NCBI GenBank assembly: GCA_043818395.1
Contig: JBDRFZ010000030.1
Coordinates: 10,704-74,703, forward strand
Direction of reading: 5' to 3'
Length of the DNA stretch: 64,000 bases
Origin: Patescibacteria group bacterium
Lineage (GTDB): Bacteria; Patescibacteriota; Patescibacteriia; 2-12-FULL-60-25
Shown here one piece after another: positions 1-64,000 of this stretch. Every line of letters begins with the position of its first letter. Position 1 is the first letter of the stretch. The notes beneath the pieces are model-generated. The model had not been told where the DNA came from and searched no databases. It saw only the letters and a list, made by a program, of their open reading frames with translations. Made by a program: the position numbers and the translations under genes.

Positions 1-684
1 AATTGGGATCAGGATGCATTTACGGATCTTGATCGAATTACGTATCTGAAATTAGCCGTTCCTGCCGCGTCAGGCAAGGATGTTTCGCTTGCATACAGCG
101 TAGGTAACGGTGAGGAAAATATTAAACTTGAAAATGGTTGGTCGAAAAATGTAGTACTGACCGCCGAAGAAGCCAAGAAATTTGTCATCACTAAAGTTGA
201 TGGTCCGGCCATGGCTGTATTCACAAGATCTGTTACATCTTTGCCAAAAATCAGTCCGGACATTTCCCTGAGACGATCTTTTTCCAGACTCGACGGATCT
301 AGTCTGGATAATTTAACAGAAGGCGATACGGTGCTTGTTAAGTTAAATATAAGTTGGGCCGAAACCGCCCAAGACGGTTGCTATCATGTCCGTGATTTTT
401 TACCGGCAGGATTAGCGCCTTCGGTTAGTGTGTATTTTAATCCATATAGTTGGTATGAAGGTGATTGGTATCCAAGCACCAGACAGGGCAATGAGGTCTC
501 GTTTATAATTTGCAAACCATACAATGCTAATAAGCAGGTTGAAAAAGAAATCACTTATCAGGCTCGCGTCGTAGCACGTGGAGTTTACACGACTGAACCA
601 GCCGTCATGCAAAGCGAAGAAGCGCCTTCGGTCGCAGCTCTAAGTTCCAAACCAGAAGAGAAGATTACTGTCACCATTAAATGA
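1..684 (+). CDS. alpha-2-macroglobulin-family protein, C-terminal fragment (5' end outside window)
   Basis: Frame 1 is open from base 1 into the listed 211..684 ORF. The C-terminal peptide (GCYHVRDFLPAGLAP ... YQARVVARGVYTTEPAV) resembles the C-terminal domain of bacterial alpha-2-macroglobulins (recalled, not searched). Confidence 0.45.
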   Translation, partial: NWDQDAFTDLDRITYLKLAVPAASGKDVSLAYSVGNGEENIKLENGWSKNVVLTAEEAKKFVITKVDGPAMAVFTRSVTSLPKISPDISLRRSFSRLDGSSLDNLTEGDTVLVKLNISWAETAQDGCYHVRDFLPAGLAPSVSVYFNPYSWYEGDWYPSTRQGNEVSFIICKPYNANKQVEKEITYQARVVARGVYTTEPAVMQSEEAPSVAALSSKPEEKITVTIK

Positions 685-1715
685 AAAGAAAAGATTTTAC
701 TATTCTCGTAAAAGCGGGGATGCTCATGACGGCGGCCATTTTGGTCGCCGTCTTGGGCTGGAAGCTGTTGTTTGTATTTCCACGTCAAACAAGGTTGAGC
801 GATGACCTTCGCTATTCTCGCGACTTGTTCCGATCGCAGTATCGGGAAAACGGGAACACGGTGTTGGATGCGTTTAATCCAGCTAGTAGCGATACTGCAA
901 TCGTGACAAGTTATACGAATGACGAAATAATCCAAACGCGGGATTTTTATGACGAGGTTAATTTTCAAAACGCTTTTCAAAAAAAATCCACGACAAAGAT
1001 AAAAGGCTTCGTCATCGCCGGTCTCGTCAATCATCATGCGCTGGCGCAGACTTTAATTGTCGAATTTTTTGCGTCATTAAAATCAATTAATCAAAAAATT
1101 GATCGTGTTGTGATAATTTCACCGGACCACAATAAAGCCGGCCGTGGTTCCATAACTACGCATTTACGTCCTTACGCTACGCCTGACGGCCCGGTTTACG
1201 TCGACACTTCGTTTGTCGAGCTGCTAGTCGAACGAAATCTCTTGGTTGTAGATAATGGGACCATGTTCGAAAAAGAGCACGGTGTAGGCGCGCTCGTGCC
1301 GTTTATTCATCATGAATTTCCGAGCGCTTTGATCGTACCGTTTGCCGTACGCGGGAATGCAATGAAAGACGAATTGCTTAATTTCGGCCGAGCGCTTTCC
1401 CGTCTTGTCGATCAAAACACGATCATTATTATTTCATCTGACATGAGCCACTATCTACCAACAGAACAAGCTTTAAAAAATGACAAAGTTACACTTGATT
1501 GGTTAAAGACCTTAAATTTTTCTGAACTCGCTAAAGCGGATGACGACTATTTGGATAACGGCGCGGCCATGGCTGTTCTGGACGGGGTATTTTTGGAGCA
1601 AAAAATTAAACCGACATTTCTGTCCATTGATCATTCGATTTCAACCAAATACGGCGCCGATCCGAGCAATACGACTTCATATATCACGGGGGTTTGGACG
1701 AGACCTGCTGAGTGA
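681..1715 (+). CDS. Memo-like protein (AmmeMemoRadiSam system protein B family) with N-terminal membrane anchor
   Basis: 344-aa ORF with an ATGA overlap onto the upstream stop. Motifs VIISPDH, EHGVGALVPFI and ISSDMSHY occur in the order expected for MEMO1-type metal-site residues. A hydrophobic helix lies near the N-terminus. Confidence 0.5.
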   Translation: MKRKDFTILVKAGMLMTAAILVAVLGWKLLFVFPRQTRLSDDLRYSRDLFRSQYRENGNTVLDAFNPASSDTAIVTSYTNDEIIQTRDFYDEVNFQNAFQKKSTTKIKGFVIAGLVNHHALAQTLIVEFFASLKSINQKIDRVVIISPDHNKAGRGSITTHLRPYATPDGPVYVDTSFVELLVERNLLVVDNGTMFEKEHGVGALVPFIHHEFPSALIVPFAVRGNAMKDELLNFGRALSRLVDQNTIIIISSDMSHYLPTEQALKNDKVTLDWLKTLNFSELAKADDDYLDNGAAMAVLDGVFLEQKIKPTFLSIDHSISTKYGADPSNTTSYITGVWTRPAE

Positions 1716-1719
1716 CGCT

Positions 1720-2157
1720 TCAATCGTTCAATATTCTCTCTAAAATCTTCACAGCATCCTCCTTCATGACATCGTGATGAATTTTCTTTCCGATTTTTTC
1801 TCCGGCCTGGTTGGATATTTCCTGGGAAAGTTTATGTTCAACTTCAGCCGGCATAATGAGATGGATTTTTTTTATGCCATGGTGCGCCACCAAATCCTCA
1901 ATTTGTTCCACAATTTTTTTAACGAATGTTTTTAACCTGGCCGTATCATCCGAATCAGCTGCCGGATCGCCATGACGTGATTCGTCAGCTGATGCGAAGT
2001 AGCCTTCGCTGTCCTGCTTATTTTCACGAGGCTCGGCTACGCTGTCTAGCTCCTCAAAGCTGTCACCGCCGGCTAAAAACAATTTAGCAATAATTGAATC
2101 GCTCGTGACGATTAAAGTAGGTTGTGGAAATTTTTGCAACGAAGATGGAATTTTCAT
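1720..2157 (-). CDS. hypothetical acidic protein
   Basis: 145-aa ORF packed tightly against gpsA, with backbone-like AT-rich codon usage. No motif recognised. Confidence 0.45.
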   Translation of the reverse strand: MKIPSSLQKFPQPTLIVTSDSIIAKLFLAGGDSFEELDSVAEPRENKQDSEGYFASADESRHGDPAADSDDTARLKTFVKKIVEQIEDLVAHHGIKKIHLIMPAEVEHKLSQEISNQAGEKIGKKIHHDVMKEDAVKILERILND

Positions 2158-2158
2158 A

Positions 2159-3151
2159 TTAGGAAAATTTAAGATTCTTTAAATAGTTTAAAAAAGGTTT
2201 TTCGAAGTGTTTTTTTGCCGATAGGCATCGGGCCACAGTTCGTAGTAGCGGCGCTTCTAGTTTTAGCTTTTTTACGAGTTTTATCCCCAAAAAGCAGCTA
2301 GGTATCCCCTCGACGGTCATTAAACCGAGTTTTTGCGGATCGCGCGTCTTGGCATAAACCAAGCGTTCGCCATAAGTCCTATTGCGGCCATGCGGTGACA
2401 AGCCTGTTACCAGAAGATCGCCCAGTCCGGCCAGAGAGAAAGTAGTTTTTTGTTCTGCACCGATTGCTTTTAATATTCGTGACATTTCATCCAAAGCAGC
2501 GGTTATTACCATAGCCTTGGTATTGGTCGGGTAATTGAGTCCGTCGCACAGGCCGAGTGGGACGGCGTAAATATTTTTTAGAGCCATGGCCATGCTTACA
2601 CCCATAAAATCCGATGATATGGCTATGCGAAGATTCTCATTTTCCAATAATTTTTTCAAGTGGATTTTAGGTTTCATTTCACCGGCTAAAATAAGTCCTG
2701 CTGGTTTCTTGATGGCTAACTCCATAGCTACCGCCGGACCGCCGATGACGCACAAGTTTTTTTTGAGATTCTTTGGAAGTAATGCGGTAACCGTATAAGC
2801 AATGGGTTTTAGTGTTATCGGATCCAATCCCTTAGTTATGCAACCGATAGTGGAATCTTGTTCGAAATGTGGCGCTGAAAGCTCCATGACTTTTTTGATG
2901 GCGTGGCTTGGCACGGCAATGATAACCGCTTCCGCATCTTTAAGCGCTTCGGATGGATGTGCGCAGGCGCTGATATTTTTGGGTAAATTAATCCCCTTCA
3001 AATACTTTGTATTTCGGTGTCGAAGGTTGATTTCCCTTGTCACGGCGTCTTCGATGCTATAGAGCCGGATGGGTATTTCGTGTTTGGCCAAAATTACGGC
3101 GAGCGCCGTGGCAATGTTTCCAGCCCCCAAAAAAGCGATTGATTTTGGCAT
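2159..3151 (-). CDS. gpsA: NAD(P)H-dependent glycerol-3-phosphate dehydrogenase
   Basis: N-terminal Rossmann motif IAFLGAGNIATALA and the signature GLGDLLVTGLSPHGRNRTYGERL. Start moved to MPKSIAFLG, so the first 7 codons of the listed ORF are dropped. Confidence 0.85.
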   Translation of the reverse strand: MPKSIAFLGAGNIATALAVILAKHEIPIRLYSIEDAVTREINLRHRNTKYLKGINLPKNISACAHPSEALKDAEAVIIAVPSHAIKKVMELSAPHFEQDSTIGCITKGLDPITLKPIAYTVTALLPKNLKKNLCVIGGPAVAMELAIKKPAGLILAGEMKPKIHLKKLLENENLRIAISSDFMGVSMAMALKNIYAVPLGLCDGLNYPTNTKAMVITAALDEMSRILKAIGAEQKTTFSLAGLGDLLVTGLSPHGRNRTYGERLVYAKTRDPQKLGLMTVEGIPSCFLGIKLVKKLKLEAPLLRTVARCLSAKKHFEKPFLNYLKNLKFS

Positions 3152-3198
3152 AATGATACCCAAGCATAGCACGCTGAAAAGCGCTTACAAAAATCGAT

Positions 3199-4797
3199 TT
3201 ATTTATCTCTTGTAAATACCTTGATGGTTCCGGATTCAAAAGGCTGGTGCCAATTTTCTGCGGAGAGGGATTTGTTTAAAATCGTATCTTGGTTCGTATC
3301 GGTAATTATAATATCTGTAATCGGAAGCGTGGCAAGTAATTCGCGTACTTCGTCTTCATCTTGGCTCGTGGTCAACCGTTTCCATTCTTCACGTTTTCTT
3401 AAATAATCCGGAGTTTCATGGTCATGCGCGACGTAAACCGTTTTGCTGGAATATGCCGGCGTCCACATATTAATCCACTTGTCGTCAGAGATGATGACGG
3501 AAGAATCATCGGCTCGCATGTTTAAAAAATTCCAGGCTGAAAATACGTCATACGGCTGGTAAAACCAGTGGCGATTTTCCGGGTTAGACGCCCAGGCTAG
3601 CTGTGTTGTAAGAAGGTGCAGGGGTGAAAGTGAAGCGCCCAAAATAAAAATACCGGACATCAGAATATTAATGGTTCTAGATGGCTTGTTCCAAATCCAG
3701 TCACGGATAGCCAGCCAGACCGGCAGAGTCAGCATGACGAGCGAAATATTCAAACCTTCAGTCAGTTTGCGTTTGAATGGTAACGGTAGAATTAAACAGA
3801 TGGCAACGGATGCGATCCAGGCCAAGAGCCAATGTTCCTTTGCAGTTAAACGTATCTTTTTTCTGATTCTCCAGATAATCGCCAAGATGAATGGCAATAT
3901 CGTGATTAGCCACATGCTCCAGGGTGCCAACGGCAGGATATTGACCACGGTATAATGGGTATAAAATATTTTATCGAAATAAAGCGGGATATAAACCGCT
4001 GCGGCTGGTAATAAGCTTACTAAAAGAGGAAGCAGAAGAAAGGCCGTTTGTTTAGGAGCTGACCAGGATCGCGAATGGATGATCGCTATAAACGAAAATA
4101 TTGCAAAAACAAAAATAAAATATGGATGAAAAAGTAGGAGTAGTGATAAAAATAATGAAGCGAGGGCCGATTTTTTTAATGACAATTCCGAAAATGCATC
4201 CCAGACCAAACGTAAAGCGGTAATAAGTAAAGCGAGTGAGAGAATGGCATGAGCTCCTCCTAGAACCAGCGGACCGAGCGAAAATTCGGTCATGAGATCC
4301 GGAGAGGAATACGTCGTGGGCGTCCAGAGACCGTAGATGGATAAGTAAATGGAATGGATCCAGCCCGTGCTGACGCCGGCAAAGCAGAGTATAGTTGCCA
4401 GTCTGGCATCCCGTTCGTTATCGACGGTTTTTTTCGCCATGAAATAAACAGCGAAAACCAAAATAATAGAAAAAAAGGTGCGAGCCGACTCGTGGATTAT
4501 TATCGGATGGATTTGAAGCATCGAAAGCGTTCCTAGAAGAGACCAGACAGCGTCAAAACGCTTCATGGTCGGTTCCACGGAAAAAAGATTGGAAAGCAAT
4601 AAATGCTCGTTTTCACCTTGTTTTAAATATGAAAAATAAACTGCGGTATCACTTGAATTTTGAATTGTACAACCAAGCCATCTGTAGCCCGTCGGTGCTG
4701 AATACCAAAGCAAAGCAGCTAGAAATGCTAGGGCAACCGCTAAGCTAAGACTAAACGCCAAGGGAAAGCGCAAACTTTTTATTTTATTTTTTAACAT
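3199..4797 (-). CDS. polytopic membrane protein (possibly a glycosyltransferase-39/ArnT-like fold)
   Basis: 532 aa with more than 10 hydrophobic helices followed by a soluble C-terminal domain. Its start overlaps the upstream stop (TAATG). The fold assignment is a guess. Confidence 0.55.
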   Translation of the reverse strand: MLKNKIKSLRFPLAFSLSLAVALAFLAALLWYSAPTGYRWLGCTIQNSSDTAVYFSYLKQGENEHLLLSNLFSVEPTMKRFDAVWSLLGTLSMLQIHPIIIHESARTFFSIILVFAVYFMAKKTVDNERDARLATILCFAGVSTGWIHSIYLSIYGLWTPTTYSSPDLMTEFSLGPLVLGGAHAILSLALLITALRLVWDAFSELSLKKSALASLFLSLLLLFHPYFIFVFAIFSFIAIIHSRSWSAPKQTAFLLLPLLVSLLPAAAVYIPLYFDKIFYTHYTVVNILPLAPWSMWLITILPFILAIIWRIRKKIRLTAKEHWLLAWIASVAICLILPLPFKRKLTEGLNISLVMLTLPVWLAIRDWIWNKPSRTINILMSGIFILGASLSPLHLLTTQLAWASNPENRHWFYQPYDVFSAWNFLNMRADDSSVIISDDKWINMWTPAYSSKTVYVAHDHETPDYLRKREEWKRLTTSQDEDEVRELLATLPITDIIITDTNQDTILNKSLSAENWHQPFESGTIKVFTRDK

Positions 4798-5909
4798 TAT
4801 TGACGCTCGATTAATGGTACCACGACCTTGTAATCTTCCGTTTCTCCATTTTCTTGTTTACGGATTCCACTGGCAACAAGCGATGGTATGAGTAGCGTTT
4901 TTCCAGAATCGTCTTTCGTATCTTCGTAAAGCAAATATTCGTAGTCGAATTTATTTAAATTTAATTCTCCAGAGGCGCCCGATAAGCCGCATTGGTTTAA
5001 AAGATCGTCGACCAGCGGCTTGGTCAATGCCGGGTAGTCCGATTTTTCCGGTTCTGACGGCAATTCTATTCTTCCTTCGGTGACAGCGCCGGTCGTCATA
5101 TCAACAGCTAACTCGATGCCGTAGACCGGATTTCCATTCTTTTTAATTATCATACGGCCATCAGTTTTTTTGGCATACCTGACAATTTGTTCGGCAGGAT
5201 ATTCGAAATCCACGCAACGAGAATTGTTTTTTGATGCTAGATCAGGCAAGTTAATTGTAAACGGCGTCAATTTTTTTAGAGCATCTTTAAGTACCGCTAA
5301 GCCGCGCGCGTCCAAGCATTTTTTTCCGGTCTCTGATTTCGCTTGCCATTCATTCCAATCTGGCACGACTTGGGCTTCGGCGAAATCAGTCAAGTCAAAA
5401 GCCATGTCGCGTAAAAAGTCTGAAGCGACTAAAGTAATTTTTTCGTTTTCAGGTAGCTTTGAGACTGTTATCGTTTTATTTACATTTTTTTCGGTCGTGA
5501 ACGTGAGCAGTTTTTTTGATGCAACATAAGTCCAGCTCACGCCTTTGGCATCTTTCCAGTTTAAAGTTAGATCGCGGTCCGCTTGCTGATCGCCGATAAC
5601 GCTTTGTGGGATGCTAATGGCTGCGGCGATATTTTGCAATTCCGTATCATTCGGCGAACCGCGTTTAACTTTTAATACGGTTATAGTATCCGGAAGTTTT
5701 GGAAAATCGCCGGACAGCGTAACTTTAGCTGTACAACGAGGATATTGAATCGTGGGTAGTTTACCGAAACCTTGCTTCGTGGCAGGTGGAGTTTCTTTGG
5801 CGATAAAAGGTTCAGCCGCCTTTAAAAGCGGCGGTTGTTCGACACAGCCACTTCCGAAAAGGCATAAAGCCAGTAAGAAAAATAGGTATTTAAAACCGGA
5901 TTTCTCCAT
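4797..5909 (-). CDS. secreted lipoprotein-like hypothetical protein
   Basis: Signal peptide with a lipobox-like LFGSGC. 370 aa, translationally coupled to the downstream membrane protein. Confidence 0.55.
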   Translation of the reverse strand: MEKSGFKYLFFLLALCLFGSGCVEQPPLLKAAEPFIAKETPPATKQGFGKLPTIQYPRCTAKVTLSGDFPKLPDTITVLKVKRGSPNDTELQNIAAAISIPQSVIGDQQADRDLTLNWKDAKGVSWTYVASKKLLTFTTEKNVNKTITVSKLPENEKITLVASDFLRDMAFDLTDFAEAQVVPDWNEWQAKSETGKKCLDARGLAVLKDALKKLTPFTINLPDLASKNNSRCVDFEYPAEQIVRYAKKTDGRMIIKKNGNPVYGIELAVDMTTGAVTEGRIELPSEPEKSDYPALTKPLVDDLLNQCGLSGASGELNLNKFDYEYLLYEDTKDDSGKTLLIPSLVASGIRKQENGETEDYKVVVPLIERQ

Positions 5910-5954
5910 AACGATCCAGATTGTTTATGCTAGATTAGCCAAATAACTTATAAA

Positions 5955-5986
5955 TTGACAACAGTATGATTTCATTAACATACTGT
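5955..5986 (+). promoter_or_regulatory. TTGACA hexamer followed by palindrome ACAGTATG-N10-CATACTGT upstream of the copper genes (candidate operator)
   Basis: TTGACA lies at 5955-5960. The perfect 8-bp inverted repeat arms lie at 5961-5968 and 5979-5986, about 65 nt upstream of the 6051 start. Confidence 0.35.
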
Positions 5987-6050
5987 CATTATAGGGCTTT
6001 TGGGTAATACTTCCGAGTACGAAATTAATCAATACTATAAATACAAAAAT

Positions 6051-7367
6051 ATGTCACGAGTAAAAGTCTGGAGAGTCAGCGGTATGCACTGCGTTTCGTG
6101 CGAATGCCTAATAAGCAATGCTCTAAACGATCTCCCCGGAGTTAGGGAGGTAGAGGTATCGCTTAAATCAGCTAAAGCCGCAGTACGTTTAAGCGATGAT
6201 GCCAAAGAACCTGATTTAAATTTGATTAATGATCAGCTTTCGGCTCATGGGTATATTTTATATCCTGATGGTTGTGAGATGCCCGGTAATTTATTGCCTT
6301 ACAAGAAGCGTTTGATTAGAGCCGTCGTGGCATTGCTTTGCGTTTTGTTGTTTGTCGCAGTTTTTGGATCTTTCAGAAATTCGCTTCCGTCAATATCGGT
6401 AGGAGCTTCGTTCGGAGCGGTGTTTCTTTTTGGGCTTTTAGCTTCGGTATCAAGTTGCTTAGCGACCACCGGAGGGTTCATGCTGGCTTATAGCGCGGAA
6501 ACAAAATCAAGACGGAAAACCGTACTGATGCATACCGGCAGACTGGTAACATTTGTTTTAGGTGGTGCGCTTTTGGGGGCAATTGGCAATTTACTGCCGA
6601 CTTATTCTCCGGCTTGGTATGGTCTGTTTGCTCTTGTTTTAGGTGTTGGTTTTGTAGTCGTTGCTTTGAATATGTTGGATTTAGCACCATCGCTTTCGAA
6701 GCTTGGTATCAGGTTTCCGTCCGGAGCTCATTCTTTAGCTGATAAATTACGTAAACGCCCGGGAAGTATCGTGCCGTTTGCGGTCGGTGCTCTGACTTTT
6801 ATTCTGCCATGCGGCTTCACGCAAACAGCACAGGCTTTAGCGTTGGCGTCTTCGTCATGGATTAGGGGTGCGTATATTATGTTAGCTTTCGCTCTGGGGA
6901 CGTTACCCGTTTTACTTGGTTTGACCTCGCTTGCGGCCAATGCAGTTTTAAAGAACAGGGCATTAAAATTAGCAGCCGGAGCGGTCATGTTCCTCTTTGC
7001 CTTGATGCAGATTAATTCCGGACTGACGATTTTTGGTGTAACTCTGCCTTCGATAAATTCAAAAATCAGTACGACGCAAACTACGTCTCAAGATTCTGAT
7101 TCAAATATTCAGGTCATTAAGATGGAAGTGACGAGTACTGGTTATTCACCTAGCGCCTTTACTCTTAAAAAAGGCATACCCGTCAGATGGGAGATTGATG
7201 CTAAGGATTTAAGCGGTTGCAATCAAACGTTGGTTTCGCGCGAACTTAATATTTCAAAAAATTTAACCAAAGGAGCGAATGTTATTAATTTTACTCCGGA
7301 AAAAATTGGAACCATCGCTTTTTCATGCAGTATGGGCATGATCCGTGGTAGTTTTAAAGTCATCTAG
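6051..7367 (+). CDS. HMA domain / TauE-SafE-like permease / cupredoxin-like C-terminal domain fusion protein
   Basis: N-terminal GMHCVSCE metal-binding motif, then multiple transmembrane helices of the sulfite-exporter TauE/SafE type, then a soluble beta-rich C-terminus. Sits directly upstream of copA. Start taken at [11 protein letters not shown]. Confidence 0.65.
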
Positions 7368-7368
7368 T

Positions 7369-9570
7369 ATGAAAACCATCACTATCCCTATCAAAGGAAT
7401 GCATTGTGCATCTTGTGCGATAACGAACGAACAGGCTTTGCGTGCCGTAGATGGGGTAGAGAAAGCCGCGGTTAATTATGCTACGGAAAGAGCCGTAGTT
7501 GATTATGATGAAAATATTGCTAAACCTGAATCATTGGCCGAAGCTATTCGTAAAAACGGTTATGAGCCGGTTTTATCATCTCTCGGAGATCAGGAGTCTC
7601 GTGGGATGAAAGAGATGAATCGTGGCGGTGATATTAAATCATCGGGTTTAGCATTAGCGTTTTTGTTTATAGCGCCGCTACTCGTAAGCATGTTTATCAC
7701 GCCTGGTCTGGGTTCAGTCGGTGGTTATTCTGTTTGGGGAGCAATGAATATGGTATCGGCTTGGTTTCTGGTGGTTTTTTTTGGCAGGAAATTTCACCAA
7801 GGCACATACAACGAGTTGAAACATTTTCGTGCCAACATGGACACGTTGGTCACGGTCGGTACCGGCTCAGCGCTCCTTTGGAGTACGTATGCATTTTTTG
7901 CAGGACGACCTAAAGAAATTTATTTTGAAGTCGCAGGTTTTATCGTGGTTTTGTTGCTTTTCGGCAAGTGGCTTGAATCGCGTCAGCGCATGAAGGCGGG
8001 CTCGGCTATCCAGTTGTTATTAAATTTAAATGCAAAATTAGCTCACAGACTTAAATCAGATAATTTGCAGGAAGACATTGATCCTAAAAATTTAAAACCA
8101 GGCGATTTATGTTTGGTTAAACCGGGCGAAAGTATTCCGATGGATGGCGAGGTCATATCCGGAGCAACAACGATTGATGAATCAATGCTGACCGGTGAAT
8201 CCATGCCGGTAGAAAAATTAACCGGAGATAAAGTTTACGGAGCAACCATAAATGGACGAGGAACTTTCACAATGCGGGTAACCGTCATGCCTGGTAAATC
8301 CGTACTTGATGCCATTGTGGCGACGGTTGAGCATGCGTTATCCAACAAATCACCGGTTGAAAAATTGGTAGACAGGATATCCGGTATTTTTGTACCAGCC
8401 GTTATTTTGTCTTCAGTAATTACAGCGATTGTTTGGTTTTTTTTGGGAGCCGCTCCTGGAGCTGTCGTAACTCACGCGGTCGCGGTTCTTATCGTAGCCT
8501 GTCCTTGCGCTTTAGGTCTGGCGACGCCGGCGGCTATCATGGTCGGTGCCGGAGCCGGAGCTAAAAATGGAGTTTTGATTAAGGATGGTGCTGCGCTTGA
8601 AGCGGCAAGAAATATTGAGGTTGTAGTTTTTGATAAAACCGGAACTTTAACCAAAGGTAGTCCACAGATAACTGATATCGTTCCGTTTGTCGGTGATGAG
8701 AGATCATTATTAGCTGCAGCCGCCTCACTGGAAAATGCTTCAGAGCACCCGCTCGCAAAAGCCGTGTTGCAAGCAAGCAAGGAGAAGAATATTTCTTTGC
8801 TGCAGACAGAAAGTGTTTTTGCGATTCCAGGCAAAGGAGTATCGGGATTGATCGATGGAAAAAGAGCTTTATTGGGAAAACCGGAATTTTTAAGCGAGCA
8901 AGGCATCTCGTTGTCAGAACAAGTGTCGCATCAAGTCGAAGCTATGTGCTTTGATGCCAAGACGGTGATTGCCGTTGCTCTGGAAGGAGTTTTGTTGGGG
9001 CTTATTGCGGCTCGTGATCCTGCCAGAGCAGGTGCCAAGGAGGCGGTACAGAGCTTAAAAGACATGGGACTTGAGACGATAATGATAACCGGTGACAATA
9101 AAGTTACTGCTGAGAGTATGGCGACTTCGCTTGGCATTGAAACGGTTTTTTCTAATGTCTCACCGCTGGAAAAAGCCGGACAGATTAAAATTTTGCGAGA
9201 AAACGGAAAAAAGGTCGCGTTCGTCGGCGATGGTTTGAATGATGCGCCTGCTTTAGCCGAATCCGATCTTGGTATCGCTGTCGGTACGGGTACTGATGTA
9301 GCTATTGCCACCGGGCAGATCGTGATTATGGGTGGTTCTCCGGAAAAAGCGGTTTATGCCATCAAGCTTTCGCGTTTAACCTTTCGGATCATCAAGCAGA
9401 ATTTATTTTGGGCCTTTATTTATAATACCATCGGAATTCCTTTGGCGGCCTTTGGGTTATTGAACCCAATGATTGCCGCTTTTGCTATGGCCATGTCGAG
9501 CGTTAGCGTATTAACCAATTCTCTGCGTATTTCAAAGAAATTAAAAATGTACAATGCTGTTCGGACTTGA
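7369..9570 (+). CDS. copA: copper-translocating P1B-type ATPase
   Basis: HMA motif GMHCASCA, transmembrane CPC motif ([11 protein letters not shown]), phosphorylation motif DKTGTLT and hinge [10 protein letters not shown]. Confidence 0.9.
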
Positions 9571-9766
9571 TTTTTTTTGCGGATTAACATTAATTTACAT
9601 CATTTGCTGTTCTTCTTACCTGGAGATTCGCACTAGTGTATGTGCAGAAAACTAGAGATTGGAGCAAGAGCGGGCAGGGTTTCAAGAATCATCTCGCTTC
9701 TAACCTCGTCTGACATCTTAAAAACTAAAGATGCTTTGGCGAGGTTTTGCGTTTTATCACGGAGCG

Positions 9767-9795
9767 TTGACTCGCTCCTGGTTCGCAATTATAGT
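9767..9795 (+). promoter_or_regulatory. sigma70-like promoter for nifS-nifU-fdx
   Basis: TTGACT (9767-9772), a 17-nt spacer, then TATAGT (9790-9795), 17 nt upstream of the 9812 start. Confidence 0.4.
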
Positions 9796-9811
9796 CATTG
9801 GTAAATCTCTC

Positions 9812-11008
9812 ATGAAAAATATTTATTTGGATAATGCGGCTACTACACTGCTCGACTCTCAGGTTGGTGAGGCTATGCAGCCGTATACTGACAGGATTTT
9901 TGCTAATCCCTCGTCATTCCATAGTCCAGGAGTTGAGGCTAAGCGTGCGTTAGATGTGGCGCGCGTTGAAATCGCCAAGATTTTAAACGCCCATTCAGAT
10001 GAGTTGATTTTTACGTCAGGTGGAACCGAGGCTAATAACCTGGCGCTTTTAGGTGCCGTCCATGCGAATCAAGGCCACGGAAAACATGTTATTACTTCCG
10101 CCATTGAACATCACTCGGTTTTAGAACCGCTAAAGCATCTGCAAAAGAAAGGAGAGATAGATCTTTCTATTTTACCGGTCGACAAATCAGGTTTGGTGTC
10201 GGTTAATGATTTTAAAAAAGCATTAAGACCTGACACGATACTCGTTTCGATCATGTATGCGAATAATGAAATCGGCACCATTGAGCCGATAGCGGATATC
10301 GGACGAATTATCTTGAAACATCGTAAGGAATTAAAAACTGTTTTTCCGATTTTTCATACCGACGCCTGTCAGGCGGCTGGCGTGCTCGATCAAGATGTTC
10401 AAAAGCTTCATGCGGATCTTTTGGTTTTGAACGGTTCAAAAATTTATGGCCCTAAAGGCGTGGGTCTTTTGTTTATCCGACGCGGTATCAAGATCGAGCC
10501 GCTCGTTTTTGGCGGCGGTCAGGAAAAAGGCTTGCGATCCGGAACAGAAAACATGCCCGGTATAGTCGGTTTGGCAAAAGCCCTGGAAATAGCCGAGCGT
10601 AAAAAGGAGAAAGAAAACGCGCGTCTAATTGCCTTGCGTGATCGTCTGATCCATGGGCTACTCAAGATTCCAAAAACGCGACTCAATGGTCATACTGAAA
10701 AGCGTTTGCCAAACAATGTTAACGTAACATTTTTGGATATCGAAGGTGAGGCCGCGGTTTTATATCTTGATGCGAAAGGTATTTATGCTTCGACAGGCTC
10801 TGCCTGCGCCTCCGGTTCGCTTGATCCGTCGCATGTAATATTAGCGACCGGCATGCCTTATGAGGCGGCACATGGCTCTTTGCGATTCACTCTGGGCCGG
10901 CAGACAACGGCGAGCGACGTGGAGCAAGTACTCAAAGTCATGCCGGAGATAATTGCAAAATTGCGTCATATGAGTCCACTGAATTTGGACATGAAGTATT
11001 TTTCTTGA
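9812..11008 (+). CDS. nifS: cysteine desulfurase (NifS/IscS class)
   Basis: IYLDNAATT N-terminus, the PLP region HTDACQAAG ... NGSKIYGPKG and the active-site loop SGSACASG. Start moved to MKNIYLDN. Confidence 0.9.
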   Translation: MKNIYLDNAATTLLDSQVGEAMQPYTDRIFANPSSFHSPGVEAKRALDVARVEIAKILNAHSDELIFTSGGTEANNLALLGAVHANQGHGKHVITSAIEHHSVLEPLKHLQKKGEIDLSILPVDKSGLVSVNDFKKALRPDTILVSIMYANNEIGTIEPIADIGRIILKHRKELKTVFPIFHTDACQAAGVLDQDVQKLHADLLVLNGSKIYGPKGVGLLFIRRGIKIEPLVFGGGQEKGLRSGTENMPGIVGLAKALEIAERKKEKENARLIALRDRLIHGLLKIPKTRLNGHTEKRLPNNVNVTFLDIEGEAAVLYLDAKGIYASTGSACASGSLDPSHVILATGMPYEAAHGSLRFTLGRQTTASDVEQVLKVMPEIIAKLRHMSPLNLDMKYFS

Positions 11009-11030
11009 TACGAAATACGCTATACGAACT

Positions 11031-11705
11031 ATGTCTGATTTAATATCCAAACCGTCAAAAAATGCTAGGCAGGGCGATGTCACGACTCCGCTAGGAGATG
11101 CTGGTTGGTTTTACAGCGACGCGGTCAAGGAACATTTTTTTAATCCGCAGAATTTTATGACCGATGAAGCGGACTACCAGGATGCAGCCATGGGTATGGT
11201 TGGTAGTCCAGCTTGCGGTGATGTCATGAAAATATGGATAAAAGTTGATCCCGAGTCGCATCGCATTAAAGATTTTAAATGGAAAACATTTGGCTGTGGT
11301 TCGGCTATTGCCTCGACATCAATGCTCTCAGTCATGGTTACAGAGAATGGTGGTATAACTTTGGATGAAGCGCGTGAGATACGGCCACAGGATATTTTAG
11401 AGCGCCTCGGTGGATTACCGGCTCGAAAAATTCACTGTTCGGTTTTAGGTGACAAAGCTTTACGTGCGGCAGTAAATGATTGGTATCGTCGAAACAATGA
11501 GCCTGATAAAATTGAAATCGAACATGGCCGGATTATCGATAAGGTTTTAAAAATTACAGACCAGGATATTGAAGATGCAGTGCTGGAAGGTGCGGATACG
11601 CTCGAAAAAGTGCAAGCCAGAACCAAGGTCGGAACCGGTGATCCGTCATGCCTGCCCGAAGTTGAACAATTAATTAGATTTTATCGTGAAAAATATTGCG
11701 AATAA
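11031..11705 (+). CDS. nifU: Fe-S cluster scaffold NifU (IscU-like N-domain plus BFD-like [2Fe-2S] middle domain)
   Basis: GSPACGDVMKIW, FGCGSAIASTS and KIHCSVLG scaffold cysteines, plus the C-terminal KVGTGDPSCLPEV motif. Confidence 0.85.
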   Translation: MSDLISKPSKNARQGDVTTPLGDAGWFYSDAVKEHFFNPQNFMTDEADYQDAAMGMVGSPACGDVMKIWIKVDPESHRIKDFKWKTFGCGSAIASTSMLSVMVTENGGITLDEAREIRPQDILERLGGLPARKIHCSVLGDKALRAAVNDWYRRNNEPDKIEIEHGRIIDKVLKITDQDIEDAVLEGADTLEKVQARTKVGTGDPSCLPEVEQLIRFYREKYCE

Positions 11706-11706
11706 T

Positions 11707-11949
11707 ATGCCAGAAAAAAAACCAATCAAAATTTCCAAAATCGTAGTTGATCGCGAGTTGTGTATCGGCGCCGGTCCGTGTGTAACGGTTGCGCCTGGCG
11801 TATTTCAGCTGGACGAAGATAATAAGGCCATAATAATTGATGCCAAAGGAGCGGATGATGATACAATTCTTTTAGCCGCGCAATCCTGCCCGGTTCAGGC
11901 GATTTCTTTATTCGACGAAGACGGCAATCAGATTTATCCGGAGGTGTAG
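11707..11949 (+). CDS. small [4Fe-4S]/[3Fe-4S] ferredoxin
   Basis: VDRELCIGAGPCV ... SCPVQAI cysteine pattern. 80 aa counted from MPEKKPIK. Confidence 0.7.
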   Translation: MPEKKPIKISKIVVDRELCIGAGPCVTVAPGVFQLDEDNKAIIIDAKGADDDTILLAAQSCPVQAISLFDEDGNQIYPEV

Positions 11950-11988
11950 CCGTAGGGGCGCGGTTTCCGTATTTTTTTTGTAAAAAAG

Positions 11989-12019
11989 AGCCCCGCTTCG
12001 GTTAAACCGTTACGGGGCT
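11989..12019. terminator. GC hairpin between convergent genes
   Basis: AGCCCCG (11989-11995) pairs with CGGGGCT (12013-12019). An A-run lies to the left, which is a T-run on the minus strand, so it best fits termination of the minus-strand 12071 gene. Confidence 0.5.
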
Positions 12020-12070
12020 TTGATGTAGGGGCGCGATTTATTGCGCCTGTCATAAAGTGCGCGAAAGGCG

Positions 12071-13525
12071 TTATCCCTTGTAAGGATTGGGAGGACGAGG
12101 TGGCGGTTTCACGGCCGGTTTTTGTGTGGTGGAATCGCTGTCCGCTTTGTGTAGCCTCTCCATCTCATCCTTCAATTGGCGTTTGATTTTTGGGTCCAGT
12201 TCCCATTTGGCCGTTTGGTTGAAAGGCGATTTCCTGCTTGAGTAGGAACGTCCGGATTGCGGACCAGGAGTCGTTTTTTTGACCAAAGGCATACTGACCG
12301 GAGCGGGCCTGTCCGGCTTGTCCACCGAATCGGGCAGAGCTCTCGTAAGCGGAACTGAATCTGTAGAAGGCGGAGCGCTGTCTAATGGCTGATGCGTTTG
12401 GACTTCGTCGAGCGGCGGAACGGTCGGTGCTTCACGAATATCTTCCGGCGGAACCGTATCACCGAGTTTGCCGTTTGTTCGCGGTTCTTCATTCCAAACA
12501 TCTTCGAAGGCGCTATCCAGATCATCGCCGAGGGGCATGGTTTCTCGCAGGATTTGCCGGTCCTGTTCCGTAATCCCGAGCCTGTCAAGCGTAATACCCA
12601 GAACGGCCAGACCTCCCTGGATATTCATGAACAGATCGCCTACTCGAGTGAAATAGTCGCTCGCCCTTTCACTGGCTTCTTGCATGATCGTCGCATGCTC
12701 TTCGAGCAACTCGTAATTATCCCTGGCCGCGCGTTTGGCTTGCGCGCGAGCGGCTTCGAGCTGTTCTTCCAACTCGGCGATTCGCCGGTCCTTTGATCCA
12801 TCCGTTTTTTCCTGGAGCTTCTCTGTTTCGCACGTTTTGGCTTGCAGTGCAGCCGTCAGGCTCTGGTTTTGAGCCTCATATTCCAGTATTCGCTTCTTAA
12901 GCTTAGGTAGCGCGGCGTAGGCTCGGGTCAGGGCTTCAAAGATTTTGTCCGGCGAAACGTCCAAGCCTTCTTGTTTCATGAGCTGAGCCGCGTATTTGAT
13001 GAAGGGCGACTGAATTTTGTACGCCAAACGCAGACTAACTAAAGATCGTTGAGCCTGGCGCCTGGCCTCGAAATGGATTTCCGCGATCAGACCATTCCGT
13101 TTGAGAAGCTGAATGTGCTCCTGCGTGGTGATCCAGACCACGGTTGCCTTGGCAGCTACGATCACCGTGACGTCAGCCGGATCATTGGCGTAGTTCGGGA
13201 ACAACGCCTGGACAAAGGCGACGCCGCCCGATCCGATGGTAGCGACCGTGTGCGTCTGATGACCCTCGGTCGTGGCGTAGTGCGTCTGGCGTTCATGAAG
13301 TTCGCCCTGTAGTACGAAGGCGGCGCATGGATTTTGCAGTCGCACGCCTTCTTGAATCAAGATTGTCCCCGTAGCGTAATCTTGTGGGGTCGGCAATCGA
13401 CCCTGGCTTGATTTCTGAAGTCGCCCATATTCCATCGCGACATTTAGATGGATGACCGCCCCGCCAGAAGCCTGGGCGACGGGTCGCGGAATAGCCGGAA
13501 AAGCAGATATTGGTTTATCGCTCAT
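12071..13525 (-). CDS. GC-rich hypothetical protein: cNMP-binding-like N-domain, coiled coil, Pro-rich tail
   Basis: Long ORF whose composition is clearly more GC-rich than its flanks. The GGAGA SD precedes MSDKPISAF. The N-terminal beta-roll-like segment (GTILIQEGV ... FVLQGEL) is only weakly reminiscent of cyclic-nucleotide-binding domains. The middle is heptad-rich. Confidence 0.55.
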   Translation of the reverse strand: MSDKPISAFPAIPRPVAQASGGAVIHLNVAMEYGRLQKSSQGRLPTPQDYATGTILIQEGVRLQNPCAAFVLQGELHERQTHYATTEGHQTHTVATIGSGGVAFVQALFPNYANDPADVTVIVAAKATVVWITTQEHIQLLKRNGLIAEIHFEARRQAQRSLVSLRLAYKIQSPFIKYAAQLMKQEGLDVSPDKIFEALTRAYAALPKLKKRILEYEAQNQSLTAALQAKTCETEKLQEKTDGSKDRRIAELEEQLEAARAQAKRAARDNYELLEEHATIMQEASERASDYFTRVGDLFMNIQGGLAVLGITLDRLGITEQDRQILRETMPLGDDLDSAFEDVWNEEPRTNGKLGDTVPPEDIREAPTVPPLDEVQTHQPLDSAPPSTDSVPLTRALPDSVDKPDRPAPVSMPLVKKTTPGPQSGRSYSSRKSPFNQTAKWELDPKIKRQLKDEMERLHKADSDSTTQKPAVKPPPRPPNPYKG

Positions 13526-13668
13526 GTTTCTTCTCCATTGGTTGGGTTGTAAAGACCGAACCAAATGTCTTACCCGTTTTTGGCGGGTTTGTCAACCCGG
13601 CGCACATTAAATAATACGAATTTTAGGCCGTTTCGTGACAGTTTTAGTCAAATTAGCACTAGAATAAG

Positions 13669-14865
13669 CTACTTTTTCTCTAAGATTACAATTCGTCGCA
13701 TTACGCGTTGTCCGAGACGGTGATAAAGGAGTGGGTCGTCTGAATCATCCCAACCCCGGAGTGGGTTTAATATTTTATATCGTTGTAATAATTTTTCGTC
13801 GCTGGATAGATCGACTCTAGCCGTACCATGCGAGGTCTTGAATGATGGCCAGATGCATACCAATCGTGCTTTTGGTTTTAGAATGGGGAGCAGGGCTTCG
13901 TAGGTTTCCCGCCAAAGATTTGAAATTTTTAAAACGTTATCTTTGAGTGTCTCTCGCGTTTCATCACCTGAAAGCGGGGGACCGAGATAGCCCTCGGTAA
14001 TCACGGCGTCAATTTTTTTATCTATGGTTTTTTGCAGCGTTCGCGCATCAGCTTTTTTTATCAAAAATTTATCCTGATCATTTGCGGTTAATATTTTTTT
14101 CTTTATTAACCACGAGATGTTGTTTTTGGAATATTGAATTTGTTTGTCATCAATATCTGTTCCTATGATTAAATCAGTATCAGTTGCCAAGGCGGCTTCC
14201 ATGAGGATCGTTCCACAGCCGCAAAATGGATCGATGATCGTATCGCCCGATTCTACTCGCGCTAGATTTACTATTATGCGCGCAAGTTTTGGTGGTAGCA
14301 TGCCCGAGACAGAATCACGTGCCGGCCGGCCGAAATCGCGCAAGCTCCAGGCATCCGCATCCTGCACCTGCGTGGTAACACCGATCGAAATAGTTTTGCT
14401 ATCAATGAAGAGACAAATATCCGTTCCCCGTTCGATCATATCGAGTTTAGCTACAGCCGCCGGTGCGATATTTGTTCCTTCTTTGCCACATACCCAGCGT
14501 GCGGGCAGACCCATGGCTTTGATTTCCTTTTTCACTTTAATTCCCAAATCCACGAACTTTTTTTTATTCGCGTCTTTACTTGCATAAACGGTTAAACCAA
14601 AATTTACAGCTTTGTTTTTTGTTCCGGCTGTTATGATTTCTGTTACGAGTTTTGTATTGAAATCAACTAAATCCACTTTCTTTATGATATCTCCCAGTTT
14701 AACCAGACCGCCAAGTTTATTATTTAAAAAGGCATCATCCCAGGATGGATCGTCAAAGATTGCAGTCGGACCAAATAGTTCCGGGGTTTGCAGATTCGGC
14801 TTAACGGCGCGAAGTTCCGCCAATGAAATACGCGGATGCGAGCCGAAAATAAAGAAATGTAACAT
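13669..14865 (-). CDS. THUMP/UPF0020-type RNA (or N6-adenine) methyltransferase
   Basis: SAM motif I (IIDPFCGCGTILMEAA) and a downstream VITEGYLGPP motif IV-like segment. Composition is AT-rich like the backbone. Confidence 0.6.
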   Translation of the reverse strand: MLHFFIFGSHPRISLAELRAVKPNLQTPELFGPTAIFDDPSWDDAFLNNKLGGLVKLGDIIKKVDLVDFNTKLVTEIITAGTKNKAVNFGLTVYASKDANKKKFVDLGIKVKKEIKAMGLPARWVCGKEGTNIAPAAVAKLDMIERGTDICLFIDSKTISIGVTTQVQDADAWSLRDFGRPARDSVSGMLPPKLARIIVNLARVESGDTIIDPFCGCGTILMEAALATDTDLIIGTDIDDKQIQYSKNNISWLIKKKILTANDQDKFLIKKADARTLQKTIDKKIDAVITEGYLGPPLSGDETRETLKDNVLKISNLWRETYEALLPILKPKARLVCIWPSFKTSHGTARVDLSSDEKLLQRYKILNPLRGWDDSDDPLLYHRLGQRVMRRIVILEKK

Positions 14866-15083
14866 GGGCGTATTTTACACCATTGACAGACCTGGGTAAC
14901 TTGACATTCGGCATAATGTATGATGGATTTAAGCATTCCCTTAAAATAGGGAATGCCGAGTCTCGAGGTTGTTATTTCAGCTGAAATCAAATAAGACCCG
15001 GGACAGGTCGATCCTTACAATTGAAGGCAGTGGTAAGCAAGTCCGCCGCTTAAAAGAGCGGACAGTCACTAGTGGAGGAAACC

Positions 15084-17687
15084 ATGGATAAGAGGAAACA
15101 CGGGAGATATCGTTTCTTCCGGCCGGCCATAGGGGCTATGCTGGTATTTTTGGCCTTGGCCTACGCGCGTCCTGCTTCGGCGGAGTATCCCGTGCCTTTA
15201 GAGGGGCGGGACTTCTTCATGAAGAAGGGGCCTAAATCCACCTCTCTCTATGTAGAGATCGGGATGAGGTGGATGTGGTCCCCGAATTTCGCACTTGTCA
15301 TAAGCAAAAAGATCGGGAAACCGGTCACGACTTATGACATTCGGCGCGACAACCCCGAGAAGACCATCGCCTTGTGCCAGAAGCCCGGGGACGGATTCTA
15401 TCTTGGTACAAGCAAAAATCATACCAGCAGATCCTCGGATGCTGTCTGGTCCGATTGCCCGGAAGATAAAAGGTATGTGTATCTTTTGCCCAAGATAGTG
15501 CTAGAGATAACAGGTTTCAAGCACGTGACCATCGAGACAAAGCTCGAGGTGGCCGAAGCACTCGAAAAATGTGCGGATGCCGCCTGCGTGCAGGAGGGTT
15601 TGAACAAGCTGGGCAACCAGCTCAAGCTCTCATCTGTATCGTCGGCCGCGTCAGCTTCTCCGGAGCCGGTAACGCCTTCGGCGTCGGATACGACGCCAAA
15701 GACTACCTCGATCACGCCGGCAAGCGTTCCATCAGCGAACGTTGCGGTTGATTCCGAAGCCGCGGGCAAGGAGGGGCAGGATGCCTCACAACCGATTCCA
15801 GCCGCCGCAGTTCAGACTCCGGCTCAGAAAGGCGTGGATTTTTCGGACTACAGGCTTTGGCTCTTTGGAGCGCTGACCATGGCCATCGGGCTAGTCGTCG
15901 GCAGGCGTCGCAAGAAGCCCGCCAAATCCGAGGCCAAAATTGCAACCGAGTCCGGGAGCAAGACTGCGACTAAGGGCACGGAAGATGGTTTTGATCCCAC
16001 GAAGACGCTCGTGCAGACTCTTCTCAAGGAAGAGAATCGACAGGATAGCAAAAAGGCGTCAAAGCAGAAGGCAATACTCCTGAAGCAGCTTTTGCGACTG
16101 GGTGTGAAGAGCGTGGATGAAAAGTCCTCGTTTCTTGCCCTGGTGGCGGCGTTGAGCGATCTTTCGGCTGTTTCGAAAAACACTGAGAAGCTTGCCAGGG
16201 AAGCTGGTGACCTTCGCGACCATCTGATTCGCCACGGTGCGAAGTCCGATGAGTCACTCGAGAGCATGTGGCTTTCCGCTACAGCGCAACACAAGGACGA
16301 GACAGCACAAAAGGTTGTGGTCATCAAAGCGCAGCTGGTTCGTGAAAAGGAAGAGGCGGTCGAGCTTGTTCGTTCCGCCAATCCTGATCAGTCGGCGAAG
16401 ATCTCCGAACTCGAAACGCAAATCCATGAGATCGAAGCCGAAAAGAACGATGCGCTTTCTGGTCTGCATGTACTGCTTCACGGTCTCTCCGATGATCCGG
16501 GAAATCCGGCTCTGTCTTCGGATAAACCGGCTGAGCTCGTGGAGGCCATCAGTGGCCTCATCGGGAGGCACGTAGCCGCGAAGGATGCGGAGATCGAAAA
16601 AATCCGCACCCCATTGGTCGAAGCGGCGCGAAGACCTTATATCTCGGTAGGACTTCAAGACACGGATGGCGAGCCCGTTTCGACCGTTGCCCTCGCGTTT
16701 CTTGTACTGAACAAGTACGAGGAAATCGCGGGTCAGGTTGTGCCGGACTTGTTGAGCTGGCTCGATGACCTATATCCGGAGGCGGATGAGCCGCCGCCGC
16801 AGATCTCTTCTGATCAACCGCGGGCGATCATCGAGGCCTTGAGATCCCGGGTATCCGGGAAGCTGGAAGCTCTGGAAGCTGAAATTGACGCTGTGATAGA
16901 GAATGGAGCGGTTGAGTGTCGTGATCTTTACGACCAGCTCAACGTCCTTAATCTTCGCATGCGGGAGATCGAAGCTCGGTTCCAGGAGCTTGACCCGGAA
17001 AGCGCTACTGACAATCAGGAGCTCGCTGACTTGCTTAAAGAGCAGAGCGATATCAGGGCTGATGCAGAGCTTCTTCTGGACCGGTTTGAGGGTGTTCACG
17101 AGCGCGTGGCTGGTTTCCGTGTCTTCGATACGGACTTACTACGGACCGCAATGGAACGGCTAACCAGGGACCTCGAAAAGTCTCACCAGAGCAGGATCGC
17201 TGTTCTGGAAGGGCACATTGAGGATCTCGAGAGCCGCTTGCAACTCTCTGAAGAAGAGCAACAGGTTGCCCTAAGGGCTACGAACAAGAGTCCTCGACCC
17301 ACGTATGCGTGGGGCTCGAATTCGCAGCAAACTGTTCAGATTGAGCCGACCATGAGCGGTGCACTCGACGTTCTAAACCAGTTGCTCTGTAACGGATCGT
17401 CTCTCACGCTTAAGGACTGGCCCACGCTCAGGGACTGGCTGGTGTTGCAGAGCACGCCGGTCAACATCGAGCCGGATGCGCTCCGAAACACGGAACTCGA
17501 CAGAGATACAGTCGACAGTGCGCTTGGCAAGGTGACAAACCTGTCCAGGCTTCAGGGATGCCGTCTGGAAACTTTGCGTGAAACCATCGGAGCAATCATT
17601 GGTAGCAAAGAGACGCTTCCCAAGTTTCGCGGCGGTACATTGAGGCCGCCCGCTTTCGTCCATATGACGGGTCTTTCTCCACGGTGA
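15084..17687 (+). CDS. GC-rich secreted/membrane-anchored coiled-coil protein
   Basis: GGAGGA SD then ATG at 15084. Signal peptide (LVFLALAYARPASA), an Ala/Pro/Ser-rich linker, the transmembrane helix LWLFGALTMAIGLVVG followed by RRRKK, then about 580 aa of heptad-rich sequence. Confidence 0.55.
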   Translation: MDKRKHGRYRFFRPAIGAMLVFLALAYARPASAEYPVPLEGRDFFMKKGPKSTSLYVEIGMRWMWSPNFALVISKKIGKPVTTYDIRRDNPEKTIALCQKPGDGFYLGTSKNHTSRSSDAVWSDCPEDKRYVYLLPKIVLEITGFKHVTIETKLEVAEALEKCADAACVQEGLNKLGNQLKLSSVSSAASASPEPVTPSASDTTPKTTSITPASVPSANVAVDSEAAGKEGQDASQPIPAAAVQTPAQKGVDFSDYRLWLFGALTMAIGLVVGRRRKKPAKSEAKIATESGSKTATKGTEDGFDPTKTLVQTLLKEENRQDSKKASKQKAILLKQLLRLGVKSVDEKSSFLALVAALSDLSAVSKNTEKLAREAGDLRDHLIRHGAKSDESLESMWLSATAQHKDETAQKVVVIKAQLVREKEEAVELVRSANPDQSAKISELETQIHEIEAEKNDALSGLHVLLHGLSDDPGNPALSSDKPAELVEAISGLIGRHVAAKDAEIEKIRTPLVEAARRPYISVGLQDTDGEPVSTVALAFLVLNKYEEIAGQVVPDLLSWLDDLYPEADEPPPQISSDQPRAIIEALRSRVSGKLEALEAEIDAVIENGAVECRDLYDQLNVLNLRMREIEARFQELDPESATDNQELADLLKEQSDIRADAELLLDRFEGVHERVAGFRVFDTDLLRTAMERLTRDLEKSHQSRIAVLEGHIEDLESRLQLSEEEQQVALRATNKSPRPTYAWGSNSQQTVQIEPTMSGALDVLNQLLCNGSSLTLKDWPTLRDWLVLQSTPVNIEPDALRNTELDRDTVDSALGKVTNLSRLQGCRLETLRETIGAIIGSKETLPKFRGGTLRPPAFVHMTGLSPR

Positions 17688-17728
17688 CAATCTCTTCCAC
17701 GGTGACAAACCGCCTTCCACGGTGACAA
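17679..17728 (+). repeat. three direct copies of CCACGGTGACAA (spacing 18 and 20 bp)
   Basis: Copies start at 17679, 17697 and 17717. The first contains the TGA stop of the upstream gene. Two GC hairpins follow at about 17741-17756 and 17763-17786. Confidence 0.85.
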
Positions 17729-17969
17729 TCTTTCTTAACTGCCGGAATCTTCCGGCTTCGCAAGGCGCCCCAGCTAGCTCGGGCGCCTTTTGCTTTTATT
17801 TATTCCAGATGGGCTTTAAATCTTGACTGGCTGGCAAAAAAGGAGTAAGGTTTTTTTACTTAAAATATTAATTTCACGCTTGTCCGCACCCCCTTTCGCT
17901 AAAGCTTCGGGAGGTGGTTCATCCGATTGATGCAAAGCGCATCTTCGGGGGATCCGATCGTGAAAAGTT

Positions 17970-18536
17970 ATGACAAAACAGTACGAACTGCTTTATATAA
18001 TTCCCGCGACTTTTACCGATGATGACGTGGGAGGTATCGAATCGAATGTCAAAGCGCTTCTCGAAAAATACGGCGCTACTATCGATTCGACCGAAAGACT
18101 GGGGAAGTTTAAATTTGCCTACCCTATAAAAAAAGTACGGCACGGGCACTATATTCAGGTGCGTTTTACGGCAGACGGCGACTCTTTAGCCAAGATAGAT
18201 GAAGCTCTGCGTATATCGCCGGAAGTTTTACGTCAATTGATTTTACGCGCCGATGAAGTCGGAAGCGAAAAATATGAGCTCATCCAGTTCACGGAAGTGA
18301 ATTTGGATAATAAAGAGTCCGATGACAGGCCCAGACGCCGTCGCGAAGACAGCGGAGATGCATCGTCGGAATCAAAAGACGATCGCAAGGCCGAAATATC
18401 ATCCGGCGTAGCCGTGCTCGAAGGTGAAAAAAAAGATGACGCGTCTAAAGATGAAGCGCCTGCGGTTAAAATTTCAGCCGAGGAATTGGATAAAAAAATT
18501 GACTCAGCTTTAAAAGATAACGCAGAAAAAATATGA
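17970..18536 (+). CDS. rpsF: 30S ribosomal protein bS6 with a long acidic C-terminal extension
   Basis: YELLYIIPATF ... GKFKFAYPIKKVRHGHYIQVRF is a classic S6 core. Sits in the rpsF-ssb-rpsR arrangement. Confidence 0.9.
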   Translation: MTKQYELLYIIPATFTDDDVGGIESNVKALLEKYGATIDSTERLGKFKFAYPIKKVRHGHYIQVRFTADGDSLAKIDEALRISPEVLRQLILRADEVGSEKYELIQFTEVNLDNKESDDRPRRRREDSGDASSESKDDRKAEISSGVAVLEGEKKDDASKDEAPAVKISAEELDKKIDSALKDNAEKI

Positions 18537-18973
18537 ATTTAAATCGCGCCATGATTATCGGTAATCTGACCCGGGATCCGGAGATGCGGACAACCACGAA
18601 CGGCCAAAATGTCTGCTCGTTTTCCGTCGCTACTTCGTCACAATGGGTAAATGCACAGGGAGTCAAACAGGAACGTACCGAGTATCATCCTATTGTTGCC
18701 TGGGGTAAGTTGGCGGAAATCTGTTCGCAGTATTTAGCCAAAGGCCGAAAAGTTTATATCGAAGGAAGGCTACAGACGCGTGAATGGGAGGGACAGGATG
18801 GCAACAAGCGCCAGCGCACCGAAATCGTAGCTGAAAATATGATCATGTTGGATCGCGCGCCGGCGGCCGGCTTGCAATCCGGCACGATCGGTTCCCAGGT
18901 ATCGGCGACAGAACCTACGATAGAAAAAGTACCGGCTGAAACAGAGATAAAGCTTGAAGACATTCCTTTTTAA
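18533..18973 (+). CDS. ssb: single-stranded DNA-binding protein
   Basis: MNLNRAMIIGNLTRDPEMR OB-fold start and an acidic C-terminal tip ending in DIPF. ATGA overlap with rpsF. Confidence 0.9.
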   Translation: MNLNRAMIIGNLTRDPEMRTTTNGQNVCSFSVATSSQWVNAQGVKQERTEYHPIVAWGKLAEICSQYLAKGRKVYIEGRLQTREWEGQDGNKRQRTEIVAENMIMLDRAPAAGLQSGTIGSQVSATEPTIEKVPAETEIKLEDIPF

Positions 18974-19002
18974 TCCAATAGTTGAAAGCAAAGATATTAA
19001 AT

Positions 19003-19224
19003 ATGCACCACAAGAAAGTAATCGACAGACAGTGCGCTTTTTGCCGCGCTAATTTGGAAGCCGTAAATTATAAAGACACCAATACCTTGCGCCGGTATCT
19101 TTCATCATTCGGTAAAATCGTTTCACGCAAGCGTTCCGGCGTATGTGTTTGGCATCAACGAAAACTATCCAGCGCGATAAAAAGGGCGAGATTCATGGCG
19201 CTTTTGCCGTACGTCGTCCAATAA
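19003..19224 (+). CDS. rpsR: 30S ribosomal protein bS18
   Basis: CAFC ... YKDTNTLRRYLSSFGKIVSRKRSG ... HQRKLSSAIKRARFMALLPY. Start taken at MHHKKV. Confidence 0.9.
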   Translation: MHHKKVIDRQCAFCRANLEAVNYKDTNTLRRYLSSFGKIVSRKRSGVCVWHQRKLSSAIKRARFMALLPYVVQ

Positions 19225-19234
19225 AAAATAAAAA

Positions 19235-19265
19235 ACGACCTGCTCTTGAGCGGGTCGTTTTTTAT
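19235..19265 (+). terminator. rho-independent terminator after rpsR
   Basis: A 9-bp stem (ACGACCTGC pairing with GCGGGTCGT), a 6-nt loop and a T-run. Confidence 0.7.
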
Positions 19266-19300
19266 TTGTATTCTTGCTTCGGTTGGCAGCGCGTGGTTCC

Positions 19301-20335
19301 ATGGGAGAGAAAATGAATATGGATTTGGAAAAAATTAAAACGCGATCAGTGATCGTTAAATTAATTCGCCGTTGGTTCGATGAGCGCGGATTTTTAGAAA
19401 TGCATACGCCTCGCTTGGTCGGTTTGCCCGGTCAGGAACCGCATCTCGACCCGTTCTGGACAGAGGTTTTCACCCCGTCGCTCACCGCTCATCGTTCATC
19501 GTTTCCCGCCGCCCTCATTACTTCCCCCGAATATATGATGAAGCGGCTGCTCGCCGAGGGTTTGGATAAAATTTATGACCTTGGTCCTTGTTTTCGCAAC
19601 AACGAACCATGGGACGGTACACATGATCCGGAATTTTTAATGCTTGAATGGTATAGGTGCGAAGCAGGTCTCGAGGATTTGATGTGTGATACCGAAGAAA
19701 TGATCCGTTTTGTTTTTCATGAGCTACGCGCTACGGGTTACACGCTACGCACTGAACCCTTCCGACGCTTGACCGTCGAAGAAGCCTGGCGCGAATATTC
19801 GAGAATTGAGTTAGCTCCTTTACTTGAGAATCGTGAAGCTATGGCAAAGGTTGTTAAAGAACATAATCAAACTGTGTTGCCTGGTGATTCTTGGGATGAT
19901 TTGTTTTTTAAGATTTTTTTATCTGAAATTGAACCGTGTCTTGGGAAAAAAGTCCCTACGTTTCTTTATTGCTACCCTGCTAATATGGCTGCCTTGGCAC
20001 GCAAATCGGTAGACGATCCGCGTTGGGCTGAAAGAGTTGAGCTTTATATTGGCGATTTTGAACTCGCGAACGGCTTTGCTGAATTGTCTGATTCGATCGA
20101 ACAACGCGCAAGATTCGAAGAAGAGCGCATTCTGCGTCATAAGCTTGGAAAGAAAATTTGGAATTTTGACGAACGCTTCCTCTCATCTCTTTCTAAAATG
20201 GGCAACGCTGCGGGCATGGCTTTTGGAGTAGACCGCTTGGTCATGCTTTTAACCGGTGCGAAATCAATCAACGAAATATTGCCGGAGAGCGCTCGAGAGA
20301 GGTTTGAGGAACAGCTTCTTGACGGAAGGCTTTAA
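19301..20335 (+). CDS. epmA: EF-P lysine-lysyltransferase (truncated class II LysRS paralog, GenX/PoxA)
   Basis: Class II aaRS motifs (FLEMHTP; DLGPCFRNNE; FELANGFAEL; GMAFGVDRLVM). Lacks an anticodon-binding domain and sits next to efp. The exact start among three nearby Met codons is uncertain. Confidence 0.8.
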   Translation: MGEKMNMDLEKIKTRSVIVKLIRRWFDERGFLEMHTPRLVGLPGQEPHLDPFWTEVFTPSLTAHRSSFPAALITSPEYMMKRLLAEGLDKIYDLGPCFRNNEPWDGTHDPEFLMLEWYRCEAGLEDLMCDTEEMIRFVFHELRATGYTLRTEPFRRLTVEEAWREYSRIELAPLLENREAMAKVVKEHNQTVLPGDSWDDLFFKIFLSEIEPCLGKKVPTFLYCYPANMAALARKSVDDPRWAERVELYIGDFELANGFAELSDSIEQRARFEEERILRHKLGKKIWNFDERFLSSLSKMGNAAGMAFGVDRLVMLLTGAKSINEILPESARERFEEQLLDGRL

Positions 20336-20411
20336 ATCGCTCAAACTCCGAATAAGTTGTAAAGCAAATAGAAAAGTTATTGCTTATTTTTTAAACTGAT
20401 AACGTCCAATT

Positions 20412-20972
20412 ATGTCTTCTCCATCGGAAATCAAAAAAGGCTGTGTGATCCGCGACAATAATGAATTGTGGGTTGTGACCGAGTTCCAGCATATTAATCC
20501 TGGCAAGGGCGCGGCTTTTGTGCGGACTCGAGTAAAAAATGCCAAAACCGGACGTTCATTGGAACGCACCTACAAAGTTTCTGAATCCGTGGATTTGGTT
20601 GATATGGAATATCGCAACATGCAATATTTGTATCATGATTCAACCGGTTATACTTTTATGGATAGTGCGAATTATGAGCAGGTGACTATGAGTGATGATG
20701 ATGTGGGAGATCAAGGAAAATATTTGAAAGAAAGTTTGGATGTTACACTTTCCATGTACGAAGGAAATCCGATCGCGCTTCAGATGCCGCGCAAGATGAA
20801 ATTTAAAATCATTGAAACCATGCCGGCCGTGAAAGGTGATACGGCTAGCGGCAATGTGACCAAGGAGGCTAAGGTCGATGCCGGCTCCACGGTCCGCGTA
20901 CCGATTTTTATGAAGGAAGGCGAGGAAATCATCGTCAACACCGATACCGGAGAATACGTGGAAAGAGCGTAA
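20412..20972 (+). CDS. efp: elongation factor P
   Basis: VVTEFQHINPGKGAAFVRTRVKN with the modifiable Lys in PGKG. 186 aa. Confidence 0.95.
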   Translation: MSSPSEIKKGCVIRDNNELWVVTEFQHINPGKGAAFVRTRVKNAKTGRSLERTYKVSESVDLVDMEYRNMQYLYHDSTGYTFMDSANYEQVTMSDDDVGDQGKYLKESLDVTLSMYEGNPIALQMPRKMKFKIIETMPAVKGDTASGNVTKEAKVDAGSTVRVPIFMKEGEEIIVNTDTGEYVERA

Positions 20973-20991
20973 GCCTGCAAAATGTAACACA

Positions 20992-21021
20992 ATCCCCGAC
21001 CTGCCAAGGCCGGGGATTTTC
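20992..21021 (+). terminator. terminator after efp
   Basis: ATCCCCG ... CGGGGAT hairpin followed by TTTT. Confidence 0.6.
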
Positions 21022-21072
21022 GTTGCTTATCGTTCACCGTTTATAGCTCACCGTTCATCGTTCACTATTATC

Positions 21073-22464
21073 TCACGGTGCCGCGTTCAGCGTATTTGAT
21101 TTTTCATACTTGCCGCCCACGTAGGTGAAAGCGGTTAAGTCTGTGGGTTTTGAAATTTGCAGGGTAAGCGAACAATCCGCTTCGCATATGGCTAAAGCAC
21201 TATCCTCGATCGTTGTACCTTCGACGAGTGAGGTTAATCCTATCATTTCACCAGTCGGTGGTTTAATCGAGATTTCAATCTGACTGGGTGTTGGTTTTGA
21301 GATTAGGGTGATTGTCGGTTTTGGTGTTTCACCGGTAGTCGTAATTTGAACCGGAACCGATTGATAGGTTTGTCCATTCGCATCTACTTGCGAGAATAAA
21401 TAAGTCTGCCTATAGAATGGAGTTTTGTCAGTGCAGGATGTTGATGCTCCGCAATCTTTCCAAAGCACCGGATATTTTTCACCTGGAATAAGTGCGTAAA
21501 TTCTGTGGCTCGTGATCGTTTGGATCATTGAAGCATCGGAGGTCATTTGAACAGAACTGCCTGTCACGACAGATGACAGCGTTATTTGCATTTGCACCAG
21601 ATTCGAAGATTGCGAAACTGTAAGCAGCGGTCTGTTTTCAACCGGTACGTTTAGAACGTTTCCTTGATCATCCATTGCTTCGGCGTAAAATTTTCTTTGC
21701 TGTGGAGAATTTTGAACCATGAATTGATATTCGCATGTTATAGTGTTCAGACAGGTAGCAAGCGCCGTTGATGTATCTTCTGAATAAATGGTAATTTTTG
21801 TTATCGGCGAAACATTATCAGTAACGCTAGCATAGACGTAAACGGTTTGGTTCATCACGGCTTGGTTTGAACTTAAAGAAACGGAAATTTTAGGTATGGC
21901 CGTAGTTTGGATTGGTTGAGGTAGTGATGATGGCGTAAAAGCAGCCGGCCGGATGTTATCACTCGGTTTTCCAGCTAAAGCCTTTTCTTCGTTTGCGTTG
22001 AATTGGTTAGCGGCTACTAAATCCGCGTCCACGATATAGTTCGTGAAAAATTCATCAGGGACATCCATTATTTTTTGATTCCATTTTTCTCCGTAAAATG
22101 ATTTCGCTAAATCCTCGTTCATTACCCAGTGTAGGACGCCGTATCGGGATATAGCATAAACTTTCGGGTCGGTCGTTATTTTTACGAGCGTTGAACCGGG
22201 ACGATAAGTGATGTTGCCGGCCAAGGGGAGCGAGGCGAGTTCGGCATCGCTGATTTGTTTAACATCGGAAAAATTATCGTACCAGTTGAAAAATATTTTT
22301 TCGCTCGGGAAGGCGTAGCGTTTATCTGAATTGACGTAATAAACCGCCGAGCTTGAAGCGTTTTTTACGAGCGTATTGTCGAGGGTGTAAGCGTTAGTGG
22401 ATAATGGCGCAATTCCGGCTAAGATGGAAAAGATTAGAGCTGAACAAATATTAAAATGTTTCAT
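21073..22464 (-). CDS. secreted hypothetical protein
   Basis: Signal peptide (ALIFSILAGIAPLSTNA). 463 aa, Thr/Ser/Val-rich with beta-type repeats. No motif recognised. Confidence 0.55.
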   Translation of the reverse strand: MKHFNICSALIFSILAGIAPLSTNAYTLDNTLVKNASSSAVYYVNSDKRYAFPSEKIFFNWYDNFSDVKQISDAELASLPLAGNITYRPGSTLVKITTDPKVYAISRYGVLHWVMNEDLAKSFYGEKWNQKIMDVPDEFFTNYIVDADLVAANQFNANEEKALAGKPSDNIRPAAFTPSSLPQPIQTTAIPKISVSLSSNQAVMNQTVYVYASVTDNVSPITKITIYSEDTSTALATCLNTITCEYQFMVQNSPQQRKFYAEAMDDQGNVLNVPVENRPLLTVSQSSNLVQMQITLSSVVTGSSVQMTSDASMIQTITSHRIYALIPGEKYPVLWKDCGASTSCTDKTPFYRQTYLFSQVDANGQTYQSVPVQITTTGETPKPTITLISKPTPSQIEISIKPPTGEMIGLTSLVEGTTIEDSALAICEADCSLTLQISKPTDLTAFTYVGGKYEKSNTLNAAP

Positions 22465-22556
22465 AGTTACTAAAATATACTCGTTTACCGTCTATAAGTG
22501 AAGTGCACTTCAGTAAAACACAAAGGCAGCCCAGAGAGGGCTGCCAAGAACATGAT

Positions 22557-23012
22557 TCAAGAAACGTTCCGTTTCTTTTTTTGTTTTGTCGGCTTGAGAT
22601 ATCTTATGAAACTTCGTGATTTACCGTCGTCCAAAGAACGATTGCATTTTGTTTGCAGATAACCGACCCGCTTTAAACCCATGTCCAGTCCTCGTTCCAT
22701 TAATTTTTGGATCAGGGACACGTCGATTTCATAGTCTGCGTACTGCGGGTCGATAAAAACATGTTCTATCAATCCGGTGCACCGCGTAAGTGTTTCGACG
22801 ATTGAAAGGCAGGCCAGACCCACGATCGGATGACGGCCGTTTACCGAGGCGTCTCGCGCGATGAGTACGCAATTACGGCGCGATACTCTTAAAAAAAAAT
22901 CTAACGGGAATTGATTCACTGCTTCTTCGGAAGTAGAAATCATATTTATGATTTCCGCCACGTCTTCCGAGGTTATGACCCCTTCATCCCATAGAAATGC
23001 GTATTCAATCAT
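22557..23012 (-). CDS. possible GNAT-fold acetyltransferase
   Basis: 151 aa. The segment IVGLACLSIVE ... GLIEHVFIDPQY ... GLDMGLKRV has the spacing of GNAT motifs A and B, but the match is weak. A hairpin terminator lies at about 22524-22546. Confidence 0.35.
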   Translation of the reverse strand: MIEYAFLWDEGVITSEDVAEIINMISTSEEAVNQFPLDFFLRVSRRNCVLIARDASVNGRHPIVGLACLSIVETLTRCTGLIEHVFIDPQYADYEIDVSLIQKLMERGLDMGLKRVGYLQTKCNRSLDDGKSRSFIRYLKPTKQKKKRNVS

Positions 23013-23109
23013 GGCCGCCTCCCCATTTACCAGAAGTTTATTAGTTAAAGTTCTAATACAATAGAGCTCCCGTTGTTAAGAAAATACAAGCGCGTCACTT
23101 GTTTTTATG

Positions 23110-24009
23110 TTAAATATGCTTTATTGCCTCGTCGATCATTGCTCCGGCGACATCGCGGCCGGTGACCTGCTCTAAAACTTCAAAACCGGGATTTGCATTT
23201 ACTTCGATGACCAAGGGGCCACGCTTGGAACGTAAAATATCGATGCCGATAACGTCCAATTCAAAAGCTTCGGCTGTTTTGATCGCTAATTCGGTTTCCT
23301 CTTTAGTTAATTCAACCAACCCACCGTTACCACCGAGCGCCGCATTTGATCGAATATCGTGTTCCCGCGATGTTCTTTCCATAGCCGCGACGATTTTGCC
23401 ACCGATTAAATAGACGCGCACATCTTTTTTGTCGGCTTCGGCAATAAATTCCTCGATGATGATCGGATTTTTATCGCGTACGTTTAGGTAGTCAACCAGG
23501 GGCATGAATGTTTCCAGGCTATTCGCAAAAAATGTTCCTATGCCGTGAGTACCGAAGGCGACTTTAATAATCACCGGGAATCCTAGGTTTAAAGCGGCTA
23601 TTGATGCGATTTTAGGATCATTTACCATGGCCCATTTCGGTGAAGGAATATTTTTTTCAATAAATTTGTGATGTTGCAGGAGTTTGTTTTTAGCCACGGA
23701 AACAGCCCGGTGATTGCCGTTTAAAATATAAACCCCCAAAGTCTTTAAAAGGTTAATAGTATGGGCATGGAGCCCTGGTTCGCAGATGAAGTTTGGGCGA
23801 TTAATAATAACTTCCAACTTGAACAGTGGTTCGCCGTCGTGTGAGATTTTTAAATTTTTGCCATCGTAAGAAAAATATAACAGCGGTTCGCAGATGCGGA
23901 TTATTTTATAACCGCGTTCTAAACCAGCTTGCTCCAATCTTTCTATATTGGTATAGGCTGAATTTTTTGAATTCGTTGCCATCAATACGCCGATATTCAG
24001 AGGTTCCAT
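23110..24009 (-). CDS. rimK: RimK-family ATP-grasp alpha-L-glutamate ligase
   Basis: FPVIIKVAFGTHGIG, DVRVYLIGGKIVAAMER and GIDILRSKRGPLVIEVNANPGF are typical of the RimK/ATP-grasp family. Confidence 0.75.
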   Translation of the reverse strand: MEPLNIGVLMATNSKNSAYTNIERLEQAGLERGYKIIRICEPLLYFSYDGKNLKISHDGEPLFKLEVIINRPNFICEPGLHAHTINLLKTLGVYILNGNHRAVSVAKNKLLQHHKFIEKNIPSPKWAMVNDPKIASIAALNLGFPVIIKVAFGTHGIGTFFANSLETFMPLVDYLNVRDKNPIIIEEFIAEADKKDVRVYLIGGKIVAAMERTSREHDIRSNAALGGNGGLVELTKEETELAIKTAEAFELDVIGIDILRSKRGPLVIEVNANPGFEVLEQVTGRDVAGAMIDEAIKHI

Positions 24010-24063
24010 AGTTTATAAATCCTCTTTGCATGTTTAAGATGAAAATTTAATATCCCGTACATT

Positions 24064-24150
24064 TGGTGCCGCGGGAGAGACTCGAACTCTCAACCTCTTG
24101 CGAGGACTGGCTTCTAAGGCCAGCGCGTATACCAGTTCCGCCACCGCGGC
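24064..24150 (-). tRNA. tRNA-Leu (anticodon UAG), type II with long variable arm, CCA encoded
   Basis: The reverse complement folds with a 7-bp acceptor stem (GCCGCGG/CCGCGGC), an anticodon arm CTGGC-CTTAGAA-GCCAG, a variable arm TCCTCGCAAGAGG, a T arm GAGAG-TTCGAGT-CTCTC and a terminal ACCA. Confidence 0.9.
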
Positions 24151-24194
24151 ATCAGTTATACGGGATAAGTATTACTACCTTATTTATCAAAATT

Positions 24195-25313
24195 TTAAAA
24201 GACGTCTGGTAATTTTACACCAACAATAGCGCCGTCGTCTTCCTGTTTGTATTTATTTCTGCGAAAACCGGCATGGATGCGTAGATTATTTAAACGTTCT
24301 GTAAGAGTATAGCCATCCGTCATGTCTTCGATGAATGTTTTGAGATCGAGCTGTTCGGTAGTCATGTCTTCAGGTGTGGGTATGTAATCGATTTCTTTTT
24401 CGTATTTATCAATTACACCGTCAGTACAAAAAATTATCAGATCACCCGGTTTGAGTTTGCGAATGGTTAATCGCGGGTCAAGTCTTGGTGCGAAGACCTC
24501 GGATTCCAAACCTAGCGGTCTGGACATGCTGTAACTTAGATCAAAATAACTGGCTTCTTTTTCTATTTTTGATAAATAATATCGTCTTGCCGGATCAAGC
24601 TTCATTTTATAGAGCATGGGCAGATCAATTATCTCTTTTTTTTAAGCATCGGCAAGTTCAGAATCATCCGAAGTAGCCTGCTCAAGATTTTCATCTGCAT
24701 GCAAGATAAATGCACCACTGTCACCGACATTTGCCGTTACTAAATAGCGGGTACCGTCCTTGGTTGTATGAATGAACCCGGCGCAAGCCGTGGTCATTCC
24801 CTGAACGTCGCTTGCGGCTTGATCAGCCCAATGGAATAAAGACAGAAGAGCGTTGGCCTTTATCGTCATCTCCTTTTCCGTAGCTAGGATTTTTTTGGCA
24901 TTCTTTTCTGAAAAAGTCGCATCTAAATGTTTAGCTACGTTTTCGTTGTCGTCCTCCACTGACGCACGTGCTATATCCCAATTAGCAGCTAACACACGAG
25001 CAGCGATATGGCTTGCTTCCGCTGGATTATTTCCTCCTCCTAAACCATCAAAAACGCCGAAGATGCCAGAAGCTGGATCAGCTATAACATTATCCTGATT
25101 TTTATTTTCTGTTTTTCTGTTTTCTCTTTTCTTCTCCAAAGTTACAGCAACTTTCATGTCGCCGAAGCCGTCAATTTCTATGGCGGTGACTATATCAGGT
25201 GATTGGTAGTCAATAGATGCTCGTCGGGTTTCTGGTTTAAATTCCGTTGCTTTAATTTCTGGCGTTGTGTCCTTTTTGACTATTTTTTCCGATTTAAATG
25301 GGTTGTTTTCCAT
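24195..25313 (-). pseudogene. PP2C-family Ser/Thr phosphatase interrupted by one in-frame TAA
   Basis: ORFs 24642..25313 (GVFDGLGGG, ANVGDSGA motifs) and 24195..24617 (LIIFCTDGVID motif) are in the same frame. They are separated only by the TAA at complement(24642..24644) plus 8 sense codons, so the PP2C domain is split across the stop. Confidence 0.6.
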
Positions 25314-25418
25314 ATATTCACTATATCATGCGATGTCTTGTTATCGGAGATCGTGAATAGTGACCAAAAAATTTAGATATAAGTGGATATCTGTGCTTTG
25401 ACAGCTTTGAGAGCGGAC

Positions 25419-25447
25419 TTGACAAGTATTTTTTAAGAGATTAATAT
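25419..25447 (+). promoter_or_regulatory. consensus-like promoter of the 23S-5S operon
   Basis: TTGACA (25419-25424), a 17-nt spacer, then TAATAT (25442-25447). Confidence 0.55.
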
Positions 25448-27134
25448 ACCGACACTTAAATACACCATGTCCCTAAATATTTTGGGACCTCTGGGGACCC
25501 TCCACGCTAAAGCATCATGTTAACCATTACACCCGGCTGAGCACAGGACCCTCCAGAGACAGGGAGTCGTCGCTTGGCCAAGAGCCAGGTTTTTTTGTCA
25601 AAAAAAGAGGTAGATGATGATGAGGATCTTAAATGGATTTTCATCAGCGTCTGTCTCACCTGACCCGCACCGAATGTACAGGGGAGTAGCAGACCGGACC
25701 TCGACAATAAAATTGTTACGATGATGATAGAAAGTCATACGTACAAGGCATAAGAACCATATTCGCGATCAACAAGAGTTCCGATCGCGAATGCAATTGA
25801 TAGTAAAGTACACCTTAAAAAAAAATTAAACGAACCGTCCGGTTTTACCCCGCGATTTCCTCATTCGAATCGTGGTTCCGGATGGTCGAAGCACGAAAGG
25901 GCGTACGGTGGATGGCTAGGCAGTAAGAAGCTGATGAAGGACGTGGCAGCCTGCGAAAAGTCTCGGGGAGGTGGCAAGCAACCTGTGATCCGGGAATGTC
26001 CGAATGGGGCAACCCAAGTCGATGAAGTCGACTTACCCGTAACTGAATACATAGGTTATGTGGAAGGCACCTGGGGAAGTGAAACATCTCAGTACCCAGA
26101 GGAAAAGAAAAAAAGGAAATTCCAGCCCTAATTTCTGGTCGAGTCTCCGATCTTTGATCGGATGTGCTCGCAGAAATTAGAGCTGGATAATATTCCGTGA
26201 GTAGTGGCGAACGAAAGCGGATCAGTCTAAATCGTTTATGTGAGCTTTTACACCGAGTTGGACGCAAGTTTGACCGCGGGTAGGAGTGAAGGGCTTGGGC
26301 CGTCGCATATTCGAAGTTGTGGGCGGAAGCGTCGATTCCCCAAGGGATCGGCGCGTAATCGGAAAAAGATAATCGAATTCGCTGGAAAGCGGAACCAAAG
26401 ACGGTGATAGTCCGGTAGGTGAAATTTTTTTCCATGCGCGTGTTTCCGCACCAAAGTACTATGGGGCTCGAGAAACCCTGTAGGAAGCAGCCGCGACGAT
26501 GCGGCAAGACTAAATACTTCTTCTGACCGATAGTGAACAAGTACAGTGATGGAAAGCTGAAAAGCAGCCCGGGAGGGCGATGAAATAGTATCTGAAACCG
26601 TACGCTTACAAGGAGGTGGAGCCGAGCTTTGCTCGGTCACACCGTTCCTATTGAAGAATGAGCCGACGAGTGAGCTCTACGTTGCTTTGGGTTAAGTTCT
26701 TGCGGGAACGGAGCCATAGTGAAAGCGAGCCTTAATAGGGCGTTTTTGTAGCGTAGACTCGACCCGAAACCCGGCGATCTAGCCATGACCAGGATGAAGT
26801 CCCGTTAGTTCGGGATGGAGGTCCGAACCCACGAGCCGTGCAACACTCGGGGATGAGTTGTGGCTAGCGGAGAAATTCCAATCGAGCTGGGTGATAGCTG
26901 GTTCTCCCTGAAATAGATTTTGGTCTAGCGTTGATTAATAGCGTTGCGGGGGTAGAGCACTGAATGGGGGGCGGGGCGCAAGCTTACGTCTCCTAACCAA
27001 ACTCCGAATACCGTAACGTGTTCCCAACAGTAAGACGATGGGGGCTAAGCTCCATCCGTCAAAAGGGAAACAGCCCTTGATCGCAGACTAAGGTCCCTAA
27101 TTATGTACTAAGTGTGAAAGGTGGTGGGTCGGCT

Positions 27135-27172
<38 letters not shown>

Positions 27173-28028
27173 TAAAGAAAGCGTAACAGCTCACTGGTCA
27201 AGCTGACCTGCACCGAAAACTTACCGGGGCTCAAGTACATAACCGAAGTCGCGAATGTTTTCCGGTTTTTAACCGGAGGGCGTGGTAAGGGAGCATTCGT
27301 AACTGCGCTGAAGCGAAAGGCGTGAGCCATCGTGGAGCGTTGCGAAGAGAGAATGTCGGCATAAGTAGCAAAAAGACAGGTTAAAATCCTGTCCACCGTA
27401 AACCCAAGGTTTCCAGGGCAACGAGAATCGTCCCTGGGTTAGCCGGTCCTAAGGCCAGGCCGAAAGGCGTAACCGATGGATAGCAGGTGAATATTCCTGC
27501 GCTGCCTATAGGTTTCAATGGAGTGACGTGTTCTTGCATTTTTCGAGAATCCCGGAATGATTCTTCGGGCACGAAGGGGCGTGGTATAGGCAAATCCGTA
27601 CCGCATAAACCTCGTTGTGTACGCTAGTCTGCCGCGAGGCGGGCAAGGAAAGAGAATGGGGCACCAAGAAAACCTTCTAGAGTTAACCTGTAGGCATCCG
27701 TACCGTAAACCGACACAGGTGGGTGGGCATAAGTGTGCCAAGGTGTACGAGAGAACCCGTGTGTAGGAACTCGGCAATACAACGGCCGTAACTTCGGGAT
27801 AAGGCCTGCCCAGCTCAGCTGGGCTACAACAAAAGACGCAAACCGACTGTTTACCAAAAACACAGCTCCCTGCTAAACCGTAAGGTGATGTATAGGGAGT
27901 GATGCCTGGCCAGTGTCAGAACGTTAAGAGGAGGGGTCATACCGCAAGGTGGCAGCCCTGAATCCAAGCGCTGATGAACGCCGGCGATAACTATAATCGT
28001 CCTAAGGTAGCGAAATTCCTTGTCGGGT

Positions 28029-28787
28029 GAACAAAGTGTTCCACAAGAAGTGGTCGGACCCTGTAAAAATTACAGGATTAACACTCGCCCGAATCCTGCC
28101 GCGAGGCGGGATAAGCAAACTGACTCATAACGGTGAATCCCACATTCCGACGGACATCGGAACGGGAAATACCGTGGGAACTCTGTATAATACAAAATAT
28201 TATGAAGAGACCCGTAACGACTGACCCGAAAGGGGAGAGCCGATGGACATCGGCTAACACGTCAGCTCTTGTAAGAAAAAAACAATCCAGGGAGACGGCA
28301 TCTTATATAACAGGATTCGTAGATGGCGAAGGAAGTTTCTTGGTTTCGTTTAATCGGCGATCTGGGCTCAAGACGGGCATCGAAGTCCGTCCGAGTTTCA
28401 GTCTAAGCCAACATAAACGCAATCTAAGTATCCTTCAGTCAATAAAAAATTTTTTCAGATGCGGAGGCATTCGTTTTGATCGGCATGATCAGACTTATAA
28501 ATACGAGGTCAGAAGCCTCGGTGATTTATGGAATAAGATCATACCGCATTTCAAGACGATTCCTCTTAAGACATCAAAAGCAAAGGATTTTGAACTTTTC
28601 AAAGAGGTCTGTTCACTCATGCGAGCGAACAGGCATCGTTCAAAAGCCGGTCTTGAAAAAATATTGCGAATTGCCTATTCAATGAATAATATAGGCGCCA
28701 GAAAATATAAGTTGTCAGATCTCCTAAAGATCGTTACAAGATGAAAGTATAGTCTGAACTCTGATGAAAATCAGAGATAACAAATGG
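28029..28787 (+). mobile_element. 23S intervening sequence 1 (intron-like, about 760 nt) carrying a LAGLIDADG ORF
   Basis: The conserved exon sequence CTTGTCGGGT stops at 28028 and resumes as AGTTCCGACCCGCACGAATGG at about 28788. By recalled E. coli numbering this is roughly position 1930. Junctions are accurate to about 2 nt. Confidence 0.75.
28202..28744 (+). CDS. single-motif LAGLIDADG homing endonuclease
   Basis: YITGFVDGEGSFLVSF motif. About 180 aa from MKRPVTTD, although the listed ORF allows an earlier start at 28133. Lies inside the 23S insertion. Confidence 0.85.
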   Translation: MKRPVTTDPKGESRWTSANTSALVRKKQSRETASYITGFVDGEGSFLVSFNRRSGLKTGIEVRPSFSLSQHKRNLSILQSIKNFFRCGGIRFDRHDQTYKYEVRSLGDLWNKIIPHFKTIPLKTSKAKDFELFKEVCSLMRANRHRSKAGLEKILRIAYSMNNIGARKYKLSDLLKIVTR

Positions 28788-29303
28788 AGTTCCGACCCGC
28801 ACGAATGGCATAACGAGTTTGCGACTGTCTCCACATGGGACTCGGTGAAATTGCAAGTGGGGTGAAGATGCCCTGTACGCGTAGTCAGACGAAAAGACCC
28901 CGTGAAGCTTTACTACAACTTGATATTGGGTCGCGGCTTTTCATGTTCAGAATAGGTGGGAGCCTTCGGGCAACAGTGAGATACCACCCTTGAACTGACG
29001 CGATTCTCGATCCCTATCCGTGAATCCGGATGGGGAGACAGTATCTGGTGGGTAGTTTAACTGGGGCGGTTGCCTCCTAAAAAGTAACGGAGGCGTTCAC
29101 AAAGGTCAGCTAGGCGCGGATGGAAATCGCGCTGATTCCGCAATGGGATAAGCTGGCTTAACTGCAAGACCAACAAGTCGAGCAGATGCGAAAGCAGGAC
29201 ATAGTGATCCGACCGTACGATATCGGACGGCGGAAGCTCAACGGATAAAAGCTACTCCGGGGATAACAGGCTGATCGCGCCCAAGCGTCCACAGCGACGG
29301 CGC

Positions 29304-29344
<41 letters not shown>

Positions 29345-29375
29345 TAGAAGCTCCCAAGGGTTTGGCTGTTCGCCA

Positions 29376-29419
<44 letters not shown>

Positions 29420-30186
29420 AAAGATCGTGCTGTCTATAAATTCGACTATATGCTGGAAACTCTGGTTTGACTTCCAATTAGGAGTTGGAGTCTAAAGAAT
29501 CTCATGCTACAGGTTATAATAAAAAAATTATGACACGTAAAAAAGCATTGAGTGCAGACAATCAGCAGGGAAGATTACATCATCGTCTTGAACCATGGTA
29601 TGTCAGTGGATTTATTGACGGCGAAGGCAGTTTTCATATCGCGATTTATCAAGATCAAATAATGAAAACTGGCTGGAAGGTTATTCCAGAATTTCATGTC
29701 TCGCAAAGAGTTTCGAGCCGGTGCGTCCTTGACGCACTTGTAAGATTCTTTAAATGCGGTTATGTGAAAATGAATCACCGATTGAATCCGAAAGATGTTA
29801 CCTATGTATATGTAGTAAGAGATCGAAAAGATTTAGCGACAAAAATCATGCCTTTTTTCCGCCGGTATAAGTTACAAACAGAGAAAAAAGAAGATTTTAA
29901 AAAGTTTTCTCAGATTATCGAGTTGATGTTAAATGAGCGTCATCGAACGTCTGTCGGACTAAAGCAGATCATAAAGATCGCATATTCTATGAATGGTTCC
30001 GGCCGTTATCGAAAACGACCAAAAAAGACGATTTTATAAAACCCTCAGAGACTATATGTCGAAAGCCGATATGCATCGGTTAAGATATAGTCCGAACTGC
30101 ATGGCGACATGCAGAGTCCGACGGAAACGTCGGATCGCCACGGAGCGAAATCAGATTATTGATGTGGTTTGCGAAGTAACAATGTG
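29420..30186 (+). mobile_element. 23S intervening sequence 2 (intron-like, 767 nt) carrying a LAGLIDADG ORF
   Basis: The exon GTCGTGAGACAGT ends at 29419 and resumes as TCGGTCTCCTGTCTAC at 30187. This lies within the peptidyl-transferase-centre strand, near E. coli position 2600 by recalled numbering. Confidence 0.8.
29530..30039 (+). CDS. single-motif LAGLIDADG homing endonuclease
   Basis: YVSGFIDGEGSFHIAI motif. About 169 aa from MTRKKALS. Lies inside the second 23S insertion. Confidence 0.85.
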   Translation: MTRKKALSADNQQGRLHHRLEPWYVSGFIDGEGSFHIAIYQDQIMKTGWKVIPEFHVSQRVSSRCVLDALVRFFKCGYVKMNHRLNPKDVTYVYVVRDRKDLATKIMPFFRRYKLQTEKKEDFKKFSQIIELMLNERHRTSVGLKQIIKIAYSMNGSGRYRKRPKKTIL

Positions 30187-30664
30187 TCGGTCTCCTGTCT
30201 ACTACGCGCGTGGAATATTGAGAGGGCAAATCTCTAGTACGAGAGGACCGAGATTTACGAACCTCTAGTGCACCAGCTGTCCCACCAGGGGCACCGTTGG
30301 GTAGCTACGTTCGGCGCGGATAAACGCTGAAAGCATATAAGCGTGAAGCCGTCCTCAAGATTAATATTCATTATGAGAGCCCTCCGAGACGAGGAGGTTG
30401 ATAGGCCGTATGTGTAAGACCTGCAAGGGTTTTAGCAGAGCGGTACTAATAGCTCCATGCTTCGACCATCCGGGATTACGATATCCAAAATCCGTAAAAT
30501 GATTTTGCGTATCACAATCCGGATATGGTTAGAAAAATTTTAAACGTGTACTTACATCAAGGTATGCCTTGTACGTACGACTTTCGATCATCAAAATGTG
30601 AAGCTTTTAACTTGCAGGTTACAGGCCTTATCCTTCGGCGATTATTCGTGATTTTTCATGGATA

Positions 30665-30785
30665 TCCGCCGGTGGCTTAAGCGGCAGTGTCACACCTGTT
30701 CCCTTTCCGAACACAGAAGTTAAGCCTGCTAGCAGCGATGGTACTTGGACCCAACCCGGTCCTGGAAGAGTAGCCCGTCGCCGGA
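30665..30785 (+). rRNA. rrf: 5S rRNA
   Basis: CCGAACACAGAAGTTAAGC and GATGGTACTTGG...CCTGGAAGAGTAG blocks. The terminal helix is TCCGCCGG pairing with TCGCCGGA. Confidence 0.9.
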
Positions 30786-30795
30786 CTAAACAGAT

Positions 30796-30825
30796 GCACA
30801 CCTTTAACGGGTGTGTTTTTGTTTT
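30796..30825 (+). terminator. rRNA operon terminator
   Basis: CACACC/GGTGTG hairpin followed by TTTTTGTTTT. Confidence 0.7.
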
Positions 30826-30917
30826 AATCAAAATTTGTTTTGATATTAGTTCGAATGTGTATATTTTTTTAAAAACTAAATCCCCGATGAGTATCGGGGA
30901 TAGGCGGAGATATTTTG

Positions 30918-31781
30918 TCACGGCTTTTCCGTATCTTCTGTTTCAAGTGTTGGGAAACGAAGTGTGAATGATGAACCCGAGCCGGGTTTTGAGATTACGG
31001 AGATTCGACCTCCTGCACATTCGACCAGGTTTTTAACAAAAGCTAGTCCAAGTCCATGACCATGTTCTTTGGTTGTGAAATAAGCATCGAAAATTTGAGG
31101 AAGATTTTCTGGCGTGATACCGCATCCGCTGTCAGAAATTAAGATTTCGATGAAACGCTGTGCATTTTCATATCTGCTGGATTTTGTGTCAATTTTCAGA
31201 CTGCCCTGATAGTTCATTGCCCAGAGGGCATTGTTTATCAGATTTTGTATGATGCGTGCGAACTGCTCTGGATCGATCTTTATATATACCGAGCTCTCTA
31301 TTGTAAGCTGCAGATCGATATCATGACCCGTGATACAGCTCATGGCAGTTGTTATCAGTATCTCGGAAATATCTATCCAAGTACTATGTTCTCCGATGGG
31401 TTTGCGCGCAAGTCGGTATAATTCAGTAGTTAATTCTTTGATTTTATCGCTAGCTCTCTCACATGTACGACGGCATCGTTCCCTATCTTCACTTTCGTTC
31501 AAAATATTTAACGGCATCAGCGCGTTATTAATATCATGCGCTATGCCCATAACCCTGGCCATTCTTTCTCGTAGTTCCGTTAGGATATTCGGTGGACATG
31601 TATCAGGGGTCACGACAACCGGGAATTTATTCTCCGGGACCGTAAGGTTTCCTGACTCAGGCATGGGTTTTGGCCTGATGCCGCTTAATGGTTTTAGCGT
31701 GCCGTCGCTTCGGGTTTGGCTGATAGGTCCGGTTACGTATTTTTTGGACATCTCCCTACCCCTCAATTCTTCAGGGTTCAT
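30918..31781 (-). CDS. soluble sensor histidine kinase (orphan, no adjacent response regulator)
   Basis: H-box IAHDINNAL, N-box NLINNALWAM, G1 DSGCGI and G2 GHGLGLAFV. No transmembrane segments. Confidence 0.8.
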   Translation of the reverse strand: MNPEELRGREMSKKYVTGPISQTRSDGTLKPLSGIRPKPMPESGNLTVPENKFPVVVTPDTCPPNILTELRERMARVMGIAHDINNALMPLNILNESEDRERCRRTCERASDKIKELTTELYRLARKPIGEHSTWIDISEILITTAMSCITGHDIDLQLTIESSVYIKIDPEQFARIIQNLINNALWAMNYQGSLKIDTKSSRYENAQRFIEILISDSGCGITPENLPQIFDAYFTTKEHGHGLGLAFVKNLVECAGGRISVISKPGSGSSFTLRFPTLETEDTEKP

Positions 31782-31984
31782 TTTTTAAGGTACAAGATTT
31801 CTATATGATAGCTTAGCGTTATTTTTAGGTCGAGTGGTTAAGTTGTTGAATATATCGTTTTTATCAAGTTTAGGTTATAAGCGATTTTTTTAGTCTTTAC
31901 ATACACATACATCAAAATATTAATAATTTTTATCTAATTTTAGCTTAATAGCTTAAATTTAGCTTAAAAATGTATATGTTACAC

Positions 31985-32013
31985 TTGACAAAAATTGAAA
32001 AGCATGCTATAGT
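31985..32013 (+). promoter_or_regulatory. near-consensus promoter pointing into the ORF-free left end of the GC-rich island
   Basis: TTGACA (31985-31990), a 17-nt spacer, then TATAGT (32008-32013). Confidence 0.5.
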
Positions 32014-32019
32014 GTTTGC

Positions 32020-32182
32020 GTAAAAATAAAGAAGGGTTGTAAAGGCAGTCTAGGCACCTTACAAATAAACTCAAAGGCTTGAAGGAGAGAGCAAGTCCGC
32101 GAATCCAATTTTATACACCAAGGGGTGATGGATTCGGGCGCTTTTTCCTAAAAGCTACCGAGTTCCATCACCCTTTTTGGTT
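32020..32182 (+). ncRNA. candidate ~160-nt terminated leader or sRNA
   Basis: Starts just downstream of the promoter. Hairpins TTGTAAAGG/CCTTACAA and GGCTTG/CAAGTCC are followed by a long terminator hairpin (32122-32132 pairing with 32164-32174, then TTTTT). There is no ORF. Confidence 0.35.
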
Positions 32183-32184
32183 GT

Positions 32185-32900
32185 CAGCTGGAACTTGAAA
32201 GGCAGACCCTACATTCTGCAAAACGGGCTTCGGCCCAAGCGCGGATACTCGAGGTACATAAAAAGCGGCTAGGGCAATAGTCAACAAAGTTTCGTTCGCT
32301 ACTCGCGAACACCGCCCAAAATACCGCTTCTCAATTCTGCCTTTCATATTCCAGCTCGCAAGAGCTTGAACCTTATAACTACCGCGATACTGATTGTTTT
32401 GGAGAATGAAATAGGAGAGAGATCCTGCTCCAAGATAATGAGTCGCATCTCTATTTGGTCCCGAACTAAAACGGGACAGTTGATTCGGAGTAATACCAAA
32501 ACCACCCGCCGAGAGAAGGGTGGCACGGCAAACAACCGGAGATCGACCTCGAAGTCCCTTAGAGAGACTTCGTAGTAACGAGTGCGTCCTGCCCTCTCCG
32601 ACCGTCGGAGGGGACCGGGACAGTCGCTACTACCATGGTTATGTAATAGACGACGGTCAGGACGCGACGAACTTTGACAACAAAATTCTGCTCAAGCGGA
32701 CGAACACCAATAACAATCATCTTGGGTTTCGTTTCGTCCTCTTAAGCAGAGCGCGGTTCTACTGAAGGAGTAACGCACTGGTGCGAAACTCTGGATGATA
32801 AACGGCGCTTGAAGAACGGAGGCCGGTGGCTAGATAAACCGCCGGTTAGAAAAATGGCAAAGTAGAACAAAAAAAATATCAAAATTAATTCGTTCGCGTC
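32185..32900 (+). ncRNA. candidate large structured RNA region (class unknown)
   Basis: No ORF of 60 aa or more has a ribosome-binding site. A 21-position helix with 19 pairs joins 32186-32206 to 32336-32356. A UUCG tetraloop hairpin lies at 32225-32236 and a GCAA tetraloop hairpin at 32353-32366. At least six further clean hairpins were noted, including 32458-32477, 32502-32523, 32550-32572 and 32584-32591/32658-32665. Confidence 0.35.
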
Positions 32901-33424
32901 AATTTTTTCCAAACAGTATTCAATAATAAGTTCGAGGCTCGCAATGAGCCAGAACAGAAAGGAGATCGAGAAAATAGCGGCACAGTTGAGTGCCGATCTC
33001 GCCGATCCGGAGCAGTTCCGGACGGTCATGGAGCTTGCGACCAACCGCTAGCTCCAAACCTCTCCCGCTGTTACGAGGTACAGCGGGAACAAAGAGGAAC
33101 CAACCTCAAAACGCACTCGGAGAGAAGCGCACACTTCTCATCCGATCCGAATTTTGGAAGCCCATAATTACTAAACTTGGGACTAAATCCAGACTTCAGA
33201 TCGGAGCAATCCGAAAATTACTCATGGATTCTCATTTGGCATCATAATCAAAGCGGCGGTAAAAAAGCCACCCACTGAGTTATGGAACCAAACGAGAAGC
33301 TATGAAGCCGGCACGGATAAATTCTGCACGTTGCAGGATCACGTGCGCGGTTGACGCGACTCAAACACGCACAAAACAAATATCGTGGAACGCCACGAGA
33401 ATACGTTTTGTGCAAAGGAGGCAG

Positions 33425-33610
33425 ATGGCCCATTGGCCAGCTTCCGGCCCCCACGGCCAGTGCCCGTGGTGTGGCGCGTCTGAAGACATCGGGGACTGCT
33501 GTCCCGATGCCCAGGCCGCCACCCGCGAGCCCGAGGCCGAGGGTTACCTCTGTGAGGGCGATGAAAACCGCTCTCACGGAGCCGACTCCACCCATCGGGT
33601 GGAGAATTAA
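33425..33610 (+). CDS. possible small Cys-rich protein (61 aa)
   Basis: AAAGGAGG lies 3 nt upstream of the ATG. The peptide MAHWPASGPHGQCPWCGAS...DCCPD has a zinc-ribbon-like Cys pattern. It could also be non-coding GC-rich sequence. Confidence 0.3.
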   Translation: MAHWPASGPHGQCPWCGASEDIGDCCPDAQAATREPEAEGYLCEGDENRSHGADSTHRVEN

Positions 33611-33826
33611 CCCCGGTGGGGAAACAAACGCACCGGCGTGAACCGGGACAGCTCGAACAGGGCGTCATGTGACGTCGTATCGAGTTGCGGGAGATGAGCG
33701 CCGCTTGAGGAGGGAGTGCAAGCGATCTTGCACGAGACTCCATGGCTCAAGCGCCGGAAATGACTGCCGGCGCCTAATCGCGGATTAGTCACCGCGTTTC
33801 GTACATTTCCCGGGTCTATCACCTGG

Positions 33827-34038
33827 GTTTGAGCAAAATCCTTGCTCTCTAAAACGACAGGTCGCGGCGCTTGATCACATGATCTAACATCGCGGGTTTC
33901 ACAGACCATGAATCACTCTTGAGTAATCAAGATCAATTCAAAACTGTGAGCTTGAGACGCCGTCTCCGTTTAGTAGAACGTAAAACTACAGCTACTCGCA
34001 TGCTCTCTTACGCTACTGCACAAGGCAATAGAGAGCAT
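33827..34038 (+). repeat. non-coding module A (paralog of module B)
   Basis: Shares these blocks with 35374-35603: GTTTGAGC(A/G)AAATCC, ATCGCGGGT(T/A)TCACAGACCATG, CAAAACTGTGAG(C/A)TTGAGACGC(C/A)GTCTCCGT and GAACGTAAA. It also shares a terminal hairpin whose loop contains CTGCACAAG. Confidence 0.75.
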
Positions 34039-34106
34039 CCGATCCTATTTCCGCACACTCCCATAAAGAAATCATTCTGGGTTCGTGGTTCGGAAATGAG
34101 ATCGGA

Positions 34107-34676
34107 TTATGGTCGGGCGTTTTCTTCCAATGCCGTTATTCGTTCTTCGTGGCGAAGACTGGCGTTCCGAAGGGAGGAAATCTCGATATCAACAGTCCGA
34201 TGATGCGTGGCGAACCAGTCAACATGCGTCAGAATCTCCTGCTTGAATTCTTGTAGATCATCCTTAGTCGCGAATCCAAGCAGATCATCCTTGGTGGCGA
34301 AACGCTCATCAAGGCGCCGGAATTGATCGTCTGTATGGGAAGATAGGTCGTGAACAGCCTCGAGTATGTCTTGAATTGAGGTTGTGTGTTCCTGGGAAAC
34401 AGATTTTAACCCTGCAACGTCCGTCTTCAGCTCGGTTACATCTGATTTTAACCCTGCAACGTCCGTCTTCAGCTCGGTTACATCCTTTGCAAGGATATTA
34501 ACCGTAGATTTGAGATCGGTCATGTCCTTCGTAAGACCGGCTACGCCTTTAGAAAGACCGGCCATGTCTTTAGAAAGGCCTTGGACTACATCTAAAATCT
34601 TTTCGTTGGCTGAATCAGCGGTCATATGGAGAGCATTAGTGAATGAAGAATAGCATCCTCTAAATACCGCTGCCAT
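34107..34676 (-). CDS. coiled-coil repeat protein (14-aa tandem repeats, ATKDDL motifs)
   Basis: 189-aa ORF. The repeat DVTELKTDVAGLKS occurs twice and FATKDDL occurs twice. The architecture parallels 45083..45478. The start (34676 or 34625) is uncertain. Confidence 0.55.
   Translation of the reverse strand: MAAVFRGCYSSFTNALHMTADSANEKILDVVQGLSKDMAGLSKGVAGLTKDMTDLKSTVNILAKDVTELKTDVAGLKSDVTELKTDVAGLKSVSQEHTTSIQDILEAVHDLSSHTDDQFRRLDERFATKDDLLGFATKDDLQEFKQEILTHVDWFATHHRTVDIEISSLRNASLRHEERITALEENARP
34402..34485. repeat. near-perfect 2 x 42-bp tandem duplication inside the coiled-coil gene
   Basis: GATTTTAACCCTGCAACGTCCGTCTTCAGCTCGGTTACATC(T/C) at 34402-34443 and 34444-34485. The two copies differ only at the last base. 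Confidence 0.9.
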
Positions 34677-34995
34677 AAATCGAGGGAGAGGTCAAGATGT
34701 GGATATTCGGAAACAGCGTTTTCTCGGTAGAAATCGTGATTCGAAAAAGTTCGAAGCACGATTTCTCTCGAGGAGAGAGAAAATTTTGATCGGATGATCT
34801 GAAGCGACGTCTCATACGTGAGCGAATCAAATCAGGCTCGGATCGAACGGCCGCGCGTAACGGTCGATAGCTCCATCGAGAGGTGAAGAAGAAACGTAAG
34901 CGCGGCTCCGACGCATTCGGGCAAGCGAACTCGGCGGATATTGAAACCCGCCTTTCAGAATGGAGCCCGCGGCTAGATAAACCGCGGGAGAGAAC

Positions 34996-35337
34996 ATGGC
35001 CGGCACCTACACCGTCACCGCCACCTCCGTCACCGCCACCTCCACCCCCGCCACCCTGCTCCGGTTGAGCTTCGGCTCGCCGGCGCAGAACGACGTCATC
35101 GTCCGCGACGCCGTCGTCGCCCTCGAGGCCCACAAGCTCGAGGGGGGGAAGCTGGTCCTACTGAATGGGCCCGCTTCCCTGCCAGTGGCTTGCGCCCTCG
35201 CGCACGGCCTCGGGCACATCTTCGGCGCCATCGGGGTCTTCGACCCCAAGATGGCGGGGTACGTAGTCGCGGTCAGTCATGACCCGACGTTCCCCGTGGG
35301 GATGACCATCCCAGCGTCGGAGGTGAAAGAGGGCTGA
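34996..35337 (+). CDS. Csx3-like protein (CARF-related cyclic-oligoadenylate ring nuclease family, Crn3)
   Basis: The segment GKLVLLNGPASLPVACALAHGLGHIFGAIGVFDPKMAGYVVAVSHDP matches my recollection of A. fulgidus Csx3 (G.VISGRGPIWLHCFLAHKYHH...AVYDPRLGAVVVQSH), including the His/Asp positions. Not verified by search. Confidence 0.5.
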   Translation: MAGTYTVTATSVTATSTPATLLRLSFGSPAQNDVIVRDAVVALEAHKLEGGKLVLLNGPASLPVACALAHGLGHIFGAIGVFDPKMAGYVVAVSHDPTFPVGMTIPASEVKEG

Positions 35338-35373
35338 TCACCCTCTCGAAACATATCTCGGATTGATCTCCGA

Positions 35374-35603
35374 GTTTGAGCGAAATCCCAGCTCTAGAAA
35401 ATGATGGGTCGTGATACGAGATCGAGAGATTAAGTATCGCGGGTATCACAGACCATGGAATTAGAAAAAAGTATCGTGTACTGAGTACCGGGTACTATCT
35501 CTCTAAACTCCAAAACTGTGAGATTGAGACGCAGTCTCCGTCCGTGGAACGTAAATTCACTAACACTCGAAACCCACCTAAGCCCTGCACAAGCTGCGGT
35601 GGG
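35374..35603 (+). repeat. non-coding module B (paralog of module A; its terminal hairpin is a paralog of 45023-45068)
   Basis: See module A for the shared blocks. The hairpin ACCCACC/GGTGGGT carries a loop containing CTGCACAAG. Confidence 0.75.
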
Positions 35604-35800
35604 TTCCTCGAACTGAATGTTTAAAAAAATGTCGTCTCGACTAAAACGGAGAGACCTTCAATTTGAAGATCCATTCGACTCGGCCACGGTTCTATTTTTT
35701 GGATAGGCCTTCGCTCAGGATGACAATTTTTAAACGCTCGATTCGAGGAAATGGTTCCTCCAAAACTTTCCCGCAGAACGCGGGAGAAAGGAGACGGCTA

Positions 35801-36385
35801 GTGAAAGTCGTACTCTGTGGACCCCCGCGTTCGGGGAAGTCCTGCCTAAGGCAGGGCTTAAAGGACGCGGTACGGAGCATTCCTGGGGCTCCGTACCCCT
35901 ACGTCATCACCGCGTGCCCCGACGGGGAGGGCTCGTGGTTCCAGGAGACGGTGAACTCCGACCCCGAGGCTGCTGCGAAGTTCAAGGCGGCCTACAAGAG
36001 CAAGTTCACCCCCGAGTTCGTGCGCAGGGTCGCGGACTCGGTGAAAAACTGCACCCTGTCTCTTACGCTGGTGGATATAGGCGGTATCCCCAGCGCAGAG
36101 AATAAAGAAATTTGCGCCGCCGCCACGCACGCCGTTCTTCTCGCAGGGGATACCTCGCGGTTCCCCGAGTGGCGTGAGTTTTGCGAGAAACTCGGAATCT
36201 CTGTCCTGGCCGAGATTGCGAGTAACTACCAAGGCCAGGAAGACTCCCCGCCGTATCTCGACGGCGACGAGGGAGTCTTCGTCGGTTCGGTTCACCACCT
36301 CGAACGCGGTGAACCGGTCGCAGAGCGCCCGACTGTCAAGGCGCTCGCCGAGATTCTGGTCGCGTTGGTCGGCGATCAGGAGTAG
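35801..36385 (+). CDS. P-loop NTPase (kinase/ATPase-like), function unknown
   Basis: AAAGGAGA SD and a GTG start. Walker A (VVLCGPPRSGKSC), an ACPDGEGSW segment and a Walker-B-like LSLTLVDIGG. Confidence 0.6.
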   Translation: MKVVLCGPPRSGKSCLRQGLKDAVRSIPGAPYPYVITACPDGEGSWFQETVNSDPEAAAKFKAAYKSKFTPEFVRRVADSVKNCTLSLTLVDIGGIPSAENKEICAAATHAVLLAGDTSRFPEWREFCEKLGISVLAEIASNYQGQEDSPPYLDGDEGVFVGSVHHLERGEPVAERPTVKALAEILVALVGDQE

Positions 36386-36405
36386 TTAGACCAACCGGGC
36401 GAAGA

Positions 36406-36737
36406 GATCCCTCGACTTCGCTCGGGACGACAGAGGGCAGGAGATATAGCGACTCCTCTTTTAAACAATTCGCTTATCACTCGAAGCTCGGTTGCACATC
36501 CGGGCTCTTCGAATGGAAGTTTGATTGAATTCGTCATTCCCGGGAAAATGGGAATCCAGGTAGCTTGCTGATGGATCCCCGCTTTCGCGAGGATGACGTA
36601 GATCGAAAATCCGTTCGAGGAAGAGTTCCTTGTGTTTTTCTTTCCGCACAGGTCCGGAACAGATGCCTATTTTGACGGATGAGTCAGATGACTCTCTCCG
36701 TCAGGCTACCTGTTATCTTAGGGGGAAGTTCCGGATC
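36406..36737. repeat. left copy of a ~300-bp imperfect direct repeat (E and D modules)
   Basis: E1 (36406-36459) and D1 (36653-36737) are colinear with E2 (43904-43956) and D2 (44123-44207). Shared strings include ACAGAGGGCAGGAGATA, ACTCTCTCCG and GGAAGTTCCGGATC. Confidence 0.6.
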
Positions 36738-36759
36738 GGTGCGGGAATAAAAAACAAAA

Positions 36760-36984
36760 TCAAATTAGTTTTATAAAGTCTTCCGGTGACAGATCGATAT
36801 CGCGCAAAATGCCTCTGAGCGTACCGCGCGGCAAGTCTTGATTGCCATGCATGGGGATGGTTGCCAACCGACCATCACGATGGCGTAATTGAACATGGCT
36901 GCCGCGTTGTCGCGTAATCATAAACCCTGCTTTTTGCAGGGTTGCGATCAATATTTTACCGGAGATAACCGGAAGCGGCGGCAT
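36760..36984 (-). CDS. hicA: HicA-family mRNA interferase toxin
   Basis: 74 aa. GKILIATLQKAGF ... RQRGSHVQLRH is a typical HicA/YcfA core. Confidence 0.85.
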   Translation of the reverse strand: MPPLPVISGKILIATLQKAGFMITRQRGSHVQLRHRDGRLATIPMHGNQDLPRGTLRGILRDIDLSPEDFIKLI

Positions 36985-36989
36985 AACGA

Positions 36990-37223
36990 TCAGATTTGCG
37001 GTTCAGCTACTGTCTCGAAAGTCTCAAAGCTTCTGTCTTCCGGAAGTGACTCGCGATTGGCTGCCATATCTTCCAAATAAAGCTGGATGGCTTCGCGGAT
37101 ATTTTGTTTGGTTTCTTCCAAGGATTTGCCCCAGGTATGACAACCGGGCAACGAAGGTACGAAAGCATGAAAAGACTGACCCTCATCCGGCTCGATGATT
37201 ACTCGATAAGTCAATGCTCTCAT
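36990..37223 (-). CDS. hicB: HicB-family antitoxin (N-terminal UPF0150 fold only)
   Basis: YRVIIEPDEGQSFHAFVPSLPGCHTWGKSLEETKQNIREAIQLYLE. Sits directly upstream of hicA. Start taken at MRALTYR. Confidence 0.8.
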   Translation of the reverse strand: MRALTYRVIIEPDEGQSFHAFVPSLPGCHTWGKSLEETKQNIREAIQLYLEDMAANRESLPEDRSFETFETVAEPQI

Positions 37224-37253
37224 ATGTCTGAAGCCTAACATCGGACGGACGGC

Positions 37254-37305
37254 CTGTCAAAGGCCAAACCTTCCCTTGTCAAACCTTCCCTTGTCAAACC
37301 TTCCC
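37254..37305. repeat. tandem 15-bp repeats TTGTCAAACCTTCCC (2 perfect, 1-2 degenerate)
   Basis: Perfect copies lie at 37276-37290 and 37291-37305, with degenerate copies at 37254-37275. Lies between divergent hicB and the 37404 gene. On the minus strand each unit contains TTGACA. Confidence 0.85.
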
Positions 37306-37403
37306 ATGCTTAAAAAAGGTTCTAAAATTATTTGGAATCTTTTTTGAGGATGAGTATCCTCTGGCGCGCCGGACGAATTCCGGATTTGGCCAACGGAGGA
37401 AAC

Positions 37404-37754
37404 ATGGCCAAAAAAATTCTCTGGATGTCGCGCCATCGACCGACGGCGCGGCAGATCCAGTCGCTCCGCGTCATGTATGGCGCGGATACGGTCGTCGAAG
37501 TGGAGCCGCGGCCCTTCGACGACGCGCGACAGATCGCGCGGCGATTCAAGGAAGGCGGATTCCACGATCTCGTGGTCGTGGCGCCGCTTTCGGTCCTGGC
37601 TGTCTTGTGCGATCAGGGGCTTAAACCTCTGTGGTCACAGGCGGCCGAGGAAAACGATCCCGCGAAGATCGAATTTCGCGGGGCACGTGGGCAGGGCTAC
37701 CGCTTCGTCCGGTTTCGCCGAGTGAAGCGAGTGGCAGTCGAGTTTGAGGACTAA
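37404..37754 (+). CDS. hypothetical protein (116 aa)
   Basis: GGAGGA SD 4 nt upstream of the ATG. GC-rich codon usage consistent with the neighbouring genes. No motif recognised. Confidence 0.5.
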   Translation: MAKKILWMSRHRPTARQIQSLRVMYGADTVVEVEPRPFDDARQIARRFKEGGFHDLVVVAPLSVLAVLCDQGLKPLWSQAAEENDPAKIEFRGARGQGYRFVRFRRVKRVAVEFED

Positions 37755-37778
37755 CAAAAACAAAAAGGAAAGGAAAAA

Positions 37779-38051
37779 ATGGTCCAGAAAGTCTGGACCC
37801 TGGCTTCGGGTCAGGAGGTCGTGGATCGCGACGTCTCGCATATCCATGCGGGCGTCACGGACGAACTCTTATCCGAGGCACTCTCGTCGCTAAGCGTAGG
37901 TGACGGAGAGCGGGTCAAATATACGCATTTCTTCAGACGCACGGTCGGTGTCTCCCATTGCGTGAAAACGCAGGACGGGGAAGCTCCGAAGCGTCATGGG
38001 CAAGCGGTCATCTGCCTTTTTGTGGACAAGATAAACGGGTGCGGGAGTTGA
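37779..38051 (+). CDS. hypothetical protein (90 aa)
   Basis: AGGAAAGGA SD-like stretch before the ATG, 24 nt after the previous stop. Confidence 0.4.
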   Translation: MVQKVWTLASGQEVVDRDVSHIHAGVTDELLSEALSSLSVGDGERVKYTHFFRRTVGVSHCVKTQDGEAPKRHGQAVICLFVDKINGCGS

Positions 38052-38098
38052 TTGGTTCTCTCGCAAGTCCACCCCAAAACTCCGGAAAGGAGAAAACC

Positions 38099-38452
38099 AT
38101 GAACAAGGAAGAATGGAAAGAAGAAAAAGCGCGTCGTCAGGACGCGCTGAAAGAATTTGAAACAAAAAACGCGGCCGAGCTCGAGGCCGCCCGCCACTTG
38201 TTGGCGGAGAACGAGCGCCTGCGCCGGTTGGCGTGGGCTGGCGCCCCCGAAGGGCACGCCCGTTGTTACGGCTACGACGAAGAGTCGGACGTCGACTGCG
38301 ATAAGGTCGTGCCTTTGCGGGAACATGAAAGTGTTCCCGTGGGGTGGTGTATTCGCACCTATGGCTGCGGGTGCAGTGAGCCAGAGACAATGTTTTGTCC
38401 GGCACATGCGCACCAGGCACGCGAAGACCGTTGTGCCGAATGCAGTCGTTAG
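38099..38452 (+). CDS. hypothetical Cys-rich protein (117 aa)
   Basis: GGAAAGGAGA SD before the ATG at 38099. N-terminal helix, then a C-terminal cysteine cluster (CYGY...DC...CIRTYGCGC...CPAH...CAEC). Confidence 0.45.
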   Translation: MNKEEWKEEKARRQDALKEFETKNAAELEAARHLLAENERLRRLAWAGAPEGHARCYGYDEESDVDCDKVVPLREHESVPVGWCIRTYGCGCSEPETMFCPAHAHQAREDRCAECSR

Positions 38453-38605
38453 TTCTTTCTCGCGGTGCGCTCACGTTTTGTGATGCGCACCGCCCGTTTT
38501 TTTCGTACATATTGGATGGTCCGATGTGCACGGAAAGTTCGGTCGGCGATGACGTAATCGTCGCTACAAAAAAAAGGCCGCCAAGGGCGGCAGAAAGAGA
38601 ATCAC

Positions 38606-39820
38606 GTGAGTGATCTCAAAACGGCCGTTGCCCTGGCGGCCAAGATCCAGGGCATTTCAAAGGACGTCCTCGCGCGCCACATTGGGCGCGGGGACGTGGT
38701 GCGAGCCACCTGGCTCGCACTCGTGAGCGGCCGTCCGGCCTTCTTCCTCGGGCCTCCCGGGGTGGACAAGACCGGGACGGTTCAGGATTTGGCGCGTAGG
38801 GTCGACGGAGCCGTCTTTTTTGACGCGCTCATGCCGACCCTCGTCTCGGTCGAGCAGCTCCTCGTGGAGAGTACCTCCATCGAGGAGTCGTCGACGGCGG
38901 ATGGCGGAAAGTCCATCCGTACGCGCGACACGCTCGGCCGCGCTGCCGGCGCGCATCTCCTCTTCGCCGATGAGATCTGGAAAGCAGAACCCCGTGTTCT
39001 GCAGACGGTTCTCGACCTGGCGAAAGGGGACGGCGTGCGCCACGAGGGAACGCAGGTCAAGACGCCTCTCAAGGCGTTCTTGGCCGCGTCCAACGAGCTC
39101 CCTGACTCCGAGGGAAACCTCGGCGCGGTTTGGTCTCGTATGACCATCCGCGTCGTAGTCAAGGAGCTCGATCGCAAAGGCAAAACCGCGTTGGTCAAGG
39201 CGCGGTTGGCCAAAGTACGTGGCATGTCTGCCAAGGCCAGCGGGAGCGACAAGCTCACGCTCGCCGAAGTGGACGATCTGCGCGCTGCGCGCAGCCGGAT
39301 CGAAATCTCGGATGAAATCGTGGAGATCGTGCTCGACATCGTCGAGCAGCTCCGCGATGAAAACTCCGGAACGTTCGACTGGGCCTGGGCCGACGACCGG
39401 CGTTTCGGTCGCGTGTTCGACGTCATGCAGGCTAACGCCTTGCTCGATGGCCGAACGCGGGTCGGAAAACAGGACCTCGCGGTTCTGGAGTGGCTACTCT
39501 GGGATTCACCCGAGCAGATTCCGACGGTCAAGGCCAAGATCGCGCCGTTTTGCCGCACTCCGCTCATGGATGCACAGGAGATGCTCGACGCACTCCTGGC
39601 TCCCGGAGGGGTTGTGGCAGATGTGCTCGGCGGCAACCGGACCAAAGGCGTGGCGGCTCTGACGCAGTGTGAAAGCTGCGCCGGTGAGCTTGCTACGCTC
39701 AAGGCCAGCGCTGACGCGAGTATGGCGCAGGGCATCGACCAGCTGGTCCGGCAGCTGGAGTCCGTGAAAGCGGACGTGATCGCAGTGATCACCGGAACGC
39801 GGACGTCCGCCGCGAAATAG
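38606..39820 (+). CDS. MoxR-like AAA+ ATPase
   Basis: Walker A (FFLGPPGVDKTG), Walker B (LLFADEIWKAEP) and the following VLQTVLDL...G segment are typical of MoxR/AAA_5 ATPases. GTG start. Confidence 0.75.
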   Translation: MSDLKTAVALAAKIQGISKDVLARHIGRGDVVRATWLALVSGRPAFFLGPPGVDKTGTVQDLARRVDGAVFFDALMPTLVSVEQLLVESTSIEESSTADGGKSIRTRDTLGRAAGAHLLFADEIWKAEPRVLQTVLDLAKGDGVRHEGTQVKTPLKAFLAASNELPDSEGNLGAVWSRMTIRVVVKELDRKGKTALVKARLAKVRGMSAKASGSDKLTLAEVDDLRAARSRIEISDEIVEIVLDIVEQLRDENSGTFDWAWADDRRFGRVFDVMQANALLDGRTRVGKQDLAVLEWLLWDSPEQIPTVKAKIAPFCRTPLMDAQEMLDALLAPGGVVADVLGGNRTKGVAALTQCESCAGELATLKASADASMAQGIDQLVRQLESVKADVIAVITGTRTSAAK

Positions 39821-39861
39821 CGGACCCGTAGGGGCGGGGTCTCCCCGCCCAAGGAGGATAC

Positions 39862-41652
39862 GTGGAAGAAACTCGAAAGGGCGGACCCGCGTGTCCGCCC
39901 ATCGCGCGACAGGAGCTGCAAAAGCTCCTGGTGACGGACGCGGACGCCTTTACGGCGCTCCGCTACCTCCGTCACCGCGAGAACGTTCCCTCGCTCCCGG
40001 ATCTGGAAGAGCAGGGCCGCAAGGCTCTGCCCGGGATTGAGGGTAGTCTCTGCGACCTCTACCACACGCTTTGGGCGCCAGAGCCCAGCGTGAAGGAAGA
40101 GGTTGCGTCGGACCGCCGTTACTGGCGTGAGTTGCTCGGTGAGGCTGTGAAATCCACGGCATACGCCGAGCTGCATGCCAGTACGCAGCTCTCGGAGCTA
40201 AAGTCCGTACTGGGCACCGTGGCCATGGGTGAAACCGTGGTCAAGACGGTGTCCAAGGAGGACGCTGAGAAGCTGCAAGAGACGGCAACTGCGCAACGTG
40301 AGGCCGACGATGCGCAGCAAGAAGCAGACCAGGCGCAAGCCGCGGCAGACATGGCGCAAGCCATGTTCGAATCCGCGAATGCGCAAGCTGGTCAGGGCCA
40401 GGGGAGCGGAGGATCTCAAAAAGATCCTTCGACTACGCTTCGCTCCGCTCAGGACGACAGTTCTGGCGGACAGCTGCAGCCCGGCCAGGGCAAACCCGGA
40501 AAAAGATCCCTCGACTCCGCTCGGGACGACAATTCGTCATCGACCGGTGGGCGAGGGACACTGACCCCGGAGCAAGCCAAGGCGTTGGCTGACGCACTGG
40601 CTGATGAGTGGCTCAAAGCGCAGGAATGCGCCGAGGCCGCGAATCAGTTAGCCGCCGAAGCCAAAGCCAAGGCCGAAGCCCTGGCTAATGAACTTCTGGG
40701 CCAACCCGGCAAGCAGCAAGCGGAGCAAAAGCTTCGCGAACTGGCGCGCGCCGGGCAAGCGGCAATCAAGGCCGCACAAGCCAAGGTGGAGGAGGTTTCC
40801 GAAACCATCGAGGCTTGGGGACTTGAGGAAGCCGAGCTCACGCGCCAGAGCATTCCCGAAGCATTGGGTTTGCTCGAGCGCATGAAGCGAAGTGCGGCAC
40901 TCAAGAAGTTCGCGGCTCTGCTCGGTCGCTTGCGCAAGATCGCGGCTCGCAAAGCGCGATCCAAAACGCAGGCCAGAGGCGTACGCATTGCTATCCCGGA
41001 AACGGGACGCGACATGCGCCGCGCCTACCCGAGCGAGCTGGTGGCTCTCGCACATCCGGCGACCCGCACCCAAGCGCTCAAGCGCTGGGCACGCGGCGAG
41101 CTGCGATTGCGCGGCGAGCAAGCTAAGCAAAAGCTTGGCCATGGCCCGGTCATCGTCTGCGAAGACGCGTCCGGGTCCATGGATGGAGCCAAGCAACAGT
41201 GGGCCAAGGGAGTAGTTCTTTCCCTGGCGCACTTTGCAAAACTCCAGAAGCGGTCGTTCGGTTGGATCATGTTCGATTCCCGAGTTCATCGGGCGGAAGA
41301 ATATCCTGCCGGGCGCATCGCGGCCAAGCAGATGCTTGATATCGTGGAGTCCCACGCCGGTGGCGGCACGGACTTCGAACGCCCACTGCGCAAAGCGCTG
41401 GAAATGGTGAAACAAACCGGCCTCAAAAAGGCCGACATCTGCTTCATCACCGACGGCGAATGCGCAGTGAGCGAAACTTTCCTGCGGGAATTTAAAGCGG
41501 CTAAACGCGAACTTGAAATCAATGTCTTCACGATTCTGTGCGACGTTGGTTCGAGCGCGGACAGCACCGTCAGCGAATTCTCTGACAGGATCGAAACGGT
41601 TTCCAGCTTCTCGGCAGAAGAAGCGGAGACCAAGGTGTTTGGTTCTTTGTAG
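39862..41652 (+). CDS. vWA-domain protein with an acidic, low-complexity linker (CoxE/CobT-like architecture)
   Basis: AAGGAGGA SD and a GTG start. The C-terminal vWA domain has the MIDAS motif (VCEDASGSMDG) plus GGGTDFERPL and FITDGE. The central linker is Ala/Gln/Asp-rich. Confidence 0.8.
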   Translation: MEETRKGGPACPPIARQELQKLLVTDADAFTALRYLRHRENVPSLPDLEEQGRKALPGIEGSLCDLYHTLWAPEPSVKEEVASDRRYWRELLGEAVKSTAYAELHASTQLSELKSVLGTVAMGETVVKTVSKEDAEKLQETATAQREADDAQQEADQAQAAADMAQAMFESANAQAGQGQGSGGSQKDPSTTLRSAQDDSSGGQLQPGQGKPGKRSLDSARDDNSSSTGGRGTLTPEQAKALADALADEWLKAQECAEAANQLAAEAKAKAEALANELLGQPGKQQAEQKLRELARAGQAAIKAAQAKVEEVSETIEAWGLEEAELTRQSIPEALGLLERMKRSAALKKFAALLGRLRKIAARKARSKTQARGVRIAIPETGRDMRRAYPSELVALAHPATRTQALKRWARGELRLRGEQAKQKLGHGPVIVCEDASGSMDGAKQQWAKGVVLSLAHFAKLQKRSFGWIMFDSRVHRAEEYPAGRIAAKQMLDIVESHAGGGTDFERPLRKALEMVKQTGLKKADICFITDGECAVSETFLREFKAAKRELEINVFTILCDVGSSADSTVSEFSDRIETVSSFSAEEAETKVFGSL

Positions 41653-41822
41653 GGGCACAGCGTGCTGTGCCCCTACGCTCGGACGACGTTTGCCGCATCG
41701 TCTTTTGCTCTCGGGAAGCGCAGCACTTGCGCTTCCCCTGATTTTTTCCGTCTGGAGCATGGTGCTCGAGATGGGAAATTTCAGTTTTTCGGCCGTGCAT
41801 GGCCAAGTAAAAGGAGGCCGCC

Positions 41823-43886
41823 ATGGCCGAGAAAAGAATTGAAACAGTCCTGGCCAAGGCCGGGAATAACCCGGCCGAAGCGGTGGCCACCATTGGCCGC
41901 CGCAGCATCTGTTTCCTGCCGCGCGGCGTTACGCCCGGGCAGGAGGTCCGTGTCGAGCTCGTTGAGCTCGGCAAAAATGACAGCCGCGGAAATCCAATGT
42001 TCCGCGGCGTGGCCGCTCCCACGGAGACCGTGGTCGAGTGGCGTGAACTCGACGGCAGGTTCGAGAGCGTTGAGTTCTCGGTCGACTGGAAGCTCCAGAA
42101 GACCGAGAAACGCGTGCTCGAGAGCCGCGTGCCAGTCAAGCGCGACGGCGTACCGAGTCGCAACGCGAGCTTCAAGGTCGACTGGGCTCAGTCGTTCACC
42201 GACGCCCGGATCAAGGTCGAAATCAAGACTGAGATCCCGGAGCTCGAGGAACAACTCGGCTCTAACGGGCCGGCGATGATCGAGAAGACTCGCCGTGACG
42301 GCGGCACCACGGTCGAAGAGTTTGCGCTCAAGACCCTGGAGCCCTGCCGCTCGGGCTACGTCGACTCCAATGACTGGCACGGTAAGCGTCTGCGTGCCAG
42401 TTATGAGGGAGAGCCGAAGCTGTTCGTTAGCTTCATACTTTCCTACGGCGAGAAGTCGTTCGAGACCAACTCGCAAGAGTGGTCTTCACTGCCGACGTGG
42501 CTCAAGGAGCAACTCTCGGCCCCGTATCCGCTCTGCGGATGCGGGCAGTCTCGTTTCGATTCTGCGGGGCATCATGCCTGCGCAGACTGCGAGACGATCG
42601 AGCGCGTTCTCCCGGCCGAAAAGCGGCAGGAGATCGCGGCGCTTGCCGAGAAGCTCCTTGCCGTGGAGCCTCTGCCTCGCGAAGCCGGCGAGATCGTGCT
42701 CAAGTCAACGCTTGGGCATGTGACGTCGGAATACACGCGCGACAGTATTCTCCGCCAGTGGTCCGGGTTCGCCTGGTACTACTTTGCGGGTGATGGCGTG
42801 TACGGGAGCAAGTTCCCGCGATCCGCGCTCCAGGTTCTGCGTTTCATTGCGCAGGCCGAAGGCGATGGATTGTTGGAGCTCGCGGCCTGGCTCTGCGGTC
42901 GCGACAAGGCGGACGACTGCGAGCGCTACGGAGATTACTTCGTGGCGACGCAAGTCAAAGGCGAGAGCCGGTCGCGCACGCTCCAGAGCAACCGCGACGC
43001 CACGGCCGCAATTCGCCTGCGCGGCTCTGAAGCCGACCGTTTGGCTGCGCTCGAAGCGTATGCCGAAATGGTCGAGGTTTGGGGTAAGGATTCGAGCCAG
43101 GCGGAATCGCTTAACACGATTCTGCAGGGTGAGAGTCAGGACTATAGCCAGGCCATGGCCAAGGCGCAGGACGCGCTGCGACTCCATGAAGCACGGACGC
43201 GCGCCATCCAAGCCGGAGAAATTTGGCAGGATGTCCGTGTGAATTGGGAAGAAAGTAGTAATGGCCGAGCCCGTGGCAAAGGCTGGGCCATTGCGCCGGA
43301 TGGAGAGTTCTACCCGGAATTAGATGGCGATGCTCACGCCTTCGGTGACCTGCCAACCAACACGCTTGTGCTTTCGCACAGCACCTCGGATTATGGCTAC
43401 CGCTATACCGAATGCTGGACGGTTCACAAGCTGCCCAAGCAGGTCACGGGTGAGCAGCACGTGGCGCTTACAGGACTCCTTCAAGGGGAACGGCAGTTTT
43501 TCTGCGGTGATCGGGCGACGTGGAATCTAACCCGCGAGGGGACTGTTCGCATCGCCACCGCTTACCACAGAGACTTCGTCGGGACCGATGCCGAAGCGCA
43601 TCGGGCCATGCGTGGCACCTTGCCCATGGATTTGTCCAGATGGTTCCTGTATGAAGTCATGCAGGACGAACATGGATATGATCTGCAGGAAGCGATGCTG
43701 GAAGTCTGGCATCGCGAGGTGCGCGACGCGCATGGCATGCGCCTGCGGTATCGCCCGGCGGCTGCTGCAAAGCAGTTCAAGAAGGTCGCTCCCGCCAACG
43801 TCAAGCCCGCAAGCGCTGAGCAGGTCACAACTTCGCTCGGCGCTCTCAAGGCCAAGTTCGGCGGCCGTCGCGAAAAGCGCCGCTAA
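41823..43886 (+). CDS. large hypothetical protein (687 aa), third member of the MoxR-vWA cassette
   Basis: AAGGAGG SD. Long GC-rich ORF with an internal CGCG...C..C cysteine cluster. No domain recognised by eye. Confidence 0.65.
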   Translation: MAEKRIETVLAKAGNNPAEAVATIGRRSICFLPRGVTPGQEVRVELVELGKNDSRGNPMFRGVAAPTETVVEWRELDGRFESVEFSVDWKLQKTEKRVLESRVPVKRDGVPSRNASFKVDWAQSFTDARIKVEIKTEIPELEEQLGSNGPAMIEKTRRDGGTTVEEFALKTLEPCRSGYVDSNDWHGKRLRASYEGEPKLFVSFILSYGEKSFETNSQEWSSLPTWLKEQLSAPYPLCGCGQSRFDSAGHHACADCETIERVLPAEKRQEIAALAEKLLAVEPLPREAGEIVLKSTLGHVTSEYTRDSILRQWSGFAWYYFAGDGVYGSKFPRSALQVLRFIAQAEGDGLLELAAWLCGRDKADDCERYGDYFVATQVKGESRSRTLQSNRDATAAIRLRGSEADRLAALEAYAEMVEVWGKDSSQAESLNTILQGESQDYSQAMAKAQDALRLHEARTRAIQAGEIWQDVRVNWEESSNGRARGKGWAIAPDGEFYPELDGDAHAFGDLPTNTLVLSHSTSDYGYRYTECWTVHKLPKQVTGEQHVALTGLLQGERQFFCGDRATWNLTREGTVRIATAYHRDFVGTDAEAHRAMRGTLPMDLSRWFLYEVMQDEHGYDLQEAMLEVWHREVRDAHGMRLRYRPAAAAKQFKKVAPANVKPASAEQVTTSLGALKAKFGGRREKRR

Positions 43887-43903
43887 AAAAACCCGAATAA
43901 AAT

Positions 43904-44207
43904 ATCCCTCAACTTTATTCGGGACAACAGAGGGCAGGAGATATGACAGCTCCTCTCATCGCAAGATGAAAAACAATCTGTCTGCACCTTGGGCGCGGCA
44001 ACCGTGCCCCTACGGGGAAGGATGAGATTGCACATCTCATCTTTCCCTCCTGAATTTTCTGACGTTTTTTAAAAAAGGTCGGAATGACAGGTTTCTCACA
44101 CGAGGTGGGTTTTCAGCACAGATTCGGAACAAGGCCTATATTGATTGGTTAGCCTAGCGAACTCTCTCCGCCGGGTCGCCCGTAATCATAGGAGGAAGTT
44201 CCGGATC
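43904..44207. repeat. right copy of the E and D direct repeat
   Basis: See the entry for 36406-36737. Confidence 0.6.
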
Positions 44208-44385
44208 TATGCGGAAAAAATGTAAAAAACACTCATGGTCATGAGTCTGATTAAAGTTAGACTCATGCCTATGATTGGGCAGATGGTTCAAATCCACACG
44301 AATAAGACGCGAAGCAATTATGTCGGACGTTTGAATGATCCAAGACTGGATCGATCGTGTGGAGGAGAGCAAGAAGGAAATAGAA

Positions 44386-44964
44386 ATGATCAAGTTCGAA
44401 ATCGCCAACATCGTAACTTCCTTTTCTTTTTTTGCGATCGGCACCAAGGTGCTCGATCGCGAGGGTCTGCTCACGGCGGCCGCGAAAGCGGTCGAGGCGC
44501 ACGACCCGTCGGGCGACCGGCAGCCAGGGCAGCACTTCGTGCTCGTCCCGGACGGCGTGCGGCTCGTCTCCGCCGGAGTTGGTCGCCGGACCGATAACCC
44601 CGACGACTATGTCGTACGGAAGGGTCGGTTCGCCGTTGACTGCTATCTTCGGCGTGAGAAGGCGGCGAAGGTCGAAGGCTTGGCTCTCGTGGTCTACACC
44701 AGGGACGCCTACCTCGCCGACCCCGACCTCCAGAAGCCGGAGGAGGCCGAGGAGCGCGCGCGGATCGAACAGAGCGACTGCACCCACGTCATCGTGGCCG
44801 TGCTCGCCTTTGCTGGCCCGCAGTCGCCACTGCCGCCCTCGACTTTCATCCACAACTTGGCCGGGGGAAACCTCGAGGTCGAGAAGTGGTCGAAGGAGGA
44901 GATCTGTGAGAAGGCCGCGCAGATCGAGGCGTACTGGAACGACTGGTGCATCGTGGCGGATTAG
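44386..44964 (+). CDS. hypothetical protein (192 aa)
   Basis: AAGGAA SD-like stretch before the ATG. The opposite-strand 260-aa ORF is Arg/Leu-rich, as expected for antisense of GC-rich coding DNA. No motif confidently recognised. Confidence 0.55.
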   Translation: MIKFEIANIVTSFSFFAIGTKVLDREGLLTAAAKAVEAHDPSGDRQPGQHFVLVPDGVRLVSAGVGRRTDNPDDYVVRKGRFAVDCYLRREKAAKVEGLALVVYTRDAYLADPDLQKPEEAEERARIEQSDCTHVIVAVLAFAGPQSPLPPSTFIHNLAGGNLEVEKWSKEEICEKAAQIEAYWNDWCIVAD

Positions 44965-45031
44965 TCGTTCCACCCTCTCCTGACATCCGGGGTTGTCAGG
45001 AAAAAAGAGGTTCGTAACCCTAAAACTCGAA

Positions 45032-45063
45032 ATCCACCGAAGCGTGCACATGCTGCGGTGGAT
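45032..45063. terminator. bidirectional terminator hairpin at the right edge of the island (paralog of the module B hairpin)
   Basis: ATCCACC/GGTGGAT stem with a loop containing TGCACA. A T-run lies to the right and an A-rich stretch to the left. Sits between convergent genes. Confidence 0.6.
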
Positions 45064-45082
45064 TTTTATTTTTAGATGAATT

Positions 45083-45478
45083 TCAATTCCTTGCGAACGG
45101 ATCTATGGCCAGGATATGTTTAGCATCCTTTTCTTTGATAGCTTTATTGGATAAAGCGGCATCTATAAGCGCATTCACTTTATTATCTTCTTTTCTGATA
45201 AGAGAGACTAGGTCGCCCTTTAAATCACCAAGTTTGTCGTCCAGATAGTCTTTGGTGACCATAGTCGCTTCTATTTTATTAAATCGCTTATCAATTTGTT
45301 CAAACCGCCCGTCAATCTGCTCGAATCGCTTATCAATTTGTTCAAACCGCCCATCAATCTGTTCGAATTTACGATCGATTAAAGAGAAACGATTATCAAC
45401 ACTACCGGCAAAATCGTTTATAGCATCGAGCAGATCATGGTTCGTCGGTTCCTGATTCATATATAACAGAGCTATCAC
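45083..45478 (-). CDS. coiled-coil repeat protein (IDGRFEQIDKRFEQ tandem repeats, VTKDYL motif)
   Basis: 131 aa. The 42-bp repeat unit is duplicated at about 45283-45370. Composition is AT-rich. Same architecture as 34107..34676. Confidence 0.6.
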   Translation of the reverse strand: MIALLYMNQEPTNHDLLDAINDFAGSVDNRFSLIDRKFEQIDGRFEQIDKRFEQIDGRFEQIDKRFNKIEATMVTKDYLDDKLGDLKGDLVSLIRKEDNKVNALIDAALSNKAIKEKDAKHILAIDPFARN

Positions 45479-45499
45479 GGTTAAATAATATAAGCAAGA

Positions 45500-45862
45500 T
45501 GTGGATAGATGTGGATAAGAAAATAATACATGTTATGTTATAATTTGCTCAATGAAGCGAGGAAAAATAAAAAAACGTCGTATATCCGTAGCTCGGATAA
45601 TAGAAAACGAATTCGGCAATGTGAATCAGGATTTAAATTTTTGGCTGCATCATGTTTTGCATTGGCATTTATTATTGGCGGTTTTGATTATCTTCCTCTC
45701 ATATAACTATTTTAAATAGGGGCTACGTATCTAAATGATTATCCGTCGAAAGATCCTTCATTTCGTCGAACTTCATTCAGGACGACGAACCAGTAGAAAT
45801 TATGTTAATCCGTAGAGATTCGATTATGTAGGTTATCCACAGGTTATGAAAGGTTATCCACA
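45500..45862. promoter_or_regulatory. DnaA-box cluster (candidate oriC or DnaA-regulated region)
   Basis: TGTGGATAG at 45500-45508 (1 mismatch), TGTGGATAA at 45510-45518 (exact), and TTATCCACA at 45833-45841 and 45854-45862 (both exact). Degenerate boxes such as TTATCCGTC lie at about 45739. The surrounding intergenic DNA is AT-rich. Confidence 0.5.
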
Positions 45863-46160
45863 TTGCACCCAGCGATGTTTTTTATTTATGTTGAGCCAAT
45901 AATTTGGGTTTTTGTTATTTGTACTACAATGTATTTACGAAGTTCGCCATCGTTCTTTAATACCCACTTTCAAAAAGCGGCGAGCCTCAAAACCCGAAAA
46001 AAAATACGGGTAAAAACAAAAACACAAAAACCAGATCGTTCTTGCCGCAGCCCAGACAAAAATTCTGGGACGCGGAAATGATACGGTCTGGCAAATACGA
46101 TTTTCTGTTGACTTGATTTTTAAGGTCGTTTTTAGAACGAGGGTGTATAATATTCGATAT

Positions 46161-46955
46161 ATGAGACGTACAAAATCAACTTCTTCAACAAATTCGCGCA
46201 CCGAAAATGTCGAACCCATCCCAGGTACTGTAAAAGGAAGTACGAAAAATTCACCACTTGTCGTAGTCATTATAGCCGTAGTACTTGTCACGGCTGTTAT
46301 ATTAGGCGTAAAGAGTCTTTGGCTATCGAATACCGGGAAAAGTTCATTTACCCAGGATCAGACCCAGGCTTCCACGTCAGAAGGAATTCAGGCATTGATC
46401 AGTATGGTGGCAAAACACATAAGCGTTAAAACTGACGAAGATCCGACCGTGGCTACAATTCAAGATCCGGATCTTTTAAGAACTCAGAATCCTGTTTTTT
46501 ATAAAGAAGCGGAAAATGGCGATAGACTATTGGTTTGGTCCGATAAAGCTGTTTTATATTCCGTGACCAAAGATCGTTTACTTTATGTTTTGCCGATAAA
46601 TTTACCGCCAGCACCGGAAAGCGACACGCAGGTTTCTACGACAACCGGGAATTCTTCCGATAATGAGCAGGAATCGGCAACCATAGAAGTCAGGAATGGA
46701 ACATTAACAGCCGGTTTAGCTAAAACCGTAACCGATAAGCTTAAAAAAGCAGGTTTAAACGTTTTACAGCCTGGAGACGCCAAGTTAAAAAATTATACAT
46801 CTACGATTATCGTGAAGAATTCTGATAATGTTTTTTCGCAAACTGTTTCAACTCTAACATCCTTAACTGGAGGAAAATTAGAAGCCTTACCTGAAGGCGA
46901 AAAAGTCAGCACGGCCGATATTTTGGTTATCGTCGGAAGTGATTTTAAGGATTAA
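46161..46955 (+). CDS. LytR_C (LytR/CpsA/Psr C-terminal) domain protein with a transmembrane anchor
   Basis: Transmembrane helix (LVVVIIAVVLVTAVILGV) and a C-terminal IEVRNGTLTAGLAKTVTDKLKKAGLNV...TIIV typical of LytR_C domains. Confidence 0.65.
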   Translation: MRRTKSTSSTNSRTENVEPIPGTVKGSTKNSPLVVVIIAVVLVTAVILGVKSLWLSNTGKSSFTQDQTQASTSEGIQALISMVAKHISVKTDEDPTVATIQDPDLLRTQNPVFYKEAENGDRLLVWSDKAVLYSVTKDRLLYVLPINLPPAPESDTQVSTTTGNSSDNEQESATIEVRNGTLTAGLAKTVTDKLKKAGLNVLQPGDAKLKNYTSTIIVKNSDNVFSQTVSTLTSLTGGKLEALPEGEKVSTADILVIVGSDFKD

Positions 46956-46981
46956 GTATAAATATTTCGAAAATTTAAACC

Positions 46982-47363
46982 ATCGTTGCAGGTGTTTTAT
47001 TTGTTTAGTGGTTTTAGTTTTAGCGTAAGTAATTTTTAGTTTCATTTCAGCAAAAAATAATTTTTTTGATAAGAAAATCGATGTTTATCACGCGGTATTT
47101 TTAGATAACGGCCAGGTATATTTTGGGAAAATCAATCAGGAGGACGAAAAAACCATCTCGCTTAAGGAATTTTTTATGTCCAGGTACAGAGTGCGGCGCA
47201 AGATGGGGCTGCAAATCAATCCGATATATCTCTTCTCAAACTCGGCAATGAATTACATGGACCCGAAGACTGGATGAAGATCAATAAAGAGCACGTTTTG
47301 TTTATTGAACAATTAAAGCCAGATAGTAAAGTATCAAAGGCCATTGCGGATTATAAAAAGTAA
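46982..47363 (+). pseudogene. decayed small membrane-anchored protein gene (frameshift plus in-frame stop)
   Basis: The frame reading VIFSFISAKNNFFDKKIDVYHAVFLDNGQVYFGKINQEDEKTISLKEFF continues sensibly as YVQVQSAAQDGAANQSDISLLKLGNELHGPEDWMKINKEHVLFIEQLKPDSKVSKAIADYKK only if one T is added to the T6 run at 47170-47175. An in-frame TAA at 47026-47028 separates it from an upstream hydrophobic segment, and there is no in-frame ATG. Confidence 0.4.
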
Positions 47364-47444
47364 TTTAACTTAAAGATCGTCCGGGTTGAGGAGGTCAAGG
47401 TTTTAATCGTGGCCGAGCTTTTGCGCAGGGTGTAAGGTTTGCGT

Positions 47445-48689
47445 ATGAAAATAATCGCAGACCTGCATTTACATTCTAAATGGTCCAGATCCTGTTCGAA
47501 AGAATTAACACTGCCAAATATCGCTAAAAAATGCGAAAAAAAAGGAATAAATTTGGTTGGGACAGCTGATGCTTTGCACCCGGCTTGGAATAGTGATATT
47601 AAAAATCTTCTTGAAGACAGGGGAGAGGGTGCGTTTTATTTGAAAGATAATTCTTCGCGAACAGCTTTTGTTCTTTCTACTGAGATTTCTTGTATTTATA
47701 AACGCCACGACAAGGTCAGGCGCGTACACCATGTTTTATTTTTTTCATCAATAGAATCTTTAGAAAAATTTAGAACCTCTTTAGAAAATAAAGGATGTAA
47801 TTTAAAAAGCGACGGTCGGCCGATCGTGGGTTTGGATTCGGAGGAATTGATAAAGATTCTACTTGAAGCGGATGAAAATAATATTTTAATTCCAGCTCAC
47901 GCTTGGACGCCGTGGTTTTCTATTTTTGGCTCCAAATCAGGTTTTAATTCCATTGAAGAATGTTTTGGCGGAATGTCCGGGCATATTTATGCTATCGAAA
48001 CAGGTTTATCGTCCGATCCAGCCATGAATTGGCGAATATCCGCATTAGATAGCCTTTTTTTAGTTTCAAATTCTGATGCTCATTCGTTGGATAATTTGGG
48101 ACGCGAAGCGAATGTTTTTGAAATGGCTGCGCCTTCATATAATGAATTTAGAAGAATTTTAGTTGAACACGATAAAAAGAAATTTATAGAAACTCTGGAA
48201 TTTTTTCCGGAAGAAGGAAAATATCATGCTGATGGACATCGTGATTGTAAATTTTGGTGTAACCCCGAAGAGACCAAACGATTAAAAAATATATGTCCCA
48301 AATGCGGTAAACCGCTCACGGTCGGTGTGTTAAATCGTATAGATGAACTCGCTGATCGATCGGTGCCGGCGAAAAAACCGGAGAACGCCGTTCCTTTTCG
48401 TTCGTTGGTACCCTTAAAGGAAGTAATCGCGGATATACAGGGGACGTCTAAATCATCAAAAAAAGTTTTGAAAATTTTTACCGAAATGATGAATAGTGAT
48501 AAGAGTGAATTTGAGATATTGATGGATTTATCAGAAGAGGATATTTCGGCTATTTCTAGCCAAGAAATAGCTTCATCTATAATAAAAATAAGAAACGGTC
48601 AAATAGAAATCAGGCCTGGATATGATGGTGAATACGGAGTGATTAAAGTTAAAGACGTTAAAAGAAAACGCCAGGATTCTTTGCTCTGA
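47445..48689 (+). CDS. endonuclease Q (PHP-fold, deaminated-base endonuclease) family protein
   Basis: ADLHLHSKWSR, VRRVHHVLFF, IPAHAWTPW, SNSDAHS..LGRE, the zinc ribbon CPKCGKPLTVGVLNRIDELAD and the C-terminal PGYDGEYGVIKV align block by block with my recollection of Pyrococcus EndoQ. Confidence 0.8.
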   Translation: MKIIADLHLHSKWSRSCSKELTLPNIAKKCEKKGINLVGTADALHPAWNSDIKNLLEDRGEGAFYLKDNSSRTAFVLSTEISCIYKRHDKVRRVHHVLFFSSIESLEKFRTSLENKGCNLKSDGRPIVGLDSEELIKILLEADENNILIPAHAWTPWFSIFGSKSGFNSIEECFGGMSGHIYAIETGLSSDPAMNWRISALDSLFLVSNSDAHSLDNLGREANVFEMAAPSYNEFRRILVEHDKKKFIETLEFFPEEGKYHADGHRDCKFWCNPEETKRLKNICPKCGKPLTVGVLNRIDELADRSVPAKKPENAVPFRSLVPLKEVIADIQGTSKSSKKVLKIFTEMMNSDKSEFEILMDLSEEDISAISSQEIASSIIKIRNGQIEIRPGYDGEYGVIKVKDVKRKRQDSLL

Positions 48690-48709
48690 AAAAAAATTTT
48701 CATAAAATG

Positions 48710-48739
48710 AAAACATCCCATAATACAATGGGATGTTTT
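48710..48739. terminator. bidirectional hairpin between endoQ and the micro-ORF
   Basis: AAAACATCCCA (48710-48720) pairs with TGGGATGTTTT (48729-48739). Confidence 0.6.
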
Positions 48740-48770
48740 CCTCCTTAGATCCAAGGAGAAGAAAATAGCT

Positions 48771-48839
48771 TTACAGCTTCTTCTTCTTTGTGGCCTTCTT
48801 TGTGGCCTTCTTGGCTTTGGCTTTCTTCTTGGCTGGCAT
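48771..48839 (-). CDS. 22-aa Lys/Ala-rich micro-protein MPAKKKAKAKKATKKATKKKKL
   Basis: Not in the ORF track because it is under 60 aa. The strong SD AAGGAGGG lies 8 nt upstream of the ATG. An extended -10 (TGTTATAAT) lies about 100 nt upstream on the minus strand, and two hairpins follow the TAA. Confidence 0.5.
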   Translation of the reverse strand: MPAKKKAKAKKATKKATKKKKL

Positions 48840-49125
48840 GATTATCACCCTCCTTTCTTACTTTCGTCCCGACGAAATGTCGTGATCGATGTTCGCGAGG
48901 ACGTCTAGAACGTCTCTACGATCATGACGTTATTATAACATATTTTTTTGATGTCAAATATTGTCAAGCCCCTACCCTTTACAAAAAAGTAATTTTATGA
49001 TACGTTGATAGCGGATAAAACGTGCGAAGGTCAGTTCGTTACTCGTAAAAATTACGAGTGGGTCGAGGATTGTGTCCATGCGCAAACGGGATCCGTGTTA
49101 ATTCACATTATTTTTTTGAATCAGC

Positions 49126-49392
49126 ATGTCCACAAAGTTGTTTGTCGGCGGCATCCCTTATCGCACAAGCGATGAAGAGCTGCGACAGACCTTTTCGCAG
49201 GCCGGTGAAGTCGTCTCGGTATTCATTCCGATCGATCGCGCCAGCCAACGCCCACGCGGTTTCGCCTTCGTAGAGATGGCGGATGAAGCGCAGGCAGAAA
49301 AGGCAATCTCGATGTTTGACGGAACTGATCTCGGAGGTCGCAAAATCGCTGTAAGCATTGCGCGCCCGACCGAAGAGAGACCGCAACATTAA
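49126..49392 (+). CDS. RRM-type RNA-binding protein
   Basis: RNP2 (KLFVGGI) and RNP1 (RGFAFVEM). 88 aa. Confidence 0.9.
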   Translation: MSTKLFVGGIPYRTSDEELRQTFSQAGEVVSVFIPIDRASQRPRGFAFVEMADEAQAEKAISMFDGTDLGGRKIAVSIARPTEERPQH

Positions 49393-49403
49393 AAAATCAA
49401 AAA

Positions 49404-49430
49404 ACACCCTGGAAACCGGGGTGTTTTTTG
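49404..49430 (+). terminator. terminator after the RRM gene
   Basis: ACACCCT/GGGGTGT hairpin followed by TTTTTT. Confidence 0.7.
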
Positions 49431-49525
49431 ATTTTTTAGGTTATTTTCGAGCACCTTCTCCTACAGCTGATTTTCATCTGTGCAGTTACAGCCTGAAGTC
49501 TGACAGAGTAATCTTTTTTTAAAGA

Positions 49526-50251
49526 TTATTTTGCAAAAGTTAAAGTGGCTAAAGCTTTTTGCAGCGTTGTAAAATTATGGGATCTGTCTATTTCGCGCAT
49601 CCAGATAAGATGTGTTTTTTGACCGTTGTATTGCACATGAAAGACCAGGTGGCTGTCCGCGGAGCCGGCAGTTGTTCCACTATAACCTATAAGCAAATGA
49701 CCGCCGACGTTATACGAGAGTGGTGTGGAGCTGACAAACATTCCCATTAATTCGTTTTCAAGTCTTTCCTCGTACGTTGTTATCGACAACCATCTGTTAT
49801 CTGCAGTTAAAGTAAAATCATTTTTATCATTTTGATTTTTAGCAATAGTAAGTGCGTTTTTATCATTCGCTTCCAGATTGTCGCTACCGGGATATTTTAT
49901 ACTGACAGCAAGCGGAAGATTTATTGCCTCCTTCCATCCTTTGATATCAAGTCCGCTTGGTGCACGGAGAGACGTGGCGTTTGTAAGCATGTCTCGTTCC
50001 TCCTGTAATGATTTAATTATATCCTGTGCTTTACTGATTTCATTGTTGGCTGTATCTAGTTTTTGGTTGGCTTGTTTTATCGCATTTTCTTTAGCAAGAA
50101 CCGCATCTTTTGATTCTCGTTCGGCTTTTAAGGCTATTTCTGTCAGACGTTCCCTGTCAGTATTGGCCTTTTTTAAGAAAAAACCCATGCCTATAGCAAC
50201 GGCCAATGCACCCAAGCAGATTGATATGATTACAGGATAAAAGCGCTTCAT
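49526..50251 (-). CDS. membrane-anchored hypothetical protein with a coiled coil
   Basis: N-terminal transmembrane helix (VIISICLGALAVAIGMGFF), then a heptad region, then a beta-rich C-terminus. Confidence 0.55.
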   Translation of the reverse strand: MKRFYPVIISICLGALAVAIGMGFFLKKANTDRERLTEIALKAERESKDAVLAKENAIKQANQKLDTANNEISKAQDIIKSLQEERDMLTNATSLRAPSGLDIKGWKEAINLPLAVSIKYPGSDNLEANDKNALTIAKNQNDKNDFTLTADNRWLSITTYEERLENELMGMFVSSTPLSYNVGGHLLIGYSGTTAGSADSHLVFHVQYNGQKTHLIWMREIDRSHNFTTLQKALATLTFAK

Positions 50252-50309
50252 ATATGCGGTTCTAATTTTAGCCAGCCCGCAAATACTTAGGTAGTGTTTT
50301 TATCAAGGG

Positions 50310-51836
50310 TCAAGGACGTTCCAGAATCTCCCGCGCTCGATCTATAGCTTCATTTTTAGATTTAATTGCGCCCTTGTCTCTCAGTTCTTCAATTTTTCTG
50401 ACGATTTTTCCCATCAACGGTCCTGGTTTTACGCCGAGTGTGATCAGGTCGCGACCCTGCAATAAAGGTTTCATGGGTTCTTCGTCAAGTTTTTTATTCT
50501 CTACAGTCGCTTCAAGTAAAAGTCCGGGAAGGTAAGGTTCTGTTTTTGCGCCTTCTGTATTCTTTCCACGCGAATCAGTTTCGGATCCTGCTATCAAAAC
50601 ACGCCACGAAACCGGATGTATTCGCTTTATAAGCCTTCTTATGGCATTTGCGTACTGCTCATCATCCAATTCATGACGCTGCTTTTTTTTATATAACTCT
50701 CCAGGCTCCAGATGCAGGGTAGTTATGACCAGGACACCGGCCTTGACCGCTTCCGAAAACGCCAGGCGATCGCAAAAGTCGCGAGCTGGTTTTTCGCCGG
50801 CCGTTTCGTGTCCAAGTGAGCGGATCCGTCTATCAATTGTTTTAGTGGTCGCGGGTTTGCCTAAATCATGACAGAGAGATCCGAGCATGACTTGCAGTTT
50901 TTCGGTTTCGTTAAAATTTCTTTCCGGTTCTCGTATCAATTTTGCGGCCTGATCAACGGTTTGCATGGTATGCGTCCAGACGTCACCTTCCGGATGCCAC
51001 TTCGGATCTTGTTCCGTACCGATCAGGGCATTTAATTCGGGGAAGTATTTTTCTATTATTCCCAGCTCGCGTGCCAGTTCAAAACCAATAGACGGTTTTT
51101 TTGCCTTTAAAAGAAGTTTCTTGAACTCATCGGCAACTCTTTCTTTAGCCAACTCTTCCAGATCGCCTCGCTTAACCATTTCCTGCATTAGTCGTTTGCT
51201 TTCAGGTTCAACTGTTAATTCCATGCGCGCGGCGAATTGCAAGGCACGGTAAACACGCAGGGGATCATCCTGAAAACGTTCCGGGTCAGTCACTCGTAAG
51301 CTATGAGTCCGTAGATCTTCCAAGCCATGGAAAGGATCTATGATTTCTCCTGTCAGCGGATCAGCGGCCATGGCATTGATCGTAAAATCACGGCGTCTGG
51401 CCGCATCGGTGATGCTTATGCCGGGATCGCCCGTGACCGAGAACCCACGATGACCTTTTCCGGTTTTAGATTCGTGGCGGGGGATGGAGATATCGAATTC
51501 AACATCATCAGCCAAATGAATTTTTAAAATACCGAAAGCCCGACCCACGGCGTTAACCTTGCCCGGAAATAATTGGTTTAAAAGATCTTCCAGCCTGTCC
51601 GCGGATATTCCGTAGACTTCGGTATCAATATCTTTCGGATGCAGGCCGAGAATCGCGTCACGCACGAAACCGCCTACGATTAAAGCTCGCGGTTCAGTTT
51701 CCGGGTATTTTGGATCAAGCGGTACGGAGCGAATGATGGTTGCGAGCCGATTAGCGGCTTCTATAAGCCGCTTGTCCTGAGAAAAAAGCTTATCTTTTAA
51801 TTCATCTTTCGTTTCTGCTTCGAACTTGTTTTTCAT
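50310..51836 (-). CDS. cca: CCA-adding enzyme / poly(A) polymerase-family nucleotidyltransferase with HD domain
   Basis: GGFVRDAILG...DIDTEV nucleotidyltransferase motif, RRDFTINA, and the HD region LCHDLGKP. Confidence 0.8.
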   Translation of the reverse strand: MKNKFEAETKDELKDKLFSQDKRLIEAANRLATIIRSVPLDPKYPETEPRALIVGGFVRDAILGLHPKDIDTEVYGISADRLEDLLNQLFPGKVNAVGRAFGILKIHLADDVEFDISIPRHESKTGKGHRGFSVTGDPGISITDAARRRDFTINAMAADPLTGEIIDPFHGLEDLRTHSLRVTDPERFQDDPLRVYRALQFAARMELTVEPESKRLMQEMVKRGDLEELAKERVADEFKKLLLKAKKPSIGFELARELGIIEKYFPELNALIGTEQDPKWHPEGDVWTHTMQTVDQAAKLIREPERNFNETEKLQVMLGSLCHDLGKPATTKTIDRRIRSLGHETAGEKPARDFCDRLAFSEAVKAGVLVITTLHLEPGELYKKKQRHELDDEQYANAIRRLIKRIHPVSWRVLIAGSETDSRGKNTEGAKTEPYLPGLLLEATVENKKLDEEPMKPLLQGRDLITLGVKPGPLMGKIVRKIEELRDKGAIKSKNEAIDRAREILERP

Positions 51837-52099
51837 TGTTAAAGACTATCAAGAAATTAGCCTACTGTCATGGCGGATGTTTGGACAAGCATGTCAAACA
51901 TCCGAATATTTTTAAAAAGCTATCAGAAGTTCTTATTAAGAAAGCATAGTACAAGAAATATGTCAAGCCGTGTATTAACAGATAAGATATTTTTTACTTA
52001 ATTAAGTAATTTTTTTAGATAAATTGATTTAACTAAAAAAAATTTATTTTTTTGAAAAGTAAAGCAATACTTGACAAAATATATATAATATAGTACGGT

Positions 52100-52406
52100 G
52101 TTATCACTTCCAGTATGTTCTGGAAAACAAACAGTGGGTTAACCCGCTGTGTATTGTCCGAATAAAGGCTTAGTGCCCCTTTGGGCAAGCGAAAGAGCGA
52201 ATAAGCTCGCGACTAATGGAGAAATCCAAAAAGAAGCGAGTTAAAAGAGCTTTATCCGCACACACGGCGAGTTTATCCCACGACTTCTCACGAGGAGACG
52301 TGGATCATGATCAGCTAAACAGGAACAGCTGGATCACTCATCAACTCGGCCCGGGAATGTGTGCAGTGAAAACCGCCCCCATACTCGGGCTTTTTTCGTA
52401 TATGGA
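52100..52406 (+). ncRNA. candidate stand-alone structured sRNA (class unknown)
   Basis: Promoter-like TTGACA (52071) followed by an AT-rich block full of -10-like hexamers. Clean hairpins include TTCCAG/CTGGAA, CAGTGGG-TTAA-CCCGCTG, GCCC-CTTT-GGGC, GAGC/GCTC and CCACG/CGTGG. A plus-strand terminator (CCCGGGAATG...CATACTCGGGC then TTTTTT) lies at about 52348-52406. The overlapping 69-aa ORF has no SD. Confidence 0.3.
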
Positions 52407-52427
52407 AATCAAAAATATTTCTTGATT

Positions 52428-53171
52428 TTATTTTTCTACAAATGAACTATGCCACGCGAGTTCAAACATGCCTCTCATAGTATCTGCGATTACCTGACTT
52501 TCGATGATGATGGTGATAAGTTTTCCGTGGAATGTAGAAAGCGCGGTTTTATTGCGATATAAAATAATGTCACCGTTGAAAGTTGATTTGTCCGGATGTA
52601 CGTGGCGCGCTTCCACGCCTTTTCTGGGGCTATAAGCCATGTTGCCAGCGTAAAGAAAACGCCCGCTGATTTTCATGCGCGCTAATTCTTCTCTGAATGG
52701 TTGGAGATCTTCGCGTGTAAAAATTGCGGATACTGTATCAATATTCGCAAATTCATCGGTATGTTTCGGTGATACTTTTAAAATGTCATCCTGCAAGGCT
52801 TTTAAACCTTCAACACCTTCGAACATTTTAACTACCGGTTTTTCGCCGCGCTGTAAAAGTCTTAAATCACCCAGTGATACTTCTATCTCACGCAAAGTCG
52901 CTTCCATTGTCTTCATTCGTGAATGCACGAATGATAATAATCTTTCCGGCGATTCAGCCACGTAAAGATTTTTTTTGCCTTTTTGCACCGTGCTCATCAG
53001 TCCGTCGCCCATGAGAGATTCAATAACCGCGTATGTGGTTACGCGTGAGACGCGGGCTTTTTTCGCCAGATCCTGGACCGCGGATGGCCCGCTTTCCAAA
53101 GAGATAAGATATATTTTTGCTTCACTGTCGGTAAAGCCGAGTGAGTGTAAAAGTTTTTCCCAATTAGCCAT
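52428..53171 (-). CDS. TrmB-family transcriptional regulator
   Basis: LGFTDSEAKIYLISLESGPSAVQDLAKKARVSRVTTYAVIESL winged-helix N-terminus. Start taken at MANWEKLL. Confidence 0.7.
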   Translation of the reverse strand: MANWEKLLHSLGFTDSEAKIYLISLESGPSAVQDLAKKARVSRVTTYAVIESLMGDGLMSTVQKGKKNLYVAESPERLLSFVHSRMKTMEATLREIEVSLGDLRLLQRGEKPVVKMFEGVEGLKALQDDILKVSPKHTDEFANIDTVSAIFTREDLQPFREELARMKISGRFLYAGNMAYSPRKGVEARHVHPDKSTFNGDIILYRNKTALSTFHGKLITIIIESQVIADTMRGMFELAWHSSFVEK

Positions 53172-53587
53172 ATGCCGACATTGTACATGTAAATCCCCGA
53201 AAGGCGAAGGGTTTACAGAAGAATCATACAGGATGTGCTTTGTACCACGGATTATACGATTCAGGAACGATTTAGCGTGTTTTATAAAAACCACCGGTAT
53301 GGTGGTTTTTATGTTGGTGGGGGCTCATTGTCGCGATTCGAACCGGAAACCAAAGGGTTGGTAAAGAAAAGGATGACTGTCGATGAATATTTAGCACATC
53401 AGACGGAGGAAGAAACAGCTGATTCTAAGCGAGTTTCAAGCATTTTGGATTCGGAGATGGAAGTGTGGCTTAGGGTGCATTGGCGACTTTCTGAGGAATT
53501 ATTCTTGTTTTGGTATATTTGGCTGAAGGACAATACAGCTATGGTGGAGAGGTTTGTGGAGGAATTGAAAAGCGCCGTCGCCAAAAA

Positions 53588-54589
53588 TCAAACCTGATCG
53601 TTCTTTTTTACTTTCTTCCCGACTTTTTTCTCCAAAACCTTAAGATTATCCAAATACGCTACTTCCACTGGTGACAGTGTCTTGGCTTGATATTTGCGAT
53701 ACTCGTCAGTTGCTTTTTCCAGCGCCTGCTGATGACTCACACTGCCCGCATCTTTAAGCATCCCTCTGCCAAAGTTCTCAGCGAATTTATCAAGCTCAGC
53801 AACCCAATCGGCCATCGCCATGTTTGTGTGCTCTTTAGCGCGAATTTCAGCCAGATCAAAAAATGCGGACACAAGCCGGTTCAGTCTAAACAGTTCATCT
53901 TCGGTTAAATAATTTTTCGCTATCCCAACTTCGGAGAGCACAGGCAACGCACTCGCAAAAGTCGTGAGACCCATAAAATCTTTCTCAGCATCTGCACGTT
54001 CATAAATTGTTTCTGCTGCCGTATGTTTGTTCGTAGCGTAATGTAGCTTATTTTGTACGACTTTGAAAAATTCAATCGATGTCTTGTTATTCGGGTCATA
54101 ATCGATACTTGTCGCATAGAGATCGAGCACTTGTCGATAAAGCGCCTTTTCACTGCTTCGAATATCGCGAATGCGATCCAATAATTCCTTCCAATAATTT
54201 CCACCACCATTCCCTTTTAGTCGTTCGTCATCCAAAGAAAATCCCTTAACGATGTATTCGCGAAGTCTTTGCGTTGCCCAAATACGAAATTGAGTACCTC
54301 GTTGTGATTTTACACGATATCCAACTGAAATAATGACGTCTAAATTATAACAATTTGTAGGTTTCGTAGAAAATTCGGAATTTCCGAATTTTCTCATGGT
54401 CTCAGCTTCAATCAGCTCTTTTTCGGCATAAATATTCTGGATATGTTCGTTTATGGTCGATTTGGACTTTTCAAACAGTTCCGCCATCTGGTCTTGAGTT
54501 AGCCAGACGGTTTCGCCGTCCATTTTTACCTCTACCTTGGTTTTACCGTCAGCGGTTTGGTAGAGGATGATTTGAGAGTTGTTTTCCAT
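53588..54589 (-). CDS. RhuM-family (virulence protein RhuM-like) protein
   Basis: ILYQTADGKTKVEV...ETVWLTQDQMAELF...STINEHI...NLDVIISVGYRVKSQRGTQFRIWAT is highly characteristic of the family. Confidence 0.85.
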   Translation of the reverse strand: MENNSQIILYQTADGKTKVEVKMDGETVWLTQDQMAELFEKSKSTINEHIQNIYAEKELIEAETMRKFGNSEFSTKPTNCYNLDVIISVGYRVKSQRGTQFRIWATQRLREYIVKGFSLDDERLKGNGGGNYWKELLDRIRDIRSSEKALYRQVLDLYATSIDYDPNNKTSIEFFKVVQNKLHYATNKHTAAETIYERADAEKDFMGLTTFASALPVLSEVGIAKNYLTEDELFRLNRLVSAFFDLAEIRAKEHTNMAMADWVAELDKFAENFGRGMLKDAGSVSHQQALEKATDEYRKYQAKTLSPVEVAYLDNLKVLEKKVGKKVKKNDQV

Positions 54590-54598
54590 AAACCTTAA

Positions 54599-55321
54599 TT
54601 AAATTATCCGCCTCCATCGCTTGAAAGCTTTAATATCCGCCGAATTCAAATCAAACCATTCACCATTCATCCGTTTAGGTTCAAAACGTCTGTGCCAGTA
54701 TGCTTCGATACCGCTCGGATCATCAGTTTTTATTGAGTGAATTAAATCCAGGTTTTCTGGCAATTGTATACGTAATTCTTGACCACGCCGCACAGAATCA
54801 TTTGTTTTGCCAATTTTGTAATATCTTCCTGATTTGAAGAGATAAACTTCTCCAATTTTTGAATCTGAATCCAAACTCTTTTCTGATTCATTTTTTTTCG
54901 CCAAGGCTGGTCTACAAAGCTCAATTACGTCTTCACAATTCCTAATTTGCTGACAAAAATCAATTACCTGCTGAGCAAATTTCTCTTTAGTACCATATCT
55001 ACGATATGTAGTTCCCCAAGGGAATTCTGGATCATTACGTCTTCTTTCAAGATCAATATCTCGATAAGTGGGGAATCTTTTAATTTTTCGTGCTAATACA
55101 ACTATTTTATTAAGCAAAAACTCGTTAGTATATGATTCTTGCAAAGTATTGCTTGTAAGGCCAGCCTCTTTTTGTGCATCACTAAATCGTGCCCAGTACT
55201 TATTCCAATCATATGGCTTTATTCCAGTTTCTTTCTCAAACTTCCCCATTCCAAGAGGTTTCCCACCATTTTGCTCAGCAGTTTTTCGTATTGCATTTAA
55301 GATGTCTTGTTTATTGAGCAT
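54599..55321 (-). CDS. GIY-YIG/T5orf172 (MUG113)-domain protein
   Basis: The C-terminal GEVYLFKSGRYYKIGKTNDSVRRGQEL...EAYWHRRFEPKRMNGEWFDL matches the T5orf172 pattern. N-terminal helical repeats. Confidence 0.7.
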   Translation of the reverse strand: MLNKQDILNAIRKTAEQNGGKPLGMGKFEKETGIKPYDWNKYWARFSDAQKEAGLTSNTLQESYTNEFLLNKIVVLARKIKRFPTYRDIDLERRRNDPEFPWGTTYRRYGTKEKFAQQVIDFCQQIRNCEDVIELCRPALAKKNESEKSLDSDSKIGEVYLFKSGRYYKIGKTNDSVRRGQELRIQLPENLDLIHSIKTDDPSGIEAYWHRRFEPKRMNGEWFDLNSADIKAFKRWRRII

Positions 55322-55324
55322 AGT

Positions 55325-55531
55325 TTATTGTATTAAGTCATCAATGCCGATTCCCAACCCAGACGCAATCTTCGTCACCGTATCAATCGACGGATTTTGA
55401 ACAGCGTCCGATTCTATTTTAACAAGCGTTGGATACGGCAAATCTGCTTTCTTCGCTAATTCATCTTGGGTTAAATCCTTTATCGCTCTCCACGCTTTAA
55501 TTTTGGCTCCGATTGTTTTTTTAGTTGTCAT
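55325..55531 (-). CDS. XRE-family helix-turn-helix regulator
   Basis: IGAKIKAWRAIKDLTQDELAKKADLPYPTLVKIES. 68 aa. Confidence 0.8.
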   Translation of the reverse strand: MTTKKTIGAKIKAWRAIKDLTQDELAKKADLPYPTLVKIESDAVQNPSIDTVTKIASGLGIGIDDLIQ

Positions 55532-55802
55532 AATTGGCTGGTAAAACTTGGTTATATTATATCGCTTCCACGAGCTTTTACAAGAACCCTTTTCAACAAT
55601 TATTTACCCAACGTTCGAACCGCAAGCCAAAAGGTATTTCATCTTTATTTTAAGCCACATTATCGTTACGACTTCCTTAAGCAAGCCAAATGGTCTCCCC
55701 AAAGTTCGAACCACATCCCCATCAACAAAACCGCTAACAAATACAGTAAACAAGCACATTCCGCGCAAAACAAAAATTCCACCTCTTCGGTGGAACTAAT
55801 GA

Positions 55803-55878
55803 TGGTGGACCGTGCCGGATTCGAACCGGCGACCTCCGCCTTGCAAAGGCGGCGCTCTACCAACTAAGCTAACGGCCC
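55803..55878 (-). tRNA. tRNA-Ala (anticodon UGC), CCA encoded
   Basis: The reverse complement is GGGCCGT...ACGGTCCACCA with a G3:U70 pair, an anticodon arm CCGCC-TTTGCAA-GGCGG and a T loop GGTTCGAATCC. Confidence 0.9.
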
Positions 55879-55938
55879 AAAATAATTGTACGAGAAAGCA
55901 TAGCCTCGCCAGTTATTTGAGTCAACAAATAAGATTTA

Positions 55939-56349
55939 TCAACTCGGCGGAGAAATGTTACTGTCTCTGCCGCGCAGTTTTTTTAAACTTTCTTGCAGTC
56001 TCTCACCAAGTCTTTTTTTGACAACCATTTTCTGCTCCAGCTCTCGTGCATAGGCCTGTAAATCTTTTGATGCTTTCGGTGTAAATTCAACGCGCGTTCC
56101 TTTTGGGTATTCTCTATGCAATCCTGCTTCCCCGATACCTATTATATGACTTCTTATTTCATCCACTCTTGATTGACTCTCCGCTTCTTCCTCTTGGGCT
56201 AATTTTTTTATATCCCGCGTGGGTTTTAGTTGTGCGATTTCTCCGACCTCGAGATTTTCAAAAGCCGCATCAAATTCTTCTGGAGTTATACGTTGAAGTT
56301 CCTGCTTGCTTTTTTGGGGATTGATTGGCGCTTCAAAATTCGGGGGCAT
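55939..56349 (-). CDS. hypothetical protein
   Basis: 136-aa ORF with charged, helical sequence and backbone composition. Confidence 0.45.
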   Translation of the reverse strand: MPPNFEAPINPQKSKQELQRITPEEFDAAFENLEVGEIAQLKPTRDIKKLAQEEEAESQSRVDEIRSHIIGIGEAGLHREYPKGTRVEFTPKASKDLQAYARELEQKMVVKKRLGERLQESLKKLRGRDSNISPPS

Positions 56350-56368
56350 AGCTTCTGAAAGAAAATAA

Positions 56369-57364
56369 TTATTTCGCCGGGTTTAACGGCGGTTTGCCAG
56401 AGAGAACAGCTATGATATTTTCAGCTGCCACCATGCTCATGGCTTCACGCGCTTCGATTGTGGCGCTGGCGATATGCGGCGTTAGAATGACATTGGGGAA
56501 TGCTTTGAGTTCCAAATTATCCGTTATATCGCAATCGATGGCTGGTTCACATTCAAACACATCCAGGCCGGCTCCGGCAATACGCTTGGTTTTTAAAGCT
56601 CTAAGCAGGGCCTTTTCATCCACTACCGGACCGCGCGCCGTATTTATCAAAAATGCGGTTTTTTTCATGAGCGAGAATTCAGCAGTTGAAATTAAATGCT
56701 TGGTAGATGGAAGTAGCGGCACGTGAAGCGAAACGAAATCAGCTGTTTGCAGGAGTTTTTCCATGGTCATTTCTACGGCGCCCAGTTCTTTTTCTAATTC
56801 CGGATTCGGACGCATATCTGAATAAACGAGCTTCATACCAAAACCTTTGACCGCACGTCTGGCGGCAGCTGAACCAATACGCCCTGCGCCGATTATGCCC
56901 ATGGTTTTACCGTACAAGTCAGTACCCGTGAAAAGGTTGGGAGACCAACCTGTATATTTCTTAGCCTTAGAAAATGCATCAGCCTCCGGTATTCGCCGCG
57001 CGAGCGATATCATGAGCGCAAAAGTGTGTTCGGCCACGGCCTCGTTCACTTTATCGGATGGTGTATTGGTTACGATTACGTTGCGTTTTTTGGCAGCCGC
57101 TAAATCAACGTTATCAAAACCTACGGCGTAATTGGCTACGATTTTTAGTGACGGTCCGGCAGCTTTGAGGACTCCATCATCAATTTTATCCGTCAAAAGC
57201 GATAAAAGAGCATCGCATCCTTTTACCTTCTGAAGAAGGATTTTTCTGTGGATCACCTGGTCTTCGGAATAGACCTCGACCCTGTACCCCCGGGCTTTCA
57301 AGGCCTTAATCCCCGAATCAGCGAACTTTCGTGTTACAAAAATGGATGATTTTTTGTCTGGCAT
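56369..57364 (-). CDS. D-isomer-specific 2-hydroxyacid dehydrogenase (glyoxylate/hydroxypyruvate reductase-like)
   Basis: NAD motif GIIGAGRIGSAAARR. Catalytic-region motifs INTARG, LDVFE.EP and TPHIASAT. Confidence 0.85.
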   Translation of the reverse strand: MPDKKSSIFVTRKFADSGIKALKARGYRVEVYSEDQVIHRKILLQKVKGCDALLSLLTDKIDDGVLKAAGPSLKIVANYAVGFDNVDLAAAKKRNVIVTNTPSDKVNEAVAEHTFALMISLARRIPEADAFSKAKKYTGWSPNLFTGTDLYGKTMGIIGAGRIGSAAARRAVKGFGMKLVYSDMRPNPELEKELGAVEMTMEKLLQTADFVSLHVPLLPSTKHLISTAEFSLMKKTAFLINTARGPVVDEKALLRALKTKRIAGAGLDVFECEPAIDCDITDNLELKAFPNVILTPHIASATIEAREAMSMVAAENIIAVLSGKPPLNPAK

Positions 57365-57446
57365 ATATTTTCAATTTATATATTATGCTATTCCCATGAA
57401 AACGGGAATCCAGGATCTTGAGGTCTGGATTTTAATTAATGGAAGG

Positions 57447-58445
57447 TTAAGGCAAGCTAAAGGGCTGTAAAACTTTTAATTTTTTACTTTTCTTTCCTTT
57501 ATCATTTGCGGCGCGTTTGGCGACCATCCGGAGTGGGGGCAGCAGCAGATTTACGATCATAAGAATTATTACCAGCCGCGGTACCGTTACACCATCGTTA
57601 AAATATTTATTCCCAATAAAAAGCGCGAGCGTATTGTTCATATAAACCATGCAGAGGGCGATGGTCGCTTTTTCCGAAGCAGCGCGCCACCAGGTTATGA
57701 CATAACCGAGCCAGGTTATGCCTCCGAGGTAGATAAGCATGACGACTAGGATGCCGACCTCATCCCAACCGATGGTTACGATCGAACCTCCGGTGGTATC
57801 TGCCACGATGCCGGCGATCAGGAGCCCGAAAGCGATAACCGAAATCTGCGCCCACCATTTATCGTGATCTTTGACGAATTTTTTTGCGCGACGCTGGACG
57901 AACATGGCTACGATAAACGGCACAACGATCGTCAGTAGAAGATCTGTAAAAAGTTTAAAAGTCGGAATCGGGATGCTTTGTCCGATCATGAACTGGAAAA
58001 CCAAGGGTACGGTAAAAGGTGCGATAAGCGACGTTGTGGCCGTAATTACAAGCGCGAGCGTTGTTTTACCTCCAAAAAATTCGGCGATGAGAGCAATGGT
58101 CATACCGGTCGGCATAGCGCCGACAATGAGGAAGGGCAGCGCCCAATCCGGAGCAAAAAGGCTCGGCGGAAACCACATGGCAATAGGCATGAAAACCAAC
58201 ATGAAAAAAGTTGTGAGCAAAACCATTTTCCAGTCTTTGGCGTATTCTTTGAGTTCATCAAATGAGAGGCGCAGGCTGGAGGTAAAAAAAATCAGGATCA
58301 GAAGAAAGGTGCCGTAAGGGGCGATGGGTCTAAAAATATCAGGCCATAAAAGTCCGACCACTAGGGCCAGGAAAACGACCATTATTTGGTTTTCAGTCAG
58401 TAAATGCCTGAGCCGGTCGATAAGGTTCATACTAAATACGTTCAA
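57447..58445 (-). CDS. bile acid:Na+ symporter (BASS/SBF-like) family transporter
   Basis: About 10 transmembrane helices with a size and hydrophobic pattern like SBF-type transporters. The family assignment is tentative. Confidence 0.5.
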   Translation of the reverse strand: MNVFSMNLIDRLRHLLTENQIMVVFLALVVGLLWPDIFRPIAPYGTFLLILIFFTSSLRLSFDELKEYAKDWKMVLLTTFFMLVFMPIAMWFPPSLFAPDWALPFLIVGAMPTGMTIALIAEFFGGKTTLALVITATTSLIAPFTVPLVFQFMIGQSIPIPTFKLFTDLLLTIVVPFIVAMFVQRRAKKFVKDHDKWWAQISVIAFGLLIAGIVADTTGGSIVTIGWDEVGILVVMLIYLGGITWLGYVITWWRAASEKATIALCMVYMNNTLALFIGNKYFNDGVTVPRLVIILMIVNLLLPPLRMVAKRAANDKGKKSKKLKVLQPFSLP

Positions 58446-59442
58446 TTATTTTTACTTTAGTGATTTGGTTGGTTCCAGGGTAAGCTTTCAAAATTCCCGC
58501 CTTGGCACCCATATGCGTAACCACGCCAAAGGCGTTTAAGGATCCGACTTTCAACGCTTTTTTCAGGTCACCGTCTTTAATTATTGCAGCTGTAAATGCG
58601 CTACCAAAGGCATCGCCAGCGCCAGTCGTATTGATAGCTTTTCCTTTCAGAGCCGATGCACGCCAAGTATAACCGCGTGAGTAGACGTGTGCTCCATGAC
58701 TGCCATCGGTAATAATAAGCGCGGTTCTAGGCAGGGGGGATAATGTTTTAACGATCAGATCTTCATGACGCGGAGTCGTGTTGGTGAGTGCGGCGGCTTC
58801 TTCCAGATTTAAGAATAATAAATCGGTTTGCATGATAAATGGCAATAGTTTTTTAAGACCTAATTCGATTTCTTTGTTTCCGGGATTCCAGGCAATCTGC
58901 GTTAAATTGCTTTTTGCATGTTCAAATATTTTTTTTATAAAATCCATTTTACCGGCCACACTGGTCAAATAAATCCAATTCGATTTTACTCTCTTCCAGT
59001 CAGTTGCTTTTACGTCCAGGTTACTTGATGCTCCGCGGTAGACCAGGATGGCGCGATGTCCTGTTCCTGAAAGCAAAATAATCGAATAAGCGGTACGGTG
59101 TATTTTGTCTTTTTGGATGCTCGAGGTGTCTATTTTTTCGGTTTTTAGTTTTTCTAGAATTTCACGTCCGCCTATGTCGTACCCGACACGTGAGATGCAC
59201 CCGGTTTTCAGCCCAAAACGCGCAAATGTCACAGCTGCGTTTGTAGCGCCTCCGCCGGTTTCAAAAACCAGTTCGTCGATGGGTATTTTTGCACCCAGCG
59301 GCAAACAGGCGTTAAAACCGTCAGGTGCCGTGTCTGACGGTATGTTTTCAAATTTTTTACTCCTGACAAATACATCGCGCGTAGCTGCGCCGATGGTGAT
59401 GACATCCAGGCCGTTTTTATTAGTCTTTGTTTTTGATTGCAT
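58432..59442 (-). CDS. PfkB-family carbohydrate kinase
   Basis: GGGATNAA N-terminal motif and a C-terminal NTTGAGDAFGSAF. Overlaps the downstream gene by 14 nt. Confidence 0.8.
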   Translation of the reverse strand: MQSKTKTNKNGLDVITIGAATRDVFVRSKKFENIPSDTAPDGFNACLPLGAKIPIDELVFETGGGATNAAVTFARFGLKTGCISRVGYDIGGREILEKLKTEKIDTSSIQKDKIHRTAYSIILLSGTGHRAILVYRGASSNLDVKATDWKRVKSNWIYLTSVAGKMDFIKKIFEHAKSNLTQIAWNPGNKEIELGLKKLLPFIMQTDLLFLNLEEAAALTNTTPRHEDLIVKTLSPLPRTALIITDGSHGAHVYSRGYTWRASALKGKAINTTGAGDAFGSAFTAAIIKDGDLKKALKVGSLNAFGVVTHMGAKAGILKAYPGTNQITKVKIIERI

Positions 59443-59602
59443 GGGTATATTGTAGCACTGATTAGCCTCTCCATCTTCCCCTCACAAAAAGGACGCTTAC
59501 ATCTTGACTTTTTACCGAAAAACGGCTAGTTTTTTATTGTCCGTATGGTCTACTGACCATTTGACTGACGGGCGTGAGGCGCTCCTTAAAAGGAACTAAG
59601 AC

Positions 59603-60292
59603 ATGGAAGATGATTTTACAAATCCGGAAGAGTGGCAACTAACGGCTTTGCATTGCTTTATCGACTCCGATCGATTGACCGCGAAAGATGTTCAAAAGGC
59701 GTTGGAACTACTCGCGCCCAAGATCATCAAAGCCGAAGGTTTGAGCGATGTCGGGACAGATCCGTTGGACGCTCTGAATTTGAGGACATGCAAATACTGG
59801 GAAGATGAAATTGGCGTTCCCGGGTGTGGCGTAAGAGTCGCGGCCATGCTTCGTTTCATGTACGTTTCCAGGTTCGAGCTCAAACCGCCTATGCCGGATT
59901 TGCTGGATCGTCTGCATGATCTGGAGTGCGGAGAAGAAATAGGCGTGGTTTTGACGGTCGGACCGGGTAAAGCAGAGTCCGTGATTCATGATTTTGGGCA
60001 CGGTTTTATTCTCGGTATGAATCGCGCTAAGAAAATGCGGTTCCCGCTTCCGTCCATTGACGCAAAAAAACTTGACCAAAAATTCATGGCCATGGCTGAT
60101 AACGTACTTCCAGCATATCTTTCACCGAAATTGAAGTCAGCTTTCGCCAGGGTTCTGATTTCCCTGGTTAGTGAAATATGCGCGACAAATATCCAGGTTG
60201 GCAGTTTTCAATCAATCCAGGATATCTGGTCTTATGGCAATCTGATACTTGGACTGAATCAGGGCACGGTTTTGATCCTGGCTGACTGCTGA
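59603..60292 (+). CDS. hypothetical protein
   Basis: 229-aa ORF followed by a clean terminator at 60314-60352. Confidence 0.5.
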   Translation: MEDDFTNPEEWQLTALHCFIDSDRLTAKDVQKALELLAPKIIKAEGLSDVGTDPLDALNLRTCKYWEDEIGVPGCGVRVAAMLRFMYVSRFELKPPMPDLLDRLHDLECGEEIGVVLTVGPGKAESVIHDFGHGFILGMNRAKKMRFPLPSIDAKKLDQKFMAMADNVLPAYLSPKLKSAFARVLISLVSEICATNIQVGSFQSIQDIWSYGNLILGLNQGTVLILADC

Positions 60293-60313
60293 AGTCGAAT
60301 ACAACCGTTCTAA

Positions 60314-60352
60314 AAACGCCGCGCTTGAGCGCAAAGCCCGCCGGCGTTTTTT
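60314..60352 (+). terminator. rho-independent terminator
   Basis: AAACGCCG...CGGCGTTT stem enclosing a GCGC...GCGC inner stem, followed by a T-run. Confidence 0.7.
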
Positions 60353-60415
60353 CTTATTTTTTACGAGGCATCTTTTCAATAGCTACTTAAGTCATGTAGC
60401 ATTAAGGTAAATCAT

Positions 60416-62119
60416 ATGAAAGCTAAATATCTATTTTTATCCGCAATAGCGATCCTGGGTTTTGTTTTGCCCGGTACAGCAAAAGCCGAGGAGGTCATTA
60501 AAAATTTTGACGTGACAGCTACGGTACAGACTGACCGCAATGTAATTTTCGAAGAAAAAATCACTTATGATTTCGGTGACGAGGAAAGACATGGGATATT
60601 CCGTTATATTCCGGAGAAGTACTACATTAAAGGGGTTACTTACAGATTACGCTATAAGGTTTTGGATATTTTACGAGACGGAGCTGAGGAGCCTTATATA
60701 GAGTCAAGTGATGCCGGAGATTTGTATTTAAAAATCGGAGATGCGGATGTAACGATTACGGGTCCGCATGAATACGTCATCAGGTATTCCACGGATCGAG
60801 TTTTAAATTCTTTTGATGATCACGATGAGTTGTACTGGAATGTAACCGGTAATGAATGGCAGGTGCCTATCGAGCAGTCTTCCATGACCATTATTTTACC
60901 GGCGGCAGCATCGGCCTCACAAATACAAATGGCTTGCTATACGGGTTTCGTGGATTCAACCGAAAATGCGTGCGACAGCTCGGTTATGGCCGCGGGCATG
61001 CAAATAAAGACTAAGCGTGTTTTATTGCCATATGAGGGCCTGACGGCGGTATTCGGTCTGCCTAAAGGTATAGTAAAAGAGCTGACCTGGATGGATAAAA
61101 TTTGGAGGGTTTTGGCGGATAACGGCGTGATATTTTTCCCGATTTTTGCATTTATAATTATGTTTTCTTTATGGCGAAAATCAGGCAAAGACCCGTCAAA
61201 GGGAACTGTTATTCCTGAATATGAACCACCGCAAAAACTGTCTCCGGCCATGATAGGAGCGGCTATGACAGAAGGCAGGGTTCCAAGCAGTGCCGTCTCG
61301 GCGACTATTGTTGACTTGGCGCGTCGCGGTTATCTGAAAATAAAAATTGATGATGAAAAAGGAGTCTTCGGGGCAACTCAGAAATTCACTTTCTCAAGAT
61401 TGGAAGAAAATTATTCGGGGCTGGCAGATTACGAACAGGAGATTATGCGCGGAATATTCAAGGATAGTGGAGAAACTACATTGGATGATTTGCGCAAAGA
61501 GGGGAAGTTTTATTCCACGGTTACGACTTTCAAGAGCGACATTCAAAAATCCATAGACGCCTTAAAACTTTTCGACGCGAATCCAAGCAGGACTCGTTCG
61601 GCTTATATAACAGTCGCCGGTCTCTTGGGATTTTTCTTGTTCTTTTTTCTCGTAGCCTTTCCATTGGGAGTATTTTCGGCAATTTCCACGGCATTTATAA
61701 TCGGCATTTTTGGATTCTTTATGCCACGCCGTACGTCGGTCGGAATAAAATTATTGACGGATATCGAAGGTTTCAAATGGTTTTTATCGGTTACCGAAAA
61801 AGACAGGATGGCTTTCCATAACGCACCGGAACGCAAACCCGAACAATTCCAAGCGTTACTGCCGTATGCCATCGTGTTCGGTGTCGAAGAACAGTGGGCG
61901 AAACAGTTTGAATCCATGCAACTGCCTCCGCCGGAATGGGCTGAAGGCACAGCCATGTCTCATATGACGACCTTTGCTCTTATTTCACATCTAAGCAGTA
62001 TGGAAAGAAGTTTTTCCGGTATATCATCTCCGCCTAGTCATTCTTCATCCGGCGGATCCGGTTTTTCCGGTGGTTCATCCGGCGGCGGAGGAGGAGGGGG
62101 GGGAGGGGGAAGTTGGTAG
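60416..62119 (+). CDS. DUF2207-family membrane protein
   Basis: Signal peptide. N-terminal IKNFDVTATVQTDRNVIFEEKITYDFGDEERHGIFRYIP, several transmembrane helices, and a C-terminal Gly run ending in SW. All are typical of DUF2207 proteins. Confidence 0.7.
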   Translation: MKAKYLFLSAIAILGFVLPGTAKAEEVIKNFDVTATVQTDRNVIFEEKITYDFGDEERHGIFRYIPEKYYIKGVTYRLRYKVLDILRDGAEEPYIESSDAGDLYLKIGDADVTITGPHEYVIRYSTDRVLNSFDDHDELYWNVTGNEWQVPIEQSSMTIILPAAASASQIQMACYTGFVDSTENACDSSVMAAGMQIKTKRVLLPYEGLTAVFGLPKGIVKELTWMDKIWRVLADNGVIFFPIFAFIIMFSLWRKSGKDPSKGTVIPEYEPPQKLSPAMIGAAMTEGRVPSSAVSATIVDLARRGYLKIKIDDEKGVFGATQKFTFSRLEENYSGLADYEQEIMRGIFKDSGETTLDDLRKEGKFYSTVTTFKSDIQKSIDALKLFDANPSRTRSAYITVAGLLGFFLFFFLVAFPLGVFSAISTAFIIGIFGFFMPRRTSVGIKLLTDIEGFKWFLSVTEKDRMAFHNAPERKPEQFQALLPYAIVFGVEEQWAKQFESMQLPPPEWAEGTAMSHMTTFALISHLSSMERSFSGISSPPSHSSSGGSGFSGGSSGGGGGGGGGGSW

Positions 62120-62145
62120 GGGTGGGATTTCCCCGCTTTAAAAAA

Positions 62146-62178
62146 AGACCCCGGGACAAAGATTTGTCTCGGGGTCTT
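62146..62178. terminator. bidirectional hairpin between convergent genes
   Basis: AAGACCCCGGGACA (62146-62159) pairs with TGTCTCGGGGTCTT (62165-62178), flanked by A- and T-runs. Confidence 0.65.
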
Positions 62179-62196
62179 GTTGAGTTTTTTTGGCCG

Positions 62197-62760
62197 TCAA
62201 TCGCGGCTTTTGAGAAGGCCGTCGAGCTTGTGTTGGTTCAGCTCTCCGGTTCCATCTGTGGGCTTGGCGTAGAACAGCTCCTCTCGGGTGATTTCGACGC
62301 CCGGGATCACAGAAGCTCCATCCGGATTTTTGTTCATGGCCTGCTTATCAAGCTGCGGTTCAACCCGGAAGAAGTCGGTCAGCTTGAGCTCCTGTACTGC
62401 GGCGAGAACGGCGGCTTCATTTTGCACTGAGACCCTGGGCGGCGTGTTCCGCCAGAAGACTTTGCCGGTCCCGAGGTCCACGGTCTTCTTTTTACCGTCC
62501 TGGGTGAGTTCCCTCCGTCGTACGTCCGCAAAAGCCTTGAGTGCATCGAAGGCCGCTCCCATGTCTCCATAGATCGGAGTCAGCTCGGCGTTGGCTTCTT
62601 CCTGGAGCTTGGAAATGGCGGCGTCGGTCTTGTCCGAAACGGTTTTGGCTTGGCGCTGCATTGCACCGAGCCTGGCCAGGAGTTCGCCGGCTTCTTTGAT
62701 GTCTTGAGGAATCGGTATCTTAGGCAATGTGACAACTGAACCAGATTTTTTTCCTGCCAT
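62197..62760 (-). CDS. gam: phage Mu Gam-like host-nuclease inhibitor (Ku-like DNA-end-binding) protein
   Basis: Aligns along its length with my recollection of Mu Gam: LGAMQRQAKTV... coiled coil, RRRELTQDGKKKTVDLGTGKVFWRNTPPRVSV and FFRVEPQLDKQAM. GC-rich. Confidence 0.8.
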   Translation of the reverse strand: MAGKKSGSVVTLPKIPIPQDIKEAGELLARLGAMQRQAKTVSDKTDAAISKLQEEANAELTPIYGDMGAAFDALKAFADVRRRELTQDGKKKTVDLGTGKVFWRNTPPRVSVQNEAAVLAAVQELKLTDFFRVEPQLDKQAMNKNPDGASVIPGVEITREELFYAKPTDGTGELNQHKLDGLLKSRD

Positions 62761-63107
62761 GATTTACACCTCTGAAAACGAAAAATGAACGCACGGTCAG
62801 CCGACCGTGCGCGCAATTTGGCAGATTTTTAACTTTTGGTCAAGATTCACCGCTCACTGCTGACCCAACTTCCTTATGTGCTCGAATAGTTCTCAGCTGG
62901 AAATACATCATCTACTTCTTCGCGACTGTGTTACGGATGGGATGTAGAATGTGATTGTCGTCTTGAGCTTGTCGACCTGTCCCGACCGTAGCGTCGGGAA
63001 GGACCTTTTTTGGTTCGATGAAATCTCAAAAGATCCTTCGACTCCGCTCCGTAGAGTTTACCCTGAGCAGAGCCGAAGGGCTCAGGACGACAACTCTCAA
63101 CTCCGCA

Positions 63108-64000
63108 TTATCCTCTCCCCGCACTGCCAAATAGTTTCATTTTCCTCTTTGCCACTTCGCACATGAGCAGATTGGCCGGTTCCAAGAGTTTTCGCGGATC
63201 AATTACTCTTGGCAGATCATGAACCGCTTCGCGAATCCCGGCGGTAAAAGCCAGGCGCAAATCTGTATCGATATTAATTTTAGCCACGCCGTGCTTTGTA
63301 GCCTGTTTGATATCCGTATCCAATACACCGCGCGCTTCGCCGAGCTTGGCGCCGTATTTTTCAGCCAGCGCTTTTACGTCTTCCAACACGCCGGACGCGC
63401 CATGAAGAACGATGGGTAACTTTACAAGTTTAGCGATATGTTTCAGTCTTTCAATGTCCAGATGTGTTTTACCTTTGAACTTAAAAGCTCCGTGGCTTGT
63501 GCCGATGGCAACGGCGAGTGAATCACAGCCGGTCTCTTTGGCAAAACGCGCAGCTTCTTTCGGATCTGTCAGCTTGGCATCTTTTTCTTCGACGCTGACC
63601 AAGTCTTCGATGCCGGCCAAAGCACCGATCTCGGCTTCTACTGAAACTCCTTTTTTCTTTGCCCAGGCTACAACTTGTTTGGTATTTTTAACATTTTTAG
63701 CATAAGGCAATGCAGATCCGTCGTACATAACCGAGGTGTAGCCGCTTTGAATTGCCTGGCGAACAATTTTCAAGTCTTTTCCATGGTCTAAGTGCATAAC
63801 TACCGGAACCGGAGCTTTGGCCGCGACGTGAACCATGGCAATTAAATAATCCATACCTGCGTATTCAATGGCTCCTTCCGAGGTCTGAACGATAACCGGC
63901 GATTTCATCTTTTGAGCCGCACTGATTACAGCTTTTAGAAATTCCAAGTCATTAACATTGAAGGCCGGAACAGCGTAGCGTTTGGCGCGCGCCGGAACTA
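63108..64000 (-). CDS. fba: class II fructose-bisphosphate aldolase (N-terminus beyond the window end)
   Basis: HLDHGKD, GTSHGAFKF and VLHGASG motifs. The reading frame stays open through AVPAFNVNDLEFLKAV to base 64000. Confidence 0.85.
   Translation of the reverse strand, partial: VPARAKRYAVPAFNVNDLEFLKAVISAAQKMKSPVIVQTSEGAIEYAGMDYLIAMVHVAAKAPVPVVMHLDHGKDLKIVRQAIQSGYTSVMYDGSALPYAKNVKNTKQVVAWAKKKGVSVEAEIGALAGIEDLVSVEEKDAKLTDPKEAARFAKETGCDSLAVAIGTSHGAFKFKGKTHLDIERLKHIAKLVKLPIVLHGASGVLEDVKALAEKYGAKLGEARGVLDTDIKQATKHGVAKINIDTDLRLAFTAGIREAVHDLPRVIDPRKLLEPANLLMCEVAKRKMKLFGSAGRG

Follow-up and report, generated by a model that had tools for sequence, protein, structure and literature searches.

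When several perfect DnaA boxes are found close together on a contig without dnaA, the question arises whether they mark the chromosomal replication origin or serve a different purpose. We addressed this question for an AT-rich intergenic region in the genome of a Patescibacteria group bacterium. The window, meaning the whole stretch of DNA that was analysed, comprises 64 kb (C30:10704-74703, where C30 is one of the contigs) and belongs to a fragmented assembly of 1,085,659 bp, which consists of 47 contigs and is 94% complete. An earlier note on this DNA had proposed the boxes as a candidate oriC directly beside a GC-rich island and, as a fallback, as elements serving a promoter. For comparison, genomes of relatives were used, which carry the names Patescibacteria or Candidatus Uhrbacteria. 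These names, the small genome, a 23S rRNA gene split by LAGLIDADG genes and a 5S rRNA gene located separately assign the organism to the CPR.

DnaA boxes in the window and in the assembly

The scan of the window for DnaA boxes yielded the following sites, which can be grouped into two pairs:

45510-45518 (-), 45833-45841 (+) and 45854-45862 (+): exact TTATCCACA boxes, all there are in the 64-kb window
45500-45508 (-): DnaA box with one mismatch, CTATCCACA
45500..45518 (-): pair 1, CTATCCACA and TTATCCACA in reversed orientation; it ends 20 nt upstream of the -10 element of a micro-ORF and lies over the -35 position
45833..45862 (+): pair 2, composed of two exact TTATCCACA boxes with a spacing of 21 bp and co-oriented with transcription; conserved element of the module described below

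Thereby, the three exact boxes and the one-mismatch box were all confirmed at the positions given in the earlier note, and together they span 363 bp. The AT-rich surroundings were found as described (26–38% GC), and so was the arrangement as two close pairs, which are tandem repeats: pair 1 is AGATGTGGAT in tandem duplicate with a spacing of 10 bp, pair 2 is AGGTTATCCACA in tandem duplicate with a spacing of 21 bp, and the distance between the pairs is 314–347 bp. A further sequence listed as a degenerate box, TTATCCGTC, has three mismatches and was given no weight. In dinucleotide-preserving shuffles of the 64-kb window, the mean number of exact boxes was 0.36 and three or more were reached in 0 of 100 shuffles. 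A chance cluster was rejected (0.36 expected versus 3 exact boxes), and the view that three exact boxes in one gap are striking holds also for the assembly, in which the ~360-bp stretch is the top cluster with a box-cluster score of 11 versus 4 for the runner-up.

The whole assembly (47 contigs) contains 15 exact boxes, 11 of them outside of ORFs of at least 90 aa, and in six relatives exact boxes were in ~4- to 16-fold excess over the reversed control. These genome-wide counts fit a small putative DnaA regulon. A canonical DnaA of full length is encoded in the genome (541 bits versus TIGR00362); its gene is absent from the window, as had been noted, and was found on contig C1.

Pair 1 sits inside a 73-bp divergent promoter gap between the micro-ORF and the gene of a coiled-coil protein. 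It was not found upstream of the micro-ORF in any relative compared and is, judged from this comparison, specific to the source lineage. It makes the locus the strongest predicted DnaA-binding site of the genome, and it is because of this lineage-specific pair that the locus resembles an origin.

A conserved module with a leaderless micro-ORF and a candidate small RNA

BLAST searches with the 682-bp gap against 40 relatives were uninformative for synteny; they matched only a dispersed repeat of 38 nt and, by chance, one site upstream of infA in genome G005. When 80 loci with homologues of the PHP gene were compared, synteny was mostly absent, and the arrangement of micro-ORF and LytR_C gene was kept only in locus L011 (genome G004). 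There, a leaderless micro-ORF is located upstream of LytR_C and PHP genes, its product aligns with that of the 55-aa ORF of the window, and 5 nt beyond the micro-ORF stop there is an exact DnaA box. In genome G089, the micro-ORF, two exact boxes with a spacing of 21 bp, a hairpin with T run, GTTGAGCC and TACAAT were found, and the non-coding stretch after TACAAT is alignable with positions 45925-46035 of the window. The full module is composed, in this order, of a leaderless micro-ORF, one or two DnaA boxes, a hairpin with T run, the hexamer TACAAT, an RNA of ~170 nt and usually a LytR_C gene, and it is kept in ~19 genomes of one Patescibacteria (CPR, Uhrbacteria-like) family. In the window, the module and its flanking genes comprise, apart from the boxes and the RNA, the following features:

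45083..45478 (-): gene of a 131-aa coiled-coil repeat protein, divergent from the micro-ORF, with a host-like GC content of 39%
45536..45544 (+): extended -10 element TGTTATAAT, 7 nt upstream of the ATG; the mRNA is predicted to be leaderless
45552..45719 (+): micro-ORF coding for 55 aa; the product is basic at its N-terminus, contains the motif DLxFWLxHVxHWH and has a transmembrane helix at the C-terminus
45749..45786 (+): insertion of the 38-nt dispersed repeat, located after the micro-ORF stop and before the boxes
45860..45888 (+): hairpin ACATTGC-ACCCA-GCGATGT with T-rich tail, overlapping the last box
45925..45930 (+): TACAAT, a -10-like hexamer 62 nt downstream of the last box, kept as TACAAT or TACACT
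46144..46955 (+): promoter element TGTATAAT and gene of a LytR_C-domain membrane protein (ATG at 46161; PF13399, E = 7.6e-11)

The suspected leaderless 55-aa membrane micro-ORF behind TGTTATAAT turned out to be a member of a conserved family. Homologues of 49–73 aa are encoded at the same position in 12 related genomes and share the motif V-E-x-D-L-x-(Y/F)-W-L-x-H-x-x-H-W-H-x-L-L, a basic N-terminus and a hydrophobic helix at the C-terminus; in the alignment (A5), positions M1, W31, H34 and W38 do not vary. In most of them, TGnTATAAT is followed by the ATG after 6–8 nt, and the mRNAs would therefore be leaderless. No Pfam match was obtained for the 12 family members searched. Of 5.8 billion protein clusters searched with a profile, only 18 matched, all of them hypothetical proteins from CPR/Uhrbacteria. 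The divergent coiled-coil gene has a paralogue on contig C14 and was not found beside the module in the relatives.

A co-oriented box with at most one mismatch is present in 18 of 19 loci and is exact in 15, compared with a chance expectation of ~0.009 per locus (80-nt window, one strand). It is located upstream of the hairpin and downstream of the micro-ORF stop (or of the upstream gene); in the relatives, the distance from the stop codon to the box is ~5–25 nt. In one genome (G108), the RNA occurs but no box could be recognised. A single box is usual among the relatives, one or two are present at most loci, and double boxes are spaced by 10, 21, 21, 21, 21 and 22 bp. The hairpin occurs at the same place in the relatives, with covarying stems and a loop of the yAACnCA type, and the one at 45860-45888 is likely the terminator of the predicted micro-ORF transcript.

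From the last box to TACAAT or TACACT, the distance is 62–64 nt in 14 of the 17 measurable loci. The other three have 73, 83 and 84 nt, which corresponds to the standard gap plus one or two helical turns, so that the argument from phasing comprises only three independent indels. The sequence of the spacer between box and hexamer is poorly kept except for the ability of the hairpin to fold, and the fixed spacing could partly reflect a constraint from this intervening hairpin and not the geometry of DnaA and RNA polymerase. For TACAAT, we infer a promoter role from position, conservation and downstream terminators; no evident -35 or TGn element was seen at the locus. The fallback reading of the earlier note, boxes serving a promoter, is upheld by the comparison, which also extends it: pair 2 is kept in ~19 relatives, and its distance to what appears to be a promoter element is fixed and follows the helical phase.

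Downstream of TACAAT, the candidate RNA is supported by a covariance model (R1), shared folds and covariation in its first stem:

45937..46104 (+): candidate small RNA of ~170 nt
45942-45948 with 45979-45985 (+): stem P1, closing the C/U-rich loop CGTTCTTTAATACCCACTTT
45992-45996 with 46007-46011 (+): stem P2
46012-46036 (+): A-rich (A5C)n linker
46031-46038 with 46084-46091 (+): terminal stem
46101-46104 (+): T run of the RNA, 9 nt past the terminal stem

The sequence-only model R1 gave matches in 23 of 127 genomes of the family, distributed over 14 genera, ~19 of which are clear and syntenic, and two weak matches among 400 other genomes of the class. A structured model (R2) was inferior to R1 in genome-wide sensitivity. 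Single-sequence MFE folds of 19 homologues have a common layout of P1, a second hairpin, the (A5C)n linker and a strong hairpin with T run; the P1 loop of the homologues comprises 30–50 nt and is C/U-rich (CGCTCTTT...CCCACCCA). P1 occurs in the compensatory forms TTCGCC/GGCGAA, TCCGCC/GGCGGA, TTTGCC/GGCAAA and AACGCC/GGCGTT, and furthermore as CGATCG/CGATCG, CACC/GGTG and GCGCC/GGCGC. MAFFT alone left the 3′ arm of P1 out of register; therefore, a covariance model was built from five in-register sequences, and only syntenic loci were used, with four hits in coding DNA excluded. In the resulting alignment of 16 distinct syntenic sequences, which was fitted to the model and thereby favours the structure, 91.4% of the P1 cells are paired, both partners vary in six of seven pairs, and covariation scores 0.489; shuffles gave 0.160, with none of 500 reaching the observed value, and slid partners did not exceed 0.130. 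Searches of Rfam with the gap and the RNA gave nothing above E = 2.

In at least 13 relatives, the RNA has at its end a strong hairpin with a T run behind it, and in at least 13 genomes it is located directly upstream of the LytR_C orthologue. In the source genome, the T run is 9 nt off the stem, so read-through into the LytR_C gene is possible, and the RNA may there be a leader of this gene.

Proposed control of the module by DnaA and other roles of the boxes

On the sequence comparisons described above, we consider it probable that the locus is a DnaA-operated control region of a micro-protein/small-RNA module which is native to one Patescibacteria family. The most likely mechanism would be DnaA-dependent control of the promoter of the RNA. 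It is favoured because of the fixed rotational register of the 9-mer, which is expected of a DNA-bound regulator touching RNA polymerase or a partner and is not expected of an origin or a titration site. DnaA would be bound ~80 bp (and ~101 bp) upstream of the RNA start on one face of the helix, where it would activate or repress the RNA promoter, and the RNA level would follow DnaA availability and, through it, replication status. The lack of TGn and -35 at the -10 element suggests that the promoter depends on an activator. Pair 1, over the -35 position, would probably repress both the micro-ORF and the divergent gene; pairs 1 and 2 together could support looping, and the four sites may titrate DnaA as a side effect.

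Sda of Bacillus subtilis is a small checkpoint protein of ~50 aa with a DnaA-regulated promoter. The locus shares with the DnaA-box clusters outside oriC of B. subtilis, the DBCs, that intergenic high-affinity boxes are located off oriC but origin-proximal, beside promoters and with a product of ~50 aa. It differs from them in that the apparent target is a structured RNA, with the box ~80 bp upstream in helical register and behind a leaderless micro-ORF, and in that the host belongs to the CPR and most relatives have one or two boxes. For B. subtilis, the function of DnaA as a transcription factor at non-oriC box clusters is established, as outlined in PMC3245932 and PMC4447404. The novelty here is not DnaA as a transcription factor or the DBC, which are known, but the two small genes, which were previously undescribed. 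As to the RNA, Caulobacter CcnA is, in the account of PMC8959179, a small ncRNA tied to CtrA, a master regulator of the cell cycle. The module would also place a candidate small RNA under a proposed master regulator of replication, although this would be DnaA instead of CtrA and the two RNAs have no similarity in sequence or structure.

More tentatively, we put forward as a possibility that this CPR family uses DnaA as a face-of-helix transcription factor for a structured RNA and a leaderless membrane micro-protein with a His/Trp motif, both upstream of a LytR_C gene, which would constitute a minimal circuit from replication status to translation or envelope growth. To our knowledge, most known cell-cycle regulators are absent from CPR organisms, and we know of almost nothing on how replication is coordinated with growth in these ultra-small bacteria. 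A phased predicted DnaA site together with a new RNA and a new micro-protein offers a cheap and concrete entry to the coupling of replication and growth in the CPR, and one RNA family and one micro-protein family are added to its uncharacterised inventory.

The boxes might also have as their main role the sequestration or inactivation of DnaA after initiation, with transcription being secondary, as in datA or a DBC of the B. subtilis type. In E. coli, datA is a non-origin cluster of consensus boxes about a tenth of the genome away from oriC, and it acts by IHF-dependent DnaA-ATP hydrolysis and not as a promoter element. The locus is similar to datA as a cluster of consensus boxes off the origin and, according to the positions in relatives, in its distance from oriC, which is likewise about a tenth of the genome. 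The distance of the module from dnaA is 112 kb in G098 and 116 kb in G089, and that of the LytR_C orthologue is 90 kb in G016, 128 kb in G005, where the LytR_C locus lies within one replichore, and 154 kb in G076. Thus, in five relatives the module or its LytR_C neighbour is located 90–154 kb (~8–14% of the genome) from dnaA and would be duplicated early. Judged from these relatives, the locus is in the predicted origin-proximal tenth of the chromosome and well off the origin, a position at which a dosage or titration effect of the datA or DBC kind is possible as a secondary role.

For titration as the main role speak further the four sites of high-affinity type within 363 bp, the top cluster of the genome, and the six DBCs of B. 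subtilis, which, as outlined in PMC3245932, restrain initiation and in some cases also regulate their neighbours. Nevertheless, we regard it as unlikely, since most relatives have a single box, which would be a poor sink and, in difference to datA, is too low a number for a dedicated one, and since the box keeps a strict helical register to a promoter-like element, which indicates a transcriptional function.

Very improbable, in our assessment, is that the 9-mer is read by another DNA-binding protein, or as a motif at the RNA level in the 3′ UTR of the micro-ORF, with the match to the DnaA consensus being a coincidence. Such a reading would account for the box abutting or overlapping the RNA hairpin in several genomes; it is opposed by the perfect consensus match in 15 loci, by the canonical full-length DnaA of the genome and by the enrichment of the same 9-mer genome-wide, mostly in intergenic DNA. 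Also, doubling at 10, 21 and 22 bp is a property of a protein on duplex DNA.

Location of the replication origin

As a chromosomal oriC, the cluster would allow DnaA to oligomerise on both pairs and to open the AT-rich DNA that lies between the pairs or next to them. Since consensus boxes are nowhere in the assembly clustered more densely, the cluster invites this reading, and it shares with a canonical oriC the tandem consensus boxes at whole helical turns and the AT-rich DNA. Moreover, the boxes next to dnaA (TTATCCACT, TGTCCACA and TCTTCCACA) are weaker than those of the window. Strand composition, however, points to a different contig. The cumulative GC skew of the 47 contigs has a deep V only on C1. 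This V reaches a depth of 804, with its lowest point at 27.6 kb, and has a flat floor between 14 and 36 kb that includes dnaA (32.9–34.2 kb), which is located at C1:32875-34227 in the gene order rnpA-rpmH-dnaA-dnaN. Almost all contigs are monotonic with |skew| values of 0.04–0.14, indicating a strong strand skew in the genome. On C30, the skew is positive from end to end including the box cluster (V depth 11), so there is no skew switch. The clearest inverted V was found on C19, which is a candidate for the terminus. A search of Rfam with the non-coding stretch at C1:20.5–23 kb gave no match.

A basal unwinding system consists of a DnaA box, DnaA-trios and an AT-rich element (PMC8287927). Following these rules, we searched for cores in which a box with no more than two mismatches is followed, after a spacer of up to 16 bp, by three or more DnaA-trios. 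The best of 346 candidates genome-wide is located in the dnaA-dnaN spacer at C1:34418 and reads TCTTCCACA-GGAC-CTA CTA CTG CTA TTA CTA-ATTTTTTATATC, with an AT-rich stretch after the trios. This core search detected no CTA trios downstream of any of the four boxes of the window.

In the complete genome of relative G005 (1,032,900 bp), the sampled skew is negative at ~468–904 kb and positive elsewhere. Scanning of the region from 926 to 938 kb placed the flip from negative to positive between 929–932 and 932–935 kb, at the dnaA-dnaN spacer, which contains an exact box (dnaA at 930,901–932,268). In G089, the homologous module is located in a stretch of constant skew, and no skew switch was found at dnaA across the 322-kb contig, which is without effect on the conclusion for the source genome; in G098, the skew around dnaA is too weak for a conclusion.

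From the skew and the unwinding core, the true oriC of the source genome is predicted to be at dnaA-dnaN on C1, and we consider an origin at the box cluster of the window highly improbable. The locus deviates from a canonical oriC not only by lacking a trio array, a skew switch and linkage to dnaA and dnaN, but also by its flanks: the DNA between the pairs is the conserved micro-ORF and that after pair 2 is the covarying RNA gene. Furthermore, the relatives have one or two boxes there, in two of them more than a hundred kilobases (112 and 116 kb) from dnaA. The candidate oriC of the earlier note is rejected, with the sole GC-skew minimum of the assembly and the best unwinding core both at dnaA on C1. 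Two observations had been named there as speaking against an origin. A skew minimum elsewhere is what we found; a better box cluster beside dnaA was not found, and the dnaA-linked boxes are degenerate. Because of this degeneracy, box counting misleads in the source genome. For annotation, this means that a dense cluster of perfect boxes is insufficient for calling an origin and would here misplace oriC, and that box counting in the style of Ori-Finder risks the same error in other CPR genomes with degenerate dnaA-linked boxes.

Similarly far-fetched is an oriV or maintenance site of the adjacent GC-rich mobile island with plasmid-like DnaA boxes: the cluster lies near the island and pair 1 is lineage-specific, but pair 2, the micro-ORF and the RNA occur in relatives at island-free loci, the GC content is host-like with 26–41% from 45083 rightwards versus 62% in the island, and neither a rep gene nor an initiator gene was found next to the cluster. 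The island was correctly described as lying nearby, although it does not directly abut the boxes, as the gene with host-like GC content at 45083-45478 lies between. Since the flanking GC content is host-like and relatives without the island have the module, the island is a neighbour and not a part of the system.

DnaA boxes around dnaA in this genome and its relatives

Outside the window, a second pair of DnaA boxes was found on C1, the contig of this genome carrying dnaA, at a distance of 11 kb from that gene:

C1:21480-21509 (locus L221), boxes TTCTCCACA and TTATCCACA, 21 bp apart

The pair is followed 74 nt downstream by a TATTAT hexamer, corresponding to the usual gap of the module (~63 nt) plus 11 nt, and precedes a stretch of ~880 bp (region C1:21374-22251), in which neither an ORF of at least 100 aa nor an Rfam match was detected. 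This stretch may represent another DnaA-controlled non-coding RNA. Several origin-proximal DnaA-box clusters seem to be typical of the family: in the complete relative G005, 9 of the 21 exact boxes are located within about ±50 kb of dnaA (909-1009 kb), and in G062 a three-box cluster (C4:41726-41889) lies 9 kb from dnaA. A weak DnaA box with identical surroundings (TTATTAACA...CTATTGCTACTA) is present both at the start of C1 (position 162) and at the end of contig C2 (position 3887), and because of this identity the sequences suggest that the two contigs overlap or adjoin.

Cumulative GC skew was positive throughout contig C6 (322,346 bp; loci L165-L181) of G089, a relative carrying a module homologue, irrespective of gene orientation, and over this length no skew switch was found at dnaA (273.7 kb). 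Despite the missing switch, the dnaA-dnaN spacer of G089 contains a DnaA box followed by CTA trios. Either the origin in this genus is located away from dnaA, or the region was relocated recently.

Alternative block upstream of LytR_C genes

In five loci of family relatives without the module RNA (L108, L113, L115, L116, L117), the same position upstream of LytR_C is occupied by another conserved non-coding block, possibly an analogous element or a replaced one. Its parts are:

DnaA-like box (TTATnnACA)
GTGGTGGG motif
terminator hairpin
TTGTnCACA motif, directly upstream of the LytR_C promoter

Dispersed repeat and rRNA genes

A dispersed 38-nt repeat (consensus AAAGATCCTTCAyTyCGTCrrACTTCrTTCAGGACGAC) has at least four copies in this genome and was also found in several relatives (G013, G019, G008, G022):

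window 45749-45786, an insertion that separates the stop codon of the micro-ORF from the DnaA boxes
C35:6291-6328
C25:3808-3845
C22:13592-13629, with a further exact DnaA box ~130 bp away

The 23S rRNA gene in the window exceeds the model length by ~660 nt, and two LAGLIDADG ORFs are located in this region:

25885-30786, 23S rRNA gene to 5S gene
28133-28744, LAGLIDADG endonuclease ORF inside the 23S rRNA gene
29485-30039, second LAGLIDADG ORF, between the 23S and 5S genes
30668-30786, 5S gene
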